Shown here in pieces: positions 1 to 64,000 of a stretch of 64,000 bases of DNA. Where the stretch lies: assembly GCA_963817725.1 (NCBI GenBank), contig CAWFPD010000013.1:255006-319005 (forward strand). Direction: 5' to 3'. The translations under genes and the position numbers were made by a program. Every line of letters starts with the position of its first letter. The stretch's first letter is position 1. The DNA is from an uncultured delta proteobacterium. GTDB lineage: Bacteria > Myxococcota_A > Polyangia > Polyangiales > Houyiibacteriaceae. The notes under the pieces were generated by a model, which did not search any database, was not told where the DNA came from, and saw nothing but the letters and a program-made list of their open reading frames with translations.

Positions 1-295
1 AGATATGTGCGCGCGCCACCCCAATGGCTTGGGCGCCGGTGGCGCAGGCGCCATAAGAGCTCGACACCTTCGCGCCGGACCAGCCCAGCGCCTGAGCAAA
101 CGTCGCTCCCGCCACGAAGCCGGGGTATCCGTTGCGGATCGTGTCCCCGCCTGCGACCAGCTGAATGTCTTTCCACTCGAGACCCGCGTCCTTCAAGGCG
201 GCGCGGGCGGCAGTGACACCGTAGCCGACGAAGCTCTGGCCCCACTTTCCCCACGGATGCATGCCGACGCCGAGCACGGCCACGTCCTTGCTCAT
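1..295 (-). CDS. Thiolase-like / lipid-transfer protein, N-terminal part (runs off window start)
   Basis: Manual translation from ATG 295: MSKDVAVLGVGMHPWGKWGQSFVGYGVTAARAALKDAGLEWKDIQ...SYGACATGAQAI. Thiolase N-terminus with active-site-type Cys; ATGA overlap with upstream DUF35 gene. Confidence 0.85.
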   Translation of the reverse strand, partial: MSKDVAVLGVGMHPWGKWGQSFVGYGVTAARAALKDAGLEWKDIQLVAGGDTIRNGYPGFVAGATFAQALGWSGAKVSSSYGACATGAQAIGVARAHI

Positions 296-741
296 GTCGC
301 AGCTCCCTCGCCGGCGGGCTTCCAGCTCCAGGTGAGATACACGTGGTCGTCATCCTCGTAGAGCGGCCGGAGCACGAGCTCCATGCGCATTCCAGTGCGG
401 AGCGCCTCAGGCCCGATGCCATCGGCGACTTGACCGAGGATGGTGAGCCCCTCCTTTTCGAGCTCCACTGCGGCGATGGCAAACGGCTCGAAGGGCTGCT
501 TGGCCACGAACGGAGCAGGGGGCTCGTAGCTCGCGCCGGTATAAGACCAGATCGTTCCCGTTCGGCTCAGCTTCACGTCTTGTAGATCATCCTGGTCGCA
601 CCCGGGGTTGCGGCAGAAGGTCCTCTCCGCCGGGAAGAAATACGTTCCGCAGCTCCGGCACTGCGTCCCGAGGAGGGAGGGCTCCGCCCGATCCATGGTG
701 AAGAGGCCTTCGACGGCAGGCACGTGCGCTTTGTCGGTCAT
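292..741 (-). CDS. Zn-ribbon/OB-fold (DUF35-type) acyl-CoA-binding protein, thiolase partner
   Basis: CRSCG...FCRNPGC zinc ribbon, then GTIWSYT...PFAIAAVELE...GMRMELV OB fold; adjacent to thiolase. Confidence 0.85.
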   Translation of the reverse strand: MTDKAHVPAVEGLFTMDRAEPSLLGTQCRSCGTYFFPAERTFCRNPGCDQDDLQDVKLSRTGTIWSYTGASYEPPAPFVAKQPFEPFAIAAVELEKEGLTILGQVADGIGPEALRTGMRMELVLRPLYEDDDHVYLTWSWKPAGEGAAT

Positions 742-819
742 GGCGCGTCGCCCATGAAATAGAACGTGTTTCAGCCTACTGCAACCCGGCTTTCTCAGGG
801 GCAGGCTGTCAGTATCCGG

Positions 820-1500
820 TCAGGCCGTCTTCGCGTAGGCGGCCTTGGCGCGACCGAGCAACTCGGTCAGCTCCTCGCGCAGCGCTTCGAGGCTGTCGAG
901 CGCCGCTCGGACGGTTGGGCGATGAAGGCCGTCGATCTCTTCGATCATTCGTTCGAGGCGTCGCGCGGTCGCCGTCGCCCGCCGGATCGCCTCCATCTGC
1001 TCGGCCCCCTCGGGCCTAGGATGAAAGACCGGGTTGAAGCGCTTTCGCAGCTCGGTGACCGGAGCACCCTCCTCGAACACCGCGTGCCGGAGCTCGTCGA
1101 CCACTGCCGGATCGATCGCGCGAGCATCCTCTTCGCGCCCGGGCTCCTCGTGCAGCGCCTTGGCAAAGTACTCCACGGCGTCGCACGTCGGAATCCGCTC
1201 GTTGAGGCCATCACGCTTCAACACCGAGGGGGCATGCCGCTTGAGCGCCACGTAGGATCCCGTGAGCTTGTCTGCCGTCGCGCGTTTGAGCTGAAGCTCA
1301 AGCGCACAATACGAATAGAAGTCCTCGTATCCCCAGGAGAGATACGCCTCGCGGTTGCGAGCCTCGACCAGAGCCTCGGCCATCATGACCCAGGAACGCT
1401 TGAACTCCCGTGCCCGTCGCACGAGGTGGACGCGCAGCTCGTCGGCCCCCTGGGCTTGCAGCGCCTCCGCGAGGTCGCCCAGCCTTTGATGCGTAGCCAT
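820..1500 (-). CDS. Conserved hypothetical helical protein
   Basis: ORF with plausible ATG at 1500 (MATHQRL...), natural composition, motif AREFKRSW...YLSWGYEDFYSYCALEL. Confidence 0.7.
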   Translation of the reverse strand: MATHQRLGDLAEALQAQGADELRVHLVRRAREFKRSWVMMAEALVEARNREAYLSWGYEDFYSYCALELQLKRATADKLTGSYVALKRHAPSVLKRDGLNERIPTCDAVEYFAKALHEEPGREEDARAIDPAVVDELRHAVFEEGAPVTELRKRFNPVFHPRPEGAEQMEAIRRATATARRLERMIEEIDGLHRPTVRAALDSLEALREELTELLGRAKAAYAKTA

Positions 1501-1590
1501 CGGCGCTCTATACCACCGACCGCACACGTTTCATACCGCATCTTCCCTAGGATCTTCTCCTTCGTGTTTGGGGTCATCCCTTGACCTGCG

Positions 1591-1608
1591 TATCGATCGC
1601 GATCGATA
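1591..1608. promoter_or_regulatory. Perfect 18-bp palindrome, possible operator
   Basis: TATCGATCGCGATCGATA is self-complementary; lies in a divergent intergenic gap, 9 bp before the GTG at 1618. Confidence 0.3.
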
Positions 1609-1617
1609 GTTGCTCGA

Positions 1618-2499
1618 GTGGGCCAAACTGATGGAGACCTTGGCACCGCGCTCGTCGGTGAGCTCGCACTCAGGCTGGCGAACCAAGTGTTCGAAGGATG
1701 TGCCGAGCGTGGCGTCGTGGCGATGCCCTTGAAGGGCGTGCTGCTCCTTGCAAGGTGGCCTGCTTTGCGGGGTCAGCGGGACCTCGTCGACATCGACCTC
1801 CTGGTACGCTCTTCGGACATCGAGACGGTGGCTCTGGCTTTGCGCACGCTCGGCTTCGAGCCGACCGTGCGTTCGAGCGCGGGAAGCACGTTTGTCAGCG
1901 ATGCATGGCCGCTCAGCATCGACGTGCACCTTCGTCTCTTTCCTCACGGCCTCTTTCGCATGTCTACGGACGGAGTTTTCTCGAGGGCAGAGCTCGACAC
2001 GTCGCTTTTTGCCGCACCCGTGGCGCGGATGTCGCATGAGGACGTCTTCGCACATCTGATCGGCCATTTCGTCAAGGGGCGTGGTACCTTTCGCGAGGAC
2101 ACGAGCCTCGACGACATTCGATGGCTGCTGAGGGAAGGCGTCTTTCAATTCGAAGATGCAGGCGCGTTAGGAGCTCATTTCCGAGCGTTGGGTCTTCAGC
2201 GTGCCGCGGGGTACGTGCTAGGTCACGAGTCGTTTCGAGACGATCCCATCGCGTGCGCAGCGGTTCGTTCACTGAAGCTCTCGCTATTGGACCGCATGAT
2301 CATCGCCGTCGCGCGTCTGGGCACGGACACGAATGGAGATTCGCCGCTCTGGTGGACACCACACCTGTTGGACCGGTCGCTTGTCGCTGGGTCGCGATCT
2401 CTTTTCGCTCACGCGGACGAAGCGAGGCGCCGCGTCCTGGCGCAGCTCGCCGCGCGCTCGGGATGGCCTACGAGGTCGCCGAATGAAGCGACACGATGA
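1618..2499 (+). CDS. Nucleotidyltransferase family protein (NTP_transf_5-like)
   Basis: PLKGVLL...RDLVDIDLLV (LKG...R..xDxD) and IDVHLRLF motifs, typical of the NTases found beside PqqD/lasso-type loci. Confidence 0.8.
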   Translation: MGQTDGDLGTALVGELALRLANQVFEGCAERGVVAMPLKGVLLLARWPALRGQRDLVDIDLLVRSSDIETVALALRTLGFEPTVRSSAGSTFVSDAWPLSIDVHLRLFPHGLFRMSTDGVFSRAELDTSLFAAPVARMSHEDVFAHLIGHFVKGRGTFREDTSLDDIRWLLREGVFQFEDAGALGAHFRALGLQRAAGYVLGHESFRDDPIACAAVRSLKLSLLDRMIIAVARLGTDTNGDSPLWWTPHLLDRSLVAGSRSLFAHADEARRRVLAQLAARSGWPTRSPNEATR

Positions 2500-3807
2500 C
2501 TAGGGGCACGCCACCCCGTCCTCGACGGCGTGCCATCGCACGTAGCTGAAGCACCCGCGGTCCTCCGCGGTTCGGGCGCTTGGACACCAATCGGTGAACT
2601 GGATTTCCCAAAGCTGCTCGTCGGCGTCGGTCGTATGGAGGCAACTGCGGTAGCCGACGATTCGCCTTGGCACCTCCGGACATGCAAACGCATCGCTCAA
2701 GAAGATCACGAATTCAGAGGGCGAAGCCGAAACGCATGGCTTGCGCACCCATTCGGTGAACGTGGGGACCTCCGAGCGTGGGGGGTCGACTCCGCACACT
2801 CCGTCCGCGGGAGCTTGGGTCTCCGCGCGACTATTATAGAGTGCTCGAGTGTCGCCGCGCGTGAGGCAAACACCATTGCTCGGGCAGTCCTCAGCGGTTT
2901 GCCCCGGCGCCTTGGTGAATTCCACGGTGTCACATTCGCAGCGGTGCGACGTAGCCCCCGTCCTCCTGCAGCTCGCGCCGGCCCCGCAAGGATCGGGGTC
3001 GCAAGGATCGGGCAGGACACAAATCCCGTCGCCACTTTCGTTCACCCAACCTTCGGGGCAATTGCATGTCACGCGGCTCATGCTCGCGTCGCAGGTTGCC
3101 GCGGCCACGCCGCATGCATCGGCGTCCACCGCGGTCCGCACGTACGCAAAGCTGCTCCCTGTGACGCTTCCCCACTCTGAGAAGACCACGTCATAGAAGA
3201 GGTTTTCGTTGGTGAGCCAGAGGCATAGGTCGGGGCCAACGATGCTTCCTCCGACGCAGTTTCCGTTGCAGGAGCTGCTGCCGCTGCCGCCTGAGAACAG
3301 CGCGGAGATCGGCTCGAAGTCGTCTGGAACTGTGGCGGCGGCGCACGTCGACAACGCCCACAACGTGCCCTCGGGCGACACCGAGCTGTTCGCTGCAAGC
3401 TCGTACGCGGAGTTGTAAAGCCCCTTCACGCGACCTCGCTTGAGACAGACGCCGGGGACGATGCAGTCGGGCGCCGCATCGAACGACGCGTACTCGAACG
3501 CGACGGTGCCCGAGGGGGCGCACGGGTCGGTGCCGCCAGTTCCCCCGGTTCCCGCAGAGCCGCCGGCTCCCGCGGAGCCCCCCGTTCCCAAAGAGCCCCC
3601 GATTCCCGCAGAGCCGCCCAGGCCGCCCGAGCCGCCCGAGCCGGCCGAACCGCCTGCGCCTCCCGAGCCGCCGCTGCCGCCCATACCTCCCGAGCCGGCC
3701 GAGCCGCCCGCGCCTCCCGAGCCGCCAGTGCCCTCGTTCCCGACCGAACTATAACATCCGCCGACGGCGGTCAGTAAAGCCAAGGCTACGTATCCACAGC
3801 GATTCAT
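2500..3807 (-). CDS. Cys-rich lipoprotein: Gly/Ser linker, duplicated unknown domain, two EGF-like modules
   Basis: Lipobox LTAVGGC, GGSAG linker, CNCPEGW...GICV and DPCDPDPCGAGASC...CEC EGF-like units between two homologous ~130-aa domains. Confidence 0.8.
   Translation of the reverse strand: MNRCGYVALALLTAVGGCYSSVGNEGTGGSGGAGGSAGSGGMGGSGGSGGAGGSAGSGGSGGLGGSAGIGGSLGTGGSAGAGGSAGTGGTGGTDPCAPSGTVAFEYASFDAAPDCIVPGVCLKRGRVKGLYNSAYELAANSSVSPEGTLWALSTCAAATVPDDFEPISALFSGGSGSSSCNGNCVGGSIVGPDLCLWLTNENLFYDVVFSEWGSVTGSSFAYVRTAVDADACGVAAATCDASMSRVTCNCPEGWVNESGDGICVLPDPCDPDPCGAGASCRRTGATSHRCECDTVEFTKAPGQTAEDCPSNGVCLTRGDTRALYNSRAETQAPADGVCGVDPPRSEVPTFTEWVRKPCVSASPSEFVIFLSDAFACPEVPRRIVGYRSCLHTTDADEQLWEIQFTDWCPSARTAEDRGCFSYVRWHAVEDGVACP
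3529..3732 (-). repeat. Low-complexity Gly/Ser/Thr coding repeat (GGSAGxGGS) linker
   Basis: Degenerate tandem repeats encoding GGSGGAGGSAGS...GTGGTGGT. Confidence 0.8.
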
Positions 3808-3907
3808 GATCCCCTCCCTCGAAGCTCTTACCTTCTAACAGGCTTTCCCTCGTCTCGAAAAGCGGGGATTCGTTGGGTCACGACTAATCGTTCGGTCAAA
3901 AGGTCAT

Positions 3908-4684
3908 TCATACGCTCGGGACCAGCGTGGCGTACGAGCTCGGTGACTCGAGCGACACGATGAGCTTTCGATTCAGTGCTTTCGCGTGCTGATCGAGCTC
4001 TTCGACCGTAGGCCACACCAAGAAGCCACCCCATGTCGTGTAGTACATTCCGTTCGTCGCGGCTGCGGCGTTCGGCTCGAAGAGACTCAAGAGGATCGGG
4101 CCATGCGGCGCGACGCGGTCACACGCACGAAGCAACTCCAGCCGGTCGGCGCGCTGAAGCACGTGTCCGAAGCTACCCCAGCCCAACAGCACGGCATCGA
4201 ATCTCGATTCGTGCGTGAGCCGTAGCGGCGTGTTCTTTCCGCGAAGCGCCGTCGCAATGAGATCCTGGTAACTCGCTTGGTCGACGAGATCAGAGCCGAG
4301 GACGGACCGACAGAGCCGAAATGCCGATTGAGCGGGCTCGAAGGCATGCACGCGGTAGCCCGACTTTCGGAGCTCGGAAGCCTCACGCCCCGAACCGGCC
4401 GCCCCGACGAGGATGGATGCCGGAGCAGAGGGCAGGCGTCGCTCGAACCATTTCCGCTCCCATTCGTAGAGCCCGTCATGGTCGTTTTCCGGCTGAAAAG
4501 AGGCGTCGTATAGTTCGATTGAAAGCGCCTCCTTTTCGACGTCTCGCAGTGCCCAGCTCAAGATGGCTCCGGTCGAAACCTCGACCGCGCCCTCGATTCG
4601 ACGGAACACGTATTGAACTTTGCGACTCTGCAATGCCCAGCCGCGCAGCAAGCGATATCGTACGCTCGGCTCGCCGCCTGTCAT
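3908..4684 (-). CDS. Class I SAM-dependent methyltransferase
   Basis: ILVGAAGSGREA motif I, VHAFEP, FDAVLLGWGSFGHV; ATG 4684 overlaps kinase stop (ATGA). Confidence 0.75.
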   Translation of the reverse strand: MTGGEPSVRYRLLRGWALQSRKVQYVFRRIEGAVEVSTGAILSWALRDVEKEALSIELYDASFQPENDHDGLYEWERKWFERRLPSAPASILVGAAGSGREASELRKSGYRVHAFEPAQSAFRLCRSVLGSDLVDQASYQDLIATALRGKNTPLRLTHESRFDAVLLGWGSFGHVLQRADRLELLRACDRVAPHGPILLSLFEPNAAAATNGMYYTTWGGFLVWPTVEELDQHAKALNRKLIVSLESPSSYATLVPSV

Positions 4685-5502
4685 GTTCTCTCGATCAAAT
4701 CGATGAGCTCGTCCGGGTGGCGCCACGATGCGCGCCAAGTACGGTCTCTGCCGACCAGGGCGCCCAGGGATATCCTCGGCTCGAAGAACGAGGCTTCGAT
4801 CCAATGCTTCAAGCCGGCAGTCGGAAGGATGGGCGCCAGTGCCGTCCGCGTACCACGCTCGATGCTGACGAAACGCACGTCGTGCACAGAGCAGGCAACT
4901 CGCTGCAGGGCGCGACTGTGCACGGCATAGTAGGGGGGCGCAGCGTCTTGTCCCGGCTCCACTGCATCCTCATCATCGTCGAGGCCAACGAGATACTCGG
5001 GGCGCCGTGCACCCGGCTCTGGAGGGTCGAAACGAATCGCGCGTGGCCATCCCCAGAGCCGCTGGCCGTCCGTGACCACGAACTCATCGGAGAAATATTT
5101 CCAACCGCGCCGCACCGCCGCGAGGGCAAGCGAGCTCTTCCCCGCGCCAGACGGCCCGGAGAAGACGAAGGTTGCTCGATCCGAAACCAAGGCTGCGGCG
5201 TGAAAGACTGCAAATTCGCGTTTGTGCCGCGCGAGCGCCAGGCGGTAGAGCCACTGCTCGAAACCAGCGACCAAGTCTTCGACCTCGCCATCCGCCCACA
5301 AGATTTCGCCGTCCACCACGATTCGAGGTGACCCGTTGGCGATTACTTCGATGTCGCACCTGGCCTCCGGTTGGACAATCGGCGACTTCGCGGCGGACCA
5401 GTGACGTCGGAGGTAGCGACTCGTTTTCGCGCAGGAGCTTCGTACACCAACACGAAGGCCGGAAAGAAAGATTTCGTGCTGCTCTAGGTTGCCTCTTTCC
5501 AC
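4681..5502 (-). CDS. HPr kinase-like P-loop Ser/Thr kinase
   Basis: FHAAAL...FSGPSGAGKSSLA...YFSDE signature (H-A, Walker A, SDE). Confidence 0.8.
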   Translation of the reverse strand: MERGNLEQHEIFLSGLRVGVRSSCAKTSRYLRRHWSAAKSPIVQPEARCDIEVIANGSPRIVVDGEILWADGEVEDLVAGFEQWLYRLALARHKREFAVFHAAALVSDRATFVFSGPSGAGKSSLALAAVRRGWKYFSDEFVVTDGQRLWGWPRAIRFDPPEPGARRPEYLVGLDDDEDAVEPGQDAAPPYYAVHSRALQRVACSVHDVRFVSIERGTRTALAPILPTAGLKHWIEASFFEPRISLGALVGRDRTWRASWRHPDELIDLIERT

Positions 5503-5777
5503 GCGATGAGCTTCCGTTGCTCGAGCTGACCGAGGAATGCAATCACGTCACGAGCCACCGTTGCCCGCTCCGCCTCGACATGGCTCAGGATTTCGGCAGT
5601 GATGTCCTCGATTGACCGTTTGCCGTCGATCATCAACCAAACACCCGCTGCAATATCGTTCAACACGAGCAATTGCGGGGTGTTGCCATCGTAGATGACG
5701 ACTTCATCGGTGTCGGTGACCTCATGCGTGAGCGTATTCTTGCGTTGAGGCACGCGTCGATCGGACACATCAGGCAT
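5484..5777 (-). CDS. Stand-alone PqqD-family RiPP recognition element (RRE)
   Basis: EVVIYD...LNDIAAGVWLMIDGKRSIEDI...ARDVIAFLGQLEQRKLI matches the PqqD pattern; 97 aa from ATG 5777. Confidence 0.9.
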   Translation of the reverse strand: MPDVSDRRVPQRKNTLTHEVTDTDEVVIYDGNTPQLLVLNDIAAGVWLMIDGKRSIEDITAEILSHVEAERATVARDVIAFLGQLEQRKLIAWKEAT

Positions 5778-6912
5778 TGCAAGTCCTATCGAGCAATACC
5801 GATCGAGCTTGGCACTCCCAACAGGAGAGCTTCTCACCCCATCGTGCGCGGGCCGTCAGCAAGCTCTTCTTCGTCGAGGCGATTGGCTGTGTAGACGTTA
5901 GAATCGCTTCGAGGCTGGTCTCGTAGATCGATCCAAGCAGCAGGTGCCGGCTGAAGATGCACGGATACACCTTGCCGTCATAGCTCACCGCAGCCGAGCC
6001 GCCGAAGTCTCGCGATCGCCTGCTCTCGACACCGCCGTTTTGAAGGCCTGCTGGGCGCGCGTCGATTTGCGTGGATGTGGCGTCCCCTCGACCGACCTCG
6101 CGCATTTGGTCGAAGCCCACCGAGTCGCGAGCCAGGCCCAGCTCCAGCAAATATTCGTAGGTCTGCGATGCATCCTGTTGGTTCTGCGCCATCGAGATGA
6201 CGCCCACGCGCACCTTCAATCCATCCTCGACAGCACGGCGAATGGCTCGCGCGGTGCGTGCATGACTGCCTGGTGTCCGAGTGATGGCGTCATGGGTCTC
6301 GGGATCGTGCGAGTAGAAGGAAAACGCAAACGACGGCGCGAGCTCGCGCAAGCGCTCGTAGGTCCTTCCCCGAAGCGCGAGGCCATTCGTATAGATCTCG
6401 ACCTGCGGGATGCCAATCTCTTTCGCATGCTCCACGGCTCGGATGCAATGGGCGCTGATGAGGGGATCCCCGCCGGTGAGCTGTACCAGACCGAAGCCCA
6501 GCGCCTTCGCGTCGTTGAGCACCGTGCGGATCTCCGGCCACGCGAGTGCCTCGGTGCGAGCAGGCGTCGATTCGGCATAGCAATGCACACATTGCTCGTT
6601 GCACTTCGCCGTAAGCTCCACGAAAAGCTGTCTCCATCCAGAGCCACGCAACACGGTTTGTCGCGTGAGTGGTTGCAGCTTCTGCTCCTGGAGTTGACCT
6701 CGGAGCTGCCCCACCAAAGGCTCGAACCGTGCGAGCGAATCCCACACCGACGCGGACAGCTGGCCATTCAACGAATCGATCTCGGGCGTTCCTTCGATTC
6801 GGATCTGATCCCCGCTGCTCAGCTTGATGGCTTCGAGCAATCCTTCGCTCTGCCAGAGGATCCAGTCGTTGGGCAAGAAGTAGCCGGTCTTCTGCCGTTC
6901 CATTCGCTTCAT
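5770..6912 (-). CDS. Radical SAM enzyme with SPASM/twitch-like C-terminus, putative peptide maturase
   Basis: ELTAKCNEQCVHCY (CxxxCxxC), LTGGDP, YTNG, DGKVYPC...GSI...CWECQAR. Confidence 0.92.
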   Translation of the reverse strand: MKRMERQKTGYFLPNDWILWQSEGLLEAIKLSSGDQIRIEGTPEIDSLNGQLSASVWDSLARFEPLVGQLRGQLQEQKLQPLTRQTVLRGSGWRQLFVELTAKCNEQCVHCYAESTPARTEALAWPEIRTVLNDAKALGFGLVQLTGGDPLISAHCIRAVEHAKEIGIPQVEIYTNGLALRGRTYERLRELAPSFAFSFYSHDPETHDAITRTPGSHARTARAIRRAVEDGLKVRVGVISMAQNQQDASQTYEYLLELGLARDSVGFDQMREVGRGDATSTQIDARPAGLQNGGVESRRSRDFGGSAAVSYDGKVYPCIFSRHLLLGSIYETSLEAILTSTQPIASTKKSLLTARARWGEKLSCWECQARSVLLDRTCNA

Positions 6913-7118
6913 CCAGCGATGGGCATGCAGTTCAACGGGTTACAGCCGTTGGGATTGCATACCCCGGGCATACACGTCGACGGATTGCACGACGCCTGGG
7001 CGTGCGCCTTGTTCAGCGTGATCGTCGCGAGGATGGCAGGTGCCGTATATGCTGCGGCTTTGAGAAAATGGCGCCTCGCGCGATCGAGCTCGTTTGTGTC
7101 CCCCACGTCGTCCTTCAT
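6909..7118 (-). CDS. Putative RiPP precursor peptide (69 aa), twin-Arg leader + (CxPxx)5 core
   Basis: MKDDVGDTNELDRARRHFLKAAAYTAPAILATITLNKAHAQASCNPSTCMPGVCNPNGCNPLNCMPIAG; GAAGAG before ATG 7118; stop overlaps rSAM ATG (ATGA). Confidence 0.85.
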   Translation of the reverse strand: MKDDVGDTNELDRARRHFLKAAAYTAPAILATITLNKAHAQASCNPSTCMPGVCNPNGCNPLNCMPIAG

Positions 7119-7245
7119 CGCTGGCTCTTCAACTGGTCCATACCCGAAAAGTGCACCCCGGTTCCAGGCAGATAGCAGCACGATCGCGGCTCGCCACTCG
7201 ATCCATCCGGTTCCATGTCCGGGAATTTGTGCGCTCGAATACTTG

Positions 7246-7275
7246 TTGACAACCGTGATTTCGAAGCTTTACAGT
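7246..7275 (+). promoter_or_regulatory. Sigma70-like promoter
   Basis: TTGACA (7246-7251)-N18-TACAGT (7270-7275) in an AT-richer intergenic patch. Confidence 0.5.
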
Positions 7276-7281
7276 ATGACT

Positions 7282-7391
7282 GTCGGCGGCTGATCAGCAA
7301 TCCCCCGGCAAGGGCAAATCCAGATTCAAACTCCTTGAGGGTACAACACAACGGGCGCTCGGGCGGGGTTCATACCTCGCCCGAGTTTTTT
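7282..7391 (+). ncRNA. Candidate small RNA (~110 nt)
   Basis: Bounded by a + strand promoter and a + strand intrinsic terminator; no credible ORF inside; family not recognised. Confidence 0.4.
7358..7391 (+). terminator. Intrinsic terminator hairpin
   Basis: CTCGGGCGGGGT-TCAT-ACCTCGCCCGAG followed by TTTTTT on + strand; the hairpin may also end the convergent RRM transcript. Confidence 0.75.
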
Positions 7392-7405
7392 GTTCCGGTG
7401 CCAAC

Positions 7406-7915
7406 TCAGAGACTTCGCTTCTTGCCGCGCAACCCTCGCCGGCTGCCCTTGGGTCGCTTCGCCTTACCGAAGGATTTGCCGCCACGACCGCCGCCGTGAT
7501 CATCTGCGTATGCGTCGTCGCGGGCATACTCTCCGCGCCCATAGTCTTGGCCGCCCAGGTCTTGCCGCTCGAGCTCCGCGCGCCCGAGGTCATCCGCATG
7601 ACGTGGGCCGTTGCCAGCAAAGCGTCCGGCTGATGGTTTGAAATCACGCCGCGGACGAGGCGGACGGGGTCGATCTTCTGCAATGTCCAAGCGCAGGGCG
7701 CGTCCACCGACTTCCCTGCCATGCAGCTGCTCGACAGCCTGTTTGGCCTGCTCCTCGGACGCGAATCGGACGAACGCAAAGCCTCTTGGGCGGCCCGACT
7801 CGCGGTCTTTTGGAATGTGAACGTCCACGACTTCCCCAACCTCTCCGAACAACTGCCGAAGGTCTTCGTCCGTCGTTGCAAAGTTGAGGTTCCCTACGAA
7901 TATCTTGCTTGAGAT
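7406..7915 (-). CDS. RRM (RNP-type) RNA-binding protein with Gly/Arg/Lys-rich tail; probable ATC start
   Basis: RNP2 IFVGNLNF and RNP1 RGFAFVRF; in-frame TAA at 7921-7919, SD GGAG 6 nt before ATC 7915. Confidence 0.88.
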   Translation of the reverse strand: MSSKIFVGNLNFATTDEDLRQLFGEVGEVVDVHIPKDRESGRPRGFAFVRFASEEQAKQAVEQLHGREVGGRALRLDIAEDRPRPPRPRRDFKPSAGRFAGNGPRHADDLGRAELERQDLGGQDYGRGEYARDDAYADDHGGGRGGKSFGKAKRPKGSRRGLRGKKRSL

Positions 7916-7989
7916 GACTTACTCCGTTCTCCGATGTGCTGATCTCGCACGTTTTGGGTCCGAATCCAAGGACGATAGGGTAGCCCAAA

Positions 7990-8898
7990 TCAGTAGTGCC
8001 ATGGGAACTTCCGATAGTCCTGAGGCCGCTTTTCGAGGAAGGCGTCGCGTCCTTCCTGGGCCTCTTCGGTCCCATAGGCCAGTCTCGTGGCCTCGCCGGC
8101 GAAGATCTGCTGACCCACCAGCCCATCGTCGACCATGTTGAAGCCGAACTTCAGCATCCGCATTGCCGTAGGGCTCTTGGAATTGATCGCCGCGGCCCAC
8201 GAAAGGGAGAAATTCTCCAGCTCCGCGTGGGGTACCACCGCGTTGACCATGCCCATGGCAGCGGCCTCTTGTGCGCTGTAGTTGAGCCCCACGAAGAACA
8301 CCTCGCGTGCCTTCTTCTGCCCGACCTGCCGCGCGAGCAGGGCCGAACCGTAGCCACTGTCGAAGCTGGCTACATCGGGGTCGGTCTGTTTGAACAGCGC
8401 ATGCTCTTGACTGGCGATCGTCATGTCGCACACGACGTGCAGGCTGTGACCGCCGCCCACCGCCCATCCAGGCACCACGGCGATGACGATCTTGGGCATG
8501 AACCGGATGAGTCGCTGAACCTCGAGGATGTGCAAGCGGCCGAGCCTCGCCGCGTCGACCTGGCCTACGGCATCCGTTTCGTACTTGTACCCGTCCTTGC
8601 CTCGGATCCGCTGATCGCCGCCGGAGCAAAATGCCCAGCCCCCATCCTTGGGAGAGGGGCCGTTACCCGTGAGGAGTACGCAGCCCACGTCCGGGCTCTG
8701 ACGCGCATGATCGAGCGCTCGATAGAGATCGTCGACCGTGGCCGGCCGGAATGCGTTGCGCACTTCGGGCCGGTTGAAGGCGATGCGTACCGTGCCCTGA
8801 TCCTTGGCGCGGTGGTACGTGATGTCCTTCAGGTCGAAGCCCTCGACCTCGGTCCACTTGGACGCATCGAATATCTCGGAGACCATCGTCGTGCTCAT
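7990..8898 (-). CDS. menB: 1,4-dihydroxy-2-naphthoyl-CoA synthase
   Basis: FNRPEVRNAFRP, AFCSGGDQRIRG, GWAVGGGHSLHVVCD, SFDSGYGS, EAQEGRDAFLEKR. Confidence 0.95.
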   Translation of the reverse strand: MSTTMVSEIFDASKWTEVEGFDLKDITYHRAKDQGTVRIAFNRPEVRNAFRPATVDDLYRALDHARQSPDVGCVLLTGNGPSPKDGGWAFCSGGDQRIRGKDGYKYETDAVGQVDAARLGRLHILEVQRLIRFMPKIVIAVVPGWAVGGGHSLHVVCDMTIASQEHALFKQTDPDVASFDSGYGSALLARQVGQKKAREVFFVGLNYSAQEAAAMGMVNAVVPHAELENFSLSWAAAINSKSPTAMRMLKFGFNMVDDGLVGQQIFAGEATRLAYGTEEAQEGRDAFLEKRPQDYRKFPWHY

Positions 8899-9512
8899 TC
8901 CGTGAACTCGTTCAACACCGCCATGATGATACGCCCAAGAAGCGTCGCGACTTGCTGCCGCGAGAACTCCCCCTCGATCCACCGCTGGAGGATCTCCCCT
9001 GCGCCGGTCAACATCAGGTCCGCCAGCGCCATGGCCTCGGCATCGTCTACTCCGGTCAGCTCACGAAGTGGAATCAGCCAAGGTTGCACGAGCTGACGGC
9101 GGAATTCTCTGCTGATCTCACCGATTTCCTGATCGGGAGCAACCGACCGCAGCAGCTGCCAGCCGCCTGAGCCTCTCGCCTCGATCGTGTCACACGCCGC
9201 GTCGATGAACGCGCGTGCGATAGCCGCCACGTCTGCGTTTTCCTCGGTGTGCAGTACATCGGGTGCTCTGCTCATGAAATTTTCATGAAAATCTTCGAGA
9301 ACGCCTTTGATGAGCTCGTGGCGGTTCGGAAAGAACTTGTACACGACGGGACGCGTGATACCCGCCGCCGCAGCTACGTAAGGGATGCGCACGTTGTCCA
9401 CACCATCGGCGGCAATGATCTCGGACGTGACCCGTAGGAGCTGTTGCTGGCGGTCCTCGGGGCTGAGCCTGGTGCGGGAAGCGTCGCTTGGTCTGTCGCT
9501 GGATGAAGTCAT
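8895..9512 (-). CDS. TetR/AcrR family regulator
   Basis: N-terminal HTH: VRIPYVAAAAGITRPVVYKFFPNRHEL; ATGA coupling to menB. Confidence 0.9.
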   Translation of the reverse strand: MTSSSDRPSDASRTRLSPEDRQQQLLRVTSEIIAADGVDNVRIPYVAAAAGITRPVVYKFFPNRHELIKGVLEDFHENFMSRAPDVLHTEENADVAAIARAFIDAACDTIEARGSGGWQLLRSVAPDQEIGEISREFRRQLVQPWLIPLRELTGVDDAEAMALADLMLTGAGEILQRWIEGEFSRQQVATLLGRIIMAVLNEFTE

Positions 9513-9520
9513 GGGCTCAC

Positions 9521-9555
9521 AAAAAAGGGTGGCCTCCCAAAACAGAAGCCACCCC
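9521..9555 (-). terminator. Intrinsic terminator after SCP2 gene
   Basis: Minus strand GGGTGGC...GCCACCC hairpin followed by TTTTTT. Confidence 0.75.
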
Positions 9556-9579
9556 GATCGAGCACGACCGCCGGAAGGC

Positions 9580-9921
9580 TCAGTCTTGCGCCAAGTTCAT
9601 CACTTGCTGGAGGCTCATGGCGAGGGTCATGTCGCCGTCGATCTTGATCTTGCCGGACATGAAGGCCTGCATGGGATTGAGCGACCCATTGATCATGCCG
9701 AGCCAGTCTTCGGCCGATACGGTGATGGTCGCCCCCGGGCTGTCGTGCTTGCCCGTGCTGACGAACTCGCCGGTCTTTCCCTTCTTCAGGTCGAGGTTCC
9801 ACTCACCTCCGCCGTCGCCCGTGATGTTGAACTGGTAGACTGCATTGGGGGCTGTGGCCGCGTCGGTGTTTTCGGCGGCTCGCTTCTCAAACTTCTCGAA
9901 GAACTCAGCTACGGATTCCAT
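9580..9921 (-). CDS. SCP2 sterol/lipid-binding domain protein
   Basis: YQFNITGDGGGEW...TITVSAEDW...LNPMQAFMSGKIKIDGDMTLAM; SD AGAGG upstream of ATG 9921. Confidence 0.9.
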   Translation of the reverse strand: MESVAEFFEKFEKRAAENTDAATAPNAVYQFNITGDGGGEWNLDLKKGKTGEFVSTGKHDSPGATITVSAEDWLGMINGSLNPMQAFMSGKIKIDGDMTLAMSLQQVMNLAQD

Positions 9922-10060
9922 TGATATTGCCTCTCTTGTTGTGTTGACCCAGCGGTCATCGAGCGTTTCCACCCTCGATGGGTATGGCGCGCCGGGGAAA
10001 GTTGTAACCGAAATCACCTTGGGATGCACCTCTGGTCTGACAGCGAAAAACCCTGAGATT

Positions 10061-10255
10061 TCAATCTTCGGCGATGGACAGAGCCTGGACGGGGCAGATG
10101 TCCACTGCGTCCTGGGCGGCTTCGCGCAGCTCCTCGGGTGGGTTGGCGTTGAGGACCACGAGGGAGCCATCCGGGGCGAACTCGAATAGCTCTGGGGCAA
10201 CCCCGACGCACTGGCCGTGACCCGCACAGCGCTCCTTGTCGTGAACGATTCGCAT
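10061..10255 (-). CDS. Ferredoxin (3Fe-4S type, P450-partner-like)
   Basis: CAGHGQC...CPVQAL (CxxHxxC...CP), 64 aa. Confidence 0.88.
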   Translation of the reverse strand: MRIVHDKERCAGHGQCVGVAPELFEFAPDGSLVVLNANPPEELREAAQDAVDICPVQALSIAED

Positions 10256-10389
10256 CAGGCCGAAAATGTATACGAAACCGCCCCTGGCGCCAGTGATTTC
10301 TTCCGTCCTGAAACAAACCAGAAACGTCTGCCACATAAGCCGGAAACACCACACGTCTACGCTCTGCGCCACTTCAAGGAGGACCGGGG

Positions 10390-11622
10390 ATGGATGCGAT
10401 CAATCAGGCCGATACGGCGTGGCTCATGATTTCGTGTGCGCTCGTGATGCTGATGACGCCGGGGTTGGCGTTCTTCTACGGTGGCATGGTCAACCAGAAG
10501 AACGTGCTCTCGTCGTTCATGCACAGCTTCATCGCGCTGGGCATCATTACATTACAATGGGTGGTGATCGGGTATTCGCTCTCGTTCGGTGCCGACGCAG
10601 GCGGGGGCTTCATCGGCGGGCTCGAGTTTGCATTTCTGCACGGAGTCGGCCTCGAGCCTCAGGACGGATCGACCATTCCGCATCTTCTCTTCATGGCGTT
10701 CCAAATGATGTTCGCCATCATCACGCCAGCACTGATCTCGGGCGCCATTGCGGAGCGCATGAAGTTTTCCGCATATTTCTTGTTCATCTTCTTGTGGGCA
10801 ACGCTGGTCTATGACCCGATCTGTCACTGGGTCTGGGGTCCGGACGGGTGGCTCGGAGTAAGGGGCGCGCTCGATTTCGCGGGCGGTACCGTCGTCCACC
10901 TCTCGTCGGGCACAGCCGCGCTCATCTGTGCGATGGCTCTCGGGCCGCGTCGCCGTCCTGGGCCTCCCCACAATCTCACGCTCACCTTGATCGGTGCCGG
11001 CATGCTCTGGTTCGGCTGGTTCGGCTTCAATGCGGGAAGCGCGCTGGCATCGAACGCCAACGCTGCGCTCGCGCTCGTCAATACGCATCTGGCGGCCGGC
11101 GCGGCCGCGTTTTCGTGGGCGCTCGCAGAGTGGATCAAGCAGCGAAAGCCGACGGCACTCGGTGTGGCATCCGGCTTGGTAGCAGGTCTCGTTTGCATCA
11201 CACCGGCGGCTGGTTTCGTCAGCCCGATTTCGGCGGTGGTGATGGGTCTTGCGGCCGGGCTGGTTTGCTACGGGGCGGTCATGATGAAAGGAAAGCTAGG
11301 TTACGACGACGCACTCGATGCCTTCGGCATTCACGGCGTCGGTGGGGCACTCGGCGCCGTCTTGACCGGCGTGCTCGCAAGTGCGGCGTGGGGCGGCACC
11401 GACGGTCTCATCGGCGGCAACAGCCACCTCTTCGTCGAGAACGTGATCGGGGTGTTGGCCGCGGCCGCCTACTCGATGCTGGTGACCTTCGCGATCCTCA
11501 AGATTTTGGACGCCACGATCGGTCTTCGCGTCGCCAACTACCAAGAGCAGGAGGGTCTCGACACCAGCTTGCACGGCGAGGAGGGTTACCACTTGGGTGG
11601 GGCCGAAGGGCTCATGGACTAG
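10390..11622 (+). CDS. amtB: Ammonium transporter
   Basis: LMTPGLAFFYGG, FQMMFAIITPALISGA, DFAGGTVVH, WFGWFGFN, FGIHGVGG (twin His). Confidence 0.95.
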   Translation: MDAINQADTAWLMISCALVMLMTPGLAFFYGGMVNQKNVLSSFMHSFIALGIITLQWVVIGYSLSFGADAGGGFIGGLEFAFLHGVGLEPQDGSTIPHLLFMAFQMMFAIITPALISGAIAERMKFSAYFLFIFLWATLVYDPICHWVWGPDGWLGVRGALDFAGGTVVHLSSGTAALICAMALGPRRRPGPPHNLTLTLIGAGMLWFGWFGFNAGSALASNANAALALVNTHLAAGAAAFSWALAEWIKQRKPTALGVASGLVAGLVCITPAAGFVSPISAVVMGLAAGLVCYGAVMMKGKLGYDDALDAFGIHGVGGALGAVLTGVLASAAWGGTDGLIGGNSHLFVENVIGVLAAAAYSMLVTFAILKILDATIGLRVANYQEQEGLDTSLHGEEGYHLGGAEGLMD

Positions 11623-11681
11623 TCGCCACGGCGCGAGCATGGACGGTTGTCACTCGCCTGCCTCCGTCGTAGTGATTCCTC

Positions 11682-12095
11682 ATGGGTTTGGGCCGCTTCG
11701 TCTCCAGGCTGTTCGGGAGGAAGGAAACCTCTCACGTGCCCGTGCCCGTGCCCGAGGCCGAGGAGCGGGACTACACGCTCGCCGAGCTCTCCGGATTCGA
11801 TGGCTCCGAGCCACGCAAACCGCTTCTGATCGCCATCCGAGGGCATGTCTACGACGTGACCCGGGGGCGTGATTTCTATGGTCCCGGCGGACCCTATGGG
11901 ATGTTTGCCGGCAAGGACTGCACGCGTGCGCTCGCCAAGGTCTCGTTCGATCCGGAGGACTTCACGGGTGATCTCGAGGGTCTCGAACGGGACGAGCTGG
12001 ACAAGCTCGAGGAGTGGATCGATCTGTTCGAGGGAAAGTATCGCCGCGTGGGCTGCCTGATCGGGGACGTCGAGGTCGAAGCAGACCAACGGTGA
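11682..12095 (+). CDS. Cytochrome b5-like heme/steroid-binding protein (MAPR/PGRMC type)
   Basis: YTLAELSGFDG...IAIRGHVYDVTRGRDFYGPGGPYGMFAGKDCTRALA...KYRRVG. Confidence 0.88.
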   Translation: MGLGRFVSRLFGRKETSHVPVPVPEAEERDYTLAELSGFDGSEPRKPLLIAIRGHVYDVTRGRDFYGPGGPYGMFAGKDCTRALAKVSFDPEDFTGDLEGLERDELDKLEEWIDLFEGKYRRVGCLIGDVEVEADQR

Positions 12096-12205
12096 AGCGT
12101 CTGCCTCGCCGAGCACTGCAAGCGCCCATGCGGCGCCGCAGGGCCGTGCTGCACCGCCGCCGACGCCGCGTTGACCGGCATTGTACCGCGGCGCAGCATT
12201 CCACG

Positions 12206-13528
12206 GTGGACAACGAGAAGATCATCAACGAAGTCATGGGTGGAGGCTTGCGCGTTCTCAACCGTCTCGCGGATTCGTCGCTGATGGAGAAGTGGGGTTT
12301 GGAGCAGCGCACCCAACAGCTCGTGTACGAGGGCGCCAAGCGCGTAGCCGAAACGGCGGCGAAGGCGGCCAAGCGGCTCGCGCCCAAGCGCAGCGGTGCG
12401 CCGGGGAGGAGGGCGGCAAAGTTCGATCTGAGCCTGAGCGAAGAACAGCAGCTCATGCGGGATACGCTTCGGCGATTTGCAGATGACGAAATGCGTTCCG
12501 TTGCTCGCAAGGCCGACGATGATTCGGTCCCGCCCGATGATTTCCTCCGGGCATTTGAGGAGCTCGGCGCGATGGCCATGGCCGTCCCAGAATCGCTCGG
12601 AGGCACGGCTGAGGAGATGTCTGGTGTGTCGCAGATGCTCATGGCCGAGGACCTCGCGCGCGGGGACATGGGTCTGGCCTACGCGGCCCTTTCTCCTCTG
12701 TCCTTCGTCAGCGCGATTGCCCATTGGGGTGACCAAGCGCAGCGGTCGAGCTTGATTCCCGCGCTGGTCGACGGTCAGGTTGCCGCCGCCGTCGCAGTCC
12801 TGGAGCCTCAGCCCCTGTTCGATCCCTTCGCACTTCGCACGACGGCGAAAAAGCGAGGGACCGGGTACGTCCTCAATGGCGAGAAGTCCATGGTCGCCTT
12901 GGCCGATCGGGCGCAGTGGCTGCTAGTCGCTGCGACGCTCCCGAAGGCGGGGCCCCGGTTCTTCGTAGTGGAGCGAGATGCATCGGGCCTGGAGATCACG
13001 GAGGATCCTTCGATGGGCTTGCGGTCTGCTGGGCTCGGCCGCGTGAAGCTCGATGGTGTCCGCGTTGCGCGAGAGGCCATGGTCGGGGGTGAGGACGCGG
13101 CAAAGGAGGAGTGCGCTGCGGCCTTCGATGATGCGGTCAATCGCGCGCGCGTCGCGTGGGGCGCCATGGCACTGGGGGCTGCGCAGGCAGTGCTCGATTA
13201 CGCGATTCCATACTGCAACGACCGCGTGGCCTTCGGAGAGCCGATCTCTCATAGGCAATCGGTCGCCTTCATGATCGCGGACATGGCCGTCGAGATCGAA
13301 TCGATGCGCATGCTGGTCTACAGGGCCGCAGGCCGCATCGATGCCGGGCTTCCCTGCCGACGTGAAGCGTACCTTGCGCGCACGCTTTGCGGGGACAAAG
13401 CCATGGAAATCGGCACCAATGGCGTCCAGCTTCTGGGGGGCGCCGGTTTCGTCAAGGACCACCCGATGGAGCTTTGGTATCGCCATTTGCGAGCCATCAG
13501 CATCATGGATGGCAATCTACTAGTTTGA
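12206..13528 (+). CDS. Acyl-CoA dehydrogenase family protein (FadE24-like partner subunit)
   Basis: FDLSLSEEQQ, LNGEKS, R.AFGEPISHRQSVAF, GVQLLGGAGF; start approximate (GTG 12206). Confidence 0.85.
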   Translation: MDNEKIINEVMGGGLRVLNRLADSSLMEKWGLEQRTQQLVYEGAKRVAETAAKAAKRLAPKRSGAPGRRAAKFDLSLSEEQQLMRDTLRRFADDEMRSVARKADDDSVPPDDFLRAFEELGAMAMAVPESLGGTAEEMSGVSQMLMAEDLARGDMGLAYAALSPLSFVSAIAHWGDQAQRSSLIPALVDGQVAAAVAVLEPQPLFDPFALRTTAKKRGTGYVLNGEKSMVALADRAQWLLVAATLPKAGPRFFVVERDASGLEITEDPSMGLRSAGLGRVKLDGVRVAREAMVGGEDAAKEECAAAFDDAVNRARVAWGAMALGAAQAVLDYAIPYCNDRVAFGEPISHRQSVAFMIADMAVEIESMRMLVYRAAGRIDAGLPCRREAYLARTLCGDKAMEIGTNGVQLLGGAGFVKDHPMELWYRHLRAISIMDGNLLV

Positions 13529-13538
13529 ACGGATTCCC

Positions 13539-14747
13539 ATGATTTATCTCGAAGTTCCAAAGAGCTTGAAGCTCGTCGTCAACCAGGCCCATCAGGTGGC
13601 CAAGCACGTCTTCCGCCCGATCTCGCGGAAGTACGACCGCGCGGAGCACGAGTATCCGAAAGAGCTGGACCTGCTCGCTGCCCTGATGGACGGCCTGAGC
13701 GCGGGAGGCGGTCAGCGGGGCGCTGGCGTCAGTGCGGTGCAGCAAGAAGAGGAAGCGAGCGGCGGGATTCGGAACGGGGCCAACATGGCGACTTGCTTGG
13801 GACTCACCGAGCTTTGCTGGGGCGATGTCGGTCTCGCGCTTTCGATCCCGCGTCAGGGGCTCGGCAACGCGGCGATCACTGCGGTGGCCGATCCCGACCA
13901 GAAGAAGCGGTTCAAAGGAACCTGGGCTGCCATGGCGATCACCGAGCCCGGCGCGGGCTCCGATTCAGCCAACATTCGCACTACCGCTCGCCTCGATGGC
14001 GATGAATGGGTGTTGAACGGCGAAAAGATCTACGTCACCGCTGGAAGCAGGGCCGACTCCGTCGTGGTCTGGGCCACGCTGGACCGCAACCTCGGGCGGG
14101 CCGCGATCAAATCGTTCGTGGTGCCTCACGGGACGCCGGGCATGGAAGTGGTGAGGTTGGACAAGAAGATGGGCATACGCGCGTCGGATACCGCGAGCAT
14201 CACGCTCACCGACTGCCGTATTCCAAAGGAGAATCTCCTCGGCACCGCGGAAATCGACACCAAAGCCGGTTTTGGCGGCGTGATGCAGACCTTCGACAAC
14301 ACGCGCCCGATCGTGGCAGGGATGGCAGTCGGTGTGGCCCGCGCTGCTCTCGAGCAAACCCGAGAGCTTCTGGCGGAGGAGGGCATCGAGGTTCGATATC
14401 GCGGTTCGCTGTTCACAAAGAGCGCGGCGGAGGCAGAGCTCATCCGCATGGAAGCAGACTGGGAGGCGGGGCGGCTGCTCATGCTCAAGGCCGCCTGGAT
14501 GGCGGACAATGGCATTCCCAATTCGATGGAAGCCTCCATGTCCAAGGCCAAGGCCGCCCGTGTGGCCAACCAGATTACGCTCCGGTGCGTCGAGCTGTGT
14601 GGCGCGCTTGGCTACTCCGAGCACGAGCTGCTCGAGAAATGGGCCCGTGATTCCAAGATCCTCGACATCTTCGAAGGCACACAACAGATTCAATTGTTGA
14701 TCATCGCGCGCCGTCTCCTCGGCAAGCGCTCGAGCGAGCTTCGGTGA
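13539..14747 (+). CDS. Acyl-CoA dehydrogenase (FadE23-like)
   Basis: AMAITEPGAGSD, LNGEKIYVT, KMGIRASDT, ILDIFEGTQQIQ. Confidence 0.9.
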   Translation: MIYLEVPKSLKLVVNQAHQVAKHVFRPISRKYDRAEHEYPKELDLLAALMDGLSAGGGQRGAGVSAVQQEEEASGGIRNGANMATCLGLTELCWGDVGLALSIPRQGLGNAAITAVADPDQKKRFKGTWAAMAITEPGAGSDSANIRTTARLDGDEWVLNGEKIYVTAGSRADSVVVWATLDRNLGRAAIKSFVVPHGTPGMEVVRLDKKMGIRASDTASITLTDCRIPKENLLGTAEIDTKAGFGGVMQTFDNTRPIVAGMAVGVARAALEQTRELLAEEGIEVRYRGSLFTKSAAEAELIRMEADWEAGRLLMLKAAWMADNGIPNSMEASMSKAKAARVANQITLRCVELCGALGYSEHELLEKWARDSKILDIFEGTQQIQLLIIARRLLGKRSSELR

Positions 14748-14757
14748 GGCGGCCGTC

Positions 14758-15180
14758 GTGGAGATCAACGGCATTGCACACACCTTCGTGACCGTCGCCG
14801 ATTTCGATCGTGCGCGAGCGTTCTACGGCAAGCTCCTCCCGTTTTTGGGCCTCCGCAGCGTCATGGACATTCCCGGCACGTACTACTGCGTGGGGGGTCG
14901 CACCGCCTTCGCCATCAGGGAGGCGCCTCCAGGGCACAGGCAGGAGCGCTTCGACCAAAACCGCGTCGGCCTCCATCACATCTGCTTCCGCGCGCGGTCG
15001 CGCGAGGACGTCGACGCAGCATACGAATTCGTAACGAGCTTAGGCGCCAAAATCGTGCACGGTCCCGAGGAAGCCATCTGGGCGCCCGGGTACTACTCGA
15101 TCTTGTTCGAGGATCCGGACGGGATTCGATTGGAGATCAACTTCGTACCGGGCAAGGGGCTGCTCGAGCAGCGCACGTAA
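14758..15180 (+). CDS. VOC/glyoxalase family protein
   Basis: IAHTFVTVADFDRARAFY...GLHHICFRA...FEDPDGIRLEI. Confidence 0.88.
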   Translation: MEINGIAHTFVTVADFDRARAFYGKLLPFLGLRSVMDIPGTYYCVGGRTAFAIREAPPGHRQERFDQNRVGLHHICFRARSREDVDAAYEFVTSLGAKIVHGPEEAIWAPGYYSILFEDPDGIRLEINFVPGKGLLEQRT

Positions 15181-15224
15181 GATTACCTAGCGCGCGGGCG
15201 TCACTCCCAGCGCCAGCGCCGGCG

Positions 15225-16004
15225 TCATCGACCGTGGAGCCAGTAGCGACCGTTGGCCGAGCCTACGTTGCATGGATAGTCGTAGAGGTCGCTCAGCCGA
15301 TCTTCGGTGAGGACCTCGTCGAGAGTGCCTGCGGCGAGGGGGCGTCCATTTTTGAGCAGCAGTGCGTGCGTGCCGTGCGCGGGAATTTCTTCGACGTGAT
15401 GGCTGACCAAAATGAGCGTCGGACCGTTGGGCTCGGCGCAAAGCAGGTCGACGTCGGCGATCAATCGCTCCCGCGCGCCCGGGTCCAGACCGGCGCACGG
15501 CTCGTCGAGGATCAACAGCTCGGGGCTCGTGATGAGCGCGCGTGCGATCATCACTCGTTGCTTTTCTCCCTGCGAGAGCACACCGTAGCGTTTGTCCCGG
15601 AACGCGTGTGCTCCGATGCTCTGCAGGGCGCCTTCGGCGCGGTCTAGGTCTGTATCGCTGAGCGCATGCCAGCCCCCAATGGTCGCGTGGATCCCTGTCG
15701 CTGCGACCTCCCGCGCCGTTTGCCGAGCCGGGAGCCAAGAAAAAAGCGAGGAGCTGACCCAGCCGATTCGTTCCTTGAGCGCCCGCATGTCGCATCTTCC
15801 GTAGGTCTGCCCGAGGACGGCCACCCGACCGCGACTGGGCCATTCGTAGCCCGCTACGATCGAAAGGAGCGAGGTTTTGCCTGATCCATTGGGTCCGAGG
15901 ACCGCCCAGTGCTGGCCGCGGAGCACCTTCCAACGAACATCGCGCAAGATGTCGGTCCCGTCGCGGGTGAAGCGTTCGACGTGCAGATCGAGGATTGGAC
16001 CCAC
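15225..16004 (-). CDS. ABC transporter ATP-binding protein (ModF-like, orphan)
   Basis: GPNGSGKT, LSQGEKQRV, ILDEP, SHH. Confidence 0.9.
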   Translation of the reverse strand: MGPILDLHVERFTRDGTDILRDVRWKVLRGQHWAVLGPNGSGKTSLLSIVAGYEWPSRGRVAVLGQTYGRCDMRALKERIGWVSSSLFSWLPARQTAREVAATGIHATIGGWHALSDTDLDRAEGALQSIGAHAFRDKRYGVLSQGEKQRVMIARALITSPELLILDEPCAGLDPGARERLIADVDLLCAEPNGPTLILVSHHVEEIPAHGTHALLLKNGRPLAAGTLDEVLTEDRLSDLYDYPCNVGSANGRYWLHGR

Positions 16005-16081
16005 CGCCGAAACCTAGCATCCCCGGCTTGATGCGTCGTTGTAGCTTGATGCCGCAGCCGATGTGCGCTCCAATCCCGGCC

Positions 16082-17593
16082 ATGAGCCACCGTTTTGCTT
16101 GGGCCGTCGCTGCAGTCATCGTTCTCAGCGCCGATCATGGATCTGCACAAGAGCCGGACATTCATCTCGAAGGCTTCGTTCCCGAAGGACCGGAAACCCA
16201 CTTCTTCGTCGAGTTCCAGGTTCCGGAGGGAATCGTCGAGATCGAAGTTCGGCACGACGACCTGTCCTCGGTGAACATCCTCGATTGGGGTCTCGACGAT
16301 CCCAACGGTTTTCGAGGATGGGGCGGGGGGAACAGCGAGCCTGCGATCGTTGGCATCGAAGCCGCCTCGCGAAGCTACGTTCCCGGTCCCATCCCAGCAG
16401 GCACCTGGGAGGTCGTGGTGGGCAAGGCGCAGATCGCAGAAACCCCGGCGCCGTATCAGATCGACATCTTCCTGCGAACGGAAGCCACGCTGCCCCCACA
16501 GCCACGCGCGCCGTATCAAGACCCAGGAGTGCTCGACGATCAGGCACGCTGGTATGCAGGTGATTTTCACGTACACACCCGCCAGAGCGGAGATGCGACG
16601 CCGACCATTCCCGAAACGCTCGCGTTCGCGCAGGGGGTCGGGCTCGATTTCGTCATGCTCTCCGAGCACAACACCAACAGTGGCCTCACGCTATACGCCG
16701 ACGCGCAGCCCGACTTTCCGGATCTACTCATCATTCCTGGCGTCGAGTGGACCACCTATTCGGGGCACGCCAACGCGCTCGGTGCCACTCAGTGGGTCGA
16801 TCACAAGATCGGGGTGGGGGGCGTAACCACGGCAGGAGCCATTCAGGAGTACAAAGACCAGGGCGCCCTGTTTTCGATCAACCACCCTTCATCTGTGGGA
16901 GCGCCGATCTGCATCGGCTGCCGTTGGGAAATCCCGGTCGATCCCGCGAGTATCGACGGCGTCGAGGTGCAGAGCAGCATCTGGCTTGGCGTGACCTTCT
17001 GGGAGCAGCTGTGCGCGGACGGCTCGCACGCCAGCGCGCTTGGTGGCAGTGACGACCACCGTGCAGGTCAAGGAACGAGCCTCACCGATCGGCCCATCGG
17101 GACGCCCACTACGATGGTGTACGCCACTGAGCTCAGCGTCGACGCCATCATCGAAGGTGTTCGCAACGGGCGGACCGTAGTGAAAATCAACGGCATCGAT
17201 GGGCCGATGATCGAGACCGAGCTCACGGGGGAACGATCCGGGGATACCGTATTTTCGGACATGTCGACGCTCTCCGCCGTGGTGACCCAGGGTGTGGGTA
17301 GGAGCCTGCAGGTGATCAAGAACGGTGAAGTGCTCGATACGGTTTCCATTACCAGCGACCCCTTCACGCACGAGATGACTGTGCAGGCGCCCGCAGAGGG
17401 CGAAGACCGATATCGCTACCAAGTGGTGACGAACAACACCCCGGAGGCCGTCGGCAGTTATGTTTGGCTGCGGGCTCCGGAGCCGAGTGGGAGTGGGTGC
17501 GCTATCGCGACCAACACCGAGACCGACACCGCATTCGTGTTCGGCGCGGTGTCGCTCCTGCTCTTGTGGCGGCGGCGGCGCGGTCGGCGGTGA
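16082..17593 (+). CDS. Secreted PHP-domain metallohydrolase (CehA/McbA-like) with MYXO-CTERM-like anchor
   Basis: Signal peptide, GDFHVHT, SEHN, GVEWT..GHA, NHP, GGSDDH; C-terminal GSGCAIA...LLLLWRRRR. Confidence 0.82.
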   Translation: MSHRFAWAVAAVIVLSADHGSAQEPDIHLEGFVPEGPETHFFVEFQVPEGIVEIEVRHDDLSSVNILDWGLDDPNGFRGWGGGNSEPAIVGIEAASRSYVPGPIPAGTWEVVVGKAQIAETPAPYQIDIFLRTEATLPPQPRAPYQDPGVLDDQARWYAGDFHVHTRQSGDATPTIPETLAFAQGVGLDFVMLSEHNTNSGLTLYADAQPDFPDLLIIPGVEWTTYSGHANALGATQWVDHKIGVGGVTTAGAIQEYKDQGALFSINHPSSVGAPICIGCRWEIPVDPASIDGVEVQSSIWLGVTFWEQLCADGSHASALGGSDDHRAGQGTSLTDRPIGTPTTMVYATELSVDAIIEGVRNGRTVVKINGIDGPMIETELTGERSGDTVFSDMSTLSAVVTQGVGRSLQVIKNGEVLDTVSITSDPFTHEMTVQAPAEGEDRYRYQVVTNNTPEAVGSYVWLRAPEPSGSGCAIATNTETDTAFVFGAVSLLLLWRRRRGRR

Positions 17594-17596
17594 TGC

Positions 17597-18232
17597 TCAA
17601 CGCGTTCGTTCACGACGCCGAAGCACGTGCCGGAGTCGCGATCGCTCGTCTCGTTCGCGCTCTTCTAACATGCGCTTCAGGGAGCTGAGCTCTGCGCTCA
17701 GGGCCGGCTCCACCCGAAGCTGCAACGTATTGACTTGTCGCGTGGCTTTGGCGAGCGCATCTCCAAGACGGCGTACAAGCTGTTCTTTGGGGAGCGCCTC
17801 GATCACCAGCTCGATCAACCGCTCGAATTCGGTCGCCGTTTGGGCCGCTGCGGGACCCACCGAGGCGGCCGCCGTTTCCCGTGCGGCGAGCGTTCGCTGA
17901 ACCGGCGTGTGCGAGACCACCGACGGCACGGCAATGCCCCAAACCTGATGGTGCGCGATATCGACCTCGATCTCACGATCCGGCCAAGCATAGGTCTGCA
18001 ACCCAAATTCACCCGAGGACGCCAGGGCGCGCAGCAAGGCCTCGTAGGCTCTCATTGCTCGCTCCTCGACCTCTTGTCGCGCGTTGAGGGCGGGCCGGGC
18101 GCTTCGAAAAAGCTCCGTGATGAGGGCCTCACGCTTGCGATTCAAGAGCTCGCGGCCCTTCTTCACCCGCCCGAGCTGTGCGCTGGCCCGGACCAAGCCC
18201 GACCGGGTGGGGGGTACGGATCGCGTACTCAC
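17597..18232 (-). CDS. ntpD: A/V-type ATP synthase subunit D
   Basis: PTRSGL...GRELLNRKREAL...TRQVNTLQ...LEERERDE. Confidence 0.88.
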   Translation of the reverse strand: MSTRSVPPTRSGLVRASAQLGRVKKGRELLNRKREALITELFRSARPALNARQEVEERAMRAYEALLRALASSGEFGLQTYAWPDREIEVDIAHHQVWGIAVPSVVSHTPVQRTLAARETAAASVGPAAAQTATEFERLIELVIEALPKEQLVRRLGDALAKATRQVNTLQLRVEPALSAELSSLKRMLEERERDERSRLRHVLRRRERTR

Positions 18233-19635
18233 GAGCTTTCCTCCCTCTGGCCGCCGTGGGGCCGGGCTTCCCAGCTCTTATCCGCGATTCGAGTCAGCTC
18301 GTCCCGAGGCAGCGTTTCGAGCAGAGACCATCCAATGCCAATCGTATCGGAAAGAGTGCGACGCGAACGGCCCTGGTTGATGAATGTCCTTTCGAACTCG
18401 TCGATGAAATCGAGCGCCCGGCGGTCGCCCGGGGTCAGCCCGTCCCTGCCGACGATCGCGGCCATCAGCTTTGCCTCGCGGCCGCGCGCGTAGATGGAAT
18501 ACATCTGATCGGCCCACTCACGGTGCTCTGCCACCGTGTGATCCTTGCCGATCCCGGCGTTCATCAGACGTGAAAGAGAGGGAAGCACGTCGACTGGTGG
18601 ATAGATGGCGCGTTGATGGAGCTCGCGGCTCAACACGATCTGACCTTCGGTGATGTAACCGGTCAGATCGGGGATGGGATGAGTGATGTCGTCGTCGGGT
18701 AGCGTGACCACGGGTAGCTGTGTCACCGATCCGGGGCTATCCTTCAGCACGCCGGCGCGCTCGAAAAGGCTCGCCAAGTCGGTATACATGTAGCCCGGGT
18801 AGCCCCGACGTCCCGGAATCTCCTCCCGGGCAGCCGCCACTTCGCGCAAGGCTTCGGCGTAGTGGGTGATGTCGGCCATGACGACCAGCACGTGGACACC
18901 GTGCTTGAATGCCAAATGCTCCGCGGCAGTCAGGGCGACACGCGGCGTGAGTAGGCGCTCGATGGTGGGATCAGCAGCTTGATTCAAGAAAAGCACCGTT
19001 CGCTCCATCACCTCGCTCTCGCGAAACCGCGAGACGAACGATTGGGTTTCACGCTCGGTGATTCCAATTGCGGCAAACACGACGGCGAAAGGCTCCCCGC
19101 GCGCGGGTCTCGCATTTTCGACGATGTCGGCGGCAAGCTCGACGCCAGGCAGCCCCGGCCCAGAGAAAACGGGAAGCTTCTGGCCGCGAACGAGCGTGTT
19201 CATCCCATCGATCGCGGAAACGCCCGTCTCGATGAAGTCCGACGGATGATGCCGGCGCACCGGGTTGATCGGCGCGCCCCAGATGGGGAGCCGGGCCTCG
19301 CCGATGGGCGGCGGCAGACCATCGAGCGGAGCGCCCGTGCCGCTGAGCGCGCGGCCGAGCAGGTCCTTTCCGACGACCGTCGTGGCAGTTTCGCCAGTCA
19401 GCGTGATCTTCGAGTTGGCCGGTCTGAGGCCGAGCGTGTCTTCGAACACCTGAATCACGGTCACCTCGGTGCCCACGTCGATGACCTGCCCGCGCCGTTG
19501 ATCCTGTCCTTGTCCTTCGATGAGAACCCACTCGCCGAGCTTCGCCCGCCTGGTCGAATTGACGAAAAGCAAAGGACCTGCGGCAGAAGCGGCACCGGCG
19601 TACGTTCGTGCAATCGGTATGTCGAGACGTTTCAT
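18229..19635 (-). CDS. ntpB: A/V-type ATP synthase subunit B
   Basis: TGVSAIDGMNTLVRGQKLPVFSG, PGRRGYPGYMYTDLA, DITHPIPDLTGYITEGQI; true ATG 19635. Confidence 0.95.
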   Translation of the reverse strand: MKRLDIPIARTYAGAASAAGPLLFVNSTRRAKLGEWVLIEGQGQDQRRGQVIDVGTEVTVIQVFEDTLGLRPANSKITLTGETATTVVGKDLLGRALSGTGAPLDGLPPPIGEARLPIWGAPINPVRRHHPSDFIETGVSAIDGMNTLVRGQKLPVFSGPGLPGVELAADIVENARPARGEPFAVVFAAIGITERETQSFVSRFRESEVMERTVLFLNQAADPTIERLLTPRVALTAAEHLAFKHGVHVLVVMADITHYAEALREVAAAREEIPGRRGYPGYMYTDLASLFERAGVLKDSPGSVTQLPVVTLPDDDITHPIPDLTGYITEGQIVLSRELHQRAIYPPVDVLPSLSRLMNAGIGKDHTVAEHREWADQMYSIYARGREAKLMAAIVGRDGLTPGDRRALDFIDEFERTFINQGRSRRTLSDTIGIGWSLLETLPRDELTRIADKSWEARPHGGQREESS

Positions 19636-21368
19636 TCGCTCCTCATGTCCGAGATCACTCGTTCGGCGTCGGCAATGCGCTGCTCGAGCGTGTCGGGCGA
19701 AGCCGTCTTCACTGCGCCAAAGGCGACTCGCACGGCCGCCAGGTCGAGCTTGTCGAAGCTCACATCCTGTTCGAGCGCTGACTGTCCAGTGCTCATGAGA
19801 TGCCAGAGAAGGCGGGCCAAGTGATAGGTCTTCGAGACCGATGAAAACGCATCGTGGGGGTGGAAAGCATTTTGTCCGATCAAGAACTCTCTTGCGATCC
19901 GGGCGCCCTCCAACACCAGGCGGTCCTGGTCTTCGAGCGCTTCGACTCCCACCAGGCCTGCAATTTCCCGCAACTCCCGGTCCCGCTGCAAGAGGCGAAT
20001 CGTTTCGGTCCGCAGCTTCGGCCAATCCGCACCGCCTTCCGTGCCAAACCATGGAGTCGTGGCCTCGGCGTAGAGGCTGTAGCTCGTATCCCAATCGACG
20101 GCTGGGAATTGACGTTGGTGCGCGAGGCGAGGATCGAGCGCCCATAGCGCGCCGACGACACGCAGCGACGCCTGGGTGACCGGCTCGGCGAAGTCGCCGC
20201 CCGGCGGAGAAATGGCGGTGATGAAGGTGACGGCGCCCGTGCGCGCGGGCTCTCCTGCGTTCTCCACGCGGCCGGCCCGCTCGTACAAACGGCTCATGCG
20301 GCTCGCAAGATAGGTCGGATAGCCTTCCTCTCCTGGCATCTCCTGCAGGCGCGCAGCGATCTCGCGGAGCGCTTCGGCCCATCGGGAGAGCGAGTCCGCG
20401 AGGACTGCGACGTGGTAACCCATGTCCCGGTAGTACTCGGCGATGGTCATGCCCAGATACACGGACGCATCTCGGGCCGCCACGGGCATGTTGGAGGTGT
20501 TCACGATGAGAATGGTTCGATCCATGATCGACCGGCCCGTGAGCGGGTCGGTCAGTCGACCGAAGTCGTGCAGAACCTCTGCCATCTCGTTGCCTCGCTC
20601 TCCGCAACCGATGTAGACCATCACGTCGGCTTTGGCGTATTTCGCAAGAGACTGCTCGATGACGGTTTTGCCGGTGCCAAAACCGCCTGGAACGGCGACC
20701 GAGCCGCCCTCGACGACCGGGAATAAGAGATCGAACACACGCTGCCCCGTGATGAACGGGCGATCGCCAGGAAGACGCCGCTGCATCGGACGGCGCTCGC
20801 GGATCGGCCACGTCTGAGACAAGGACAGCGGCGTTCCGTCCTCCAGTCTGCCCACTTCGTCCGAGACGACGAAGTCTCCCCCTCGAAGGTCCTCGAGCCG
20901 GCCTTCGACACCTGGTGGCACGAGCACGCGATGGGTCATCCCTGGCCGTTCTTCGATGACACCCAGGACGTCCCCGCCACGGACGGTGACTCCGCGCTCC
21001 ACGGTCGGTGAAAACGCCCACCGCGCCGTGGGGTCGAGCGTTGGCAGGGTCATGCCTGGGGCCAAGAAGTCGCCCGACTGGTCGGCGAGACCTTGCAGGG
21101 GGCGCCCAATGCCATCGAGAATCGAACCGAGCAGACCCGGTCCGAGCTGGGTCATGAGCGAGCTGCCGGTTCGCCGCACGGGTTCCTCGAGCGCAAGCCC
21201 GCTGGTTTCCTCGAAGACCTGGATCGTGGCGACGTCGTCTCGAAGGCGAATCACCTCACCCAAAAGACGCCTCTCTCCGACTTCGACGAGCTCGTAGAGG
21301 GCGGCGTCGCCCAAAGGCGTGGCCTCTGCGATTGCGCCGACGATACGCGTGATCCGTGCGTCGGTCAT
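19632..21368 (-). CDS. ntpA: A/V-type ATP synthase subunit A
   Basis: PGGFGTGKTV, GCGERGNEM, NTSNMPVAAR, MPGEEGYPTYL; ATG 21368. Confidence 0.95.
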   Translation of the reverse strand: MTDARITRIVGAIAEATPLGDAALYELVEVGERRLLGEVIRLRDDVATIQVFEETSGLALEEPVRRTGSSLMTQLGPGLLGSILDGIGRPLQGLADQSGDFLAPGMTLPTLDPTARWAFSPTVERGVTVRGGDVLGVIEERPGMTHRVLVPPGVEGRLEDLRGGDFVVSDEVGRLEDGTPLSLSQTWPIRERRPMQRRLPGDRPFITGQRVFDLLFPVVEGGSVAVPGGFGTGKTVIEQSLAKYAKADVMVYIGCGERGNEMAEVLHDFGRLTDPLTGRSIMDRTILIVNTSNMPVAARDASVYLGMTIAEYYRDMGYHVAVLADSLSRWAEALREIAARLQEMPGEEGYPTYLASRMSRLYERAGRVENAGEPARTGAVTFITAISPPGGDFAEPVTQASLRVVGALWALDPRLAHQRQFPAVDWDTSYSLYAEATTPWFGTEGGADWPKLRTETIRLLQRDRELREIAGLVGVEALEDQDRLVLEGARIAREFLIGQNAFHPHDAFSSVSKTYHLARLLWHLMSTGQSALEQDVSFDKLDLAAVRVAFGAVKTASPDTLEQRIADAERVISDMRSE

Positions 21369-21694
21369 TGAAGCCTCACTCGGTAGCCAATGGCGCGCCG
21401 AAGAATCTCGACGATGTACTCGTGGGCCGATGATTCCGCGGTCCACTTGGGTCCGGGTACGGGGATGACGACGGGAAACGCGGCACGCCGGAGCGTGCGG
21501 CTCGTCTCTTCCGGCAGATCCTCGTGCAACGATTCCTCGATGATGACCACGCCCGACCGGTCCTCTTCGACCAGCTTCTCGAGGCGCTCGGCAGCGTGGG
21601 CGCCGTCCGTCGCCTCGAGCACCCTGACGCCAGCCAGGGAGAATCCCGCGCTCAAGCCCGGGCCGGCGATCACCACGAGCCGTCGTTCCGTCAT
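21365..21694 (-). CDS. ntpF: A/V-type ATP synthase subunit F
   Basis: GFSLAGV...PVVIPVP...ILRRAIG; 109 aa from ATG 21694. Confidence 0.85.
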   Translation of the reverse strand: MTERRLVVIAGPGLSAGFSLAGVRVLEATDGAHAAERLEKLVEEDRSGVVIIEESLHEDLPEETSRTLRRAAFPVVIPVPGPKWTAESSAHEYIVEILRRAIGYRVRLQ

Positions 21695-22704
21695 AACACC
21701 AACTCCGCTTGAATGAGCGCCGCAGGGGCCCTGAGCGCAATGCCCCACAGGATGCGCCTCAAGTTGAGGACCTCCGCTCGAAGCTCGAGCGCAAATGCGA
21801 TGATCGGCGCGGCACTGGAGGGGTCCAGGCGCATGCACCGATGCTGCCAGGCGATCTGGGCCCGTAGCACTGCGGCATCCAGCTCGGTGACGCTTTGCAG
21901 CTCGGCCGCGAACGCCTCCGAGAGTGGAGAGGCACGCAACTCCCAGCCCAGCCGTCCTTGCACCGCGGCTTGGCCCTCTAGCTCGAAAAGCGCCTGAAAC
22001 GCCTCACGGCTAAGCCAATGGCCTCCTTCCACGAAAACCAGCTCCGCCATCGCTGGGTCTCGCTCGGGAAAGTGGAGCAAGGCAGACCAAGCGTTCATCA
22101 CGTCGATGACCTGCTGCACGTACTCGACCAACTGGTTGCCACCTCGAGGAGCGTTCCCGAGCGCGCGTTGGGCGAAAGCGCGTTGCAGCGCCACCTCGAC
22201 GTGCAGCAACGATGGATGAGGCTCGGTCACGGTAGAAACCAGAGGAGGGCCGAACGGATGGTCCCACAAAACCAGCATCCGAACGACATCAGCCGGCGTC
22301 GGCTGGCTCGCCAGAACCCGGAGCGCTCTTTCCGACAGGTGCATCGTTGGAACCAGCCCCGACATTCGGGTGTCCGATGCCGCGCCCTGAGCCGCTCCTC
22401 GAATGACCGTTTGGATCGATCGGCGATCCTCGTCTTCGAGCACGACGGCCAGCACGGCGTCACGGCCGTCGCTCGCCCATCGAGCTAAGATGGCCATCTG
22501 CTCGGCCGCTCGGCGTCGAACCTCACGCTCGAGGCTGGCAGGGGTCGAGGGAGCATCGGAGCGAGTGAAGCCGCGTGCGCTGAGCTCCCGTTGCAAAGCC
22601 GGGAGCGTGCCCGAGTGGGCGAGGCGCTCGAAATCCTGGGGCTGCAGCAGGTGCGTTCGAAGCCCTCGCGCGCGCGTGTTGATGTCTCCGAGGTACCTGG
22701 CCAT
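21691..22704 (-). CDS. ntpC: A/V-type ATP synthase subunit C (d)
   Basis: INTRARGLRTHLL N-terminus, EVLNLRRILWG C-terminus, operon position. Confidence 0.82.
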   Translation of the reverse strand: MARYLGDINTRARGLRTHLLQPQDFERLAHSGTLPALQRELSARGFTRSDAPSTPASLEREVRRRAAEQMAILARWASDGRDAVLAVVLEDEDRRSIQTVIRGAAQGAASDTRMSGLVPTMHLSERALRVLASQPTPADVVRMLVLWDHPFGPPLVSTVTEPHPSLLHVEVALQRAFAQRALGNAPRGGNQLVEYVQQVIDVMNAWSALLHFPERDPAMAELVFVEGGHWLSREAFQALFELEGQAAVQGRLGWELRASPLSEAFAAELQSVTELDAAVLRAQIAWQHRCMRLDPSSAAPIIAFALELRAEVLNLRRILWGIALRAPAALIQAELVL

Positions 22705-22706
22705 CG

Positions 22707-23285
22707 TCAGATTTCTTCGAGTCGCTTGTGGATTTCGATCGCCAAGGTCGAAGCGAGGCGGTCGAGCCTGGTTTCAAGCGTGCTGTCAACGACGACGGAT
22801 TGGTCTTCGCCGACGACCCTGAAGCCGCTATCGCCGGTGGGTTCGGTCTCGACGGATACGTTGGGCAGGGCGCGTGCCTGCTCGAGCATCGCGGGCCGCA
22901 GGGCCTCCGAGCACCGCACGAACGCCCCTTGCTCTCCGACGAAGGCGAGTGCGTCTCCCAGCTCGCGCCCGAGCATCGAGGTGTAAGCTTCGCTACGTAC
23001 GGCCTCGGGAAGCCGTGTCCGCGCCTCCTCAAGCACCCGGTCGACGACACTTGCCTTCGCAAGAAGCACCGCTCGCATCGCAGCATGCCGTTGTGCCGCC
23101 ACCTGGGCGTGCGCATGGGCCCGACGCTCTCGATCCTCCTTTTGCAGGACCGCTTGCCTCCGCTCCTCGATGCGGCGGCCCGCTTCCTCCGTGAGACGGT
23201 CGGCCTCCGCACGCGCCTCGGCCATGATCGACTCGGCGGTCCGCTCCGCCCGAAGGCGGAGCTCGCTACGAAGATCCGTGGGCAC
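22707..23285 (-). CDS. ntpE: A/V-type ATP synthase subunit E
   Basis: Coiled-coil N-terminus, GFRV...VVDSTLETRL C-terminus, operon position. Confidence 0.8.
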   Translation of the reverse strand: MPTDLRSELRLRAERTAESIMAEARAEADRLTEEAGRRIEERRQAVLQKEDRERRAHAHAQVAAQRHAAMRAVLLAKASVVDRVLEEARTRLPEAVRSEAYTSMLGRELGDALAFVGEQGAFVRCSEALRPAMLEQARALPNVSVETEPTGDSGFRVVGEDQSVVVDSTLETRLDRLASTLAIEIHKRLEEI

Positions 23286-23291
23286 TGCCTC

Positions 23292-23513
23292 TCAGCCTTG
23301 CGCTTGCAGAAGGATCAGCACGGATACGACGAAACCGAGGATCGCGACCGTTTCCGGGATCGCAATCAACAGAATGACGGTGACGGACATTTCAGGCTTC
23401 TCCGCCAGCGTCGCGGCCGCTGCCGGACCGATCCGCGACTGAGCCCAGGCGGTGGCCAAGGCGGGGATGGCGAGGGCCAGCGCTGCGCTGAAGTACAGTG
23501 AAACCATTTCCAT
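23292..23513 (-). CDS. ntpK: A/V-type ATP synthase proteolipid subunit K (c), single hairpin
   Basis: 73 aa, AWAQSRIG...AEKPE...IAIPETVAILG. Confidence 0.9.
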   Translation of the reverse strand: MEMVSLYFSAALALAIPALATAWAQSRIGPAAAATLAEKPEMSVTVILLIAIPETVAILGFVVSVLILLQAQG

Positions 23514-23514
23514 A

Positions 23515-25407
23515 TCATTTGCTCCTCTCTGCAGATGCAGTTTGTCGTGCAGACCAATGTCGAAAGGGTTGGTATTGCGAACCCCCCGGGCTGTAGAACT
23601 TCTGAAAAAACTCCACATAGTGAAGTCGAAGCAAGTGAATCGTCGGACTGAAAACTCCGATGACGAAATTGATCAGATGAAAGAGTAGGGCAAAGAGCAC
23701 ACCGACCACGACGCCGCCAAACGCGCCTATCATTCGGTTTGCGACGACGGCCATCATGACCGACGCGGTGCCGACTGCCATGATACGTGCGTAGGAAAGG
23801 ACGTTGCCGAGGGTCGATACGAACTCGATGGGCGCGAGAACTCCCTCGCCGATGATGAGAATCGGAAAGGCCACCAAAACCGCGATGACGAGCGGGGTGA
23901 AGAAGCGGTGTGGGAGCATATCCGCGGCCGCCAGTAGGGCGAGGGCGATGAGCACGATCATCAGCGCGGCCATGCCTCGGCCGACGGCTTTGCGCTTGTC
24001 CCCTCGGAACTCCTGAACCGCCCCGATCAGCAGTCCGATCACGACGTGCACGACACCGAGCGCCACGGCGAGCCCCAAGAACGGGAAAAATGCCTCTTCC
24101 CGGTTGAAGATGATCGGGTGGAGCCCGATGTAGTGCCCGAGGTTGCCGAACAGCTCGCCGTACAGGAATCCGAAGATGATGCTGAAGAGTGCGCACGCGC
24201 CGCCTATTTCGGCAATGGACCGAACCTTCGAGCCAGGAGCCGATCGGAAGCGCAGGATGAGGGACACCGCGGCGAGCATCACGCCATAGCCGATGTCGCC
24301 GAGCATGATTCCAAAGAACATCGGAAACAGAATTGCGACGAAAGGGGTCGGATCCACCGATCCGTAGCTCGGCAGCGGCATCATGCTCGTGATCGCTTCG
24401 AATGGTCGGAACAAGCGGGGATTTTTGAGTACCACGGGAGCGGGATCTCCAGACCACTCGGACGACGCCATCGTGTCGACCTCGACACTATCTCCGAATG
24501 ATTGGCTGATTCGCCGTTCGAGGTCGGACAGAGCGGCGGCAGGAATCCATCCTTCGAGAACGAAGGCCCGGGGCGTGGTCACCGCCTTTTCCATCGCTTC
24601 GAGGGTACTGAGCTGATCGCGGATGAACGCCTGGATCTGGAGCAGCTCGCCCCCCCGGTCCGAGGCGATTTGCCGTCTCCGATTCTCGAGCTCGGCGAGC
24701 TCACCTGGCAACTGCGACAGGCGCTCCTGCATGCGCAGCATGGTGGCGCCCACGCTACGCTCCTCGAACTGGTCCGGTAGAGAAAGGGACTGAACCCCGG
24801 ACTCGCTGAGCAACTGCTCCGCCTCGCGCGCACTCGACGCGGGCACGGCGAGTAGCATGGCGGCCTCTCCCGCTTCGGAGGGCTGGCCGAGCAGCTCGAA
24901 GCCATCTCCGAGCGCCTCGCGCAGCACGGCGCGAAGACGGGCCAGGTCGCTTTTGCCACCCTCCCTCAGCACCAGGTAGAAGACGCGGATTCCATGGGCG
25001 TCTAGACCTGCCTCCATTCGCTGGAAAACGGCAAAGAAGGGTTGGAACTTGAGTATGAGGGATCGCTCTTCCTCGCGCGCTTTGCGCTCGTCGTGCAGTT
25101 TCTCGAGGTGCCTGCGGGCTCTTCCCGCAACCAGCGCCGCTTGGGGGAGCGTCCACTCTTGCCTGGTTCGAGGCGCCCGCAGCGTCTCTCCCTCGAGCAA
25201 CGTCAGAGCCGCCTCGGTGTCTTCAAGTACTTTGTGAATCATATGCATCCGGCGCTTTCCCTCGCGCGGGATGGTCAGGGGCTCGAGCGACTCCGTCTCC
25301 GGAGCGTCGATCAAATGCACCAAACCGACGTCCTGGATGCACAATAGGACCGATTGCAGCTGATCGATCGGACCGAGGATCCGGATGCGGGACATCTCCA
25401 GGATCAA
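23515..25407 (-). CDS. ntpI: A/V-type ATP synthase subunit I (a)
   Basis: DPTPFVAILFPMFFGIMLGDIGYG, LSYARIMA, IHLLRLHYVEFFQKFY. Confidence 0.93.
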   Translation of the reverse strand: MILEMSRIRILGPIDQLQSVLLCIQDVGLVHLIDAPETESLEPLTIPREGKRRMHMIHKVLEDTEAALTLLEGETLRAPRTRQEWTLPQAALVAGRARRHLEKLHDERKAREEERSLILKFQPFFAVFQRMEAGLDAHGIRVFYLVLREGGKSDLARLRAVLREALGDGFELLGQPSEAGEAAMLLAVPASSAREAEQLLSESGVQSLSLPDQFEERSVGATMLRMQERLSQLPGELAELENRRRQIASDRGGELLQIQAFIRDQLSTLEAMEKAVTTPRAFVLEGWIPAAALSDLERRISQSFGDSVEVDTMASSEWSGDPAPVVLKNPRLFRPFEAITSMMPLPSYGSVDPTPFVAILFPMFFGIMLGDIGYGVMLAAVSLILRFRSAPGSKVRSIAEIGGACALFSIIFGFLYGELFGNLGHYIGLHPIIFNREEAFFPFLGLAVALGVVHVVIGLLIGAVQEFRGDKRKAVGRGMAALMIVLIALALLAAADMLPHRFFTPLVIAVLVAFPILIIGEGVLAPIEFVSTLGNVLSYARIMAVGTASVMMAVVANRMIGAFGGVVVGVLFALLFHLINFVIGVFSPTIHLLRLHYVEFFQKFYSPGGSQYQPFRHWSARQTASAERSK

Positions 25408-25787
25408 TGACGCCCTCCGGCTTCATCGGTTCCGACCAGGAGTCGAACGACGTGATCGGCGAGCGCGCCGATCGTGTCGTCGCTGAGGTCGTCGAGTCTA
25501 GCGGTTTGTGCTTCGGCAGCGGCCTTGATGGAAGCTGCTTGCTCGTCGCGCTCCCGGGCGATCTGCGCGCGGATCGATTCCTTCTCCGCTTCCAGCCGTG
25601 ATGCGAGTTGATCGACGTGGCGTTGGGCCAGCGCTCGAGCCGTCTCCACCAGCTCAGCGGCCTGTCGCTTGGTCTCCTCCAGCATCCCGTCGAGCTCTCG
25701 CTCGGTTTCGAGGAGCCGCGCGAGCTTGTCCTCCGTGTGGGAGGTCGTGCCCTTGCTATCGATGTTTTTGCCGGTCGACACGTCCAA
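25404..25787 (-). CDS. A/V-type ATP synthase peripheral stalk subunit H/G
   Basis: Charged coiled-coil protein, first gene of operon, overlaps ntpI start. Confidence 0.7.
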   Translation of the reverse strand: MDVSTGKNIDSKGTTSHTEDKLARLLETERELDGMLEETKRQAAELVETARALAQRHVDQLASRLEAEKESIRAQIARERDEQAASIKAAAEAQTARLDDLSDDTIGALADHVVRLLVGTDEAGGRH

Positions 25788-25832
25788 CTACCCGCTTCCA
25801 AAGTACCAGAAGCCAGCCCGCCCGTGGGGCTG

Positions 25833-27023
25833 TTAAACGACGATCGGCGTGCGCGAGGTCCCGAGGACGAACGCCCCGATCAAGGTGATGGCACCTGCAG
25901 TCCAGAAGGTAGCGCCGTAACCCCATACCGAAACGGCCGAGCCCAAGGCAAGCGCAAAAAATGCGTTACCTCCATTAAACGCGCCATGCACGATCGAGAC
26001 GACCATCCCGCGGGAGGAAGGATCGGCCCGCTGGATGCCTAGCGCGGTAATGGCTGGATAAACGATACCATGGGCCATTCCCATCATCGAGCCGATGAGG
26101 AAGAGGCGGCCCGGACCCAGAATGCTGAGAGCCGGCGGTACGGTCGCGTACAAACAAATCGCGACAATGGAGGACCGGAGCACGCCAAAGCGATCGATCA
26201 AGCGCCCGCCACCGAGCCGCACCGTCAGCGCCACGATCGCAAATCCGATGAAGAAGCCGCGCAGCTCGGTCACGCCGCGGCTGAGGGCAAACGGTTGGTG
26301 CAAGGTGAAGAGAGCGGTGAAGCCCGCGGTGAGCAGGAACATCGTTGCATAGACCCGCAAGAGAGATGCGCCGAAGATCGGCAGCCGGGGCTTGTCTGTC
26401 TGGGGTCGATGTCTTTGGGGCTCTTGCAGGCGAGTGCTGAAGAGGCTCGCCGCCAAGCCGGCGCTCGCGCTCACCACGAAGACCGGCTTCCAACCCGCAC
26501 TGTCCGCGATGAGCTCACCGAGCGTTGGCGAGACGGCATTCATCCCGAGGTTGGCCGCTCCGAAGAAACCGAGCGCTTGGGCCATGCGATCACTGGGCGC
26601 GATGTCGGCGGTCATGGTGCCGGCCGCGTTGAAGCCCATCACCATGCCGAGCCCCCAGCAGATCTGCGCTGCGTAGAGGAGCGGTCCCTCACGGTCGACG
26701 GCCCAATAGATCGCGCCGGTCAGCGCCAAGATCAGGTTTCCCACGATCAGCCATCGCCTCCGTTCAAACCGATCGACGAGCCAACCGACCAAAGGGGTCG
26801 CTGCGACCGCAGTCAGCCCTTGCACGGAGACCGCGCGGCCTATGGCTGCGGCATCCATCCCGAGCGCGCTCGCGTAGAACTTCGGCAGGATCAAGTAGAA
26901 GGACCAAGAGAACCCGAACATCGACGTAGACGCGAGGAGCAACGCGAACTGCCGCGATACGAGCCTCGGCCGTGATGGCGCCGTGCGGGGCTCGAAGAGC
27001 GTGGGCATGGGCCTCTTTAGCAC
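25833..27023 (-). CDS. MFS transporter
   Basis: 12 TM pattern, GWLVDRFERR and GRLIDRFG motif A. Confidence 0.88.
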   Translation of the reverse strand: MLKRPMPTLFEPRTAPSRPRLVSRQFALLLASTSMFGFSWSFYLILPKFYASALGMDAAAIGRAVSVQGLTAVAATPLVGWLVDRFERRRWLIVGNLILALTGAIYWAVDREGPLLYAAQICWGLGMVMGFNAAGTMTADIAPSDRMAQALGFFGAANLGMNAVSPTLGELIADSAGWKPVFVVSASAGLAASLFSTRLQEPQRHRPQTDKPRLPIFGASLLRVYATMFLLTAGFTALFTLHQPFALSRGVTELRGFFIGFAIVALTVRLGGGRLIDRFGVLRSSIVAICLYATVPPALSILGPGRLFLIGSMMGMAHGIVYPAITALGIQRADPSSRGMVVSIVHGAFNGGNAFFALALGSAVSVWGYGATFWTAGAITLIGAFVLGTSRTPIVV

Positions 27024-27158
27024 CCCAGATTGGGACAGGGGTGTTCGTTTTGCGTCCGAGTCCGGGGGCTAGAAAAAGGGGGGCCTTGCTGGTAAGCTTC
27101 CCTCACTACCTCCGCCTACCCCTGGCTTGCTTGCGAGTTTCGTTTCGAGGGGATTCCC

Positions 27159-27662
27159 ATGCGTGTTGCCGATGTCATGAGTAGTAGGCCGGTGACGATC
27201 GCCCCGGATGCCGCGGTCTCCGAGGCGCTCTGGCTTGCGTCCACACACAAGGTGGCGCACTTGGTGGTGGCGCGCGGCCGGCTGCCGGTCGGGTTGGTCT
27301 GTGTGCGCTGCGATCTCGCGGACGCGCCGCCCCGCGATTCCGTCACTCGATACATGCGCCGTCCGGTGACGATTGGCGCCTACGAAACCGCGGAGCGAGC
27401 AAGCAAGCGGATGTGTCAGCGCGGGATCGGTGCGCTCATCGTCCGCGGGGGAGACGCGAGTTGGGGTATCGCGACCCGGGGCGACCTCTTGCGGGCCGGT
27501 TTCCGAGCGGGGGAGGACGCTGGGCTTTTCTTCTGCGCGGCATGCGGCACCCATACCCACGTCCATCCCGTTCCCGGGAGCGAGTGGGTGGCGTTCTGCG
27601 TCGACTGCTGGGACCGCGCAGGTCCTCCTCGGATCGGGGACGACCTCGGCGTATCCGACTGA
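27159..27662 (+). CDS. CBS-pair protein with C-terminal Cys4 zinc ribbon
   Basis: RVADVMSSRPVTI, YMRRPVTI...GIATRGDLL; tail CAACG...FCVDC; SD GAGGGG upstream. Confidence 0.75.
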   Translation: MRVADVMSSRPVTIAPDAAVSEALWLASTHKVAHLVVARGRLPVGLVCVRCDLADAPPRDSVTRYMRRPVTIGAYETAERASKRMCQRGIGALIVRGGDASWGIATRGDLLRAGFRAGEDAGLFFCAACGTHTHVHPVPGSEWVAFCVDCWDRAGPPRIGDDLGVSD

Positions 27663-27764
27663 TCGGGACGCGCGGCGCGGTCAAAACGTTCCTGGTTTCG
27701 GCCCATTGCGCAGCTCGCTGCGAAATTCCAAAGCTCACTCGGCTTTTCGCGGTATGCCTCGCGA

Positions 27765-29249
27765 ATGGCTGCGATAGCTTCAGCTGCCAAGGGCGCGGGC
27801 GTCTCCTTTCGGATTTCGTCTTGGGTGTTTGGACGGGCGCTCGGCGGGGTGCTGCTCATCGCGTTCGCATCGCTGGGCGCGCAAGCCCAAGGGCTCTTCG
27901 GGGCGCGCGGCGTCATGCCCATCGCCACGTTCGTGGAGTCGGCCAAGCGAGCGGAGCATAGCTTTTGGCAGCACCCGAGCGCGCTCTGGTGGAGCAGCAC
28001 CGACTTCATGATCGAGGCCGTCTGGGTCGTTGGGATAATTGCGGCGGTCGCGCTCCTAGCAGGTCTGCTGCCGAAAATCGCGCTGATCATCGCGTGGTTT
28101 TGCTACCTCTCATTCGTCAGCCTCGGCTGGCCGTTCATGTCGTTTCAGTGGGACACCCTCCTGCTCGAAGTGACGTTCACGGCTTTTTTCTTCGTGCCAT
28201 GGACGGCCTGGGACCGGCTTCGGACGCATCCGGACCCGCACCCTTTGGTGCGATGGGCTCTTTGGTGGCTGATCTTTCGGCTGATCTTTCGATCCGGCTA
28301 TGTGAAGCTCGCCAGTGGAGACACCACCTGGGCGGATTTGAGCGCGCTGACTTATCACTACTGGACGCAGCCGTTGCCCACGCCGGTTGCCTGGTACGCG
28401 AACCTGCTCCCCGGCTGGTTCGATCAGCTCTGTTGCCTGCTGATGTTCGTCGTCGAGCTCGGAGTGCCGTTTTTGATCTGGATTCCAAGACCGTGGGCGC
28501 GCCGTTCCGCCGCGGCGGGGATCGCCATGCTCATGAGCTTGATCGCCCTGACGGGAAACTACGGCTTTTTCAATCTCCTCACGCTCGCGCTTTGCATCCC
28601 GCTGCTCGATGATGGTCTCCTCGACCGCCTCGTGCCCGCTCGCTTTCGACTCGACCCTAAAGTCGAGCAAGAATCGGGGTGGAACGCCCGGGCCGGCATC
28701 GCGCCTGCCCTGATCATCGCGCTCACCGCGGTGGTGTTCTTCACAGGGACCTTCGGCCGGCGTTTTCCCCGATGGCTCGGGCCGGTGTATCCTTTCAGCA
28801 CCTTCAACAACTACGGCCTCTTTGCCGTCATGACGACCGAGCGTCCCGAGATCAATCTCGAAGGCACCCGGGACGGCCAAACCTGGCAACCCTACGTGTT
28901 TCGGTACAAGCCAGGGCCTTTGGACCGCGCTCCCGTATGGGCCGCCCCGCACCAGCCCCGTCTCGACTGGCAGATGTGGTTTGCTGCGTTGGGCGACTAT
29001 CGGCGCAACATGTGGCTCGGCAACTTGATGCGACGCTTGCTCGAAGGCGAGCCCAGCGTGATCGAGCTTCTCGAACGAAACCCTTTTGGTGACGAGCCGC
29101 CCAAGCAGGTGCGGGCCATCATCTATCGCTATCGGTTCGCGACGCCTGAAGAGCGTGCAGCCACCGGACGCTGGTGGGAGCGGAGTGATCGAGCGCTCTA
29201 TGCGCCCATCTTGGGGGAGCCGATCGAGCCCGTCAGTACTGAATACTGA
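27765..29249 (+). CDS. Lipase maturation factor (LMF) family membrane protein
   Basis: FMSFQWDTLLLE, YHYWTQPLP, TGNYGFFNLL, YGLFAVMT, PHQPRLDWQMWFAAL. Confidence 0.9.
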   Translation: MAAIASAAKGAGVSFRISSWVFGRALGGVLLIAFASLGAQAQGLFGARGVMPIATFVESAKRAEHSFWQHPSALWWSSTDFMIEAVWVVGIIAAVALLAGLLPKIALIIAWFCYLSFVSLGWPFMSFQWDTLLLEVTFTAFFFVPWTAWDRLRTHPDPHPLVRWALWWLIFRLIFRSGYVKLASGDTTWADLSALTYHYWTQPLPTPVAWYANLLPGWFDQLCCLLMFVVELGVPFLIWIPRPWARRSAAAGIAMLMSLIALTGNYGFFNLLTLALCIPLLDDGLLDRLVPARFRLDPKVEQESGWNARAGIAPALIIALTAVVFFTGTFGRRFPRWLGPVYPFSTFNNYGLFAVMTTERPEINLEGTRDGQTWQPYVFRYKPGPLDRAPVWAAPHQPRLDWQMWFAALGDYRRNMWLGNLMRRLLEGEPSVIELLERNPFGDEPPKQVRAIIYRYRFATPEERAATGRWWERSDRALYAPILGEPIEPVSTEY

Positions 29250-30678
29250 ACGACACCGAGGCCCAGTAGGTCATGACTCGATACTTCCCTGGGCAGCCGG
29301 TCCGCACGACCTGGTCGCTCGAGCAGACCGTGACCGTTTGATCCGTCCCTGGGATCGTTCCCTGGGTGCCGATGTAGCTGTCGCCGATCGTTTGCCCGGA
29401 CCATCCAAAGAGGCCTCCAAGGTCGAGCTGGTACTTGTCCTTGATGGTGGGGTCGTTCCGGTCGTCCCAGTAGAATCCCAGACCCGCCATGACGGTGCTG
29501 ATGTTGAAAGGAGCCGGAGGCGGCGTGAAGTACTGCGCCCACTCCCCATTGGTGGCTGCGTTGGCGAAGTTGGCGCCCCCGCGAATGGCAAGGAAGTCCT
29601 TTTTGAAGCGATACTCGGCCCCGACCTTGAGGCTCCACACGTTCTTCCAGCCGAAGGGGACGACGAGCGTCGTCAGCGGCGTACCATCGGGAAGCGACGC
29701 GATCACGGTCTGATTCGGGTTGCCGGTCCTGCTGGCGGCATGCCATTGGCGCCGCGCTTCGACAACCAAGAGCAAACGACGGTTGGGCTGATAGGAGACA
29801 CCGAACTGCAGGGCGTTGGGGATGTTCCAGTACGCCAGCGCGTCGAGCTCGAGCCCGTCCTCTCCGGTTTGAGTCGTACCGGTTAGCTTGATCCTCGAGT
29901 ACATGCGGAACATCGCGCTCAGCCGGACTTTGGGATGCGGCTTGATGGTGAAGCCGGCGCGCAGCGAAGGGAACCCGATTCCCCCGATGTTATTTTTGAC
30001 GCGACCGTAGTTTGGCGTGCTTCCTGGCACATACCCCGGAAACGCGGGAGCCAGGTTCTGATAAAGATTCGCGGTCTGCTTCGAGAACGGCAATCGCAGT
30101 GCCAGCCCGATCTGAAACTTCTCGTGTGCTTTGATCGAAAAGCCCGTCGAGAACTCGCCCACGAAAAACTTCACGTCTAGCTTCTGCGGGTCTCCGTTGG
30201 TGCAGGTATCTGGATTGGTGTCCGGAACATACACAGTGCCGGGCGGTTGGGGCTGCGTGGGATTCGGCGACACCGGCGCACCGTCGAGGCATTGCACATT
30301 CGAAAAAGCCGAGCCGTACCCGGTCTCGATGTAAAGCCCAGCTGCAAACACGACGCGGGGCGCGATCCGACCTGCGATGAAACCCGATGGAATCGGGCCG
30401 AACCCAAGCCCCGAGTCGACCTGTGTGTTCGGTCCCTGCACCGGGGCGCGTTGGTTGGTAAACAGGCCCGTGAAGTGAAGCGTGAAGCCGAGGTTCTCGA
30501 TACCGTCGAGATTGGCTGGGTTGAGCACCAGGGCCGAGGCGCGATCCATATACGTGGTGCCGGTGAGCCCCATCGCGATGCTGCGGGCATCATACGCGGT
30601 GGGCTCGGGGTTGGCCCTGGCCATCGCCGGCAGAAGCAAGCCAGCGGCAAGGCATGCCGTCGCTAGTCGTTGATTCAT
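29233..30678 (-). CDS. FadL/Toluene_X-type outer-membrane transport protein
   Basis: Signal peptide, DARSIAMG...ASALVLNPANL, C-terminal aromatic SFSIQY. Confidence 0.78.
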   Translation of the reverse strand: MNQRLATACLAAGLLLPAMARANPEPTAYDARSIAMGLTGTTYMDRASALVLNPANLDGIENLGFTLHFTGLFTNQRAPVQGPNTQVDSGLGFGPIPSGFIAGRIAPRVVFAAGLYIETGYGSAFSNVQCLDGAPVSPNPTQPQPPGTVYVPDTNPDTCTNGDPQKLDVKFFVGEFSTGFSIKAHEKFQIGLALRLPFSKQTANLYQNLAPAFPGYVPGSTPNYGRVKNNIGGIGFPSLRAGFTIKPHPKVRLSAMFRMYSRIKLTGTTQTGEDGLELDALAYWNIPNALQFGVSYQPNRRLLLVVEARRQWHAASRTGNPNQTVIASLPDGTPLTTLVVPFGWKNVWSLKVGAEYRFKKDFLAIRGGANFANAATNGEWAQYFTPPPAPFNISTVMAGLGFYWDDRNDPTIKDKYQLDLGGLFGWSGQTIGDSYIGTQGTIPGTDQTVTVCSSDQVVRTGCPGKYRVMTYWASVSFSIQY

Positions 30679-30825
30679 GTGCAAGGGCTCCTCCACCCGG
30701 CGTGCGCCCAGGGCGGTCGGCGCAGCATACATGGAAGGACCGCTGATAGGTCAACCAAAAAAAGGTCGACGCATTGCACAAATATCCAGGTAAATGTGCA
30801 CTTTGCTGGCGGACGCGCCGGCGAG

Positions 30826-31473
30826 TCAGGCGACGCCAGCGCGACACGCGACGCCGGTGCCGCCGAGCCCGCAGTAGCCGCCCGGATTCTTGGCGAGGTA
30901 CTGTTGGTGATAGTCCTCGGCGTAGTAGAAGGACGGGGCTTCCAAGATCTCGGTGGTGATGGGGCCGTATCCCGCCTCTTCGAGCGCACGCTGGTAACGC
31001 TGCAGCGACGCTTCGGCGAAGCGTCGCTGCTCCTCGTCGAAATAGTAGATGCCCGATCGATATTGCGTCCCACGATCGTTGCCCTGCTGCATGCCTTGCG
31101 TGGGATCGTGACTCTCCCAAAAGATTTTGAGCAACTCCTCGTAGCCGACCTGAGCCGGGCGATAGACGACCAGCACGACCTCGTTGTGACCGGTCAGACC
31201 CGAGCACACTTCCTCGTACGTGGGGTTTGGCGTGTAGCCGGCCGCGTATCCCACGGCGGTCGTGTACACTCCCGGGATCTCCCAAAACTTGCGCTCGGCG
31301 CCCCAAAAACAACCGAGCCCGAAGAGCGCTCTGCGTGTGTCGTCGGGAAACGGCGCTCGTAGAGGGGCATCCAACACATAGTGGCGTGCGGCCACAGGCA
31401 TGGGGGTCTTTCGGCCCACCAAGGCCTCGGCTTGGGTGGGCATGCGGAGCTTCTTTCCCGAGGTGAAAAACAT
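30826..31473 (-). CDS. msrA: Peptide methionine sulfoxide reductase A
   Basis: [41 protein letters not shown]. Confidence 0.95.
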
Positions 31474-31555
31474 CTTCCGTATATAGCGACGACCGCCGGG
31501 GCCGGTAGCCCCATCGCTGGCCGCTTGCGATGGGTCGATAATACGATAACCAAGC

Positions 31556-32323
31556 TTGGTGGAGGAAGCGCAACTCATCGAGATCGCCCGGCGGCTTCAA
31601 CAGAGCCGCAGCATTCTCTTCGTGACCGGCGCAGGCGTGTCGGCGGACTCCGGCCTTCCCACGTATCGCGGGATCGGGGGCCTCTACGAGCAAGCGCATA
31701 CGGAAGAGGGAATTCCGATTGAAGTCGCGCTTTCCGGCGCCATGTTCCGGCGTGATCCATCGCTTACGTGGCGGTACATCCACCAGATCGAGCGGGCTTG
31801 CCGAGGTGCCGGCCCGAATCGCGCGCATCGGGCGATCGCCGAGCTCGAGGGTCGTTTCGAGCGCGTGTGGACCCTCACCCAGAACGTGGATGGCCTCCAT
31901 CACGCCGCAGGAAGCCATCGGGTCATCGACATCCATGGCGACGTGCATTGTCTGATCTGCACACGGTGCAGTCATCGTTGGAGAGTCGCCAGCTACGCAG
32001 GTCTCGACATTCCGCCGTCTTGTCCGGAATGTGACTCTTTGGTGAGACCCGAGGTGGTTTTGTTTGGCGAAATGTTGCCGCTCGATCGCGCGCAGCTGCT
32101 TCAGGAAGAGCTGACGCGTGGGTTCGACGTGGTCTTTTCCATCGGGACCACCAGTGTTTTCCCCTATATCGCCGAGCCCGTCATCGATGCCCGGCGCCGA
32201 GGCGCGCTCACGGTCGAAATTAACCCCGGCGCGAGCGAGGTATCACACCTCGTGGATTACCGGTTGCGGGCCGGCGCGGCGGAGGCGATGGAGGCGATTG
32301 TCCAAGCCCTTGATCGTGCCTAA
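31556..32323 (+). CDS. cobB: Sir2-family NAD-dependent protein deacylase
   Basis: [27 protein letters not shown], CxxC...CxxC, IGTT. Confidence 0.9.
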
Positions 32324-32329
32324 GCTTCC

Positions 32330-33019
32330 GTGAGCATGGGGGGCAACGGAAAGTCATACCGCTTCGACGATGCCTACGAGGAAAGCATCCGCTTGTCCGA
32401 CGGGGAGCGCGTTCATTTGCGGCTGATGCAGCCGGGCGACAAGGCCATGCTCGTGGAGGCCTTCGAGCGGCTTTCACCGGATTCCCGGTACGCACGCTTC
32501 ATGGCACCCAAAACGAGAATCACCGACGCAGAGCTTCGTTACCTGACCGAGGTCGATGGAATCGATCATTTCGCGATCGGTGCAATCCGGCGGCACCTGG
32601 TCTCCAAGGACGAGGGTGTGGGAAGCGCCCGTTTCGTACGCCTGCAGGATCGCCCCGACGTGGCCGAGCCGGCGGTCACGGTCGTCGACTCGTATCAAGG
32701 GAAGGGGCTCGGGTCGATGTTGCTGCAGCGCCTCATCGAAGCCGCATTGGAGCGTGGTGTTCGCTGGTTCAGTGTCGAGCTACTTGCCGAAAATACAGCC
32801 TCCCGCAAGATGATCGAGGCGCTGGCCCCGGAAGCGAAGTTTCGGCCTTCGGGAGACGGCGCGGTGTTCGCGATGCTCCCACTTCCCGAGCCCGAAGAAA
32901 CGCCGACTGCGCCCGGGTTCCTCGAGGGCACGCCCTTTCAGAAGCTGCTCGCGCAGATCGCCCGCGCTGCGATTTCCGTGAACCCGCGCGCAACGAGGCC
33001 GCCCAAAGCGCCGGACTAG
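32330..33019 (+). CDS. GNAT acetyltransferase (Pat-like GNAT domain)
   Basis: LSPDSRYARF, DHFAIGA, VGSARFVR...AEPAVTVVDSYQGKGLG...LAEN. Confidence 0.85.
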   Translation: MSMGGNGKSYRFDDAYEESIRLSDGERVHLRLMQPGDKAMLVEAFERLSPDSRYARFMAPKTRITDAELRYLTEVDGIDHFAIGAIRRHLVSKDEGVGSARFVRLQDRPDVAEPAVTVVDSYQGKGLGSMLLQRLIEAALERGVRWFSVELLAENTASRKMIEALAPEAKFRPSGDGAVFAMLPLPEPEETPTAPGFLEGTPFQKLLAQIARAAISVNPRATRPPKAPD

Positions 33020-33585
33020 GACGCCTGCACGGGGAACATCATCGGCGCACGCACTTGCACCATGCGCTGCGCGTCGGTGAGCGCCCCGACGATTCGGAGC
33101 GCAAACGCAAACGCGGTGCCCGGTCCTCGGCTCGTGATCAGGTTGCGGTCCGCCACGACCGAGTGCTCACTGTACTCACCCCATGTTTCGACCATCGACT
33201 TGACGCTGGGATGGCTGGTCAATTGCCTATCGCGAAAGACGCCATGGGCCGGCAACGCGATTGCGGCAGCGCAGATCGCAGCGACCCATCGGCCGCTTTG
33301 TTCCTGCTCTTGCAATAGCTCACCCACCTTGGCGGACTGCGCCAGGCGCTTTGCCCCTTCCGCGCCTCCGGGCAGCACGATCACGTCAAACGCGCCGTTG
33401 ACCTCAGCAAGCGCCACATCAGGAGTGATGACGACGCCGCGGCTGCACCGCACCGGATCAGGGCCATCGATGCCGGCTACCGTCACGTCGATCTGCCCGC
33501 GACGCAGCACGTCGATGCTGATCACGGCCTCCATTTCCTCAGCGCCCTCCGCGAGCAGAACCAGCGCCGTGGGATGATCGGTCAT
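33016..33585 (-). CDS. DJ-1/PfpI (YajL-like) protein
   Basis: GAEEMEA, VLPGG, AAICAA, TSRGPGTA. Confidence 0.9.
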   Translation of the reverse strand: MTDHPTALVLLAEGAEEMEAVISIDVLRRGQIDVTVAGIDGPDPVRCSRGVVITPDVALAEVNGAFDVIVLPGGAEGAKRLAQSAKVGELLQEQEQSGRWVAAICAAAIALPAHGVFRDRQLTSHPSVKSMVETWGEYSEHSVVADRNLITSRGPGTAFAFALRIVGALTDAQRMVQVRAPMMFPVQAS

Positions 33586-34190
33586 GGAAGATCCTCGCAG
33601 TTGCGGGACTTGTCGCGTTTGCAGATCGCTTTGATTCGTTCTTTCAGAGCTGCCTCGAGCGTGGTCAAACCCAGGCCCTTGGCGAGGTCGATGGACGCCG
33701 TCGCGCTCAGGCGATCCACCACGAAGGCCTTGAGGCCCAACAGCGCGGCCGCGCGCTCTCCCGTGCTGCAGTGGACGACCGCTGGCAGCGCGTCCCGTCT
33801 CTGCAACGCTTTGGCGAGCGCGCGCGCGTTTTGCTCAGTGAGCCCTACGGCGCCGGGAACCGGGATGGAAACGTATCTCATGCCCATCCGCTGGACGGCG
33901 GCCGCTTCGCCTTCGTCACCGCGCTCGCTCTCCGGCCGCAGATTGACCACCGTCCGGTAGCCAGCTTCCTGGATGGCTTTGAGCTGGGTGTGACTCGGCT
34001 GCCCGCCCACGAGCAGACCGCTTTGCGTCACCCTCGCGTTCGGGATCGGAACCAGAGGCGGCGTGGGATCGATCTGCTCCGGGACCGTTGGCTTTTCGGG
34101 TGTGCCTTCCGCCCCCGCGTGGGGCAGCACGGCGAGCGCGCCAACCAGGGCGAGCAGCAGGAAAGTGATAGACGAAGAGCGGTGCAACAT
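33582..34190 (-). CDS. Secreted DUF442/PTP-like Cys phosphatase-fold protein (possible sulfurtransferase)
   Basis: Signal peptide, GGQP, VVNLRPESE, VVHCSTGERA (HCxxGxR). Confidence 0.75.
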   Translation of the reverse strand: MLHRSSSITFLLLALVGALAVLPHAGAEGTPEKPTVPEQIDPTPPLVPIPNARVTQSGLLVGGQPSHTQLKAIQEAGYRTVVNLRPESERGDEGEAAAVQRMGMRYVSIPVPGAVGLTEQNARALAKALQRRDALPAVVHCSTGERAAALLGLKAFVVDRLSATASIDLAKGLGLTTLEAALKERIKAICKRDKSRNCEDLP

Positions 34191-34293
34191 GTCGTCATCC
34201 AATCGTGTGGCGTTTGAGCGCACGGCCGATGTATCGAACCCCGATGTTTTCGAGCGCGCGCGTCGTCAACCATGCGCCACTTTGCTTCATGAG

Positions 34294-35919
34294 CTACCTC
34301 GCGCCTCGGCCGCTCAGAATGGCTCGCGCGGCCACGCGTCCGGAATAGACGCATCCGCCGAGAAACGTTCCTTCGAGCGCACGCAAGCCGTGCATGCCGC
34401 CGCCTCCAAAGCCGCAGGCCTCACCGACCGCAAACAAGCTGGGGATCGGGTTGCCCTGCTCGTCGAGCACTTTCGCATCGAGGTCCACCTGAATACCACC
34501 CAAGCTCTTGCGCGTGAGAATCTGCGTTCGGATGGCGATGAGGGGCATCGCCTTGGCATCGAGGATCGGTGCCATGTTGCAGGTTCTGAGCCGATCTCCG
34601 AGATACTGGCGGACGTGCGCGATGCGGCGGAGCTGGTCGTCGTTTTGCAGCTTGCGGCCTCGTGCGATGTTGTCGTCGTAGTCCGCGATCTCACGCTCGA
34701 GGAGCTTGGCATCGACGTCTCGGGTGCCCGTCAAAGCGTTCATCCTGTCGGCCAGCTCTGCGACGCTGTTCCCGGTCACGAAGTCTGGGCAATGATCGAC
34801 GAACTCCTGCACCTGCTCGCCGTTGCCCCGGAGTAGACGAATGATGAAAGCTAGAAGGTTCTTGTCGCGAACTGCCGGGTTGAACTCCGCACCCGACACC
34901 GAGAATTCCTTGTTAGCGATCTTGCGGTTCATCACCTGCCAGGAGTACTTCTTGCGTTCTTGGCAAATTTGGTCGATGAGCAACAGGGTGTCGTAGGAGC
35001 CGACCAGCGGCGGGTCCACGAATCGGCGACCCTGGTAGCTGACCCAAAGCGCCGATTTCCCGGGCACCAGGCTCAGGCCGTAGTTCGGAAATGGGGGTGC
35101 CCAGTGCCGCACGCCGGCCGCGTAGTTCCACATCTTCTCGAGGTGTGTGACCTTGGCGCCAAGCTCTTCGGCGCGTTCCAATAGATGTCCGTCGGCTTCG
35201 GGAATGGACCCATTGAGCATCGGCTCCGGCGGCTCGCCCCAGCGGTCTCGCGGCCAAATGGCTCGGACCTTGTCGTGATTTCCTGCGATTCCGCCGGCCG
35301 CAATGACGACTGCGTCCCCGCGCGCCTCGAACGTCCCATCCGGGCTCGTGCCGTGGCATCCCACCACGACACCCGCCTGTTGAATGAGCGCGTCCACACG
35401 ATGGCCGAAATGCAGCTGGAGGCGTCCGGCTTTTTCGTGCTCCCCGAGACGGGGGATCAGCGCGGTGATGATCCCTTCGCCCGTGCCCCACACGATGTGG
35501 AAGCGGGGCACCGAGTTTCCCGGCACGAAATAACCGCGCTCGGTCCAGTTCACCGCGCGGAAAAAGCTCACGCCGCGCTCGATGAGCCAACCGCGCACTT
35601 CCTCGGTGCAACGGTTCACATATGCCTCGGCCCAGCGATACGGCCAGACGTCGTTGGGATCGAGCTCGCCATAGCGAACCCAATCGCGCATCGCCAGGTC
35701 GACGGAATCCTTGATGCCGCTCTTGCGCTGCTCAGGCGAGTCGACGAAGAACATCCCGCCGAACGACCAAAGGGCTAGGCCGCCAAAGCGGTCGCGGGTG
35801 GCCGCGTCGAGCATGACCACCCGTTTGCCGGCATCGAGTAGCTCGAGCGCGGTCACCATTCCAGCGAGCCCGCCGCCAATGACCACTGCCTCGGCGTCGT
35901 AGTTGCGATTCTCGGCCAT
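34294..35919 (-). CDS. FAD-binding dehydrogenase (FAD_binding_2, KsdD-like family)
   Basis: VIGGGLAG, GGLALWSFGG, TRKSLGG, GGGGMHGLRALEGTFLGGC. Confidence 0.88.
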   Translation of the reverse strand: MAENRNYDAEAVVIGGGLAGMVTALELLDAGKRVVMLDAATRDRFGGLALWSFGGMFFVDSPEQRKSGIKDSVDLAMRDWVRYGELDPNDVWPYRWAEAYVNRCTEEVRGWLIERGVSFFRAVNWTERGYFVPGNSVPRFHIVWGTGEGIITALIPRLGEHEKAGRLQLHFGHRVDALIQQAGVVVGCHGTSPDGTFEARGDAVVIAAGGIAGNHDKVRAIWPRDRWGEPPEPMLNGSIPEADGHLLERAEELGAKVTHLEKMWNYAAGVRHWAPPFPNYGLSLVPGKSALWVSYQGRRFVDPPLVGSYDTLLLIDQICQERKKYSWQVMNRKIANKEFSVSGAEFNPAVRDKNLLAFIIRLLRGNGEQVQEFVDHCPDFVTGNSVAELADRMNALTGTRDVDAKLLEREIADYDDNIARGRKLQNDDQLRRIAHVRQYLGDRLRTCNMAPILDAKAMPLIAIRTQILTRKSLGGIQVDLDAKVLDEQGNPIPSLFAVGEACGFGGGGMHGLRALEGTFLGGCVYSGRVAARAILSGRGAR

Positions 35920-35948
35920 AGGGAGGCGGAGCATATCAGATTGCCGGA

Positions 35949-36071
35949 CTACGGCATCACACTACCGGTTTCGCATACCCCGATCGCGAAGTTTGCCGTG
36001 TTTGAAACGTTCCCGTCCGCGTCCTCGACCACGACCGTTCCGCTGTAGGGTGCCGCGTTGAGGACCCTAAC
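35949..36071 (-). pseudogene. Possible C-terminal remnant of a secreted protein gene
   Basis: Start-less frame reading VLNAAPYSGTVVVEDADGNVSNTANFAIGVCETGSVMP* in an intergenic gap. Confidence 0.25.
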
Positions 36072-36153
36072 TCACCACCCGCAGCAATGCCAGCGTCAGT
36101 GCGGTGAGCCCTTAGGCTTGCGTGCAGAGCCGAGGCTCGTACGGTGGGCGTCT

Positions 36154-36978
36154 ATGCGCGAGCTCGAAGAAAAAATCGCAGTCGTAACCGGCGCAGGTCA
36201 TGGCATCGGACGGGAGACGGCCCTCGCGCTAGCGAGCCGAGGATGCCGGCTTGCGATCTGCGACATCAACGAAGAAGCGCTCGACACCGTACGCGAGGAG
36301 CTTTCCCGAGCAGGTGCCATGCTCACGGCCCACCGTGTCGATGTTTCGAATAGCACGCAGATGGCGTCCTTTGCCTCGGATGTCGTCGACGCGCATGGCG
36401 AGGTGCACATTCTGGTGAACAACGCGGGTGTGACGGTCTATGCGTCGTTCGAGGAGCACAGCATCGAGGATCTCGAATGGATCCTAGGCGTGAATTTGTG
36501 GGGCGTGCTCTACGGATGCAAATTCTTCCTGCCTCACCTCAAGGCTGCAGGAGAGGGTCACATCGTCAACCTTTCGAGCGTATTCGGCATCATCGCTCCC
36601 CCGCTTCAGACCAGTTACGTGGCGACCAAGTTCGCCGTGCGCGGCTTTAGCGAGTCGCTGCGCGCAGAGCTTGCCCAGCACAACATCGGGGTCACGTCGG
36701 TTCATCCTGGGGCCATACAAACCAACATCATACGAGACGCCCGCTTGGTCACCGACACGCACGCGGAGCTGCGCAATACGACACAGCGGCTGTTCGATCG
36801 ATTGGGCACCACGCCCGACGTGGTGGCAGCTCGTGTCGTCAAGGCCATCGAGCAGAACTCTCCCCGCGTCTTGATCACCAGAGAAGCGCACGTCGCCGAT
36901 GCGCTCAAGCGACTCATGCCTGCAACGACGGACGGGATCGTCGCTCGCGTTTTCAAGCGGATCGGCCCCCAGCGGTAG
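36154..36978 (+). CDS. Short-chain dehydrogenase/reductase
   Basis: VTGAGHGIG, NNAG, YVATK. Confidence 0.92.
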   Translation: MRELEEKIAVVTGAGHGIGRETALALASRGCRLAICDINEEALDTVREELSRAGAMLTAHRVDVSNSTQMASFASDVVDAHGEVHILVNNAGVTVYASFEEHSIEDLEWILGVNLWGVLYGCKFFLPHLKAAGEGHIVNLSSVFGIIAPPLQTSYVATKFAVRGFSESLRAELAQHNIGVTSVHPGAIQTNIIRDARLVTDTHAELRNTTQRLFDRLGTTPDVVAARVVKAIEQNSPRVLITREAHVADALKRLMPATTDGIVARVFKRIGPQR

Positions 36979-36980
36979 CG

Positions 36981-37871
36981 GTGCAGGGCATCTCACGCGA
37001 GCGTTTCGGCGACTTTTCGGTTCTTCACCGACCGGCGGCAAGCGGCGAAGGGCTCACGGTGCACTTCGCGCATGCGACCGGGTTCAACGCCGAGACCTAC
37101 CGAGCTTTGCTCGCATCGCTCGACCCGTCGCTCGACGTTTTTGCCATGGACGCGCGTGGTCATGGGATGTCCGAGGCAGAAACGGATCCCAAGAAGCTCC
37201 GATCATGGGTTCCGTACCGCAACGATCTCGAACGCTTCGTCGAAACCCTGCGTCGTCCGACGGTTCTGGCCGGACACTCCATGGGTGCGACCGTGAGCCT
37301 GGAGCTGGCTGCTGCCCGGCCCGATTTGGTCGGTGGTCTAGTGCTCATCGACCCGGTCATCGTTCCGCCGGGGCGGATTCCTCTCTTGTCCGTGGCGAGG
37401 ATGCTCGGCTTGAGCCAGCGGCTCATTCCCATCGCGCAGGCAGCAGCGCGGCGACGAATGGAGTTTCCTTCCAAGGAAGCCGCCGTGGAGAACTACGTTG
37501 GAAAGAGCGCCTTCAAGACTTGGCCCCGAGCGTGGATCGAGGCGTACGTCGACGGCGGAACCGTCGTGACGGACCATGGCACGGTACGGCTGAGCTGCGA
37601 CCGCACATGGGAAAGCAGGACGTTCGCCATGGCAAGCGTCAATCCGTATCGATCCGTCAAGAAGCTCCAATGTCCGGTCACGCTCATCACACGCGAGCAT
37701 GATGGCCCTCCTTTCACTAGGGACTCGCGGGAGGCGTTCATGAAGCTTCGGCCCGAGACACGGCTCCTCGTCCTCGAGGAGGTATCGCACTTCATGACTA
37801 TGGAGCGCCCCGACATCGCGCGCGCCGAGATCGAGCGGATGGCTGAGATGGCGCGCTCAGAGCTCGGATAG
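36981..37871 (+). CDS. Alpha/beta hydrolase
   Basis: HATGF, DARGHG, GHSMG nucleophile elbow, C-terminal HF. Confidence 0.88.
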   Translation: MQGISRERFGDFSVLHRPAASGEGLTVHFAHATGFNAETYRALLASLDPSLDVFAMDARGHGMSEAETDPKKLRSWVPYRNDLERFVETLRRPTVLAGHSMGATVSLELAAARPDLVGGLVLIDPVIVPPGRIPLLSVARMLGLSQRLIPIAQAAARRRMEFPSKEAAVENYVGKSAFKTWPRAWIEAYVDGGTVVTDHGTVRLSCDRTWESRTFAMASVNPYRSVKKLQCPVTLITREHDGPPFTRDSREAFMKLRPETRLLVLEEVSHFMTMERPDIARAEIERMAEMARSELG

Positions 37872-39812
37872 CTCTTGCTCGAAACCGCCAGATAGGATCG
37901 GGAACCGGCACCAGGTCTTGGGGTCCAGGTTCTTGTCATCGACGTGAAACGACGGTGCGTAGCGCTCCCGCTTCCACTGATTGCGAGACCAGAGACGAAA
38001 GAAGCGGGCGACCCACTTTTGAAGCGTATCTGCGTCGTAATCGGGGAACTCGTTGCGCAAAATCTCGAGGCAGTCTGCCGGGGGTAGCTTGTCCCCGATC
38101 GCCAGCCGCTCGATGACATCGAGCACCGGATAGGGCATGAGGTCGCCTTCGTCCGTTTGCTCCTGATCCGGAGGACGGAGCTCGGCGGTCGGGGTCTGGA
38201 CATTGACCTCATGCAGCGCCGGGATCGGATGCATGCCGGTCGGTCCCGTCGTTTCGAGCCAATGCAACCAGCGGCGAAGAAAGGCCTTGTCGATTCCGGC
38301 GATGGGGCTCAGGCCTCCACAGGTGTCGCCGTCCATGGTCGCGTAACCGACCGCAGCTTCGGATCGATTGCTGGTCGATAACAGTAACGCCCCGCGGATG
38401 TTGGCGAGCATCCAGACGCTAGGCCCTCGGACTCTCGCCTGGATGTTTTGCAACGTGATGTCGTCCGTGTCCCAAGTGAGGCTTCGACCGATCGCCTCGG
38501 AAATCAGACTCTCGTAGGCCTCGACGATGTGTTGCACATCGAGGACGTAGAAGGTGGCACCCAGGGCCTCGGCGACGGCCGTGGCTGCGTGGCGTGTCAC
38601 CTCGCCGCTATTGTCGGTTGGCTGATACGCGCAGCAAAGCAGCTCGTGCACCCAGTCCCGCGCGCTTGGCCGTGGCGTTAGCCCGAGCTTGTCGGCGAAC
38701 CGTTGTCCGCCAAGCTCCCCCAGTGCTCGTTCGACAGTGAGCGCAACCAGGCATGCTGCAGCCGCCGAATCGACGCCTCCGCTGATGCTCAGCACGAAAC
38801 CGCTGGACCCGCTTTTTCGTTGGTAGTCGAACAGCGCGAGCGTGGTGGCCCGCATGAACTCTTCCTCTTTGTGATGCTTGCTCGTCTCCCACTCAGGCAC
38901 ACTCGGCTGAGAGCGATGCATCCGGCTGCGCGGCAGCTCGAAGCCCACGTCGACGCATTTGTCTCCCGGATCGGTACTGTCGGCGGCGAAGCTCGTGGTT
39001 CGCACCTGCTCTGTCTGCGAGGCCTCGATGTCGACGACCGCGGTAGTGAGCACGAAATCATCGAAGGTGAGACGGGGTGATTGCGCCAGAAGCTTTCCAT
39101 TTTGCGCAATGAGGCAACCTCCATCGTAAATGATGCGGCCGGCTTCGTTGCCCAGCAGATTCGCATAGAGATACGTCACGGCCATCGACCGAGAGCCCTC
39201 GAGGACCAGACGCTGCCGCACGGCATGCTTGCCAAATGCGAAGTGGCTTGCGCTCGGGTTGACGATGATGTCCATGGCATAGCCATCGAGGGCTCCCCTG
39301 CGTTGCGCAACCCATGCGTCCTCGCAGATCTCGAAACCAATGCGGACGCCCGAAAAATCGAAGAAGATGTCGCCAAAGGGATAGTTGCGTCCATCATGCT
39401 CGAGATGGACAATCTGATCGGCGGGCCAGGGCTTGAACCAGCGCGGCTCGTAATAGAGGCCTTCCCCGGCGAGATGCTCTTTGGCCACGAAGCCAGCGAT
39501 TTGCCCGTCGGCGACGACACATGCGGTGTTGTACAAGCCGCCGCGGCGCCGGACCGGCATGCCGATGGTTACGACCATGTCCTCCGTCAGAGGGAGGATG
39601 TCCATCAACATGGCCCAGGCGCGCTTGGACACGTCGGGACCCGAGAAAGCATCCTCGCACCCGTAACCCGTCGCGCAGAGCTCTGGGAGCACGAGCAGCG
39701 CCACCGCCTCGCTTTTCGCCTGCCGGAGCACGCTTTCGATGCGTTGCTGATTGCCGACCCAGTCGAGCGGGGTCTGGTTCAGCGACGCAGTCGCGACCTT
39801 GATGGGGAGCAT
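37857..39812 (-). CDS. nadE: Glutamine-dependent NAD+ synthetase
   Basis: Nitrilase domain PEL...EICEDAW; SISGGVDS; QNIQARVR; GYATMDGD; PTAELRP. Confidence 0.93.
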   Translation of the reverse strand: MLPIKVATASLNQTPLDWVGNQQRIESVLRQAKSEAVALLVLPELCATGYGCEDAFSGPDVSKRAWAMLMDILPLTEDMVVTIGMPVRRRGGLYNTACVVADGQIAGFVAKEHLAGEGLYYEPRWFKPWPADQIVHLEHDGRNYPFGDIFFDFSGVRIGFEICEDAWVAQRRGALDGYAMDIIVNPSASHFAFGKHAVRQRLVLEGSRSMAVTYLYANLLGNEAGRIIYDGGCLIAQNGKLLAQSPRLTFDDFVLTTAVVDIEASQTEQVRTTSFAADSTDPGDKCVDVGFELPRSRMHRSQPSVPEWETSKHHKEEEFMRATTLALFDYQRKSGSSGFVLSISGGVDSAAAACLVALTVERALGELGGQRFADKLGLTPRPSARDWVHELLCCAYQPTDNSGEVTRHAATAVAEALGATFYVLDVQHIVEAYESLISEAIGRSLTWDTDDITLQNIQARVRGPSVWMLANIRGALLLSTSNRSEAAVGYATMDGDTCGGLSPIAGIDKAFLRRWLHWLETTGPTGMHPIPALHEVNVQTPTAELRPPDQEQTDEGDLMPYPVLDVIERLAIGDKLPPADCLEILRNEFPDYDADTLQKWVARFFRLWSRNQWKRERYAPSFHVDDKNLDPKTWCRFPILSGGFEQELSEL

Positions 39813-39927
39813 GAAGCGGTTCTAGCATTGCTAGGTCCACCCGAACCCCATCGGCAATTGACTGAAGGGCAGGGCAGGCGTATCATGATTTCTCAGTTTG
39901 TCATTTACTGCCAAGTTGAGTAATATC

Positions 39928-41592
39928 ATGACATTCCATCAGGCACCGCCAACTCTCGGTAATCAATACGATTCTGACTCTCTGCTAAAGGAGTATCTGC
40001 AGCGAACGCTACCACCGAAGCTGCTCGCGCGCTTCGAGCCCGAGTACCGGGAGCTCGGCGAACGCAATGGCGGAGAGCTCTATCAGCTGTCTCTAGCGGA
40101 TCTGAGCAACGAGCCGGTGCACACGGTTTGGGATCCTTGGGGCAACCGGATCGACGAAGTCGAGGTGACCGAAGTTTGGAAACGCGCGCAGGTGATCTGC
40201 GCGGAGCACGGCTTGGTCGCAGCGGGGTACGACGCGGAGCTCGGGCCGTACGCGCGCATTCACCAGCACGTCCTCAACTACGTCGTGCAAGCATCTCTCG
40301 ATACCTACAACTGTCCGTTGGCCATGACCGACGGTGCAGCGCGCACGTTGCTCGATTCGGGCAATCAGGCGTTGATCGATCACGCCCTCCCGCGGTTGCT
40401 CTCTCGCGACCCGGCCACGATGTGGACCTCGGGGCAGTGGATGACCGAACGCATCGGCGGCTCCGACGTGGGGCAAACCGAGACCGTGGCGCGGCGAGAC
40501 GGCGATACTTGGCGGCTCTACGGAACCAAATGGTTTACCTCGGCGACGACCGCCGACATGGCGCTCACGCTCGCGCGGCCCGAGGGAAACCCACCGGGCG
40601 GTCGTGGTCTAGCCATGTTCTATCTCGAGCTTCGCGGACAAAACGGGCGCCTGCGAGACATTCACATCAATCGGCTCAAGGACAAGTTTGGAACTCGCAA
40701 GCTGCCCACGGCGGAGCTCACCTTGGATGGGGTGGTGGCGGTGCCGGTCGCAGGGTTGGAAAATGGGGTTCGCAACATCACCCCGATGTTGAACATCACG
40801 CGAACTTGGAATTCCGTCGGGGCCATTCTCGGGATGCAGCGGGCGGTCGCGCTCACTCGCGACTACGCTGCCAAGCGCGAGGCGTTTGGCGGGCTTCTCA
40901 TCGACAAGCCCCTCCATGTCGACGCCATGGCCGACATGATCGCCGAGACGCAAGGGGCGTTCTTGCTGGCGTTCCGAGTCGTCGAGCTGCTCGGTCGCAT
41001 CGAATCCGGTGAGGCGAGCCCTGCGGAGCAGTTGGTCAGCCGGATGATCACACCGATCGGGAAGCTGACCACCGGAAAGCAAGCCGTCACCGTGGCCTCC
41101 GAAGCGCTCGAATCGTTCGGCGGTGCCGGCTACGTCAACGACACGGGGCTCTCGCGATTGCTTGCCGATGCGCAGGTGCTTCCCATTTGGGAGGGGACGA
41201 CCAACGTGTTGTCCCTAGATACCCTGCGGGCGCTCAAGCAGGACGGGGTATGGGAGGCGTTCGTGGCGGAGATCCGAGGCCGTCTCGACGCCGCGACCGA
41301 TTCTCGGCTCGAATCTCCGGCCGAGCGCGCTGGCGCGGCGCTTCGGCACGCAGGCATCTGGTTGGAACAGACCTCGAAGGAACGATCGGCGCTCGAGGCG
41401 GGCGCCCGCCGGTTCGCCATGACGCTCGGTCGCGCGACCGAGCTCGCGCTCCTAGTCGATCACGCGCAGTGGTGTCTCGACCACGGCAAAGGTGAACGGG
41501 CACTCGCTGCCGCCCGACGCTTTTCGACGAGCCGCATCGACTTGATCGAGGACGCGGACCTCGTGGCGGACAGCCGGCTTTTGATTCAATGA
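39928..41592 (+). CDS. Acyl-CoA dehydrogenase, AidB-like
   Basis: CPLAMTDGAA, GQWMTERIGGSDV, RLKDKFGT, LPIWEGTTNVLSLD. Confidence 0.88.
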   Translation: MTFHQAPPTLGNQYDSDSLLKEYLQRTLPPKLLARFEPEYRELGERNGGELYQLSLADLSNEPVHTVWDPWGNRIDEVEVTEVWKRAQVICAEHGLVAAGYDAELGPYARIHQHVLNYVVQASLDTYNCPLAMTDGAARTLLDSGNQALIDHALPRLLSRDPATMWTSGQWMTERIGGSDVGQTETVARRDGDTWRLYGTKWFTSATTADMALTLARPEGNPPGGRGLAMFYLELRGQNGRLRDIHINRLKDKFGTRKLPTAELTLDGVVAVPVAGLENGVRNITPMLNITRTWNSVGAILGMQRAVALTRDYAAKREAFGGLLIDKPLHVDAMADMIAETQGAFLLAFRVVELLGRIESGEASPAEQLVSRMITPIGKLTTGKQAVTVASEALESFGGAGYVNDTGLSRLLADAQVLPIWEGTTNVLSLDTLRALKQDGVWEAFVAEIRGRLDAATDSRLESPAERAGAALRHAGIWLEQTSKERSALEAGARRFAMTLGRATELALLVDHAQWCLDHGKGERALAAARRFSTSRIDLIEDADLVADSRLLIQ

Positions 41593-41593
41593 G

Positions 41594-42673
41594 CTAGCGG
41601 CTGCCGGGGTCGTCGATCGAAAGTGGCAGCCCACTTGGCACCGATGCCGGACGGATTGGCTCGTGGCTTCCATCCCGCAGCGCTTTGCTGATGAAGGCCG
41701 TAATGAGGCGCACATCTTCGTCGGTGAAGGGCTGGTCACCTTCTTCGAGCTCGTGTCGAACAGCCTCCTCTAACGAGTCGACCGTCCCGTTGTGAAAATA
41801 CGGTTCGGTGAAGGCGATGTTGCGAAGCGTCACTGCGCGAAACTTGCCCCGGTCTTCCACGCGGCCCGTCACCTCTTCGCGGCCGTAGTCGATGACGCCT
41901 TCGATCTCCGCCACGTGACGATTGGCAAACACGTCGGATTCGAACAGAGGCGGCACGTGGCAATCGTGACAACCCATCTCGGCGAATCGGAACATGCCCT
42001 CGGTCATTTCCTCGGTGAGGACTTGCGTTCTACCTTCCGCGTATTTGTCATAGCTGGCGGCCATGGAGAGAAGTGTGCGTTGATACGCCGCCAGCGCTGC
42101 AACGAGGTTCTCAATCGACACCTGAGGGTCGTCCGGAAAAGCTTGCCTGAACAGCTCCGCGTATTCGGGCACGGACGACAGGTCCGAAACGACCGTCTCC
42201 GGGTCCGCACTCATCTCGTCCTCGTCGAAAAGAGGCATGTGTGCCTGCTCTTCGATGGTCCGGGCCCCTCCATCCCATAGAAGCGTGTCGCGGAAAGCCA
42301 CGTTGTAGAGGGTGGTGGAGTTGCGCCGCACCGTGTTGGGGCCTTGCCGTCCCGGGCCCGCCAGCAGGCCCGCGCCATGGCCCACGGACTGCCGCAGAGC
42401 ATCGCTCAAGCCCCAGCGCTCGCTGTGACAGGTGGAGCACGACGTTTGCTGATCAATGGACAAAATCGGGTCATAGAAGAGCAAATGTCCGAGCTCGATG
42501 CGCGCTGCCGGCACGTTCTTCATGACATCTGGCAGAGATGGAAAAGGAGTCAGCGGCCAGGGAGTCGCAGCGGCGTCGTCCGATCCAGCCGACTCGCCGC
42601 ACGAGGCGACGAGCAGGGCTAGGATCAAGAGCGCCAGCGCCTGACCGCTCAGTTTGTGGCCGCCGCGCCGCAC
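41594..42673 (-). CDS. Di-heme cytochrome c peroxidase/MauG-family lipoprotein (start uncertain)
   Basis: Lipobox LVASC, LGHLLFYDP, CSTCH, LWDG...EEQA, CHDCH, LRNIAFTEPYFHNG. Confidence 0.88.
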   Translation of the reverse strand: MRRGGHKLSGQALALLILALLVASCGESAGSDDAAATPWPLTPFPSLPDVMKNVPAARIELGHLLFYDPILSIDQQTSCSTCHSERWGLSDALRQSVGHGAGLLAGPGRQGPNTVRRNSTTLYNVAFRDTLLWDGGARTIEEQAHMPLFDEDEMSADPETVVSDLSSVPEYAELFRQAFPDDPQVSIENLVAALAAYQRTLLSMAASYDKYAEGRTQVLTEEMTEGMFRFAEMGCHDCHVPPLFESDVFANRHVAEIEGVIDYGREEVTGRVEDRGKFRAVTLRNIAFTEPYFHNGTVDSLEEAVRHELEEGDQPFTDEDVRLITAFISKALRDGSHEPIRPASVPSGLPLSIDDPGSR

Positions 42674-44007
42674 GTCGGGATCTCCGGGAAGGCCGTCGGC
42701 AAGAGCTCGATCCACCTACGGATGATCGCCGTCGCGGGTTCGTCCACCACGGTTCGTCCGAGCGTTGGCATCATTTCGCCTGGCGTGGTCGAAAGGAGCC
42801 GGCAAAGGAGAAGCGACCGGTCGGGATCGCCAGGCCAGATGTCCACGGGCTTCGTCTTACACTGGTCGGTCAGATTGCCCGCCGAAGTCGGCGTCCTGCA
42901 GACACCCCAGGTGTCGAACCGTTCGAAGGTAGCGTCCTCAGGGGTCATGTTGGCCCAGTCCAGAAACAGCCCCTGATCCTGGAGCTCCCCGTCGGGTGCG
43001 TGGCAATGCGAGCAGTTCATGTTGAGGTACGAGCGAGCGGCCTCGTGGTAACAGAGGGCTTGTTCTTGCGAGTCTGCGGGTAGCATCGAGCACTCGTCGG
43101 CGAGCAGCACCGGATTTGGGTAGGTGGTGCGCTCGTCGACTGGTGGTGGCTCCGGAGCCAGCCATCCGAGGCCGAAGAGCTCGTCGATCTGGTTGTCCAC
43201 GGGCGTGCCCTGATAGTCGTTGCCGCGGTTGAGCATGCCGGCAGAGGGTCCGAGGGTCCGCGTCTCGGGTGGCCGCCTGTGGCACTGGCGACAATTGCCG
43301 TTGGACGGAACGGTGTAGTTTTCGATGGTGACTTGCTGGTCGTTGAGCGGATCGGTGAAGGTGACCGATTTCGTGACTCCACCCGTTTCCAGGACCGCAT
43401 CGCTTTGATCTTCGTTGTAGACGTACACGTGGACGTTCCAGCAGGAATCGTCACCGAGACAGCCGACTCGGTCGTCTTTGGCCGCAACGTGCACCAAGAG
43501 CCGTGTTTCGATGAGCTGCTCCAGGGTCTGCGGGGGATCCGTGGCCTTGTTCGGCGGATAGGCGAATGTCTTGATGTAAATGGTGCCCACCGGGCTCAAC
43601 CAGCGTCGACTGTCGTTGAAGTACTCGATCTGGCCGCCTTCGGTGAGGGTCACGAACCGGTGCTTGACGGTGTAGTCGGTGAACAATGGTGATGTGACGT
43701 CAAAGGGGACCACACCCTCTGCCGGAATCTGCAAGCGGATGTCGTCGAAAAGCCCCCATTCGGATAGGAGCTCGGGGACGACGAAGGCTTGGCCGCCGGT
43801 CCCGCCGGTTCCCGCCGACCCGCCCTGACCCCCAGAGCCACCAGTGCCAGCGGAACCCCCGGTGCCTGCGGAGCCGCCAGTGCCAGCGGAACCCCCGGTG
43901 CCTCCCTCGCCGCCGGCTCCTCCGGTACCGCCGGTACCGGAGGAGTCGCCGCAGCCTACGGCCAGGCCGAGGAGAAGGAGAAACACTAAGTTAAGTCTGC
44001 TCGTCAT
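42649..44007 (-). CDS. SO2930/HNE_0200-type diheme c-type cytochrome lipoprotein
   Basis: Lipobox LAVGC, LSEWGLF, PLFTDY, PVGT..KTF, IETRLL, CRQCH, ARSYLNMNCSHCH, MMPTLGR. Confidence 0.85.
   Translation of the reverse strand: MTSRLNLVFLLLLGLAVGCGDSSGTGGTGGAGGEGGTGGSAGTGGSAGTGGSAGTGGSGGQGGSAGTGGTGGQAFVVPELLSEWGLFDDIRLQIPAEGVVPFDVTSPLFTDYTVKHRFVTLTEGGQIEYFNDSRRWLSPVGTIYIKTFAYPPNKATDPPQTLEQLIETRLLVHVAAKDDRVGCLGDDSCWNVHVYVYNEDQSDAVLETGGVTKSVTFTDPLNDQQVTIENYTVPSNGNCRQCHRRPPETRTLGPSAGMLNRGNDYQGTPVDNQIDELFGLGWLAPEPPPVDERTTYPNPVLLADECSMLPADSQEQALCYHEAARSYLNMNCSHCHAPDGELQDQGLFLDWANMTPEDATFERFDTWGVCRTPTSAGNLTDQCKTKPVDIWPGDPDRSLLLCRLLSTTPGEMMPTLGRTVVDEPATAIIRRWIELLPTAFPEIPTCGAAATN
43790..43945 (-). repeat. 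GTGGSA tandem coding repeat (lipoprotein linker)
   Basis: 18-bp degenerate repeats encoding GTGGSAGTGGSAGTGGS. Confidence 0.75.
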
Positions 44008-44040
44008 TTGCTCTTTGCCCGCCCTTTCAGGGTTCTGGTT

Positions 44041-45546
44041 TTAGAGGGGTGCGTCGCACAGGCGTCCCGCCGTGCTGGTGGTGGTGTTGTCCTGTGCGCA
44101 CATGATCACGCCAAGCAGGTCTCCGCCAGTCACTTCCTGGCATTGGTTGTTGGTCATGTCGCGGTACGAGGCGGTGTTGTCGGCGCCCAAGCAGATTCCG
44201 GGATCTCCATCCGGGGCATCCGGGTAGATATAGCCGTCCCAGAATACGTTCTCGACGGGGTTTTCGGTCGTTCCGATGCCGAGCGCCAGGAACAACGCGG
44301 CGAAGTCACCTTGTGGGCTCGTCCCATTGTCAGCGTAGTAGTTGTCGTGGAGGTAGATGTTGATCGGATAGGGAATGTATCCTTCGGGGCGGTTGCAATC
44401 GGTGGGCGGGTCGACTTGACACACCAGGTAGTTGCTGATGACCAGGAAACCGCCCGTGATGTTGCCCTGGATGTTGTTGTTGCAGAGCTCCTGCCCGTTG
44501 CCGCTGTAGATGATGGCGCCCGAGCCCGGGGGTGCAATCTGCGCCACGCCGGTAGCGGCGAAGTTCGGATGATTGTTGCAGTAGCTGTCGTTTCTGTACC
44601 AGACAATGTTCATGTTGGATGGCTTTTCTGGTGAGATGGGTTGCTGCAAGGAGAGCAAGCCCGCTGCGTTGTTTACCATCGTGTTGTCATGAGCCACGAC
44701 ATCGAGGCTGTTCTCGACCTCCAGCCCCAAGACGTTTTCGTGCACGACGTTGTAGCGCACGATTCCACCATCCGTGGTGTCGTCGCCCCAGCCGCACTTT
44801 CCAACGTAAATCCCAGCATCGGATGCCCCTTGGATTTGGTTGTACTCGACGAGGGTTGCATGGCAGTCGGTCGGATAGAGGCCGTACGCACCGTTGTCCG
44901 ACATGTTCTCGTTGATGTCCCAGCTGACGTGCACCTTGCGGAACACCGAGCCGGTGACTTCTTCCTGTTGCACCGCGTTGTCGCCGGTGTTCTTCACCCA
45001 CATGTTCTCGATGGTGACGTTGTCTTGCTGGACGAGAATTCCCTTGCCCGTTCCGGGCCCGCCGAAGTTCAGCACGGTAGCGTCGGGTGAGGCGCCCACG
45101 CCCTTCAGTGTGAGATTCGGCACGGCCGCGATGGTGATGGTGGCTTCCATTTCATAGGTGCCTGCCGCGATGCAGATCACGTCGCCGATGTTCGCGGCAT
45201 CGAGGATCGTGTTGAGCTCGTTCGAATTGTTCGCCGCGCCTTCGAACGTCGTGGTGCAATCGTCGGTGGCCGTCTCAGGCACGTCGTAAAAGTCGCCGAC
45301 TGCGTAGCTGGTCAAGTCAGGCAAGTTTTCACAATCGGCCGCGGGGAACCCGCCGTAGCCAGTCTGGCAAACGCCTTGTGCGCCGCCACTGCCACCAGTG
45401 CCTCCGCCGGTCCCGCCCATGCCGCCACCGCTTCCGCCCGCGCCGCCGGTTCCACCAGTGCCGCCGCCATTGCCGTTGTCGCTACCGCAACCCACGACCG
45501 CGATGGCGGCTGCGAAGGTCACACTGATAAGTATCCTGAAATTCAT
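44041..45546 (-). CDS. Parallel beta-helix repeat lipoprotein (beta_helix_1 type)
   Basis: Lipobox VVGC, Gly linker, NGAYGLYP, GASDAGIYVG, NVLGLEVENS, WDG. Confidence 0.85.
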   Translation of the reverse strand: MNFRILISVTFAAAIAVVGCGSDNGNGGGTGGTGGAGGSGGGMGGTGGGTGGSGGAQGVCQTGYGGFPAADCENLPDLTSYAVGDFYDVPETATDDCTTTFEGAANNSNELNTILDAANIGDVICIAAGTYEMEATITIAAVPNLTLKGVGASPDATVLNFGGPGTGKGILVQQDNVTIENMWVKNTGDNAVQQEEVTGSVFRKVHVSWDINENMSDNGAYGLYPTDCHATLVEYNQIQGASDAGIYVGKCGWGDDTTDGGIVRYNVVHENVLGLEVENSLDVVAHDNTMVNNAAGLLSLQQPISPEKPSNMNIVWYRNDSYCNNHPNFAATGVAQIAPPGSGAIIYSGNGQELCNNNIQGNITGGFLVISNYLVCQVDPPTDCNRPEGYIPYPINIYLHDNYYADNGTSPQGDFAALFLALGIGTTENPVENVFWDGYIYPDAPDGDPGICLGADNTASYRDMTNNQCQEVTGGDLLGVIMCAQDNTTTSTAGRLCDAPL

Positions 45547-45610
45547 GAACGAGTTCCTCCTCCAAAGCGCGAGAGTGGCGCGATCTAACACCAAAGTGAA
45601 GCGTTGAAAA

Positions 45611-45625
45611 GTGAGCTTACCTCAC
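45611..45625. promoter_or_regulatory. Inverted repeat, possible TetR operator
   Basis: GTGAG-N5-CTCAC in the AT-rich gap between the TetR gene and the beta-helix operon. Confidence 0.35.
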
Positions 45626-45667
45626 AATTTGTCGAATTTTCGTAAGTACCTGCATTTACCTGGATTT

Positions 45668-46375
45668 CTATGCCTTGATCCCCGCCTTCTCCAGATAAAC
45701 CGCCAGATATCCCTTCAGCAGCGTCTTCATCTCGGCGATGATTTGATTCGCGAGATCGGGGTCGTCGACCGCCAGTGCCCAGTCTTGCAGCGCATTGACG
45801 GCCTTGATCGCAGCTTGCGTGACGAGCTGAATGCGCTCCGGCGGGATCAACGCCTGTAGGGCCGGATGAAACGCGAGCATCGCCGCCACGCGCTCGTTCG
45901 ACTCGTCGGTGATGGCGCCAAACTCCGGCGTCGGTCGAATGCTCAGCAAGAGCTGGGCGTAGCCCGGCTGCTCGGAATAGCCTTGCATCGTCGCGTCGAT
46001 TGCGCGGTCGATCGCCTCACCCCAGGGAAGAACACCAAAATCCTCTGCAATGAGGCTTGCTGTCTTGAGATCGACCTCTTCCATGACGCGCCGTGCGAGC
46101 TCGGCGAGCACGGAGAGCTTGTTTGGAAAATACTGGTAGACGGATCCGATGGGCACGCCCGCTTTTTCGGCAATCGCTGCAGTGGTGATCTTGTCGACGG
46201 GCGTGTCGCCGAGGAGCACGGCCGTGGCATCGAGAATGCGTTCGACGCGGTCGCGCGAGCGTTCCTGGCTAGGCCTTCTGCGTGGCGCGAGCTGGTCTGA
46301 TTTCGTTGTCACGGGGATCCCCGACGGGCGAGTGCTCAGTCGTCCAGGGGCAACAAGGCTAGTGACAAGCGCCAT
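45668..46375 (-). CDS. TetR/AcrR family regulator
   Basis: PSQERSRDRVERIL, TTAAIAEKAGVPIGSVYQYFPNK; start uncertain. Confidence 0.9.
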   Translation of the reverse strand: MALVTSLVAPGRLSTRPSGIPVTTKSDQLAPRRRPSQERSRDRVERILDATAVLLGDTPVDKITTAAIAEKAGVPIGSVYQYFPNKLSVLAELARRVMEEVDLKTASLIAEDFGVLPWGEAIDRAIDATMQGYSEQPGYAQLLLSIRPTPEFGAITDESNERVAAMLAFHPALQALIPPERIQLVTQAAIKAVNALQDWALAVDDPDLANQIIAEMKTLLKGYLAVYLEKAGIKA

Positions 46376-46444
46376 GATGCGCAATTCACACCTAGATCCC
46401 ACCCAGAGCTACGCGCTACACTGGCAATTCCCGGAAATCGCGCG

Positions 46445-48649
46445 ATGTCCTCGACTCCTACCACCAACGGAAGCCCGCAGGAAGCCCTCCCAGCTCCAAA
46501 GGAAGACAAGCGCGCGGCGCCGCCGGCGGCACCCGTCGATTTGGATTCTCCGCAGTACTACCTCAACCGCGAGCTCACCTGGCTCGCGTTCGTGAAGAGG
46601 GTGCTCCATGAGGCCGAGGACAAGCGCACACCTTTGCTCGAGCGGGTGAAGTTCCTCGCCATCACCGCGTCGATCCTCGACGAGTTCTTCATGAAGCGAA
46701 TTGGGGGCCTCAAGCAGCAGGTCGCCGCAGGCGTCCACAAGCTCACGGTCGACGGACGCACTCCCATTCAGCAGATCCAGGAGTGCCATGAGGTGATTCG
46801 CTCGATCACCATAGAGCAGCAGCGCCTCTGGGACGATCTCCGAAAGCGGCTCGACAATGCCGACATCGAGGTGGCTGGCTATACTACGCTATCCCCCGAC
46901 GACCAGCGCTGGCTTCGCGATCACTACCTCGAAAACATCTTTCCGCTGGTGACGCCGCAGGCGATGGATCCGGCGCATCCTTTTCCGTTCGTCTCCAACC
47001 TGTCGCTCAATCTGCTCGTCTCGCTCCACTACCCGAATGACCCGGCTCCGCTGTTGGCACGCGTCAAGGTACCGCTTGGTGCTGGGGTTCCGAGGTTCGT
47101 CCGGGTTCGTGATTCGCTCGTATTCGTCCCACTCGAAGGGATCATGGCCAACAATCTCGATCTCCTGTTTCCGGGGATGGTCATCGACCGGATCGAGCTT
47201 TTCCGCGTCACTCGAAACGCGGATGTCGAAGGCGACGAAGACAAGGCCGACGACCTGCTCGCCCTCATCGAGTCGGAGCTTCGAGAGCGCAAGTTCGCAC
47301 CGATCGTTCGACTTCAGGTGGCGCGCGGCATCGACTCGACTCACCGCGGCCGGCTCGCCGCGGAGCTCGGCCTCGACGAGCAGGCCGATGTCTTCGAGGT
47401 GGAGGGATTTCTCGGGCTTGCCGATCTGTTCGAGCTGGCGTCGCTCGACATCCCAGAGCACCGCGACCCAGATCACCGGCCGGTCGACACCCCCATTTTC
47501 GTGGGCCGAAGCAACATCTTCCACGCCATCCGCGATCAGGGCGCCCTTCTAGTCCACCATCCATACGAAGCGTTTGGCACCTCGGTGGAACGCTTCCTGC
47601 GCGAAGCGAGCGAGGACCCGAAGGTGCGAGCGATCAAGATGACGCTCTACCGGACATCCTCGAAGTCCCGCGTCATTCAGCATCTCGTCAATGCTGCGCT
47701 CAATGGGAAGCAAGTGGCTGTCGTCGTCGAGCTCAAAGCCCGCTTCGACGAGGAAGCCAACATCAACTGGGCTGCCAAGCTGGAGCAGGCCGGAATTCAC
47801 GTCACCTATGGGGTGGTCGGGCTCAAGACGCATTGCAAAGTCATTTTGGTAGTCAGGCAGGATCACAACGGACTGCGCCGATACGTGCACATCGGCACGG
47901 GCAACTATCACGAAGAGACGGCCAAGCTCTATTCGGACATCGGTCTCCTCACCTGCGACCCGGACATCGGCCGCGACGCAACCGAGCTCTTCAACTATCT
48001 CACCACCGGCTACAAGCCCAGCCGGAGCTACAAGAAACTGCTGCCAGCGCCGAAGATTTTGAAGCCTGCTTTGCTACGCAAGATTCGAAGAGAGGTTCGT
48101 CGCGTGGGAGAAGGCAAAAAGGGTCTCATTCAAATCAAGACCAATGCCTTGGAAGACGTCGATATCACACGAGCGCTCTACGAAGCGTCTCAGGCCGGTG
48201 TGCACATCGACCTGATCGTGCGCGATTCGTGCCGCCTTCGTCCGGGTGTTCCAGGTGTTTCGGACAACATCAAGGTCATCAGTATCGTCGGGCGCTTTCT
48301 CGAGCACTCGCGAATCTACTATTTTCACAACGGGGGGCAGGATGAATACTACATCGGCTCGGCCGACTGCATGACCCGTAACTTGGTGAGCCGCGTCGAG
48401 GTGCTCGCACCCGTGGAACCCGAGCCGCTGCAGCAAGAGCTTCGCACGATCTTCGACGTGTTGTTGAACGATCAACGCAGCGCTTGGGACATGCAGCCCG
48501 ATGGGACCTACGTGCAACGAAATGGCGGCAAAGGGGCGGAAAGCGCCCATCGGCAGCTCAGCCAATGGGCCGAGCGCAGGTTCGCCGAGGCCAATCGGCT
48601 GCGTAAGAGGAGCGCACGGGGTCCGCGCGGGCTTGCAGGAAGCGAGTAG
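46445..48649 (+). CDS. ppk1: Polyphosphate kinase 1
   Basis: YLNRELTWLAF, HHPY, ELKARFDEEAN, LKTHCK, GTGNY, GRFLEHSR. Confidence 0.96.
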   Translation: MSSTPTTNGSPQEALPAPKEDKRAAPPAAPVDLDSPQYYLNRELTWLAFVKRVLHEAEDKRTPLLERVKFLAITASILDEFFMKRIGGLKQQVAAGVHKLTVDGRTPIQQIQECHEVIRSITIEQQRLWDDLRKRLDNADIEVAGYTTLSPDDQRWLRDHYLENIFPLVTPQAMDPAHPFPFVSNLSLNLLVSLHYPNDPAPLLARVKVPLGAGVPRFVRVRDSLVFVPLEGIMANNLDLLFPGMVIDRIELFRVTRNADVEGDEDKADDLLALIESELRERKFAPIVRLQVARGIDSTHRGRLAAELGLDEQADVFEVEGFLGLADLFELASLDIPEHRDPDHRPVDTPIFVGRSNIFHAIRDQGALLVHHPYEAFGTSVERFLREASEDPKVRAIKMTLYRTSSKSRVIQHLVNAALNGKQVAVVVELKARFDEEANINWAAKLEQAGIHVTYGVVGLKTHCKVILVVRQDHNGLRRYVHIGTGNYHEETAKLYSDIGLLTCDPDIGRDATELFNYLTTGYKPSRSYKKLLPAPKILKPALLRKIRREVRRVGEGKKGLIQIKTNALEDVDITRALYEASQAGVHIDLIVRDSCRLRPGVPGVSDNIKVISIVGRFLEHSRIYYFHNGGQDEYYIGSADCMTRNLVSRVEVLAPVEPEPLQQELRTIFDVLLNDQRSAWDMQPDGTYVQRNGGKGAESAHRQLSQWAERRFAEANRLRKRSARGPRGLAGSE

Positions 48650-48674
48650 GGCGATGCGAGGCGCCCGTGATCCC

Positions 48675-49316
48675 ATGATGCTGCCCTCATGGGCAAGCCT
48701 GGTCCTCGTCGCCTTCGGGTGCGCAAACGGAGCCGCCGCGCAGCGAACGCTCATGGCATCTCCGACCTGCGAGGAGCTCACCATCATGGATTTTTTGGCG
48801 CGACTCGACGAAGAGGCGAGCCGTTACAAACGAGGCCTCAGCACCGAGGAACGGCGGGACCTATCACAGCTTCGCCGAGAGGTGTGCGCTCCCTACGTGG
48901 GATACCGGGTGACCCGCCAACCCACGACGACGTGGTCGAACGGGCGGCCGATCGTGCGCGGCTATCTCGAGATCAACCACCCAAACGGCCGGATCGCCAA
49001 AAGCAGGAGCGGGGAGTGGTTTTATCCCAGTGGAGCGAGGGCGAAGAGCGCGCTTGGCAAGTGGGAGTACGCCAACGGGATGCTGGCGCGGACTCCGAAG
49101 GGGCAGTGGTACACGCGGGAAGGAAAGTACGTCGAAGACCCGGACCAGTGGCGAGCCAAAGCCTGTGACTACCTCGGCAAGCACCTCTGTCCGATCGGAA
49201 AGGCCGACGAGGATTTGCTCGCGGTGACCATCATGGGGCTGGTCAACCACGTAGTGCCGCCCAAGGAAGAGCCGAAGCCCGATCGATCTCCCGATAAATC
49301 CGAAAAACCGGACTAG
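48675..49316 (+). CDS. Hypothetical exported/lipoprotein with 15-aa aromatic repeats
   Basis: Signal LVLVAFGC; repeats HPNGRIAKSRSGEWF / YPSGARAKSALGKWE / YANGMLARTPKGQWY. Confidence 0.65.
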   Translation: MMLPSWASLVLVAFGCANGAAAQRTLMASPTCEELTIMDFLARLDEEASRYKRGLSTEERRDLSQLRREVCAPYVGYRVTRQPTTTWSNGRPIVRGYLEINHPNGRIAKSRSGEWFYPSGARAKSALGKWEYANGMLARTPKGQWYTREGKYVEDPDQWRAKACDYLGKHLCPIGKADEDLLAVTIMGLVNHVVPPKEEPKPDRSPDKSEKPD

Positions 49317-49349
49317 GCCGTCGCTCCCGGTGTGGTAGAACCCACGCTC

Positions 49350-50207
49350 ATGATGGAGCCCTCTGTGCGAAGCGCCTCGGCCCGACCGGACCGTCAAACC
49401 CTGCTCGACCTCGCGAAGGCGTCGCCAGAAATCGCCGGGCAGCACGACAAGGAGCGCTGGCTCGCGCTGTATTCGGCCGATGCGATCCTCGAAGACCCCG
49501 TCGGCACACCCGCCTCACACAAGGGAAGGCGCCCGAGCCGCCGGGGTGACGAGCTCGGCCGATTTTACGAAGCGTTCATCGCACCCAGCCAAATCGAGAT
49601 GGTGATACGGCGCGACATCGTCTCGGACATGCACGTGTTTCGCGCGGTCGACATTCATACCACGAACCTGAAAACGGGCCTCAAGATGAAGGTCCCGGCG
49701 AACCTGCTCTATGAAATCGTCACCGATCGAGACGGCGGCCTCGCCATCGGGAGGATGCAGGCACACTGGGAGCTCAACCGCATGACCCGCATCTTGATGA
49801 GCCAAGGGCTCCTCGGAATGCGCACGATCGCCGTGATGAACTGGAGTATGTTGCGCGCGTTTGGACCCAAATGGCTTCTGACCTATTTCCAAGCATCCCA
49901 GCAGGGTGTCGGTCGCAAGGGCAAGGAGCTGATCGAGCGACTCGCGGCCGAGATCGACCAGGGGGGCGGCCGGTCCCTTGCAGCCGACGCCGTGGCGGAG
50001 CTGCCGGGCGCGACGACGGCTTCGCTCACGAGCTTCGCCGAGGGATGCACGGCTCTCGAAGTGCATGATCTGCTGGCTTCGGGCCAGACCGTCTCGGGGC
50101 TCGCGTCCCTCGGATGGGGCGGCCGCTCACGAGAGGCGGCATTCGTTGCGGAGCTCGATGCCGCCGGGTCGGCGGTGCGACGGCTTCGGTGGTTTTGGGA
50201 GGCATGA
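49350..50207 (+). CDS. SnoaL/NTF2-like (ketosteroid isomerase-like) protein
   Basis: HDKERWLALYSADAILEDPVG...RFYEAFIA...MQAHWE. Confidence 0.75.
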   Translation: MMEPSVRSASARPDRQTLLDLAKASPEIAGQHDKERWLALYSADAILEDPVGTPASHKGRRPSRRGDELGRFYEAFIAPSQIEMVIRRDIVSDMHVFRAVDIHTTNLKTGLKMKVPANLLYEIVTDRDGGLAIGRMQAHWELNRMTRILMSQGLLGMRTIAVMNWSMLRAFGPKWLLTYFQASQQGVGRKGKELIERLAAEIDQGGGRSLAADAVAELPGATTASLTSFAEGCTALEVHDLLASGQTVSGLASLGWGGRSREAAFVAELDAAGSAVRRLRWFWEA

Positions 50208-51283
50208 TTGTGAAGAAGGTTGCCATTGGGTTCGGTGCGGCGCTGGTGCTCGTGTTGCTTTATCTGTTCTTGTGGCCCGTGCCGATCGAGCCGGTATCGT
50301 GGCAACCGCATCCTGTCCCTGCGCTCGAGGGGAGCTTGGCACCCAACGAGGTGCTCGCCGGCATGGAGCTCTTTGCGACGCCGGACAGCCATGGTCCCGA
50401 GGATGTAGCCGTCGATGCGCAGGGACGGGTGTACGTCGGGGTAGAGGAAGGATTCATTCTCCGATACGCCCCAGACGGCTTGCACCCCGACCTGTTTGCG
50501 GACACGGGAGGGCGACCCCTGGGCTTGGACTTCGACAACGATGGCAACTTGATCGTCGCCGACGCCGTGGCCGGTCTGCTTTCGATCGATCCGAGCGGCA
50601 GCATCAAAGTGCTCTGCACCGAGGCCGGAGATCAACCGTTTGGTTTCACGGATGACGTCGATGTCGATTCCCAGAACGTCGCTTGGTTTTCCGACGCGTC
50701 GTACAAATGGAACCACGAACACGTGATGAACGAGGCGCTTGAAAACGCGCCCAACGGCCGATTGTTGAAGCACGATCTCGGAACGGCCGAGTGCTCGGTC
50801 GTCTTAACCGGGCTCCATTTTGCCAACGGGGTCGCGGTGGCTCCCGATGACACCTATGTGCTGGTCAACGAAACGATGCGCTACCGTACGAAGCGGGTGT
50901 ATGTGAGGGGCCCCCGGCAGGGCGAAGTGGAGATATTCGTCGACAATTTGCCTGGGTTTCCTGATGGAATTTCGACCGGTAAGGACGGGATCTTCTGGCT
51001 AGCGCTCTACGCGCCACGCAACGCCTTGCTGGACGAGGCCGGACCGAAACCGTGGTTACGCAAGGTCATCTATCGTATTCCGGCCGCGTTGCAGCCGAAG
51101 CCCGAGCGTCACCCCTTCGTCTTGGGGCTCGATGAGAGCGGCGAGGTCGTTTACAACCTTCAGGACGCGAACGGGAGCAACTTCTCCAAGACCACCAGCG
51201 CCGAGCAGGCTGGCGATTGGCTCTACATCGGAAGCCTCACCGAGCCCGCCTGGGGCCGGATTCGCATTTCGTCGCTTCCCTGA
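50204..51283 (+). CDS. Strictosidine synthase-like / SMP-30 beta-propeller
   Basis: GPEDVA, GGRPLGL, FTDDVD, FSDAS, LHFANGV, NLPGFPDGI. Confidence 0.9.
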   Translation: MIVKKVAIGFGAALVLVLLYLFLWPVPIEPVSWQPHPVPALEGSLAPNEVLAGMELFATPDSHGPEDVAVDAQGRVYVGVEEGFILRYAPDGLHPDLFADTGGRPLGLDFDNDGNLIVADAVAGLLSIDPSGSIKVLCTEAGDQPFGFTDDVDVDSQNVAWFSDASYKWNHEHVMNEALENAPNGRLLKHDLGTAECSVVLTGLHFANGVAVAPDDTYVLVNETMRYRTKRVYVRGPRQGEVEIFVDNLPGFPDGISTGKDGIFWLALYAPRNALLDEAGPKPWLRKVIYRIPAALQPKPERHPFVLGLDESGEVVYNLQDANGSNFSKTTSAEQAGDWLYIGSLTEPAWGRIRISSLP

Positions 51284-51357
51284 GTACGAAGACGTCGGCT
51301 TGCGGACCCCCTCGATTCCTTCGATTATCCGGTCCATTCTTGGATAGGAGCGGAGAG

Positions 51358-53487
51358 ATGGGACGGATTCGGCTGATTTGCTTGGGGCTCGCCTCGGCAA
51401 TCGCAATTGGGGGATGCGGCGAGAGCTCTTCGGGGTTGGGAGACGCCCGGGTCGTGGCCGAGGACGATGGGACCGTAGAGGTCGTCGTCGGCGAAAAGGT
51501 GCTGTTCGCGCTGGCACCTACCGGCCCGGTCGCACGCAACTTCAACGAACGACCTCTCGGCGTCGGCACGATTACATTCGAGCGCACGGGTCAAGTTTTC
51601 GACCCGCTGTCCGTGGTATCAGTGCACAGCGAAGGCGCCGGGGTCCGAGTCGAGTATGCGAGCCGCAGCTCCCGCAAGGCCACGTTGACCGCGGCTCCCC
51701 TCGATGACCAGGTGACCGAATTCCGCCTCGAGCTCGTCGGTCCCGCCGCAGATTCGATTGCGGTCGGCATTCGCTGCGATGCGGAAGGCACTTTTCACGG
51801 GTTTGGGGAGCAGTACAACGCAACCAATCAGCGGGGCGAGAGATTCCAGCTCCTCGTCAACGAACAGGGAAACGGCCGTGATGGAGGGCCGGGCGCATCG
51901 ATCGGCAATGAGCACACCACCTATTTCCCGATGCCCTATTACATCGATGCGCGCGGTTTCGGAGCGCTCTTCAGCACGACGCGCCGCGTGGACGTGGATC
52001 TGTGCACATCTGACGAGGACATCGCCTGGATCGAGGTCATCAGCGGGGCTCCCGTCCAGTGGCGCGTGTTCCATGGCCCCACGGGTCTCGACGTGATTCG
52101 GCAGCTCGGCGACCTGGTGGGCCGGCCGACGCAACCGCCGCCATGGGCATACAACCTGTGGATGGCCGCGCAGGGAGGCCGCGATGCCGTGGAGTCCGAG
52201 CGCGCGCAACTCGAAGCCGCCGGCGTTCCCACGGCCGCGTTTTGGGTGCAGGACTGGGGCGGGATTCGGATGAATTTCGACGGCGGCTTTGGCGTTCAGT
52301 ACATCTGGCAGGCCGACGAGGCGCTCTATCCGAGCTTCGCGTCCATGGTGTCGGCGTTTCATGCGGCGGGGTACAAGTTTCTCGCCTATGTGAATCCATT
52401 CATCGTCTACCCCGACAGCGTCGCAGCGGAAGACGACCCGACGCGCTTTGCTTGGCGGTTCAATCCCATGCAAGAGATGGGCCTTCTGCTCAAGAACCGG
52501 ATGGGAGAAACGTATAGAGACATCATCGTGCCAAACATTCCCCAGGCCGACGCACATCCCGACTTCTCGAACCCTGGTACCTTGGACTTCATTGCCGACT
52601 CTCTGAAGGACGTCGTCCGCACCTACGACGTAGACGGCTGGATGGCAGATTTTGGCGAGTGGGTTCCGGTGGATTCGGCGCCCCAGGACGGCAGCAACCC
52701 CATCGAGCGCCGCAACACGTTTCCAATCGACTGGCATCGCGCTTCGCGAGAAGCACTGGAGGGTGTTCGGCCGGACGGCGACTGGGTCAGCTTCGCGCGT
52801 TCCGGCTTCACGGGCGTACAGCGGGTGGCGCAGATTCACTGGGTTGGAGACCAACAAACCAGTTGGGGCGAGCTCGATGGGCTGCCGACCGTGGTCCCCG
52901 CCATGTTGAATCTCGGTTTGGCCGGGCAGCCGTTCGTGACACACGACATCGCCGGCTTCGCACGCGGCGATGGCCCTAGCACCAAGGAGCTGTTCGAGCG
53001 CTGGACCGAGCTCGGGGCGTTCACGCCGATCATGCGCACCCACGACGGTGCGGACAAGGTGAACAACTGGCGATGGAACACGGACGCGGAGACCACGGCG
53101 CACTTCCGCAGGTTCGCGTTCGTCCATTGCGCGCTGATGAACGACTTCATGATGCTTGCGGCCGAAGCCGAGACCAGCGGAGCCCCGATCCTCCGCCACC
53201 TCATGCTGGTCTTTCCCGATGACCGGGAAACGTGGAACATCAGCGACCAGTTCATGATCGGCGATTCGCTGCTCGTCGCTCCCGTGACGGAGAAGGGAGC
53301 CACGTCCCGTTCCGTCTACTTCCCCGAAGGCACCTGGTACGATGTCTGGACCGGAGATGCATTCGAAGGCGGTCAGCGCCGAACCGTCGCCGCGCCCATC
53401 GGAAGCCCTCCGGTCTTTTCACGCGCCCAAGACCGTGACGATCTTCGCAACGCAGAATCCATGCTCACTGTCGAAGACTGTCGCTAG
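51358..53487 (+). CDS. GH31 glycoside hydrolase lipoprotein, YihQ-like clade
   Basis: Lipobox AIGGC; WVQDW, DGWMADFGE nucleophile, HWVGDQ acid/base, HDIAGF, MRTHDG. Confidence 0.88.
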   Translation: MGRIRLICLGLASAIAIGGCGESSSGLGDARVVAEDDGTVEVVVGEKVLFALAPTGPVARNFNERPLGVGTITFERTGQVFDPLSVVSVHSEGAGVRVEYASRSSRKATLTAAPLDDQVTEFRLELVGPAADSIAVGIRCDAEGTFHGFGEQYNATNQRGERFQLLVNEQGNGRDGGPGASIGNEHTTYFPMPYYIDARGFGALFSTTRRVDVDLCTSDEDIAWIEVISGAPVQWRVFHGPTGLDVIRQLGDLVGRPTQPPPWAYNLWMAAQGGRDAVESERAQLEAAGVPTAAFWVQDWGGIRMNFDGGFGVQYIWQADEALYPSFASMVSAFHAAGYKFLAYVNPFIVYPDSVAAEDDPTRFAWRFNPMQEMGLLLKNRMGETYRDIIVPNIPQADAHPDFSNPGTLDFIADSLKDVVRTYDVDGWMADFGEWVPVDSAPQDGSNPIERRNTFPIDWHRASREALEGVRPDGDWVSFARSGFTGVQRVAQIHWVGDQQTSWGELDGLPTVVPAMLNLGLAGQPFVTHDIAGFARGDGPSTKELFERWTELGAFTPIMRTHDGADKVNNWRWNTDAETTAHFRRFAFVHCALMNDFMMLAAEAETSGAPILRHLMLVFPDDRETWNISDQFMIGDSLLVAPVTEKGATSRSVYFPEGTWYDVWTGDAFEGGQRRTVAAPIGSPPVFSRAQDRDDLRNAESMLTVEDCR

Positions 53488-53503
53488 AGCGAGTTCGGCG
53501 GTA

Positions 53504-55219
53504 GTGTCGGCGCCGGTGACGACACGGGGAGCCAGGTTGTGGGAGCGCCTCCATCCGGCCTGGGTGGGTCTCCTAGGACTGGCACTGTACTTGCGCACGA
53601 TCCCGTACGGGTTCGTCCTTCGTGATGATCCTTGGCTCATCCGCGACAATCTGCTTCTGCACCAGCCGAGCGCAGAATCGGTTTGGCGGATTCTGACCGA
53701 CTTTTCCTGGGAGCAGCGATATCGGCTGGGCGCCGAATATCTGCCGGTGCGGGACCTGTCGGTGATGCTCGACTATGCGCTCTACGGAGACTGGGTGGGC
53801 GGACAGCATCTCACTCAGGTGCTCCTCTACGGAGGCACGTGCGCCTTGCTCGCGTCCTTGGTGCTCGTTTTGTCCGAGAGCCGGCCGCTGGCGTGGCTGA
53901 CCGGCATTCTGTTCGCAACACATCCTGCCCATGTAGAGGTCGTGGCGTGGCTCTCGGAGCGAAAGGGTGCGCTTGGCGCGTTTTTCGTTTCGGGCTCGCT
54001 GCTCGCGGCGACGTCGTACCTCCGCCGAGGCGGGCTCGGGCGCGCCCTCATGGCATGCGGCCTCTTCCTATTGGCGGTTGGGTCCAAAGCGCTCACCATC
54101 GCTGGCGTAGGAGCGCTCGTGCTCGTCGTGCTGTGGCTCGATTCGCCGATCGAACGCAGACACAAAGCGCTTCTCGTCCTCGCATATGCGATGTCCGGTT
54201 TGCTGGCGTTCGTTCCAAACGTGTGGGTATCGCGCTCCCTCGGCGTGATCGTTCCGTACCACGGAGCAGGATTCACCGATACGCTCCTCCTCTTCTTTCA
54301 GGCGCATACCCAGTACCTGAAGTTGATGGCCTACGTCGGTCCGTATGCGATCGAGTATCCGGTCGAGCCCGGAGAGGTTGCGCTCGGACGTTGGCTGCCT
54401 GGGGCGATCGCCGCTGCGGCCGGGCTCGCGGCGGTGTGTTGGGCTCTGATCGACCGGTCGAAGCGCAACACCGCAACGTTTGGCATCGCATGGTGGTTCG
54501 TGTTCTTGGCGCCGGTCAGCCACTTGCTCGTGCCAGTTCAGAACTATGCAGCGGATCGGTATCTTTTGTTGCCGGGCCTCGGGCTGCTTCTCGCCTTCGG
54601 CGTGCTGCTGATGAAGCTTCCAACGACTGCATCCGCGCCTCTCAGCATTGCTGCGGTCGCCGTCGGCTGCGCATGGACCCTCGTCCAGACACCCGTGTGG
54701 TCGAGCACGGAGCGGCTCTACGAGAACGCTGTTCGCGTCGATCCGAGCAATGCGGGGGCGTGGGATGAGCTCGCTTCCTTGGCCTCCGATCGGGGGGACC
54801 TCGAGCAAGCCTGGACTGATACGCATCAGGGGCTCGCGCGATCGCCCGGTGACTGGCAGCTCCTCCATCGACAAGGCCTTCTTCTCGCTTCGGAGGGCAA
54901 GCTCGATGCGGCCATCGAGACCATGCGGCGAGCTGCGTCCGTCCCCGAGGCCCACAAAGCGTACGCGAACCTTGCGCTGCTGTACCTGAAACGAGGCGAT
55001 CGCGAAGATGCGCTACGGACGGCGGAGGAGGCCGTGCGGCTTCAACCCGATACGTCGCACAACCAACGCGTACTCGGGATCGTCACCTTCGAGCTCGGCC
55101 AGGTCGCAAGGGCTTGCCGCGCCTTCGAGCGGGCTTTTGCGCTCGATCCCTATGATCAGGACAATGTGCGCAATCTCGACCTATGTGCGAAGACCCGGCC
55201 GGAGCCTATCCGTCCATGA
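53504..55219 (+). CDS. TMTC-like GT-C membrane protein with C-terminal TPRs
   Basis: FVLRDD..I..N, YLPVRDLS, HPAHVEVVAWLSERK, ADRYLLLP, followed by TPR helices; start approximate. Confidence 0.78.
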   Translation: MSAPVTTRGARLWERLHPAWVGLLGLALYLRTIPYGFVLRDDPWLIRDNLLLHQPSAESVWRILTDFSWEQRYRLGAEYLPVRDLSVMLDYALYGDWVGGQHLTQVLLYGGTCALLASLVLVLSESRPLAWLTGILFATHPAHVEVVAWLSERKGALGAFFVSGSLLAATSYLRRGGLGRALMACGLFLLAVGSKALTIAGVGALVLVVLWLDSPIERRHKALLVLAYAMSGLLAFVPNVWVSRSLGVIVPYHGAGFTDTLLLFFQAHTQYLKLMAYVGPYAIEYPVEPGEVALGRWLPGAIAAAAGLAAVCWALIDRSKRNTATFGIAWWFVFLAPVSHLLVPVQNYAADRYLLLPGLGLLLAFGVLLMKLPTTASAPLSIAAVAVGCAWTLVQTPVWSSTERLYENAVRVDPSNAGAWDELASLASDRGDLEQAWTDTHQGLARSPGDWQLLHRQGLLLASEGKLDAAIETMRRAASVPEAHKAYANLALLYLKRGDREDALRTAEEAVRLQPDTSHNQRVLGIVTFELGQVARACRAFERAFALDPYDQDNVRNLDLCAKTRPEPIRP

Positions 55220-55222
55220 CGT

Positions 55223-55600
55223 TTGGGAGCACCTACGGTGCGTGAGCTCGGCATCGTCGTCGCGATCACCGCGCTGATGTGCATGCTGAGCGGACTCTGG
55301 TTTGCTCCCTGGGAAACCCTCTATCATGCCGGTATTTGGGTCACAGCAGTCGGGTTCGTGGTGGGCGTGCCGACGGGCTTCGTCTACCATCTCCGGCTCT
55401 ATCAAACGTTAGGACCCCGAGGTGAGCTGCCCCGGGGCTGGTATTGGCGGCCGCTGCGCTTCAACGCGCTCCTTCACGAGGACGAGCGCGCGGGTGTGAT
55501 GGCCTGGTGCTACATAGGCGGTTTCGGCTTCGTGATCATCTGCATCGGCCTTCTCATGGTGGGCTCTGGAGTTTCGTTGGCCCTAATTCGCGGCGTCTGA
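55223..55600 (+). CDS. Hypothetical membrane protein (3 TM)
   Basis: Hydrophobic ORF filling the gap in operon orientation. Confidence 0.6.
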   Translation: MGAPTVRELGIVVAITALMCMLSGLWFAPWETLYHAGIWVTAVGFVVGVPTGFVYHLRLYQTLGPRGELPRGWYWRPLRFNALLHEDERAGVMAWCYIGGFGFVIICIGLLMVGSGVSLALIRGV

Positions 55601-55608
55601 AACTTCCC

Positions 55609-56490
55609 TCATGCATCGCCCGTCCGTCGGAGCTGGGCGACGGTTCGAAGCGTGGCTTTGGAGCGATTGAGGGTGTAGAAGTGCAACCCGGGGGCGCCCC
55701 CCCTGAGCAGATCTCGGCACTGCTCGGCGGCGAAGTCGACCCCCGCCCGCAGACCAGCCTCGTCATCGTCGCCTGCATCGCGAAGTGCGGCTTCGAGGGA
55801 TCGCGGGATCGTGGTGCCAGGCGAAAGGGAAGCGATGCGCTGCAGATTCGCGAGGCTCAGCAGCGGCATGATTCCTGGCACGATGGGAACGTGGATGCCT
55901 TCGGCGCGAACTGCCTCCACGAAGCGCCAGTACTTGTCATTGTCGAAAAAAAGCTGGGTGATCAAGAACTCTGCGCCTGCCTCGACCTTGCGCTTGAGGT
56001 TTCGGATGTCGGCTTCGAGGCTCGGGGCTTCGTGGTGCTTTTCGGGATAGCAGGCGCCGCCAATCCCGAGGGAAAATCCGGCCTGAACGAATGCGGTCAG
56101 CTCGCTTGCGTAACGAAATCCGCCTTCTACCGGCCTCCAGTGCTCATCGCCCCTGGGTGGATCGCCCCGTAACGCCAAGATGTTGTGGATGCCGCGGGCC
56201 TGCATGTAGCGCAGCGTCGCGTCGAGCTCGGACTTGGTCGTGCCCGTACACACCAAGTGCGCCATCGTGGGGATTCCGAATTTCTCTTGAACTTCGATGG
56301 CCAGATCTGCGGTTCGTTCGCGGGTCGTGCCCGCCGCCCCGCAGGTGATCGAAACGAAGCCCGGCTCGATCGTCTGAAGACGCTCAATCGCGCGAAACAA
56401 CCCCTGCCGACCAGCGGTATTCTTGGGCGTGAAAAACTCGAGGGACAAAACGGGGCCCCGCCCAGACGTGTACAAGTCGGCGATGCGCAT
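55609..56490 (-). CDS. metF: Methylenetetrahydrofolate reductase
   Basis: SLEFFTPK, AHLVC, LALRGDPP, YPEKH, ITQLFFD, LHFYTLN. Confidence 0.95.
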   Translation of the reverse strand: MRIADLYTSGRGPVLSLEFFTPKNTAGRQGLFRAIERLQTIEPGFVSITCGAAGTTRERTADLAIEVQEKFGIPTMAHLVCTGTTKSELDATLRYMQARGIHNILALRGDPPRGDEHWRPVEGGFRYASELTAFVQAGFSLGIGGACYPEKHHEAPSLEADIRNLKRKVEAGAEFLITQLFFDNDKYWRFVEAVRAEGIHVPIVPGIMPLLSLANLQRIASLSPGTTIPRSLEAALRDAGDDDEAGLRAGVDFAAEQCRDLLRGGAPGLHFYTLNRSKATLRTVAQLRRTGDA

Positions 56491-56499
56491 GTGAAAGCT

Positions 56500-57159
56500 C
56501 TATACGTGCGATCCCGCCCTAGCGGCAAGACGCCGCGCCCAAAGAAGAAGCAAGATCGGAAAGAGCCCGAGCCCGCGTACGTCCCCGGCTCCCGCTTGGC
56601 ATCCAGTGCCGCCGTTGCTGGTAGTGCCGGCGTCGATTCCAAGGCCAGCATCCGGTGCGCCGCCTACGCGCAAGACGAGGTCGGCGCATTGATAGTAGAT
56701 GTCGTTCCCCGGTGTCGTATATGGCGGCTTGTCGTACATCACCTGGATCACTTGCAAGGTGCAGTTGTCGCAGGTGACGTCAGGCAGGGTGACGGTTGCG
56801 ACATAATCCCGCTCGCCAGGTCCTTTGTCGGCGATTCCATCCAGAAGCACGGCATCGTTCGAGTAGAGCTCCATCATCGTTGCGGGGTCGACGAAATCAT
56901 CATCGCCATCCTGGTCGAACGCGATCCGGTAATGGGCAGGGTGGTCGATGTATTCTTGCCAGCGCACTTCGATGGTCTGACCGGGCTCGAAATACGAGAC
57001 ATTGTCCGTGCGCTGACCGCCGCTGACACCGCATGGGCCGGTCTTGAGCACGTCGGGGCCATACCTGGAGGTGGGCATGGTCAAATCCAAATGCGCGCTG
57101 GCCACCCCCGGCCAGAGAGCCGCGAACACGATCAACGAAGCGGCGATGAGAGCTGACAT
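56500..57159 (-). CDS. Secreted His-brace (LPMO-like) protein with MYXO-CTERM-like anchor
   Basis: Signal ASA|H gives N-terminal His; K.GPCG, IDHP, CDNCTLQ, YYQCADL; tail GCQAG...LLLLWARR. Confidence 0.75.
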   Translation of the reverse strand: MSALIAASLIVFAALWPGVASAHLDLTMPTSRYGPDVLKTGPCGVSGGQRTDNVSYFEPGQTIEVRWQEYIDHPAHYRIAFDQDGDDDFVDPATMMELYSNDAVLLDGIADKGPGERDYVATVTLPDVTCDNCTLQVIQVMYDKPPYTTPGNDIYYQCADLVLRVGGAPDAGLGIDAGTTSNGGTGCQAGAGDVRGLGLFPILLLLWARRLAARAGSHV

Positions 57160-57262
57160 GAGAGCATCCTAACGCCGCGTCCTGGCGAAAGCCGGTTTGT
57201 GACATTGGCGCGGATCCGCGTCGGCTTGATTCCCGCCCCCTCTAGGCAGTAAGCAGGGAGAT

Positions 57263-57802
57263 ATGTTGCGTGTCGCAGTCGTGTTCATGCTGCTCTCATT
57301 GACGTTGGCCTGCCAACGCTCGAAGATCGATGAGTCCAAGTGGAAGGTCGCAGGCGCCGAAGCTGTGGGGCCCTTCAAGAAACAGCTCAAGGAGGCGCTC
57401 GTCGCGGGTCTGCAGGAGGGGCCTGTCCAAGCAATTTCAGTCTGCCAAGTCAAGGCGCCAGAGCTGGCCGAACGAGCTGGCTCGCCGACCGTGAAAGTGG
57501 GTCGCAGCAGCGACAAGTTGCGCAACCCATCCAATGCGCCGAAACCCTGGATGAAACCGTTTCTGGACCAATACGAAAACCATCCTGACCAACGCGAGCC
57601 CGCGGCGGTTCTAATCGACGCAAACACCGTGGGCTATGTCGAGCCGATTTTCGTACAGCCTCTGTGCGTGACCTGCCACGGCGCCCACCTGGCGCCCGAT
57701 GTTCAGGCGAAGCTCGAGGAGCTGTATCCCAACGATCGGGCTACGGGCTATGCGGCGGGTGACTTTCGTGGGATTTTCTGGGCAGAGCTCGCGCGGAAGT
57801 AG
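57263..57802 (+). CDS. DUF3365/Tll0287-like monoheme cytochrome c lipoprotein
   Basis: Lipobox TLAC, RNPSNAP, CVTCHG, YPNDRATGY..GDFRG. Confidence 0.82.
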   Translation: MLRVAVVFMLLSLTLACQRSKIDESKWKVAGAEAVGPFKKQLKEALVAGLQEGPVQAISVCQVKAPELAERAGSPTVKVGRSSDKLRNPSNAPKPWMKPFLDQYENHPDQREPAAVLIDANTVGYVEPIFVQPLCVTCHGAHLAPDVQAKLEELYPNDRATGYAAGDFRGIFWAELARK

Positions 57803-57820
57803 TGGCTCACGAAGGCTCCG

Positions 57821-58216
57821 TCAGCCCATCGTCGCGACACTCTCCGGATCGATGTAGTACAGGACCCGCACTTCGCCAGGTTGGCGAAAAGGGTACTCGT
57901 CGACACCCATGTACTTCTTTGCCATTCGGTTGATGTGCTCGTCCGCTCCATCTTTGGTGATCTTCGACACGCGGCCTCGAATCATCAAGCACCGGTAGGG
58001 GTTTTCCGGGTCGGCCACCGAGATGGCTACGCGAGGATCCCGGCGTATGTTCCGGTCTTTCACGCGGCCCTCTGCCGAGTTGACGACCAGCTGAGACCCA
58101 TCCGTGTCTATCCATACGGGGCTCGACTGCGGGCCACCATCCGCCATCAGCGTCGACAGATGTGCGAACGAGGGCTTTTTTAGAATATCAGCAAATGCTT
58201 TCGGTATTTCCTTCAT
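57821..58216 (-). CDS. PPOX-class (split beta-barrel) putative F420-dependent oxidoreductase
   Basis: AHLSTLMADGGPQSSPVW...KDRNIRRDPRVAISV...KKY...YP. Confidence 0.82.
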   Translation of the reverse strand: MKEIPKAFADILKKPSFAHLSTLMADGGPQSSPVWIDTDGSQLVVNSAEGRVKDRNIRRDPRVAISVADPENPYRCLMIRGRVSKITKDGADEHINRMAKKYMGVDEYPFRQPGEVRVLYYIDPESVATMG

Positions 58217-58283
58217 GAAGCGACTCCTTGACCTTCCAGACGAATTTCACCGGTTTCGCCGTTGACCTCGCGGAGTCTAGCAC

Positions 58284-60482
58284 TCACTGCAGAGGGACGA
58301 CGATGGTGGAGGTTTCAGGTCCCATTTGCTGAAAGTTGCCGCTGTCCGTTACCACGATCACCTCGATCGTGCGCTCGGGTCTGGGCCGCGATCCTTCCTC
58401 CGAGGCGATGCGAAGCTCGACCGCGTCGCCTACTCGTTCAGCCTCATAGCTGGTGAGGAGGTAATCTCCTTGTCGATAGCCGTAGCCATCGCCGTCGTCC
58501 TCGTAGAGCGACCCCAGGGCTCGCCCTTCGATATCGAGCGATACCAATAGGGTCAGCGGCTCGAGCTGCGCCTGGGCGGTGCTCTGCACGATCCGGCCCA
58601 AGGGGACGATGGCACCTCCTCGGATCTTGAGGACTGGGAGCTCCGGCATCTGCGCAGTGTCCTCACCGACCAGCGTGATCTCGCGCCAGATTTCCGAAGG
58701 CGTTTGGAAGACGTGTGCATCGCCGTCCGTCAAACGGGGCAAGACCAAGACGTCGGCGCCGATCAAGAACGCATGGTCTTCGCTCCGGAGCGACAGATTC
58801 GCAGGGTCCGCGAAGAACACCGGACGCCATACCGGTAATCCGTCGACGGACGCCTCGCGAAACAGAGTGTAGAGGTACGGCAGCATTCGATACCGGCGTT
58901 CGATTGCCAACCGCGAGACGGCTTCCACCTCGGGTCCGAACGACCATGGCTCTTGATCCGGTGAAAATCGCATCGTGTGGGTACGGCTGAAAGGGAAGAG
59001 CGCACCAACGCCGATCCAGTGCGCATACAGGTCGGGGCTCGGTGCGCCCCAGAAGCCACCGATATCCGGTCCTGCGAACGGCTGTCCCGACAGCCCCATG
59101 TTGAGCGTCATCGTCACCGACCAGTAGAGATGATCCCAGGTCGCGGAGTTGTCTCCGGTCCACATCGCAGCGTACCGTTGTCCGCCGATGTAGTTCGAGC
59201 GCGACAGCAAGAATGGGCGGCGCTCCGGGCGCGCGGCCTTCATCCCGTCGTAGGTGGCGCGTGCCATCAGCAGTCCATAGACGTTGTGGTAGCGGGCGTG
59301 AGTGTCTGGCGGAAGGTCTTGGCCGCCCTTGTGGATCAGATCGTCGGGAAACGAGGCTCCGGGGGGAACCACAATCGACGGCTCGTCGAGGTCGATCCAA
59401 AGCCCGTCCATGCCGTTTTCGAGGAATCCGGCGATGTAGCGTTGCCACCACTGACGGGTGTCTGGGCTCGTGTAGTCGGGCCAGACCGAGTCCCCGGGCC
59501 AGCTCCCTGCGACGAAGATCTCTCCATCGGACCCGCGTAGGAAATGGTCATCCACGAGCCCCTCGTCGTATACGAAGTACCCCGGATCGACCTTCACGCC
59601 CGGATCCAGAATCCACACCGATTTGAATCCATTGTCGTGCAAGTAGTCGTTCAGTCCGTGTGGGTCCGGAAACAGCATCTCGTCGAAGGTGAAGATTCGG
59701 AACCCGTCCATGTAGTCGATGTCGGCCCAAAGCACGTCGCATGGAATCGACCGGGCGCGGAACTCGTCGGCGATTTCGATGATGCGGGTGTCAGGGACGT
59801 ACGACCAGCGTGCTTGTTGATAACCGAGCGCCCAAATGGGTGGAAGCTCGATGGTTCCGGTCATTCCGCTCAACTTGGTGAGCACCTCCTGGGGAGACTC
59901 TCCTTGGATCACGATCACCGGGAAAGGCACTGGGGCGGAAAAGCCGATGCCTTTGGTGAGATCCACGCGGGTGCGATACGTCGTATCTGCCAGCACGCCA
60001 AACGAGGATCCGTCGGGACGGACGGCGAGAACCCACGGGTGCGCCTGATAGAGATTCGGGAGCTGGTCGTCATACTCGAACAAAGACGATCCCTCCGGAG
60101 GGTTCTCCCGAAACGGTTGCTCGGTCCAAACCTCCGTCACCGAGCCATTTCGTAAGAGAGGACCGGCAATTTCGCCGGTTCCGTAAAGGCTCGTGCCTTC
60201 TTCGATTGCGATCGCCGCTCCAAACCCATCGCCTAGCTTCGAAAACGTGGGGGTGTTGGGCCAGTTTCCTGGTATGCGGCCTCGAGTCAGCTTGGGCTCG
60301 GCGAATGCCATCGAGACAGGCAACGTTTCGCAGGCGACGTCTGCGGGGCTGAACCGTGCGATACCGTCACCGATGAGCCCTTGCGCCTGGGGGCACGTGC
60401 TCGATGCCTCGGTGCACGCGGCCACAGCCACGAGGACGATGACAGCTGCGAAGCGTGGGTTTTCCAACACAGGGGATTGCAT
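58284..60482 (-). CDS. GH31 alpha-glucosidase-like lipoprotein
   Basis: WALGYQQARWSY, DIDYMDG, GLWIDLDEP, YHNVYG, WTGDN, GPDIGGF, YEDDG. Confidence 0.9.
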   Translation of the reverse strand: MQSPVLENPRFAAVIVLVAVAACTEASSTCPQAQGLIGDGIARFSPADVACETLPVSMAFAEPKLTRGRIPGNWPNTPTFSKLGDGFGAAIAIEEGTSLYGTGEIAGPLLRNGSVTEVWTEQPFRENPPEGSSLFEYDDQLPNLYQAHPWVLAVRPDGSSFGVLADTTYRTRVDLTKGIGFSAPVPFPVIVIQGESPQEVLTKLSGMTGTIELPPIWALGYQQARWSYVPDTRIIEIADEFRARSIPCDVLWADIDYMDGFRIFTFDEMLFPDPHGLNDYLHDNGFKSVWILDPGVKVDPGYFVYDEGLVDDHFLRGSDGEIFVAGSWPGDSVWPDYTSPDTRQWWQRYIAGFLENGMDGLWIDLDEPSIVVPPGASFPDDLIHKGGQDLPPDTHARYHNVYGLLMARATYDGMKAARPERRPFLLSRSNYIGGQRYAAMWTGDNSATWDHLYWSVTMTLNMGLSGQPFAGPDIGGFWGAPSPDLYAHWIGVGALFPFSRTHTMRFSPDQEPWSFGPEVEAVSRLAIERRYRMLPYLYTLFREASVDGLPVWRPVFFADPANLSLRSEDHAFLIGADVLVLPRLTDGDAHVFQTPSEIWREITLVGEDTAQMPELPVLKIRGGAIVPLGRIVQSTAQAQLEPLTLLVSLDIEGRALGSLYEDDGDGYGYRQGDYLLTSYEAERVGDAVELRIASEEGSRPRPERTIEVIVVTDSGNFQQMGPETSTIVVPLQ

Positions 60483-62480
60483 CTACGGGGTCACGATGTT
60501 GAACGTGCCTTTGGGTTTGTCGAAGAGGCGGAAAAAGCTCAACAAGTCGAGCCGGCTTCCCTCGACTTTCAAGTCGTCCGAAAAAAGCGTGTCCTTGAGA
60601 CCGGCTTTCCCGACGATCATCCGCAGATAGAGGTCGTGTGTGATCTTGAGCGAGGCGTTTGCGCCGGGGTGCGGATCGCGTTCGTGATAGTGTAAAACGG
60701 AGTTCACCAGATCGAGAACGAACGTCTTGTCCAGGTCGGTGAACGTCAAGTTGATGATCATCCGCTTCCCAGCTGCCTTGGATGCGTCCAGGCGGACCGC
60801 CATCGCATCCAGGAACCGCTCCACGGGAGTATGTTTGATCATGCCCATCGCAGAAGCCAGGTCGATACCGTGGTCGGGACCCCCGTGGCGCAGCTCGAAG
60901 GCTCCGGTCAGATACACGTCGCGCCACGGTCCGGACTCCGCTTGATAGCCGAGCTGGTCGTAGGTTTTGGCCAAGAGCTCCCTGGCCTCTTCATTTTCCG
61001 GATCGGCGAACACCAGGCGGTTTACCAACTCGGCGACCCAACGGTAGTCACCGCTCTCGTAGGCAGCGCGTGCTCGTTCGAGCAGATTCGCGGCGCCTCC
61101 TGCCAGCTCCACGTACCGCTTGCCGGCTTCGGCCGGTGGAAGGGGATCGAGGTTGGCGGGGTTGCCGTCATACCAGCCGAAGTAGCGTTGGTAGACCGCC
61201 TTGGCGTTGTGCTTGAGTGTGCCGTAATAGCCTCGGTTGAAGAAGGGGGTGCGCAATGATTTCGGGAGCTCCAACTGCTCGGCGATCTCTTTCGGCGTGT
61301 ACCCTAGAAGCGCGAGGCGCAACGTCTGATCATGGATGTACTTATATAAATCCCTCTGCTTTTCGAGGAACTCGGTGATGCGTGCGTTGCCCCAAATCGG
61401 CCAGTGATGGCTGCCAAAATAGACTTCCGCATCACCGAACATCGAGATGATTTCGTCGATATATCCACTCCACTTGACCGCATCGCGCACCTTGGCGCCA
61501 CGAAGCGTGTAGAGATTGTGCATGTTGTGTGAAACGACCTCGGCGCCGCAAAACGCTTTTCGGTCGGGGAGGTAGAACGTCAGCTCAGTCGGCGCCTCCG
61601 ATTCTGGCGCATATTGAAAAATGAATCTCACGCCGTCGATGGTCATCTCCGTAGGCGTCGTCGAAACGGAGGCGGTCGGCTGATGGATTCCGAACGTTCC
61701 TACCGCAGGGCCCTTTCCGAGGCCGGAGCCGACGTGACCCCTTTCGTTGCGAGGCAGTCGCGACCCGTACATGAACATCGATCGGCGGCTCATCGTCACC
61801 CCAGCCACGATGTTTTCGCTCGTGGCTTCCTCGATGAAAGACTCGGGGGCGATGATCGGGATCTGGCGCTGTGCCATCTCGTCTACGGAGAGAATGCCCA
61901 GGGAACCGCCGAAGTGATCGATGTGGCTGTGGGTGAAGATGACGGCAGATACCGGCTTGTCTCCCAAGTGCTCGCGCGCAAACGCGATGGCTGCACGCGC
62001 CGTCTCCTCGCACGTGAGCGGATCGACCACGATCCAGCCCGTCTCACCTTCGATCAGGGACATGTTGGCGAGGTCGAAACCGCGGAGCTGGTAAACACCC
62101 TTGGTCACCTCGAACAATCCGTGAATGTCGTTCAGCTTTTCCTGCCGCCAGAGGCTGGGGTTGACGCTTGGTCGCGGTTCCCCGTCGATGAAACTGTACG
62201 ACGTGACGTCCCAGATCATCGTACCATCCGCGGCAGTCACCCGCAGCTCCGGGTCGCTTGCAATCAACCCACGACGAGCGTCTTCGAAATCCTGTGGGTC
62301 GCTCAAGGGCAGGCTCTCGGCCACCGCTGCGTTGTGGGCTGCCGTTTCGGCTGTCGGTGCGGTGTTGCCGGCCGCATCGGGACCCATCCCGGTCGAATCA
62401 AAAACCGGAGCCGGCTTGGTTTCTTTGCAGGCGCTCAGCGCGAGCAGCAGCGCTGCCACACGTACGGTTCGGGGTCCCAT
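60483..62480 (-). CDS. Alkyl sulfatase (SdsA1/BDS1-like MBL fold) lipoprotein
   Basis: Lipobox LSAC, RGFDLANM, THSHIDHFGG, HNLYTLRGAKVRD, SHHWP, GWYDGNPANL, C-terminal SCP2-like domain. Confidence 0.92.
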   Translation of the reverse strand: MGPRTVRVAALLLALSACKETKPAPVFDSTGMGPDAAGNTAPTAETAAHNAAVAESLPLSDPQDFEDARRGLIASDPELRVTAADGTMIWDVTSYSFIDGEPRPSVNPSLWRQEKLNDIHGLFEVTKGVYQLRGFDLANMSLIEGETGWIVVDPLTCEETARAAIAFAREHLGDKPVSAVIFTHSHIDHFGGSLGILSVDEMAQRQIPIIAPESFIEEATSENIVAGVTMSRRSMFMYGSRLPRNERGHVGSGLGKGPAVGTFGIHQPTASVSTTPTEMTIDGVRFIFQYAPESEAPTELTFYLPDRKAFCGAEVVSHNMHNLYTLRGAKVRDAVKWSGYIDEIISMFGDAEVYFGSHHWPIWGNARITEFLEKQRDLYKYIHDQTLRLALLGYTPKEIAEQLELPKSLRTPFFNRGYYGTLKHNAKAVYQRYFGWYDGNPANLDPLPPAEAGKRYVELAGGAANLLERARAAYESGDYRWVAELVNRLVFADPENEEARELLAKTYDQLGYQAESGPWRDVYLTGAFELRHGGPDHGIDLASAMGMIKHTPVERFLDAMAVRLDASKAAGKRMIINLTFTDLDKTFVLDLVNSVLHYHERDPHPGANASLKITHDLYLRMIVGKAGLKDTLFSDDLKVEGSRLDLLSFFRLFDKPKGTFNIVTP

Positions 62481-62538
62481 GCCAAAGCGTCTTTACATTT
62501 TGTTGAGAGTCTTTACAACAGCCTCCGAGGACGAACCC

Positions 62539-63564
62539 TTGGCCCTGCAGGAGCATTTCTACAACCGCTACGTGGAGTTGGACCCCTTCCTCGATGAAGA
62601 GCAGGCCCATGCGCTGGTGCGGCTTTGCGAAAACTTCGGAAGCTACGGCATGTACTCGGAGGAAGGGCTCAACCAGGGTATCGGCGAAGGGCTTCCCCAG
62701 CGTTTTGACGCAGCATTCAACTTCTTGCGGACGGGTGGCAGGCTGGGGCGGCGGGACCAGGACCTCGGCACGCTCGTCGCCAGGACCAACTATTTTCGAG
62801 AGACGTATGCCTACGGCGACGAGATCTTCGCGCCTGGCATCGAGCCTCTCCATCGAAACGAGCGTCTCGTCGAGGCGGCCAAACAGCTCTTCGATCGTCC
62901 GATCGTCGAGCCGGCCATCGTCTATGCGAACATCCTGCTTCCGGGCCAGGAGCTTGCCGTCCATACGGACGTGCCGGAGTTTCGGGGCATCAACCGGAAG
63001 CTTCATCCCCAGTGGCTTCTCGTGGTCATGCACCACTCGGGCCTGTTCGACGCATACCGCATGCCCATCGCGACCTCGGTATCTTGGTACCAAGAGACGA
63101 ATGGAGGCGAGTTCGCCTTTTATCCCGATGGAAGCGACGGGCCTGCCCGAACGTTCGACGTGCGCTTCAACACCGCGGTCCTCATGGATACCGACAGCGT
63201 GTTTCACGGCGTCGACCGTGTGAGGGAAGTCGACCGGCCCATGCCTAGCTTTCTGCCGCGAATGCGTCTGCAGGCGATAGGCAACGGCCGTTGGGTGGTG
63301 CGTGACGGGGATGAAGAAGTCGGGCGATACCGCTGGGAAGACATGCGTTTTTCCATCTCCTGGAAGGCGTATTGTTTTCTGGACGAAGCCGAGCGAGAGG
63401 CGTGGCGTTCTCATGCGAACGACTTGAGCATCGACTCGGTGCTCGACACGCTTTGCGCGGACCTCCGAGAGCGAGGACGCATGGAAGAGGACCGACTGCC
63501 CAACCGGGAGTTGGCGGAGCTTTTGGTCGATGAATACCTGAAGTTCCCACCCGCCGTTGCGTGA
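62539..63564 (+). CDS. 2OG-Fe(II) oxygenase-like protein
   Basis: HTD...GGEF...DSVFHGV facial-triad pattern; SD GAGGA before TTG 62539 (alternative ATG 62479). Confidence 0.65.
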   Translation: MALQEHFYNRYVELDPFLDEEQAHALVRLCENFGSYGMYSEEGLNQGIGEGLPQRFDAAFNFLRTGGRLGRRDQDLGTLVARTNYFRETYAYGDEIFAPGIEPLHRNERLVEAAKQLFDRPIVEPAIVYANILLPGQELAVHTDVPEFRGINRKLHPQWLLVVMHHSGLFDAYRMPIATSVSWYQETNGGEFAFYPDGSDGPARTFDVRFNTAVLMDTDSVFHGVDRVREVDRPMPSFLPRMRLQAIGNGRWVVRDGDEEVGRYRWEDMRFSISWKAYCFLDEAEREAWRSHANDLSIDSVLDTLCADLRERGRMEEDRLPNRELAELLVDEYLKFPPAVA

Positions 63565-63608
63565 TCCGCGGCTGCACGAACCTGCCAGACCTGGTACACC
63601 TGCTTCAG

Positions 63609-64000
63609 ATGGAGCTCTACGACCGGTACATCCTGCCAACCGTCATCCACCTGGCTTGCTCATCGAAGCCCAACATGAAGCAGCGAGAGAAGGTCGTTCC
63701 ACTGGCGGAGGGCGAGGTCCTCGAAATCGGGCTCGGGAGCGGGTTGAACGTTCCCTACTACGACACGACCAAAGTGCGGAAGGTTTGGGGTCTCGAGCCT
63801 TCCGAGGGGATGCGGAAGCTGGCCAGGAAGAAGCTCGCAGACTCGACGCTCGAGCTCGAGATGATCGATCTTCCTGGAGAGGAGATCCCGCTCGAGTCGA
63901 GCAGCGTCGACACGGTGGTGATCACCTACACGCTTTGTTCGATTCCGGATGCCGAACGCGCGCTCAAAGGCGTTCGACGTGTCCTTCGTCCTGGCGGCCG
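63609..64000 (+). CDS. Class I SAM-dependent methyltransferase, partial (runs off window end)
   Basis: Manual translation MELYDRYILP...VLEIGLGSGLN...GLEPS...VDTVVITYTLCSIP...RVLRPGG. Confidence 0.88.
   Translation, partial: MELYDRYILPTVIHLACSSKPNMKQREKVVPLAEGEVLEIGLGSGLNVPYYDTTKVRKVWGLEPSEGMRKLARKKLADSTLELEMIDLPGEEIPLESSSVDTVVITYTLCSIPDAERALKGVRRVLRPGG

Follow-up and report, generated by a model that had tools for sequence, protein, structure and literature searches.

Within the window, by which we mean the whole 64,000-nucleotide stretch of DNA analysed here, a minus-strand operon opens with a small precursor gene (P0001; 6909..7118, an open reading frame of 69 codons and a stop) that is present as a single copy in its own genome. 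Its stop codon overlaps the start of the gene for a radical SAM/SPASM enzyme of 380 residues (5770..6912; PF04055, 66.6 bits; PF13186, 30.7 bits), which is followed by a discrete PqqD/RRE protein (5484..5777; 97 residues from the ATG at 5777; PF05402, 59 bits against a cut-off of 23.4), an HprK-related P-loop protein of 273 residues (4681..5502; TIGR04352, E 1.3e-11, 44 bits against a cut-off of 200), a 298-residue protein that is, on a weak call, methyltransferase-like (3908..4804; NF041820, E 6e-6, below cut-off), and a Cys-rich lipoprotein-like protein (2500-3807), all on the minus strand. An NTP_transf_5 nucleotidyltransferase gene lies convergent with the operon on the plus strand (1618..2499; PF14907, 66.9 bits). 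C104, C108, and C111 of the radical-SAM enzyme do not vary among 11 sequences, and no NCBIfam model exceeds its cut-off, the best being TIGR04053 with 77.9 bits against 395. None of the cassette enzymes starts with a hydrophobic stretch, and they should therefore act in the cytoplasm.

The translated precursor has the layout of a signal peptide followed by a short repetitive core, all features again on the minus strand. A twin-arginine motif, ARRHFLK, occupies residues 14-20 (7059..7079), with Ala, neither Ser nor Thr, at its first position. It runs into an h-region without charge (residues 21-35; 7014..7058); D, E, K, and R are all absent from residues 21-36, a 16-residue uncharged stretch. 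Inside the h-region, residues 24-30 (7029..7049) read YTAPAIL, an RRE-type [Y/W]xxPx[I/V] motif, and the c-region N-K-A-H-A (residues 36-40; 6999..7013) provides an AxA sequence with a putative signal peptidase I site after Ala40. The core (residues 41-69; 6912..6998) consists of Gln-Ala-Ser and five Cys-x-Pro-x-x units that reach the C-terminus; Gln41 directly follows AHA, the first core Cys is residue 44, and x-Pro follows every core Cys. A preliminary description of this segment (6993-7118, precursor codons 1-42) had named ARRHFLK, the hydrophobic stretch, and AHA before Gln41, all of which the translation of P0001 confirms. Its comparison of YTAPAIL with a YxxPxL motif holds in the broader form, since the segment fits [Y/W]xxPx[L/V/I/F/A], but the strict form has to be amended to YxxPxI, with Leu one residue later.

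The combination is more than a chance occurrence. A composite of RRxF[LI][KR], at least 13 uncharged residues, and AxA is found in only 3 of 54,803 stop-to-stop frames of at least 50 residues in the 4.75-Mb genome from which the window derives. One of the three is the precursor; the other two are signal-like stretches at the N-termini of frames that continue for 429 and 173 residues beyond the RR.

Conservation of the leader motifs

A word-based search returned 38 close homologues of the precursor at 63-94% identity. In the resulting 39-row alignment R15, R16, F18, Y24, A26, P27, A28, A38, A40, and Q41 are invariant, and the Cys and Pro columns of the core are kept as the residues between them vary; the RR pair is likewise invariant in alignments A1, A2, and A4. 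A profile search of 401 genomes of the phylum recovered full-length precursors in 13 genomes, and the distribution is patchy, since only 6 of the 17 other genomes of the same genus carry one. Across 47 distinct precursors, close and mid-distance sequences of which eight are further removed (32-56% identity in A2), RR-x-[FL]-[LI] and [YW]xxPx[LIVFA] are each present in all 47, AxA ahead of the first Cys in 44, and the uncharged stretch measures 12-28 residues.

Further afield, a library of 1.84 billion representatives gave 287 profile matches at E<=0.001 (114 at E<=1e-10), themselves representatives of 50%-identity clusters, and we took the best 150, excluding seven proteins of more than 260 residues and a single repeat protein of low complexity, as a set of 142 small representatives. 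RR is present in 139 of these; the three exceptions read RSR, RAR, or are cut at the N-terminus, and the RSR and RAR members retain YxxP, one of them with charged h-region residues. The motif [YWF]xxPx[LIVFAM] occurs in 137 of the 142, the spacing from the first Arg to the aromatic residue is 9 in 128 of 134, and in 110 of 137 the 15 residues around YxxP are all uncharged. The cleavage-site region is more variable: among 137 representatives it is AxA in 100 and small-x-[AGS]-Q in 12, 17 have a Cys immediately behind the hydrophobic stretch, and 8 have a site of another type. The preliminary description had proposed conservation of RR and AxA among homologous precursors as a check on export. 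For RR the outcome is clear (47 of 47, 139 of 142, and all 35 precursors that neighbour homologous radical-SAM genes), whereas AxA is carried by 100 of 137 representatives, with the first Cys straight after the hydrophobic stretch in 17 of 137, so that neither the AHA|Q site nor an N-terminal Gln is family-wide.

When 136 representatives are anchored on the aromatic residue, both RR columns contain R 133 times and Lys not once, whereas the two basic columns located at -7 and -4 relative to Tyr contain both residues (K54/R53 and K64/R46, respectively). Because Lys is free at the flanking basic positions and never found in the RR pair, selection acts on arginine itself rather than on charge, and arginine-specific selection of this kind is what a Tat motif predicts; replacement of RR by KK blocks Tat export.

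The constancy of the RR-to-Tyr distance invites another explanation, namely that RR might belong to one contiguous enzyme-recognition epitope. On that account, which we regard as unlikely, the leader would serve cytoplasmic recognition only, with everything from RR to YxxP forming one epitope for the RRE, the N-terminal domain of the radical-SAM enzyme, or the HprK-like protein; its likeness to a Tat signal would be a by-product of a basic patch and a hydrophobic strand, and the product would stay inside the cell or be trimmed by an unlinked protease. Besides the spacing of 9 in 128 of 134, the two members without RR but with YxxP agree with this account; their loss of RR and the lack of AxA in 37 of 137 also speak against Tat export. 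The single-epitope account leaves unexplained, however, why 110 of 137 representatives keep the region around YxxP free of charge and why Lys is excluded from the RR pair alone.

The same alignments bear on a Sec export signal or membrane anchor, with a lipoprotein-type signal in the Cys subgroup and a modification small enough for SecY. Sec signals require positive charge and not arginine pairs, and in 136 sequences Lys replaces neither Arg. The leader also has a length of 40 residues, a 14-residue acidic n-region, and a basic residue (K37) in the c-region, all traits of Tat-like signals that count against Sec. The 17 of 137 members in which the hydrophobic stretch ends in [A/G/S]-Cys would at first sight suit lipoprotein processing; a lipobox has Leu before the Cys, however, and the residues ahead of the Cys in this subgroup are mostly polar (Q, E, N), so we set aside a lipobox reading of the [A/G]-Cys members. 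RiPPs with Sec signals, the bufferins, and with lipoprotein signals do exist, according to the available texts of PMC11626156 and PMC13056109, respectively; for the present family we nevertheless consider export by Sec, or retention as a membrane anchor, improbable.

The PqqD/RRE protein and the docking motif

With a 12-sequence PqqD profile (A3), the solved relatives rank in the order TbiB1 (9e-11), LppB (9x8z_B; 6e-8), a PqqC/D fusion, TfuB1 (3.5e-7), and PqqD. N40 and D77 of the window's protein are invariant in 12 of 12 homologues. Counted from a cut after Ala40, the motif residues of the precursor become Tyr-17, Pro-14, and Ile-12, which we take to be the numbering of lasso leaders. The LPP leader is numbered Tyr-16 and Pro-13 in the available text of PMC13381572. 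N40 and D77 align to N33 and D70 of LppB (chain offset 18, checked on LppB residues named in PMC13381572), and the crystal structure reported there has D70 bonding the leader Tyr hydroxyl and N33 fixing the Pro kink. The same source gives [Y/W]xxPx[L/V/I/F/A] as the motif recognised by discrete lasso and LPP RREs (PMC13381572). The proposal that the leader docks onto an RRE gains independent support from these comparisons, in that the PqqD protein is nearest to lasso and LPP recognition elements and keeps the Asn and Asp predicted to hold the Pro and Tyr. For the single Trp-type leader that could be paired with its PqqD (L014/L043), the PqqD retains the Asp.

For the pair of PqqD and leader residues 1-46, a complex prediction scored 0.41 against 0.19 for the best of three controls. 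This score passes a mark that is attained by 58 of the 80 solved complexes and, among mismatched pairs, by 2 of 110, and it lies in a range (0.60 or below) that holds only 7 of those 80 solved complexes and both passing mismatches. At least 93% of contacts agree between runs, with partner pLDDT of at least 62. Because like complexes have already been solved, the pass may reflect memorised structures, and the prediction, which gives a score and no interface, lends weak support to the binding of leader to RRE that we infer from the sequences. The LPP leader consensus in the available text of PMC13381572 has no RR motif although a related RRE binds it, which argues against the view that RR is there for cytoplasmic recognition.

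Exchange of the core behind a persistent leader

Scanning species-representative genomes with the radical-SAM alignment (A5), we encountered the family under the MAG labels Polyangiales, Sandaracinaceae, and Kofleriaceae, and likewise under Zetaproteobacteria, Mariprofundaceae, and Ghiorsea. Of the 80 loci kept, the best 34 were examined (tblastn E<=~1e-40); the other 46 were weaker (E ~1e-24 to 1e-28), came mostly from Acidobacteriota MAGs, and were taken as other radical-SAM families. Between them, 31 of the 34 loci encode 35 precursor genes, and RR together with aromatic-x-x-Pro at fixed spacing is present in 35 of 35. What follows the leader at loci with a Zetaproteobacteria, Mariprofundaceae, or Ghiorsea label is an unrelated mature segment of 40-110 residues rich in Cys and Lys; RR, YxxP, and AxA or small-x-small at the end of the hydrophobic stretch are retained there. 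By script, AxA was assigned to 27 of the 35 precursors, three of which (L069, L074, L078) have it within the core, leaving about 24 of 35 proper sites. The cargo has thus been exchanged while RR, h-region, and AxA persist, and the leader therefore behaves like an export signal; a leader confined to cytoplasmic recognition would not explain why AxA or small-x-small should still follow the hydrophobic stretch where the core is unrelated.

Gene neighbourhood and export machinery

Among the window and seven loci of distinct lineages, only the precursor, radical-SAM, PqqD, and HprK-like genes recur; the methyltransferase-like gene is found in 3 of these 8 loci (the window, G155, and G041). We then compared all frames against all in 26 loci with flanks (8 kb each side), which contain the radical-SAM gene in 26 of 26, the HprK-like gene in 26 of 26, the PqqD gene in 25 of 26, and NTP_transf_5 in 18 of 26, the last also near the cassette in L040 and L041. 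An MFS_1_like transporter occurs in nine of the 26, all within the Zetaproteobacteria-labelled clade, and is a point against the proposed use of Tat. No peptidase or ABC cluster is common to at least five of the 26 loci, a comparison in which only clusters reaching five loci were named and unrelated proteases varying by locus would escape, and no conserved protease or exporter appears among the eight lineages in frames within ~8-10 kb. Pfam scans covered 20 flanking genes and 10 cluster representatives; a crude gene caller, unreliable at 50% GC and prone to some antisense frames, served only to pick frames for Pfam. Neighbours seen at single loci include a TonB receptor, an HTTM protein, and an imelysin (L038), a Wzz-type kinase, and oxidoreductases. 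The only ABC component of the window is a stand-alone ATPase (15225-16004) located ~8 kb away behind unrelated genes. The earlier remark that the locus has no peptidase or ABC exporter is accordingly true of the operon (Pfam and NCBIfam scans), and a dedicated protease or exporter, whose presence would have told against a general export route, is not conserved beside the 26 homologous cassettes. A product that stays in the cell would also fit a cassette without protease or pump.

The genome that contains the window encodes TatC (210 bits), as do 10 of 10 other cassette-bearing genomes tested; since 11 of 14 control genomes have TatC too, this leaves the Tat route unrefuted rather than strongly supported. 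Two bacterial signal peptidase I genes are present in this genome, which is 100% complete and has no match to the archaeal-type signal peptidase I (TIGR02228; LPP-like LppS). Searched by tblastn with this TatC, the window and 12 cassette loci contain no tatC, which counts against the Tat route and fits a leader that acts only in the cytoplasm.

Curated Tat models, searched at E<=10 on 13 diverse precursors, stay under their cut-offs, which again suits a leader that is not exported: PF10518 reaches 13.3 bits against 22.7 and matches 1 of 13, TIGR01409 reaches 13.4 bits against 16.7 and matches 2 of 13, and TIGR02811 reaches 16.6 bits against 48.45 and matches 6 of 13. Such sub-threshold matches are therefore unusable as positive calls. 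Besides one keratin model and one zinc-finger Cys-repeat model, the only curated families that match the precursors are nonetheless Tat-signal models, which favours a Tat signal; the Keratin_B2_2 match (5 of 13 members) was rejected as a Cys-repeat artefact. The leader profile also matches RR signal-like N-termini of proteins ~510-550 residues long. Tat cargoes are typically far larger than the 29-residue core, and the very small size that this cargo would have is a further point against Tat export.

A leader with two proposed functions

Weighing these observations, we consider it on balance probable that the leader is bifunctional, a Tat-type signal into which a lasso/LPP-type RRE motif is built and which would deliver the product to the housekeeping Tat translocase and signal peptidase I. 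In the cytoplasm, the discrete PqqD/RRE protein would bind Tyr24, Pro27, and Ile29 of the [Y/W]xxPx[I/V] segment in the manner known from lasso and LPP leaders. Through the RRE, the radical-SAM/SPASM enzyme would be presented with the Cys-x-Pro core, as would probably the HprK-like and nucleotidyltransferase proteins. The same 40 residues would serve as a Tat-type signal, made up of an acidic n-region, RR-x-[F/L]-L-[K/R], an uncharged h-region, a basic c-region, and AxA, through which the modified peptide would leave via the housekeeping Tat translocase, with housekeeping signal peptidase I cutting after Ala40. The cassette would need no protease or pump of its own because these general systems would serve it. 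The order of events, the Tat route, the cleavage site, the cysteine chemistry, and any masking of the signal by the RRE are what we infer from this arrangement.

TorD, DmsD, and NapD are proofreading chaperones that bind Tat signal peptides. By analogy, the PqqD/RRE protein may be a private Tat proofreading chaperone, which would clamp the Tyr-x-x-Pro strand in the h-region and keep TatBC from seeing the signal as long as the radical-SAM and kinase steps are under way, whereupon the modified peptide of ~3 kDa would leave by Tat. We regard this extension as possible though doubtful. The likeness is that a cytoplasmic protein would bind the signal of a cargo needing maturation; the differences are that the cargo here would be only ~3 kDa and that the binder is a PqqD-family RRE, unrelated to TorD, DmsD, or NapD. 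The preliminary description had arrived at a similar interpretation, in which a crosslinked peptide would be exported by Tat, released by signal peptidase I with an N-terminal Gln that may become pyroglutamate, and shielded by the RRE until mature. It is supported in part: the retention of RR and the lack of a conserved protease or exporter agree with its export route, the kinship of the RRE agrees with docking, and it has to be narrowed in that AxA is not family-wide.

Relation to known systems

The cassette has several points in common with LPP/paeninodin-type lasso tailoring as described in the available text of PMC13381572, namely the RRE-kinase-transferase module, a [Y/W]xxPx[L/V/I/F/A] leader whose cognate RRE has the Asn and Asp that are kept here, and removal of the leader, which is assigned there to a signal-peptidase-I-type enzyme and would proceed likewise here. 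LPP, however, has a SipW-like LppS and an MsbA-like transporter (PMC13381572), neither of which is conserved with the cassette (own genome; 26 loci), and the lasso macrolactam synthetase/cyclase (C) and B2 protease are absent from the operon in Pfam and NCBIfam scans. Compared with LPP and lasso systems, the cassette adds a radical-SAM/SPASM enzyme, and its leader has RR and a full signal-peptide layout. The hosts differ as well, being Bacillota for LPP (PMC13381572) and Myxococcota and Zetaproteobacteria-labelled MAGs for the cassette. The paeninodin kinase phosphorylates a C-terminal Ser, according to the available text of PMC8498205, whereas the core of the precursor has no C-terminal Ser.

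A second group for comparison comprises bufferins and oxazolins (Sec, signal peptidase I; PMC11626156, PMC12452194) and DAG-RiPPs (PMC13056109). In the available texts, modification of these peptides takes place in the cytoplasm and general machinery afterwards carries out export and cleavage, the course that we propose here, and they share with the cassette Cys-rich precursors and the lack of a dedicated protease or pump. These groups use Sec-type signals and MNIO enzymes with DUF2063-type partners, whereas the cassette has a Tat-type signal containing an RRE motif, and no MNIO enzyme or DUF2063-type partner is found among the operon genes in the Pfam scan. The signal peptide of BufA1 is described as dispensable for modification (PMC11626156), and the words 'Tat' and 'twin' do not occur in the main texts of PMC11626156, PMC12452194, and PMC13056109. 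The cassette belongs neither to these signal-peptide RiPPs nor to the LPP/paeninodin systems. In the open-access literature (main texts in PMC and bioRxiv) we found no natural Tat-signal RiPP leader, and a Tat-like signal and an RRE-docking site within one leader is a combination absent from the literature searched.

RiPP pathways normally encode their own leader protease and pump. A general Sec route for RiPPs has been shown only recently, with the bufferins, and SecY would handle bulky or macrocyclic peptides poorly (both from the available text of PMC11626156). Peptides that are modified or fold in the cytoplasm would logically be exported by way of a Tat-type leader. The present family offers a compact and testable case, in which ~40 residues would carry both an enzyme-docking motif and an export signal, and it bears on the lower size limit of natural Tat cargo, on whether RREs can gate export, and on the finding of exported RiPPs that genome mining based on proteases and transporters misses. 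Were the proofreading role of the RRE true, RiPP leader recognition and Tat quality control would be one interaction. The family is large, with 287 representatives in the profile search, and it spans Myxococcota and Zetaproteobacteria-labelled MAGs.

Chemistry of the cysteine-rich core

Anaerobic sulfatase-maturating enzymes act on Cys-x-Pro-x-Arg, and each core Cys of the precursor is followed by x-Pro. The product may contain no crosslinked macrocycle, in which case the radical-SAM/SPASM enzyme would treat Cys-x-Pro as sulfatase maturases do, or make some other local change, before export of a small periplasmic peptide or protein such as a metal binder. The Zetaproteobacteria-labelled mature parts, which are proteins of 40-110 residues rather than short peptides, would accord with such an outcome, and it is compatible with export by Tat. 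The best 25 of the 55 NCBIfam families matched include no anaerobic-sulfatase-maturase model, however, and the discrete RRE and conserved leader are RiPP traits; we judge a product of this kind distinctly unlikely. Sactipeptide/ranthipeptide, CXXX-repeat, and amine dehydrogenase small-subunit systems resemble the cassette in placing a radical-SAM/SPASM enzyme beside a Cys-rich substrate, and a comparison of Atlas features gives as look-alikes, which we treat as leads only, CXXX-repeat radical-SAM targets at 0.92 and, at 0.90, the light chain of methylamine dehydrogenase.

Distribution and gene neighborhood of the cassette

Within the genus of the window, the cassette comprising the precursor, radical-SAM/SPASM, PqqD/RRE and HprK-like genes behaves as an accessory trait, because it was found in only six of the 17 other genomes, and the 11 in which it was not found are each 94-100% complete. 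Homologous cassettes were also present at loci L056-L079, in MAGs labelled Zetaproteobacteria, Mariprofundaceae or Ghiorsea. There the same leader precedes a mature part 40-110 residues long that is rich in Cys and Lys, and neighboring genes include one for an MFS_1_like transporter and several that are conserved but unnamed. At these loci, precursor genes frequently occur as a tandem pair, with Zetaproteobacteria-type examples at L064, L066 and L068; such a pair is also carried by L057, which is labelled Deltaproteobacteria and whose Cys-x-Pro cores are short.

Directly upstream of the window precursor, a gene for an RRM-domain RNA-binding protein (7406-7852, minus strand) is found, and it keeps this position in four same-genus loci (L032-L035). 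The stand-alone ABC ATPase of the window (15225-16004, minus strand; PF00005, 105 bits) lies 8 kb from the precursor with no adjoining membrane partner, and comparison with other lineages did not find it next to their cassettes. Gene order differs at L038 (1695-6527; genome G041), where imelysin (Peptidase_M75), HTTM and TonB-dependent receptor genes share the strand of the radical-SAM gene and immediately precede it, and the precursor gene is placed after a methyltransferase-like gene rather than in front.

Variation in precursor core and leader

The window core (6912-6989) has x-Pro after every Cys, with a period of five. Anaerobic sulfatase-maturating radical-SAM/SPASM enzymes act on a Cys-x-Pro-x-Arg motif, of which the Cys-x-Pro of the core is reminiscent; the C-terminal Ser targeted by paeninodin-type kinases is absent from it.

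In 17 of 137 family representatives (P0043, P0046, P0053, P0058, P0063 and others; loci L010-L012), the hydrophobic stretch runs directly into the first Cys, and the sequence there reads polar residue, A or G, G or A, Cys. This subgroup has no AxA-Gln junction, which suggests that its processing may differ. Two representatives, P0116 and P0161, retain Tyr-x-x-Pro but carry R-S-R or R-A-R in place of RR; one of them also has charged residues inside the hydrophobic stretch, and from this combination of sequence changes it may have lost export.

Leader-like N-termini on long frames

The leader profile also matched long frames at five loci, L016 (1420-2946), L019 (163-1806), L023, L024 and L018, in genomes G288, G268, G088, G278 and G368. 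The match generally falls at the N-terminus of frames of mostly 509-548 residues, whereas in L018 it is internal to a frame of 985 residues. A Pfam scan of the L016 and L019 frames matched no family. The long leader-matched frames start with a segment resembling the RR signal, followed by a hydrophobic stretch in which the motif reads Tyr-x-x-x-Pro, with one more residue between Tyr and Pro than in the YxxP of precursor leaders, and their A-x-A-Q-A-S-C junction closely resembles that of the window precursor.
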